Origin: Nitrosarchaeum sp.
GTDB lineage: Archaea > Thermoproteota > Nitrososphaeria > Nitrososphaerales > Nitrosopumilaceae
DNA: 20,874 bases
Assembly: GCA_023265135.1 (NCBI GenBank)
Contig: JAHFUM010000004.1
Location: 92,422 to 113,295, forward strand
Direction of reading: 5' to 3'
Under the pieces are notes generated by a model. It did not search any database, was not told the origin of the DNA, and worked only from the letters and a program-made list of their open reading frames with translations. Position 1 is the first letter of the stretch. Every line of letters begins with the position of its first letter. Below, piece by piece: positions 1 to 20,874 of the stretch. Both the position numbers and the translations under genes were made by a program.

Positions 1-8856: not shown

Positions 8857-9966
8857 TTAGATGTTGTAAGGTAATAAACGGTTATTCTTCTCTAAACAGT
8901 ATTCGGTTAATTTCTGAACCATAATCTTTGCAATTGTAATCTCTTGAATATTTTTTAAACCATCTTTTGTTTTTGCTCCATGCCTAAACTCATATCGTCT
9001 TTCTTGTTGGAATGTTCTTTCCAATTTCTCCAAGAATCTCTTAATCAAAGAATCATTCATTACAACAAATCCGTCTTTGGAATGGACATAATCTTTTAGT
9101 CTAATTTGGCTTTTGTGATCTTTAATGTTCGCCATTTTGTAGACGGTAGAATCCACTAACCACCTAAACGACTCCATAATATCATACACTAGAGGTTGAA
9201 AACCAGTATGAGATTTATGATAAAATCCACAATATGCATCCAAACCAAATCCGTTTACAAACTTGGAAATCTCACCAGCTAGTACAGCATAGCCATAATT
9301 CAATAAAGCATTAATCACATCAGTGGCATTTCTTTTTGTTATTCTGACTACGGAATTACTCCTAGAGTTAAAGCCATATTTTTCTGGGATTAATTTGGCA
9401 AAATTCCTAAAATACACATGAGTAGATGATGCCTCTATTTTGATAGGAGAAATCGAGTAGTTTTCTATCTGTTGTAGATATCCTTCTAACTGAATAATCC
9501 CCTCTTTGACTTCATTTTTTTCAGTCATTTTGAGAAATCTAATTTGCGATTCTAGTTTTGCTTTTACTATTTGATTTTGTAGATAGAGGCGTTTCTCAGG
9601 GTCACGAAATGCATCATATTGAGCCATTCTGTATTTTGTAGCAGTTAGCGATTCCATCATGCCATTCATAAAAGAAACAGGCTTACCATGGGTATCTGTC
9701 AAAATAACATTTCTATTATTCTGATTTAGTAACTTGAGAGCATCAGTAGAGATGTAACCTTTACCAGAAATGACAATTTTCTCATAAGGTAACTGAGTGA
9801 TAAACCAAGATTCAGTTTCAGATTTGCCAGATAGAATATCGACTCCATTTTTTAGATTAATCTTGTTGTCTTTGAGAGAAATGGAGACTCCGTATCCACG
9901 GAGTAGTTTGACGTTATAGTGATTTTTGTGATTTTTTAGAGTCAAAGGATTAACATAGCCAACCAA
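8857..9966 (-). CDS. cas1: Cas1-family integrase (casposase), element A
   Basis: Cas1 core block ATDVINALLNYGYAVLAGEISKFVNGFGLDAYCGFYHKSHTGFQPLVYDIMESFRWLVD carries the conserved His and acidic residues. By eye about two-thirds identical to 11059-12132. The track start is TTG 9966. A TTG at 9945 gives MTLKNHKNHYNV, parallel to the paralog, and forms a TTGA overlap with the upstream stop. Confidence 0.9.
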   Translation of the reverse strand: MVGYVNPLTLKNHKNHYNVKLLRGYGVSISLKDNKINLKNGVDILSGKSETESWFITQLPYEKIVISGKGYISTDALKLLNQNNRNVILTDTHGKPVSFMNGMMESLTATKYRMAQYDAFRDPEKRLYLQNQIVKAKLESQIRFLKMTEKNEVKEGIIQLEGYLQQIENYSISPIKIEASSTHVYFRNFAKLIPEKYGFNSRSNSVVRITKRNATDVINALLNYGYAVLAGEISKFVNGFGLDAYCGFYHKSHTGFQPLVYDIMESFRWLVDSTVYKMANIKDHKSQIRLKDYVHSKDGFVVMNDSLIKRFLEKLERTFQQERRYEFRHGAKTKDGLKNIQEITIAKIMVQKLTEYCLEKNNRLLPYNI

Positions 9967-10415
9967 ATGAAAGGAATAAGACCCACAATAGTTCCCCAGA
10001 AAAAAAGCATGGTAAAAGAAAATGTGTCTTTTCCATCGATTTTATCTTCGATTTTACTTGTTCGTATAATTGTGATAATGTACCATGAAAATAACGCAAT
10101 TACTGTTGGTACAATAATTGCATAAGGATTATTAGGAAATGCCTCTCCTAGAACTTTATACGATACTTCAGCAGGAGTCAATACTAACATTAAAAGCTCT
10201 AATGATTCCATTGTCATTTTTGTACGTTTCTGAATCTTTTGATAATTTTTTATAAAATGAAAAAAAATTCCTACTAACGAAAAAATAATTGCTAAATAAA
10301 GACTTTGTACATCCTCGGAGGCGGAACTAAGTATATCTGAATAGAATTTACTGAAAAGAATTATTGAAATTATTAGAATAATGGCTAAAATGATCTTTGA
10401 TGTTTTTTTATCCAT
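9942..10415 (-). CDS. Small multi-pass membrane protein (about 4 TM), first gene inward from the right terminus of element A
   Basis: 157-aa ORF dominated by hydrophobic stretches (IILAIILIISIILF, LAIIFSLVGIFFHF, IIVPTVIALFSWYIITII, MLFFWGTIVGLIPFIWLAMLIL). Coupled to cas1. Confidence 0.6.
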   Translation of the reverse strand: MDKKTSKIILAIILIISIILFSKFYSDILSSASEDVQSLYLAIIFSLVGIFFHFIKNYQKIQKRTKMTMESLELLMLVLTPAEVSYKVLGEAFPNNPYAIIVPTVIALFSWYIITIIRTSKIEDKIDGKDTFSFTMLFFWGTIVGLIPFIWLAMLIL

Positions 10416-10491
10416 GTGTTATTTTATGAAAAGTTTATCTTATTCTTTACGACAAGCGTCAGATTTCTAGTCACAAATAGGGGGCATTCTA

Positions 10492-10510
10492 TTTTTATTC
10501 TCTGTCAATA
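10492..10510. repeat. Internal copy of the target-site duplication / aEF-2 3'-end fragment (tttttattctctgtcaata)
   Basis: 19/19 identical to 20612-20630. The core attctctgtcaata (14 bp, 10497-10510) is the reverse complement of the aEF-2 codons for I-D-R-E plus the first stop nucleotide. The T-run could belong to either the element termini or the duplication. Confidence 0.9.
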
Positions 10511-10589
10511 AAAAGGGAAATCCCCCCTCTTACGCATGATTTTAGGACACTTACTACGACATAACGAACAGTATGATTTGTTGGAAATT
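10511..10589. repeat. Left terminal inverted repeat of element B
   Basis: aaaagggaaatcccccctcttacgcatgattttaggacacttactacgacataacgaacagtatgatttgttggaaatt is the exact reverse complement of 20537-20615, verified base by base. Weaker similarity continues to about 10603 / 20522 with a 1-nt indel. Confidence 0.95.
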
Positions 10590-10621
10590 AGTTAAATCAT
10601 AATCATCGAGACAAAGACATT

Positions 10622-11047
10622 ATGAAAAAGACAATTGTCAATACTCTCTGTGTGATATTTTTAGCAGTTGGAGTAGTAAGTGTATTTTTGATCCTTTATG
10701 ATTATTTTGAAACCCCACACTTAATGTCCAAAGAACAAGCTCTTGCTCTAGCAATTAAAACAGGCAACTGGAGTGAAAATTTCCTTAAGGATAAAACTTT
10801 AGACATGAAACTGCTACACAAAAAAATCAATCAATTTGCATTCATTGTTGATGAAAAAACTTTAGAAGACATGATGCCGTTCTGTCCGCAAAACAGTCAA
10901 TGCATTGTACCTCAAGATCTAGGCAATGTTCTTGAAGACGAACAATATGTTTGGATAATTACAGTTCAAGGTCAACCACCTACTATTCTATCAGGTCATG
11001 AATGGGGATACATGATAGATGCTGAAAATGGCAAAGTATTACGATAA
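10622..11047 (+). CDS. Membrane-anchored small protein, possibly PepSY-like; first gene inward from the left terminus of element B
   Basis: N-terminal TM/signal anchor is LCVIFLAVGVVSVFLILY. KEQALALAIKTGN ... YVWIITVQG ... WGYMIDAENGKVL resembles the PepSY pattern. cas1 follows 11 nt downstream. Confidence 0.45.
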   Translation: MKKTIVNTLCVIFLAVGVVSVFLILYDYFETPHLMSKEQALALAIKTGNWSENFLKDKTLDMKLLHKKINQFAFIVDEKTLEDMMPFCPQNSQCIVPQDLGNVLEDEQYVWIITVQGQPPTILSGHEWGYMIDAENGKVLR

Positions 11048-11058
11048 TTTGTAATTCC

Positions 11059-12132
11059 ATGACTCTCAAAGGACAAACGAATCATTACAACGTAAAATTC
11101 CTAAAAGGCTATGGTCACTCAATTTCAGTTAAAGATTCAAAGATAATTCTCAAAGACTGTCATGATCCTTTCTCAGAACCAATCATAGAATCATGGTATG
11201 TCAAAAATATGCCCTATGAAAAATTAGTTCTTCAAGGAAAAGGCTACATCTCTACTGAGGCATTATCGTTACTTTCTGAAAATAATCGAAATGTGATTCT
11301 ACTGGATAATCATGGAAAACCTGTTACCTATCTGAATCCAGTAATGGAGTCCTTGACTGCAACTCAATACAGAATGGCACAGTATGACACATTTAGAAAT
11401 CCTGAAAAATGTCGATATCTATCAAGACAAATAGTCAAGGCAAAACTGGAATCGCAAATCAGATTTCTCAAATTAATTCAAAGAGATGAAGTCAAAGAGG
11501 CAATCTCAAAACTAGAATCACACCTTGCTGATCTAAACAGTATCTCTACTCCAATTCAAAACGAGGCAAAAACTACTCACATCTATTTTAGAGCATTTAC
11601 CAGATTAATCCCAGAAAGATACGAATTTCATTCAAGAAACCAATCAAAGATGAAAATATCAAAAAATCAGGCTACCGATGTAATCAATGCTTTGTTAAAC
11701 TATGGCTATGCCGTACTAGCTGGTGAAATATCCAAATTCATCAACGGATTTGGTCTAGACCCTTACTATGGATTTTATCACAAACCTCACACAGGATTTC
11801 AACCCCTAGTGTATGATGTTATAGAGCCTTTCAGGTGGCTAGTTGATTATACCGTATTCAAAATTGCAAACATCAAAGACCATACAAAAAGAATCAGATT
11901 GGATGAATTTGCTCACACCAGAGAGGGGGTAATAGTAATGGAGTATAATCTAATTAGAAAATTCTTGGAATTATTGGAAAGAACGTTTTCTCAAGATAGG
12001 AGATATGAGTTTAGACATGGGGCAAAGACGAAAGATGGTCTGAAGAATGTGCAAGAAATAACTATTGCAAAGATTATGGTTCAGACTCTTGCAGAGTATT
12101 GTTTAGGAGCACAAAAAGAGAACAGAATCTAA
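11059..12132 (+). CDS. cas1: Cas1-family integrase (casposase), element B
   Basis: The block ATDVINALLNYGYAVLAGEISKFINGFGLDPYYGFYHKPHTGFQPLVYDVIEPFRWLVD and the C-terminal RRYEFRHGAKTKDGLKNVQEITIAKIMVQ are shared with 8857-9966. Confidence 0.9.
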   Translation: MTLKGQTNHYNVKFLKGYGHSISVKDSKIILKDCHDPFSEPIIESWYVKNMPYEKLVLQGKGYISTEALSLLSENNRNVILLDNHGKPVTYLNPVMESLTATQYRMAQYDTFRNPEKCRYLSRQIVKAKLESQIRFLKLIQRDEVKEAISKLESHLADLNSISTPIQNEAKTTHIYFRAFTRLIPERYEFHSRNQSKMKISKNQATDVINALLNYGYAVLAGEISKFINGFGLDPYYGFYHKPHTGFQPLVYDVIEPFRWLVDYTVFKIANIKDHTKRIRLDEFAHTREGVIVMEYNLIRKFLELLERTFSQDRRYEFRHGAKTKDGLKNVQEITIAKIMVQTLAEYCLGAQKENRI

Positions 12133-12151
12133 TCAAATGATAATTGAATTA

Positions 12152-12901
12152 TCATTCCCAATCGGTATACAGTTTGTTGATACTAATTTTAAAAATTTCT
12201 GCAAAATTATTTAATTTTTCAAACAAGTTTTTTCGATTATCTATATTACTAATCCAAGTTTTCATAGTATCTCTGCTTGTTTGAAGAGATGTATTTGATA
12301 CTACATCTTTCTCAAAAACAGTTAACACATAAGGCGTCTCTGGCTTATTTTTCTCAACAAATAATTTTTGTAATTCTGATACTTTATTTGGAGTACTAGT
12401 TCCAAACCATTGAAATGAATCTATGATTTCTCTATATGCATCATTGACTTTCTTCTCTTCCTCTGGTGTAGAAAGTAAAATCAAACCTCCATCATTAAGT
12501 ACAAATCGCAATCGTACGCCATAAAAAACCGCAGTAAGATATAGCATCCTAGTTGCCTGATCATCCGTTACAGTATTGTTATCTTTAATTCGTTTTACTG
12601 TGTCTGCAAGGGATAGTGCTGAATTTATCCATGCATTATAATGAGTTTTAATAAATGGGAGTATCAGATCCCATTTCTTGGAGGCGTTCTCACTTCTAGC
12701 CGTATAATATGAGGAGAATTCTTTGTACACCGCAGAAAAGATAGTGCCCAATAAAGTCAAGATTCCGCCTACAATAGTTGCCTTTGAAGCAATATCTGTT
12801 ATCGAATATATCCCAATGAAATAATTTGCAAGAGAAATTGCAAGAAAACTTGCAAAAATTCCACATCCAATAAGAACAGATAACCTTTGTATTCTTTTCA
12901 A
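12152..12901 (-). CDS. Membrane protein (2 N-terminal TM helices + soluble domain), unknown function
   Basis: 249-aa ORF. TM segments are LSVLIGCGIFASFLAISLANYFIGIY and ATIVGGILTLLGTIFSAVY. Confidence 0.55.
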   Translation of the reverse strand: MKRIQRLSVLIGCGIFASFLAISLANYFIGIYSITDIASKATIVGGILTLLGTIFSAVYKEFSSYYTARSENASKKWDLILPFIKTHYNAWINSALSLADTVKRIKDNNTVTDDQATRMLYLTAVFYGVRLRFVLNDGGLILLSTPEEEKKVNDAYREIIDSFQWFGTSTPNKVSELQKLFVEKNKPETPYVLTVFEKDVVSNTSLQTSRDTMKTWISNIDNRKNLFEKLNNFAEIFKISINKLYTDWE

Positions 12902-13057
12902 TTGCTGTTAAATTCAGATTCTACCTAATGTAGTTTTCAGGTTTCTCACAACAACATTTGTGTCAATACTAAATTGAGTATCTAGCACGCAATCTGAATC
13001 TCAAAACTAATGTATTGACCATGATCATTTTATTAACTTCATATTAAAAATAACATT

Positions 13058-13213
13058 ATGACAAAAAAATGTCAGAAATTCTGCGATACAAATAGAAATT
13101 TGTCTCTCCTTGAAATTTCTTTTGCGGATGATGATTTGACAGATTTTTCGTTTAAAGTTTGTAAACGGATCACTCCAAAATTTCTAAAAATTTCATTAAA
13201 GGAGGAGACTTGA
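13058..13213 (+). CDS. Unannotated 51-aa ORF immediately upstream of the PIN gene (antitoxin position)
   Basis: Hand-translated as MTKKCQKFCDTNRNLSLLEISFADDDLTDFSFKVCKRITPKFLKISLKEET. Its stop at 13211-13213 is 1 nt before the PIN ATG (13215). It is below the ORF-track size cut-off and I recognise no homology. Confidence 0.3.
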   Translation: MTKKCQKFCDTNRNLSLLEISFADDDLTDFSFKVCKRITPKFLKISLKEET

Positions 13214-13214
13214 A

Positions 13215-13778
13215 ATGGTAAAAAAGATTACAATTTACTTAGATACAAATATTTTACGTGATGCGATGGCACGTAGAAACAAGGATTCTACATATTGGTT
13301 GAACCGAATAAAAGAAAAAAATTGGACTTGTATAACTTCTGTTTTAGGAATTACCGAATTGATAGATATTGATCAGGATCACTTGTATGTCAACAGACAA
13401 TTATCAAGGCATGTTGATTTTGATCGTATATATCGTGATAAATATCATAGGAACCTTGATGTTTCTGAATTTCAAACAATAAAAGATGCTGTGAGTAATT
13501 TTTTATCCGAATATTCATTTATCAAAGTAGTTTCTTTAGATGATGATGCCTGGAAATTATTTCTGCATATATCGTCAAACTCAAATCTGTTTTCCCCCGA
13601 TGCAATACATTTAGCTGCTGCATGGAGAAACAATGCAGATCTAATAATAACATCAGATGCCCATTTTATTGAAGAGGGAACAAAATTGTTAGAACAAGAA
13701 AAAGTCAAATCAAAGTTAAGAATATGTAATCCTCAACAAGTTCGGAAAACTTTAAAAAAAATGAAGGTATGTGTTTGA
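13215..13778 (+). CDS. PIN-domain nuclease (VapC-like)
   Basis: The four acidic positions typical of PIN are present: IYLDTNIL, GITELIDI, SPDAIHLAAA, IITSDAHF. A GGAGGA motif lies 8-9 nt upstream of the ATG. Confidence 0.75.
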   Translation: MVKKITIYLDTNILRDAMARRNKDSTYWLNRIKEKNWTCITSVLGITELIDIDQDHLYVNRQLSRHVDFDRIYRDKYHRNLDVSEFQTIKDAVSNFLSEYSFIKVVSLDDDAWKLFLHISSNSNLFSPDAIHLAAAWRNNADLIITSDAHFIEEGTKLLEQEKVKSKLRICNPQQVRKTLKKMKVCV

Positions 13779-13779
13779 A

Positions 13780-14601
13780 ATGATCGATAAAAATCCGCCA
13801 TTAAAATGGATAGAAGTAGACAAACTAGAATTGTGGGAGGAGGCAAATGTAAGAAAATCTGATCTTTATACCGATTTTGAAGATTTAAAAAACAACATTA
13901 AGCAAAACGGCATTAAAAATCCTTTACTTGTTTCAGGTAAAACAAAAAATGGAATATATCGTGTTTTTAGTGGTCAAAGAAGATTGCTAGCAGCTACTGA
14001 TGCAGGATTAAAAACAGTACCTTGTTTCATACATGAAAAAATAACATTATCTGAAGCACAATTACTCTCTTTCAGTGAAAATCTATTTCGATTAAAAATG
14101 AACTATAACGATATTGCCGATGCTGCAAAAAAATTTCTCGAGCATTTCAAAAATCGGAAATTAGTTGCAAAAGCGTTAGGAGTTTCTGAAAATACGGTGA
14201 AACGTTATTTGCGATATGAAGATGTCCCAAAAGCAATTAAAGAATTGGTTGGCAAAAAGAAGCTTTCTTCTAAACAAGCGATGGATCTATATTCAAAATT
14301 CCCTGATCAAGATAAATCTATACGAATCGCTAGAGAAATATCCAGAATATCTTCAAGACCTCAAAAAAAGAATCTATACTATGCAGCAAGATATTCCGAA
14401 CCAAAAGATACTGTAGAATCAATTCGTAAAACAGCTAAAAAGATGAGACCTTTTACAAAATATGTTATTGAAATCCCTCCAAAAGAAAATGAGATAATTC
14501 AGAAAATTTCTAAAAAGAAATCACAGAAACCAGAAGACACAATAGTTGAAATATTAGAAACGGCAATAGAAGCATTTGGAAAAGGGGTTATTGATTTATG
14601 A
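13780..14601 (+). CDS. ParB/Srx-like N-terminal domain protein with HTH
   Basis: IEVDKLELWEEANVRK ... GIKNPLLV ... YRVFSGQRRLLAATDAGLKTVPCFI is the ParB N-domain GxRR box. The HTH is LVAKALGVSENTVKRYLRY. ATG 13780 lies 2 nt after the PIN stop; the track start is GTG 13771. Confidence 0.75.
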   Translation: MIDKNPPLKWIEVDKLELWEEANVRKSDLYTDFEDLKNNIKQNGIKNPLLVSGKTKNGIYRVFSGQRRLLAATDAGLKTVPCFIHEKITLSEAQLLSFSENLFRLKMNYNDIADAAKKFLEHFKNRKLVAKALGVSENTVKRYLRYEDVPKAIKELVGKKKLSSKQAMDLYSKFPDQDKSIRIAREISRISSRPQKKNLYYAARYSEPKDTVESIRKTAKKMRPFTKYVIEIPPKENEIIQKISKKKSQKPEDTIVEILETAIEAFGKGVIDL

Positions 14602-15137
14602 ATGAAGAACGAGCAATTGCAATAATGTTTGCAAATCTAAAAGGAGGTAAGAAGAAACCATCTAATTTAATTGAATTTGCTGATGCATGTAGAACATTAC
14701 AAAATAAATGGAAAGGAGGGTTTAAAGAAATGTCTGATTTTTTCAAGGTTTCACAATACATGTTACGTCAAATTGATAAAATTAATGAACTTGATGATGA
14801 AGTAAAAAAATTAGTTAAAGCCCATAAATTAGGAATTGATGCATCATATCAACTTTGGAGAATTGATGCAATAAGAAGAAAAGATGCAATGAAAATCATC
14901 CCGTACTTAACAACTGAAGAAATACGCTCATTTGTAAATTTACTTCATAAATTTCCAAAAAAATCTGTCGCAGAATGTAAAAAAGAATTTGAAAAAAACA
15001 GAGATAAAAATATTCATCTATTAGTAATTCCGCTACAATCTGAAGAATTCAAAGAACTATCGAATATTGCTAAAGAAAAGAAACTGAGTATCCATGATTT
15101 TGTATTAAAAATAATAAAAAATTCTATTAAATCTTAG
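14598..15137 (+). CDS. Helical DNA-binding-like protein (ParB-HTH-like middle, RHH-like C-terminus)
   Basis: ATGA overlap with the ParB-like gene. FKVSQYMLRQIDKINELDDEVKKLVKAHKLGIDASYQL resembles the ParB/KorB HTH-linker region. The C-terminus EEFKELSNIAKEKKLSIHDFVLKIIKNSI resembles a ribbon-helix-helix. Confidence 0.45.
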   Translation: MNEERAIAIMFANLKGGKKKPSNLIEFADACRTLQNKWKGGFKEMSDFFKVSQYMLRQIDKINELDDEVKKLVKAHKLGIDASYQLWRIDAIRRKDAMKIIPYLTTEEIRSFVNLLHKFPKKSVAECKKEFEKNRDKNIHLLVIPLQSEEFKELSNIAKEKKLSIHDFVLKIIKNSIKS

Positions 15138-15907
15138 ATCATACATTCACTACCACAAGGACTATCTACATCCACCATGGGCAATTTCTTTTTCTGTTTC
15201 ATCATTTTATCTATTTCTCTAAGAGAGTATCCCTTTGGAGCAAGTCTCTGTGTTTCAAAGTGTTTACCACTTTCTTCAATTTTCATTGAATATTTGAATA
15301 GGTCGGGATGTTTTTCATGTATTTCAGCCCATCTGTCCATGTTATTGTATGGACAGAAATAACACCCACTCTTTACAGGAATTGGTAATCGTGCTTTTTT
15401 AATTAGATCAATGCAACTCTCACGATTAATTTTGTAATCAATCAATGGGTACAGATTAGTTACATAATCCACTCTTGCAGGCTTCATTCGATGTACTTCA
15501 CCATAATCAATTCCCATGTATTGATATACATGTGAATTTAGTTTACGATAAAACGCATGGATCGGTAAAACTTTGAAGTCTCTAGTACACCATCGCCAAA
15601 CTTGAGATGGAATAACTTTACGGCTCAAACATTTATCTGATAATGATATTTTTTTTCGGTTCTGAACAATTTCAAACGAAATTCCTTTTCTTTTTAGATA
15701 TTTTCTCATTACATCTAGATACTCGTATGTTTCTGGCATTTCATCGCCAGTATCAGAAAATACCACATAATCAAGTGGAAAATCATTTTTTACAAGAAAT
15801 ACGATTAATGCTGTAGAGTTTATTCCGCCACCATAACTTACAATATATTTTGCATTTGTCTGACGTACAATTCCACGCGAATCAAGCATTCTTTCTTGTA
15901 CTAGCAT
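15134..15907 (-). CDS. PAPS-reductase-family PP-loop ATP pyrophosphatase (DndC/IbrA-like)
   Basis: PP-loop is YIVSYGGGINSTALIVFL (SGGxDS-like), followed by VVFSDTGDEMPETYEY. Cys-rich C-terminus has GCYFCPYN and SPCGSECMI. Its stop overlaps the convergent 14598-15137 stop. Confidence 0.8.
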   Translation of the reverse strand: MLVQERMLDSRGIVRQTNAKYIVSYGGGINSTALIVFLVKNDFPLDYVVFSDTGDEMPETYEYLDVMRKYLKRKGISFEIVQNRKKISLSDKCLSRKVIPSQVWRWCTRDFKVLPIHAFYRKLNSHVYQYMGIDYGEVHRMKPARVDYVTNLYPLIDYKINRESCIDLIKKARLPIPVKSGCYFCPYNNMDRWAEIHEKHPDLFKYSMKIEESGKHFETQRLAPKGYSLREIDKMMKQKKKLPMVDVDSPCGSECMI

Positions 15908-15909
15908 TA

Positions 15910-16014
15910 TCCTGCATTCTCCTGCATTCTAATAGATCTCATAGTAAAATTTTCCTGCATTTCAGGTAAAACTTTCCTGTGTTGATTAAAAATTCTTCCT
16001 GCATAATCCTGCAT
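15910..16014. promoter_or_regulatory. Array of five perfect TCCTGCAT boxes (plus one degenerate) directly upstream of the PAPS-reductase-like gene
   Basis: Boxes at 15910-15917, 15920-15927, 15953-15960, 15997-16004 and 16007-16014; degenerate tcctgtgt at 15975-15982. Two pairs have exact 10-bp spacing. Confidence 0.55.
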
Positions 16015-16363
16015 AAGCCTAAATCAAAAAATTTGCTGATTTACACGAAAGTTAACCAATCCGGCATATCATGTCAATTTTGTTTGGTTTAATTGCAAAA
16101 ACAAGAGTTCTTTGATGCCATGATAAAACAACATTCAAAATATCTACGCCTAGAAAATACTCCGGTTAAAATCAAGAAAATTTTTTCATGTTTTTGTTTT
16201 ACAATACAATCACACTCCACCAACATTTTTTCCATAAAAAATAAATAATCCACATGATGTTCATAAATTTTTTACAGATAAACGAATCATCTAATAACGA
16301 ATATGATAAAATGTATTTTTGATTTTTAAATATTTTTAGTGCTATAAAACTTTCATCATATTT

Positions 16364-17206
16364 TCACCTGAGATAAATTGATTTTTCATGGTACTTTGAT
16401 TTTGATGGTTTATCCAAGTCTTTTATTAAATTCTCTTCATACAATTTAGGATTCAGAATTGAATCTACCAAATGATATAATGTGGTTATTTGAGTATTTT
16501 CATTTTTGCTCCACGTGCCCCAAAACATTGGGCTAATCATAAGGCTTGTAACGTAGTTTATAATATCGCTTAAATTGTTTGATGATCTTTTACCAGAAAT
16601 CTTGTCTAGTGTTGCTCTGAATTTTCTTAGTTCTGATTTTTCAACGGATGAAAAATGAACCGCCAGTGCAGGAATTACGCTTTGTCCTATTATTGATTCG
16701 TTATAGCTTGCAATGTTTATCAAGTTGTTTTTTATTCCGTTGATCAATCCCTGTAAGATGATCTTATCACACAAGTCATATTTTGCTCCCTTTTTTTCAA
16801 GACTTAAAATTAACTTGTAAAATGGATTTACCTCTGAGTTTTTTTCTAGCATTGCTCTCAGTTCCTCTTTTTTAAGAGGAAGTGACAATACAACAAGACT
16901 TCCTCTAAAGGACAACCCATACGTAGGAATGTTGTTTCCTTTTGAAAATCTTGTGCCAATCTGCCTGACATATTCTTGTGGAAGCATTCTTTCATTGATG
17001 TTTCTGTAAACACCACTTTGATGTCTTTTTATTGTCGATGATTTACCTGAAGAGTCTTCCCAGATTTCAATTTGCGAGTAAAAACGAGAAATATCCCACG
17101 TAGTAGATTCCCCCTCTATTGCCAAACATTGCATCATTCGGGCACGAAAATCATAATCTTTACCTGAAAATAGGATTACATTTGATATGGGTTCTTGTAA
17201 TAGCAT
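16364..17206 (-). CDS. Hypothetical protein, possible wHTH regulator
   Basis: 280-aa ORF. The N-terminal region ...TWDISRFYSQ...SGVYRNINERMLPQEYVRQIG...YGLSFRGSLVVLSL looks like helix-turn-helix plus wing. Divergent (33-bp gap) from the operon leading to pPolB. Confidence 0.45.
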   Translation of the reverse strand: MLLQEPISNVILFSGKDYDFRARMMQCLAIEGESTTWDISRFYSQIEIWEDSSGKSSTIKRHQSGVYRNINERMLPQEYVRQIGTRFSKGNNIPTYGLSFRGSLVVLSLPLKKEELRAMLEKNSEVNPFYKLILSLEKKGAKYDLCDKIILQGLINGIKNNLINIASYNESIIGQSVIPALAVHFSSVEKSELRKFRATLDKISGKRSSNNLSDIINYVTSLMISPMFWGTWSKNENTQITTLYHLVDSILNPKLYEENLIKDLDKPSKSKYHEKSIYLR

Positions 17207-17239
17207 ACCATTATGTAATCATAACTCTAATTATACTTT

Positions 17240-17509
17240 ATGTCAAAGTATTCCTCAATGAAAGCAAAACATACAGATTGTAGCAAGACTACAACAAAAC
17301 AAAACCAAGTCCATAACGATACAGTAGTTACGGTATTTGGAAAAAGAACGATTGTAAATCAGAATTTTTCAAAACTGATTGCATTGCCAAAAACAGCACT
17401 AGAAAATCTAGGAAAAAACATCAAACAAGTTAGCGTGGAATTGGTTCAAGAAAACAATTCCAAGTACATCCGACTTGTTCCAATCACTGGAGGAGGTGAA
17501 ACTAAATGA
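17240..17509 (+). CDS. Small protein, possible AbrB/SpoVT-like DNA-binding domain
   Basis: KLIALPKTALENLGKNIKQVSVELVQENNSKYIRLVPI resembles the swapped-hairpin AbrB/MazE pattern. ATGA-type overlap with the next ORF. Confidence 0.4.
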   Translation: MSKYSSMKAKHTDCSKTTTKQNQVHNDTVVTVFGKRTIVNQNFSKLIALPKTALENLGKNIKQVSVELVQENNSKYIRLVPITGGGETK

Positions 17510-17835
17510 GCACAAAGAATTATCCTCCATTTCTAAAATGGGGAGACTACAAAAGCATAAGCAAGAAACAGCCAGACATAATCACTATTGAGATAGTTGA
17601 TCCTGAGCCATTCCAGACCCAGTATGACTGGAATGTACTTGTAAAGATGGATGGAATTGAAACAAACATTCCATTGAGGGCAAAGTCTGCAAACAAAAAA
17701 CTCTACAGACAGTACATGCGTCTGCTACGGGAAGGAAAAATCAAGAATGGAACAAAACTGACCATCGAGACATGGTTGGGCAAATCATCAAAGCATCCAG
17801 ACTTTGATTTAAGAGATTTCATAGTGGTCGTATGA
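17506..17835 (+). CDS. Hypothetical protein
   Basis: 109-aa ORF, 4-nt overlap with the upstream ORF, GGAGGAGG 8 nt upstream of the ATG. No recognisable motif. Confidence 0.5.
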   Translation: MSTKNYPPFLKWGDYKSISKKQPDIITIEIVDPEPFQTQYDWNVLVKMDGIETNIPLRAKSANKKLYRQYMRLLREGKIKNGTKLTIETWLGKSSKHPDFDLRDFIVVV

Positions 17836-17865
17836 TCACTTTATCTCTTTTTTTATGTGGGTAAA

Positions 17866-18204
17866 ATGAAACAAAACAAATCTAAAGAAAAACTGCTAGA
17901 GCAACTGGAAGCACTAAAGTTATTTCCAAAAAATAAACTTGCATCACAATTACGAAAACAAATCCAAGACAAACTAAAGAAACTGGAAACAAAAAAATCA
18001 CAAGAGCCATCAAAAGAAGAAAAGAAGAGACTGACAAACCAAACCCGCTCAGGAAAGATGCGAAGATACCATAATTATATCAGGCAAATCAGAAACAACT
18101 TTCCAAATTATTCCTACAAACAGATTAGGAGCCAACTATCAAGACGCAAAAAACAGGAATCAGTACCAATCCCCGATGTAATATGGCAGAATCCATCCCC
18201 GTAA
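17866..18204 (+). CDS. Small lysine/arginine-rich coiled-coil protein coupled to pPolB; homolog of 1384-1761
   Basis: ATG at 17866 (the track start is GTG 17857). Overlaps the pPolB start by 22 nt. Shares a C-terminal conserved block ending VIWQNPSP with the element A protein. Confidence 0.7.
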   Translation: MKQNKSKEKLLEQLEALKLFPKNKLASQLRKQIQDKLKKLETKKSQEPSKEEKKRLTNQTRSGKMRRYHNYIRQIRNNFPNYSYKQIRSQLSRRKKQESVPIPDVIWQNPSP

Positions 18205-19961
18205 GCGAGTCATTTAGACTAGATCACCTCTATACAGGTAGTCGCCAGAGAAGGGATCTGGCAAAATCATGCCTAAAGCCAGTCACAGCCATAGATACAG
18301 AGACATGGAAAGGAGATATCTTCCTGATGGCAGACTCTGACGGAAATTATCTTGATGATATTTCCATTAATGCTGTAATCCAGTTTCTGTTTTCTAAAAG
18401 ATACCAGAACACTTGGAATTTTTGCTATAATTTGGGATATGATGCCGAAGTAATTCTAAAACTATTAGATGATAAATTAAAAGTATACAAAAGATCAAAT
18501 GATCTAAAATTCAAATTTGATGATTACAAAATAGCATATATTCCTGACAAGGTTCTGCGAATTACAAAAGGGCATCATTCAGTTTCGTTTTACGATATTG
18601 CACAATACTATCACACATCACTAGAAAATGCATATGAATCAAACATTGAAAAATTACCTGACTGCTACAAACAATTCAAAGGAAAAAGGCATCAATTATC
18701 TCCAAGCTATTATTCACATAACAGAAAAAAAGTCAGAGATTACTGTATCACAGATTGCATCCATACAAAGAAACTAGCAGAGCACTGGGTTTCAAACTTT
18801 TATGATGCATTTTACTTTTATGTACAAAAATGGATATCATCAGGGTACTGTGCAGAAAAAGTTCTCATAAATAACAGAATAGAGATTCCAAAGTTCACTG
18901 AAACCCCGTATGATGTACAAAAGATGGCATGGAGTGTAGTTGATCATGGCGGAAGATTTGAGATAACAAAGCGCGGATTAATCGGAAATGCATTTCTTTA
19001 TGATATAAATTCGGCATATCCCTATGCACTAACGCAGATTCCAGATATCACAAAAGGAAGATGGGTAAAAAGAAAATCAATTCACAAAGATGCCAAGCTT
19101 GGATTTTTTAGAATTTTGGCTGATATCCCAATATCAAAACACATCTGCCCGTTTCCATTTAAGAAAGGGCACAGAATATTTTTCCCATCAGGAGAATTTG
19201 AAACAATAGTAACCTTACACGAATTGCAGTCATGTGAGAATTCATCATTTTACAAGATTCTTGATTCTTGGCAGTTTATCCCCGAGCCTGAAACCTATCC
19301 TTATAGAGAGTTTATCTCAAATCTATACCAAAAGAGGCTCAAACTAAAGCAGGAAGACAACCCAATACAATTACCGCTAAAAATTATACTAAACTCAATT
19401 TATGGCAAGACAGGTCAGACAGTAAACAACAAAATCGGCAATTTGTTTAATCCTGTGATTTTTGTCACCATTACTGGAATTATTCGCGGTTTATTGTACA
19501 AATTTGTGATTCAAAATCATATAGAATTTGATACGGTGGCATTTGCAACTGATTCCATACTAACTACAAAAAAACTAGACTATGACTCTACAAAGTTAGG
19601 AGAATTTTCTTTTGATAATATGGCTGATGATTGTTACCTGTTACAAAATGGCTATTACAGAATGAATGGAAAATGGAAAAACAGAGGAATTGCATCAATG
19701 AGTGGAAAAACAATTGAACATCTTGATACCATACAGAGAAATGGGAAATTATTTTTAAAAATTCAAGAGTACAGAAACACAAGACTTCGGTCGGGAATTA
19801 TCCTGAATCGAATATCTGAAATTGGAAACATCAAGCATACGTTTCGTTGGATTGATCCTAACGCAGACAAAAAAAGATTCTGGCTGGGTAAAATATCGAA
19901 AATAGACGATACCAAAAATGATTCAATGCCTTTATCACTAAACCACATGGCAAAAGAGTAA
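18183..19961 (+). CDS. polB: Protein-primed family B DNA polymerase (pPolB), element B
   Basis: Exo I TAIDTET, Exo II YNLGYDAE, Exo III YCITD, motif A LYDINSAYPYAL, motif B KIILNSIYGKTGQ, motif C VAFATDS. By eye about half identical to 1758-3632. Confidence 0.9.
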   Translation: MAESIPVSESFRLDHLYTGSRQRRDLAKSCLKPVTAIDTETWKGDIFLMADSDGNYLDDISINAVIQFLFSKRYQNTWNFCYNLGYDAEVILKLLDDKLKVYKRSNDLKFKFDDYKIAYIPDKVLRITKGHHSVSFYDIAQYYHTSLENAYESNIEKLPDCYKQFKGKRHQLSPSYYSHNRKKVRDYCITDCIHTKKLAEHWVSNFYDAFYFYVQKWISSGYCAEKVLINNRIEIPKFTETPYDVQKMAWSVVDHGGRFEITKRGLIGNAFLYDINSAYPYALTQIPDITKGRWVKRKSIHKDAKLGFFRILADIPISKHICPFPFKKGHRIFFPSGEFETIVTLHELQSCENSSFYKILDSWQFIPEPETYPYREFISNLYQKRLKLKQEDNPIQLPLKIILNSIYGKTGQTVNNKIGNLFNPVIFVTITGIIRGLLYKFVIQNHIEFDTVAFATDSILTTKKLDYDSTKLGEFSFDNMADDCYLLQNGYYRMNGKWKNRGIASMSGKTIEHLDTIQRNGKLFLKIQEYRNTRLRSGIILNRISEIGNIKHTFRWIDPNADKKRFWLGKISKIDDTKNDSMPLSLNHMAKE

Positions 19962-20128
19962 TACTTGTCAAAGTTTTGATAATTTGATAATTGTTAATTT
20001 GATACTGATTTAGAGTAACAAAATGATATGCATGACAAAATCAAAAATCATTGTATGCTTGATAATCGTGCCTGTCAAGACAAGATTTTCATGCTTGACA
20101 AATGATTGACAACCATCATTTTGCCATT

Positions 20129-20245
20129 GTCAGACAATGACAAATTAGTGACAGACAATGACAAATTAGTGACAGACAATGACAAATTAGTGACAGACAA
20201 TGACAAATTAGTGACAGACAATGACAAATTAGTGACAGACAATGA
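20129..20245. repeat. 21-bp tandem repeat x about 5.6 (unit gacagacaatgacaaattagt) inside a wider TGACA(A/G)/TTGTCA motif field
   Basis: Units start at 20129 (1 mismatch), 20150, 20171, 20192 and 20213, with a partial unit at 20234-20245. Confidence 0.95.
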
Positions 20246-20536
20246 TTTGACATGTCTGAATTGTTGTCAGGCTTGTCATGGTACTAATTAGTCATTATCA
20301 CAAATTTGTTTAGGTTTGTCATGACAAGTATTAGACCAGTTCTTTTAACATTTCATAATATTGTCTGTTTATGATCTTTTTCTTATAGAGTTTCTTTTTT
20401 AGTTCACAGATGTTATCCCTCTTTTCCAAGTCCATAAAATAATACAGGTTAGAAAAACAAGGATTTAATGGTGTAATGGTTTTTCTGACCCATCAACGTC
20501 ATAATGAAAATCATTACTTACATTATGATCTTAAAG

Positions 20537-20615
20537 AATTTCCAACAAATCATACTGTTCGTTATGTCGTAGTAAGTGTCCTAAAATCATGCGTAAGAGG
20601 GGGGATTTCCCTTTT
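20537..20615. repeat. Right terminal inverted repeat of element B
   Basis: Exact reverse complement of 10511-10589. Confidence 0.95.
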
Positions 20616-20630
20616 TATTCTCTGTCAATA
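20612..20630. repeat. aEF-2-proximal copy of the target-site duplication (tttttattctctgtcaata)
   Basis: Identical to 10492-10510. Contains the aEF-2 stop codon (20615-20617) and the last four sense codons. Confidence 0.9.
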
Positions 20631-20874
20631 TATTCGTCAATACCAGGAGGCTCTGGTGCAAGCCCCTTTCTCTTTCTAATTTCTGCAATTGCAGTGGAAG
20701 CTATGGATTTTGGAAGTTCAGTCCATGCCTTAAAGGAAGTATTCCAGGTTGCACGTCCAGCTGTTTGACCTCTCATTGCTTCAGAAAGTGTAAATGTTTC
20801 AGCTGCTGGAATTTCGCCAACAATAATGCTAGCAGCTCCTTTTTGAGACATATCTAGTACCTTTCCACGTTTTC
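20615..20874 (-). CDS. fusA: Translation elongation factor aEF-2, C-terminal fragment (gene continues beyond the right window edge)
   Basis: The frame is open to the window edge (..KRGKVLDMSQKGAASIIVGEIPAAETFTLSEAMRGQTAGRATWNTSFKAWTELP...GIDEYIDRE*). This is the EF-2/EF-G domain V / C-terminal pattern (IPVAE.F.....LR..T.G.A). GC content is visibly higher than in the elements. Confidence 0.9.
   Translation of the reverse strand, partial: KRGKVLDMSQKGAASIIVGEIPAAETFTLSEAMRGQTAGRATWNTSFKAWTELPKSIASTAIAEIRKRKGLAPEPPGIDEYIDRE

Follow-up and report, generated by a model that had tools for sequence, protein, structure and literature searches.

The 20,874-nucleotide stretch of Nitrosarchaeum sp. DNA that was analysed (the window) carries an element of about 10.1 kb, element B (~10510-20616), which is very probably a structurally complete family-1 casposon of the Nitrosopumilaceae type, a self-synthesising DNA transposon, inserted by the mechanism proposed below. 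A preliminary description had taken B for a casposon with terminal inverted repeats (TIRs) and a casposase-type duplication at the 3' end of the aEF-2 gene, and our analysis supports this assignment. B is an element of a known type, at a known target, with a published integration chemistry, and it is apparently functional.

The left, cas1-proximal TIR (10511-10589, plus strand) matches the reverse complement of the right, polB-proximal TIR (20537-20615, minus strand) at 79 of 79 positions, as had been described. The perfect inverted repeat extends in full to 83 nt (10507-10589/20537-20619), 4 nt beyond the 79-nt arms, because the outer AATA/TATT of the flanking repeat is self-complementary by chance. 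Mononucleotide shuffles of the window (30 in all) had a longest perfect inverted repeat of 14-20 nt. Similarity falls sharply inward of the inner edge of the TIR (85 of the first 100 nt match). Under the 13-bp model of the target-site duplication (TSD), the left arm would be 80 nt (10510-10589) and the right arm would span 20537-20616.

The TIRs are flanked by a 19-bp direct repeat, TTTTTATTCTCTGTCAATA, at 10492-10510 and 20612-20630. The two copies are identical at 19/19 positions and the right one shares 4 T (20612-20615) with the right TIR arm, so both the repeats and the overlapping T-run noticed earlier are confirmed. A 19-nt direct repeat anywhere in the window is unremarkable alone, since shuffles yield 14-19 nt; the non-random feature is that both copies abut exactly the outer ends of both TIR arms. 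The 3' end of aEF-2 (20615-20874, minus strand; ...PGIDEYIDRE followed by the stop) matches the EF-G C-terminal family PF00679, and the C-terminus and stop codon are contained within the direct repeat.

From homology to NitAR1-C1, we infer that the duplicated core is 13 bp, ATTGACAGAGAAT on the aEF-2 sense strand (ATTCTCTGTCAAT on the plus strand of the window), with the distal copy at 10497-10509 (minus strand) and the other at 20617-20629, inside the right direct repeat. The other 6 identical nt of the 19-bp repeat would be the terminal A/T runs (A5/T5) of the elements and the leader T. The distal copy is flanked by TTTTT from the end of B and AAAAA from the end of a neighbouring casposon, A, and the native target at B reads TAT/TSD/AAA, with a leader ending in TAT. 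A core of 14 bp had been proposed before, by reference to the 14-15 bp of the family-2 system of A. boonei, but the closest characterised enzyme, the family-1 NitAR1 casposase, makes a 13-bp TSD, even though the genomic direct repeat is 21-22 bp (PMC8464041; PMC4046053 supplement). In comparison with the NitAR1-C1 TSD, ATTGATAAAGAGT, B keeps A1, A11 and T13, which are important in that target, where a spacer AAA is also required (PMC8464041). The two targets differ because of the host aEF-2 C-terminus, IDRE in B and IDKE in NitAR1-C1. B is without the NitAR1 'ruler' ATAA (TSD positions 5-8), which is ACAG here, and for this reason its true stagger could deviate from 13 bp by a base or two. An apparent empty site is present in L041 (GAATTT/ATTGACAGAGAAT/AAAGAAG, then an ordinary small ORF), and the junction GARTA/AAAA..CCCCC directly after aEF-2 was found at about 20 metagenomic and 5 genomic sites among relatives.

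The cas1 and polB genes of B, previously reported as intact, are indeed full-length ORFs with catalytic motifs. The casposase, a Cas1 homologue of 357 aa (11059-12132, plus strand; Pfam Cas_Cas1, E=7e-52), has the M. mazei casposase 6opm as its best solved relative (E=8e-27), and the E/H/E catalytic positions align. It shares 89% identity with its homologue in the relative L001 and, across a 110-residue N-terminal fragment, 78% with a published family-1 casposase; it is shorter than the family-2 casposase, and Pfam detected no HTH family in it. The family B DNA polymerase of the protein-primed type (592 aa; 18183-19961, plus strand; Pfam DNA_pol_B_2, E=2e-20) reads outward, toward the right end. 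Its sequence has matches that fit Exo I-III, and it has the polymerase motifs A (DINSAYP), B (KIILNSIYG) and C (FATDS). The last of these has ATDS in place of DTDS, a variant common to all relatives, and polymerase activity is predicted. No terminal protein was identified in B. Three small ORFs directly upstream of polB (89, 109 and 115 aa; 17240-18204, plus strand) are conserved in related casposons, with tblastn matches in L001, L003, L006, element A and others, and match the 3-4 conserved genes found upstream of pPolB in family 1 (PMC6563490).

Between the left TIR and cas1 is a 141-aa ORF (10622-11047, plus strand) with a weak, sub-threshold PepSY match and an N-terminus, MKKTIVNTLCVIFLAVGVVSVFLILY as read from the DNA, that appears hydrophobic; it had no counterpart in the relatives fetched. 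The cargo includes a PIN-domain protein (187 aa; 13215-13778, plus strand; PF01850, E=5e-8), a ParB-like protein with an N-terminal ParB domain and HTH (276 aa; 13771-14601, plus strand; phrog_4715, E=3e-28), and an SspD-like protein of the PAPS-reductase fold (257 aa; 15134-15907, minus strand; PF01507; PADLOC SspD, E=6e-34; phrog_424, E=4e-43). The cargo ORFs of 249 aa (12152-12901, minus strand), 179 aa (14598-15137, plus strand) and 280 aa (16364-17206, minus strand) gave no match in Pfam, PADLOC or PHROGs. At the right end, a 575-nt non-coding sub-terminal region rich in TGACA/TGTCA contains 5.5 perfect copies of a 21-bp repeat (20131-20245, plus strand), with TGACA every ~10.5 bp; the copy number differs between the window and the ENA contig. 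Just inside the right TIR lies a relic of a cas1-proximal end (20463-20519, minus strand), which includes a dead cas1 start (MTLMGQKNHYTIKS...) and is identical at 52/57 nt to the region between the TIR and the cas1 start of L001 c1.

In the mechanism we propose, the casposase would join the 3'-OH of both TIRs at staggered points that border the 13-bp ATTGACAGAGAAT on its two sides. This sequence comprises the final four sense codons of aEF-2 and the T of the stop codon; on one side it has a leader whose last base is T, on the other AAA. Gap repair would then produce the 13-bp duplication. The termini of this casposon group all open with 4-5 consecutive A and close with the complementary run of T. 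At the proximal end, the A-run would restore the TAA stop and leave aEF-2 unchanged: its T (20617) is the last TSD base, and the AA (20616-20615) comes from the terminal A-run of B. The distal end would recreate a minimal TTT/TSD/AAA target. Restoration of stop and target by the termini would explain the 19-bp look of the genomic repeat, and recreation of the target the tandem pile-up of elements at the aEF-2 site. The protein-primed PolB is presumed to replicate excised or linear B from the TIR ends, which would keep the arms identical.

B adjoins casposon A, which is inverted relative to it (head-to-head) and carries a DUF4062-STAND NTPase as cargo; a second TIR of A was not found within the available contig. 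The direct repeats, read before as flanking B, do bound it, but the left copy does not belong to B alone. It forms the junction that B has in common with A, and the repeat pair is therefore part of the tandem array. This junction reads TTTTT/ATTGACAGAGAAT/AAAAA, and the A5/T5 ends of the elements appear to rebuild the aEF-2 stop codon and, at this junction, the TTT/TSD/AAA target, such that the order in which A and B were inserted cannot be inferred. It is possible, though with less than even probability, that B was inserted first and A later, into the distal TSD copy, in which case B is not the youngest of the array. The junction agrees with the published minimal target (TTT + 13 bp + AAA), whose leader is just 3 bp (PMC8464041), at least as well as the native TAT/.../AAA site does. 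On the other hand, the examples of CRISPR and of A. boonei, which needs a 15 bp leader (PMC6614799), suggest that gene-proximal insertion would be favoured, and the missing second TIR fits an A that is older, rearranged or running off the contig. Both orientations relative to aEF-2 occur, with the cas1 end proximal in L001, L029, L032 and L039, and the polB end in B, L003, L025 and L043; L001 and L003 have the same architecture as B.

Decayed relics at the aEF-2 site of other contigs make recent mobility of B plausible: the TSDs or termini of L007, L050 and L035 are decayed, whereas B has a perfect TSD and TIRs. B had been called recently integrated and possibly active, which is thus plausible but unproven, as no B-less or empty allele of the strain, second copy of B or free linear or circular form was found in the assemblies reached. 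Perfect TIRs, used before as an argument for recent mobility, are not rare in this casposon group, since L001 c1, from another species-level genome, has a perfect TIR of 77 nt; perfection alone is no clock. B may instead be a genuine casposon that is old, fixed and immobile, with perfect repeats owing to slow mutation, gene conversion or a short time elapsed, which we consider rather unlikely. B is in place, without sequence variation, in every assembly reached, as an old resident would be, but the four data sets with B are in essence a single clone, with 100% identity outside tandem repeats, and so say nothing on polymorphism. The absence of any substitution from the 158 nt of TIR and the 38 nt of direct repeat, the full-length cas1 and polB, the decay of the other arrays and the just 25 perfect TIR nt left in L003 c1 all speak against such an age.

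We regard it as very improbable that the 19-bp repeats are the attL/attR of a conventional tyrosine or serine site-specific recombinase and not a casposase TSD. No recombinase of either type, Cas2 or CRISPR array was detected in any part of B with Pfam, PADLOC, PHROGs or a repeat scan, although three of its ORFs (249, 179 and 280 aa) are without annotation. Other integrative elements seem to use the aEF-2 3' end, since L035 and L050 hold duplications of it that greatly exceed a TSD in length; the repeats of B, however, abut long perfect TIRs, a transposon signature, and the relative with 78% identity over the N-terminal casposase fragment integrates in vitro into a homologous site.

The repeats and junctions of B do not stem from assembly error. 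Both junctions occur with identical sequence in the MEGAHIT k141 contig ERZ27279942:k141_8178559 (L014/L018/L062), and the A/TSD/B junction is identical also in ERZ27279937 (L016) and ERZ27279977 (L017). Two Logan unitigs of SRR14366796 are 100% identical to window positions 92-10536 (L015) and 10560-20160 (L013), and both stop 30 nt inside the 83-nt repeat, which fits a real inverted repeat if Logan k is 31, as we assume. A chimeric assembly, a concern raised in the preliminary description, can practically be dismissed as the origin of the inverted repeat or the tandem layout: repeats of 79-83 nt can mislead short-k assemblers, and the Logan unitigs do break there, but contigs at k=141, above the repeat length, cross both junctions, two further samples cross the left one, and homologous elements share the layout.

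Like NitAR1-C1, NitSJ-C1 and NitAR2-C1 of Nitrosopumilus, B has a Cas1 casposase and a protein-primed PolB, is inserted in the last aEF-2 codons and has a genomic direct repeat overlapping the TIRs, in line with the family-1 architecture of 68-71-bp TIRs, an overlapping 21-22-bp genomic repeat and an EF-2 target (Krupovic 2014, PMC4046053). The TIRs of these three elements (68-71 bp) start with AAAA..CCCCC, as in B. B is larger (10.1 kb versus 7.6-8.2 kb), its terminus is AAAAGGGAAATCCCCCC instead of the AAAATAGAATCCCCC of the NitAR1-C1 group, and its PIN, ParB-like and SspD-like PAPS-reductase cargo is different. The NitAR1 casposase integrates in vitro (Beguin 2019, PMC6614799; Wang 2021, PMC8464041), with target-specific integration of NitAR1-C1 at a reconstituted EF-2 site (PMC6614799); its 3-bp leader is TTT, in which T-1 is critical and T-2A is tolerated (PMC8464041), and that of B ends in TAT. 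The in vitro test suggested earlier for the B casposase has thus already been carried out for this relative, the one with the 78% identical N-terminal casposase fragment.

Tandem EF-2 insertions of family-1 casposons have been reported (Krupovic 2019, PMC6563490), namely NitNF5-C1 and NitNF5-C2 in ef-2 of Ca. Nitrosopumilus adriaticus NF5, with OLD, NERD and HNH nucleases, XerC and two Cas4 genes as cargo, in contrast to the cargo of A and B. The family-2 AciBoo-C1 (A. boonei) and the Methanosarcina mazei casposons share Cas1 staggered integration, a short TSD and a conserved gene 3' end, and for M. mazei, work cited in PMC6563490 documents both tandem arrays and recent mobility. Family 2 differs from B in the C-terminal HTH of its casposase, another PolB type, a tRNA-Pro target and a TSD of 14-15 bp, and needs a longer leader (TCAAATC, 9-15 bp upstream; A. 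boonei, PMC6614799) than the 3 bp of NitAR1-C1. CRISPR adaptation, by Cas1-Cas2 at the leader-proximal repeat, resembles casposon insertion in its homologous integrase and in its logic of leader, repeat and ruler: the repeat (here the TSD) is duplicated per insertion, and inserts are parted by identical short repeats. B, in contrast, is without Cas2, CRISPR array and effector genes, and the inserts are whole mobile elements of 8-14 kb. As a casposon insert would regenerate the minimal leader itself, its insertion need not be polarised, unlike that of CRISPR.

Judged by its sequence, element B (approximately 10.1 kb, window ~10510-20616) is a bona fide intact family-1 casposon, which forms a tandem, head-to-head array with the neighbouring element A at the aEF-2 hotspot. 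The preliminary description was correct in identifying it as a casposon. The terminal inverted repeats (TIRs) and direct repeats described there could also be confirmed. The right TIR arm (20537-20615) is the reverse complement of the left arm (10511-10589) at 79/79 positions, and the direct repeat TTTTTATTCTCTGTCAATA is identical in its two copies (10492-10510 and 20612-20630; 19/19), the right copy sharing four T with the right TIR arm. In full, the perfect inverted repeat measures 83 nt (10507-10589 and 20537-20619), because the outermost AATA/TATT of the flanking repeat is self-complementary. Across 30 shuffled versions of the window, perfect inverted repeats reached a maximum of 14-20 nt, against the 83 nt observed, whereas a direct repeat of 19 nt is within the shuffle range (14-19 nt) for the window as a whole. 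What is not due to chance in the 19-nt copies is their exact abutment on the outer ends of both TIR arms. The TIR strand of B has the 3' end ...CCCTTTTT-3'.

An assembly chimera as the source of these repeats and junctions is ruled out by independent assemblies with identical junctions. The whole structure, including both junctions, is present in a MEGAHIT contig from another ENA analysis (ERZ27279942:k141_8178559, 23.7 kb), whose differences from the window are confined to two tandem-repeat tracts, and the left junction is crossed identically by short contigs from ERZ27279937 and ERZ27279977. From SRR14366796, two Logan unitigs reproduce window 92-10536 and 10560-20160 at 100% identity, and both stop 30 nt inside the 83-nt repeat, as expected if the inverted repeat is real and the Logan k is 31, which we assume.

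The aEF-2 gene is on the minus strand to the right of B, and its C-terminus (...PGIDEYIDRE, followed by the stop) ends within the right repeat. To define the target-site duplication (TSD) we used NitAR1-C1 from Nitrosopumilus, the closest experimentally tested family-1 casposon. Its reaction is known at nucleotide resolution: the genomic repeat is 22 bp and the duplicated segment just 13 bp, ATTGATAAAGAGT (Wang et al. 2021, PMC8464041). A leader (the bases directly upstream of the TSD) of 3 bp, TTT, is enough, with T-1 critical and T-2A tolerated, while AAA is required after the TSD, A1, A11 and T13 matter, and ATAA at positions 5-8 serves as a ruler (PMC8464041). In the codon-by-codon alignment, the NitAR1 target reads GAG TTT ATT GAT AAA GAG TAA AAA and that of the window GAA TAT ATT GAC AGA GAA TAA AAA. 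The segment homologous to those duplicated 13 bp is ATTGACAGAGAAT (plus strand ATTCTCTGTCAAT), at 10497-10509 and 20617-20629, in which A1, A11 and T13 are conserved; the leader is T-terminated and the ruler position reads ACAG. The TSD of B would thus be 13 bp by homology to NitAR1, give or take a base or two in view of the altered ruler, replacing the earlier value of 14 bp, which had been taken from the wrong family. The remaining 6 nt of the 19-bp repeat are identical because the termini of the group start with an A-run (4-5 A) and end with the complementary T-run; at the distal junction the T-run of B mimics the leader T, and the A-run of A mimics that of B.

The aEF-2 stop codon TAA is composed of the last T of the TSD and two A from the B terminus, so that the stop is rebuilt by the inserted element and the host protein is left unchanged. 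In addition, the A/B junction (TTTTT-ATTGACAGAGAAT-AAAAA) is a complete minimal target by the published criteria. Tandem arrays would therefore be favoured at this site, and the insertion order of A and B would not be deducible from their positions.

The genes of element B were called from Pfam, PADLOC and PHROGs scans combined with motif checks. The casposase, a Cas1 homologue of 357 aa (11059-12132, plus strand; Pfam Cas_Cas1, E=7e-52), has as its top PDB match the M. mazei casposase (6opm), whose catalytic E, H and E it shares in the alignment. The B protein is shorter (357 aa versus 431 aa in 6opm), the alignment stops at 6opm residue 278, and no HTH family was detected in it by Pfam. Its N-terminal segment is 78% identical over 110 residues to a published family-1 fragment, an approximate value because the reference sequence was read by OCR from a 2014 supplement. 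PolB is an uninterrupted ORF of 592 aa (18183-19961, plus strand; PF03175 DNA_pol_B_2, E=2e-20), with matches consistent with Exo I-III and with motifs A, B and C, which we assign to the protein-primed (viral/organellar) type. Motif C is (F/Y)ATDS, not the canonical DTDS, in this protein, in the PolB of element A (1758-3632) and in those of the related loci L003, L005, L006 and L032. The first aspartate is changed to alanine in every relative examined, and we regard the variant as a conserved family trait and no lesion.

Three small ORFs (89, 109 and 115 aa; 17240-18204, plus strand) have homologues at the same position in L001, L003, L006 and element A. They are kept across the related loci together with the two core enzymes, and the cargo is variable. 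The cargo block at 13215-15907 is specific to B and encodes a PIN-domain protein (13215-13778, plus strand), a ParB-like protein (13771-14601, plus strand), a 179-aa ORF with no family match (14598-15137, plus strand) and an SspD-like protein with a PAPS-reductase fold (15134-15907, minus strand; PADLOC SspD E=6e-34, phrog_424 E=4e-43). The other casposon loci fetched yielded no homologue of any of these proteins. PHROGs assigns the ParB-like protein and the PAPS reductase to phage protein families. The other ORFs are one of 141 aa with a weak, sub-threshold PepSY match (10622-11047, plus strand), and two of 249 aa (12152-12901, minus strand) and 280 aa (16364-17206, minus strand) with no family match. 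The window contains no Cas2, other cas genes or CRISPR array, and Rfam and tRNA scans of it returned nothing.

Element A occupies window ~1-10495 and is inverted relative to B, so that both cas1 genes point away from the shared junction. It encodes a pPolB (1758-3632, plus strand), a DUF4062-STAND NTPase (3657-5495; PADLOC candidate PDC-M54A), a Cas1 (8857-9966, minus strand) and further ORFs of 752, 363 and 157 aa. Its aEF-2-side terminus is ...GGGGGCATTCTATTTTT, with 10496 as the last base. No second TIR and TSD of A rose above the shuffle background in the window and the 2.8 kb further left (k141_8178559; L018 11204-14087). This stretch to the left of the window contains a 342-aa LEA_2-like gene, and since its homologues adjoin casposon termini in L019 and L042, element A probably runs past the contig end, with a size of >13 kb. 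At the left edge of the window (1-121), an AT-rich tandem repeat with a 35-bp unit occurs in 3.5 perfect copies at the 3' end of a 531-aa ORF with a weak Peptidase_M10 match; the ENA contig has a different sequence in this tract.

When species-representative genomes were scanned by Cas1, 12 loci were obtained: 11 are from Nitrosopumilaceae, Nitrosotalea, Nitrosarchaeum and further thaumarchaeal MAGs, and the remaining one is distant and bacterial. In metagenomes, the first pattern (GACGAATATATTGACAGAGAATAA) had no matches, and a degenerate pattern of the aEF-2 3' end returned 31 loci. A casposon terminus directly follows ...GAR TA in about 20 metagenomic and 5 genomic cases, and these ~25 loci mark the aEF-2 3' end of Nitrosopumilaceae as a hotspot that casposons use heavily, where arrays, insertions in either orientation and decayed remains are all found. 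Two types of terminus are present: one (AAAATAGNAT.CCCCC) is A-like and corresponds to the published NitAR1-C1 type, and the other (AAAAGG....CCCCCC) is B-like. Tandem junctions (...TTTT-TSD-AAAA...) are found in L001, L003, L005, L007 and the window. The cas1 end is proximal to aEF-2 in L001, L029, L032 and L039, and the polB end in B, L003, L025 and L043. The casposon L001 c1, oriented opposite to B, has a perfect 77-nt TIR, and in L003 c1 perfect terminal identity extends over just 25 nt.

Locus L041 resembles an empty site: it reads GAATTT-ATTGACAGAGAAT-AAAGAAG, and an ordinary small ORF comes next. In L035, L050 and L007 the TSDs are degenerate, the termini decayed and aEF-2 3' fragments duplicated. 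L035 (3900-4700) has a functional aEF-2 end, ~690 nt, and then an older aEF-2 3' end fused to a casposon terminus; it was rejected as an empty site because of this older end and terminus ~690 nt past the aEF-2 stop. L050 (1-1130) was the single informative contig of a homologue search with the aEF-2 fragment, which otherwise gave partial gene calls. Here an aEF-2 3' end and a truncated terminus are followed by a duplicated aEF-2 3' fragment of ~235 nt and another terminus; after these come a degenerate TSD bearing the stub of a B-like terminus and, last, a host antiporter gene. Duplications that exceed the TSD length suggest that other integrative elements or recombination are also active at this site. 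The aEF-2 3' end is a hotspot holding elements of very different ages, with B at the intact end of the range. L030, L036, L022, L024, L027, L044, L045, L047 and L049 have no aEF-2 similarity and were discarded as aEF-2 sites, being treated as chance matches to an AT-rich 21-mer. Apart from L030 and L036, these are contigs from freshwater-type metagenomes, all belonging to one tailed-phage-like genome (HNH, portal-like genes). They carry GAATATATTGACAGAGAATAAAAG, which is identical over 23 nt to the end of aEF-2 with its stop and which we judged to be a chance match to an AT-rich word.

Just inside the right, polB-side TIR of B, a dead cas1 start with its upstream region is found at 20463-20519 (minus strand; MTLMGQKNHYTIKS..., with the ORF remnant MTLMGQKNHYTIKSLFF followed by a stop), and 52/57 nt are identical to the TIR-cas1 junction of L001 c1. 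The right end of B hence derives from a cas1-proximal end, which fits end-to-end copying or recombination between inverted neighbours and suggests that ends are copied or exchanged between elements. Between B and L001 c1, Cas1 is 89% identical and the TIR closely similar, but PolB is just 42% identical; the B PolB is 57-58% identical to those of L003 and L006, and L039 combines a B-like TIR with a Cas1 nearer to that of A. This mismatch between Cas1 and PolB identities points to module exchange.

A non-coding stretch of 575 nt at the polB end of B contains 5.5 perfect copies of a 21-bp repeat (CAGACAATGACAAATTAGTGA, 20131-20245), in which TGACA recurs every ~10.5 bp, i.e. on one helix face. 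The wider region (20020-20330) has ~24 TGACA/TGTCA motifs per 300 nt, compared with an average of 0.6 per 200 nt. The repeat unit agrees with the 15-nt integration target TATTGACAGAGAATA at 12/15 positions. A target-like array was rejected as a family feature, as it is absent from the relatives checked and specific to B. Its copy number varies by assembly, the ENA contig having 3 copies fewer. We would guess that it is a binding array for an element-encoded DNA-binding protein.

Element B is likely to be structurally competent for transposition, with cas1 and polB of full length and carrying their catalytic motifs. Its description as recent and possibly active is favoured by these intact genes, by the absence of even one substitution in the two TIR arms (79 nt each) and the two repeat copies (19 nt each), and by the decayed relatives that occupy the same aEF-2 site elsewhere. 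Against it, we found neither an empty or B-less allele nor a second copy of B, and a perfect TIR is not unique to B, as L001 c1 also has one. All data sets containing B represent one clone (100% identity outside tandem repeats), with B present in all of them. For recent movement we consider the chances about evenly balanced. A 50-200-kb contig was considered as a B-less allele, since it has the 157-aa protein of A and lacks the B Cas1; it also lacks the exact Cas1 and the 299-aa protein of A and is therefore a different element. The exact 36-nt B terminus had no match in GTDB species-representative genomes. In IMG/VR the conserved inner-TIR 17-mer gave unrelated matches only, and there were no relatives of the B PolB and no sign of a virus-like or free form of B.

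The CRISPR adaptation module is presumed to descend from casposons. We tentatively propose, with rather less than even confidence, that the A5/T5 termini are an adaptation that restores the stop codon and recreates the target, yielding a self-extending array in which neighbours swap ends and modules. Such exchange between inverted neighbours fits both the dead cas1 start in the polB-side end and the disparity between Cas1 and PolB identities. If this proposal is true, TTT, the 13-bp TSD and AAA would be recreated at the distal junction on every insertion, and the aEF-2 3' end would be a non-polarised array with 13-bp 'repeats' between whole casposons in either orientation, standing as a natural intermediate between site-specific transposons and CRISPR arrays.

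The novelty of B was overestimated in the preliminary description, as the whole finding matches published family-1 casposons. NitSJ-C1 and NitAR1-C1 are 8.2 kb long and inserted in EF-2, with a 68-bp TIR and a 21-bp direct repeat (TIR overlap 8/6 nt), and NitAR2-C1 has a TIR of 71 bp (Krupovic et al. 2014, PMC4046053), compared with the 79-83 nt, perfect TIR of B. Ca. N. adriaticus NF5 has two family-1 casposons in tandem in ef-2, and the family has 3-4 conserved genes upstream of pPolB (Krupovic et al. 2019, PMC6563490). Likewise, B has three small ORFs directly upstream of polB and a 3'-distal insertion in aEF-2, which is common in the family but not universal. The purified NitAR1 casposase performs concerted integration of TIR oligonucleotides, specific for a plasmid with the reconstituted EF-2 target (Beguin et al. 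2019, PMC6614799), so that the experiment proposed earlier for B is already published with this enzyme. Casposase-catalysed, target-specific integration of the TIR ends, as shown for the relative NitAR1-C1, is presumed for B. Unlike att-site elements that use tyrosine or serine recombinases, B has no ORF with a site-specific recombinase family match (Pfam, PADLOC, PHROGs). The current picture of the nature and integration of casposons is unchanged by B. To our knowledge, few intact family-1 casposons have been described so far, and B adds one whose cargo (PIN, ParB-like, SspD-like PAPS reductase) is new and which has a tandem partner in head-to-head arrangement. Its terminus type and target variant are new as well, and the target variant, lacking the published ATAA ruler, offers a natural test of the ruler model.
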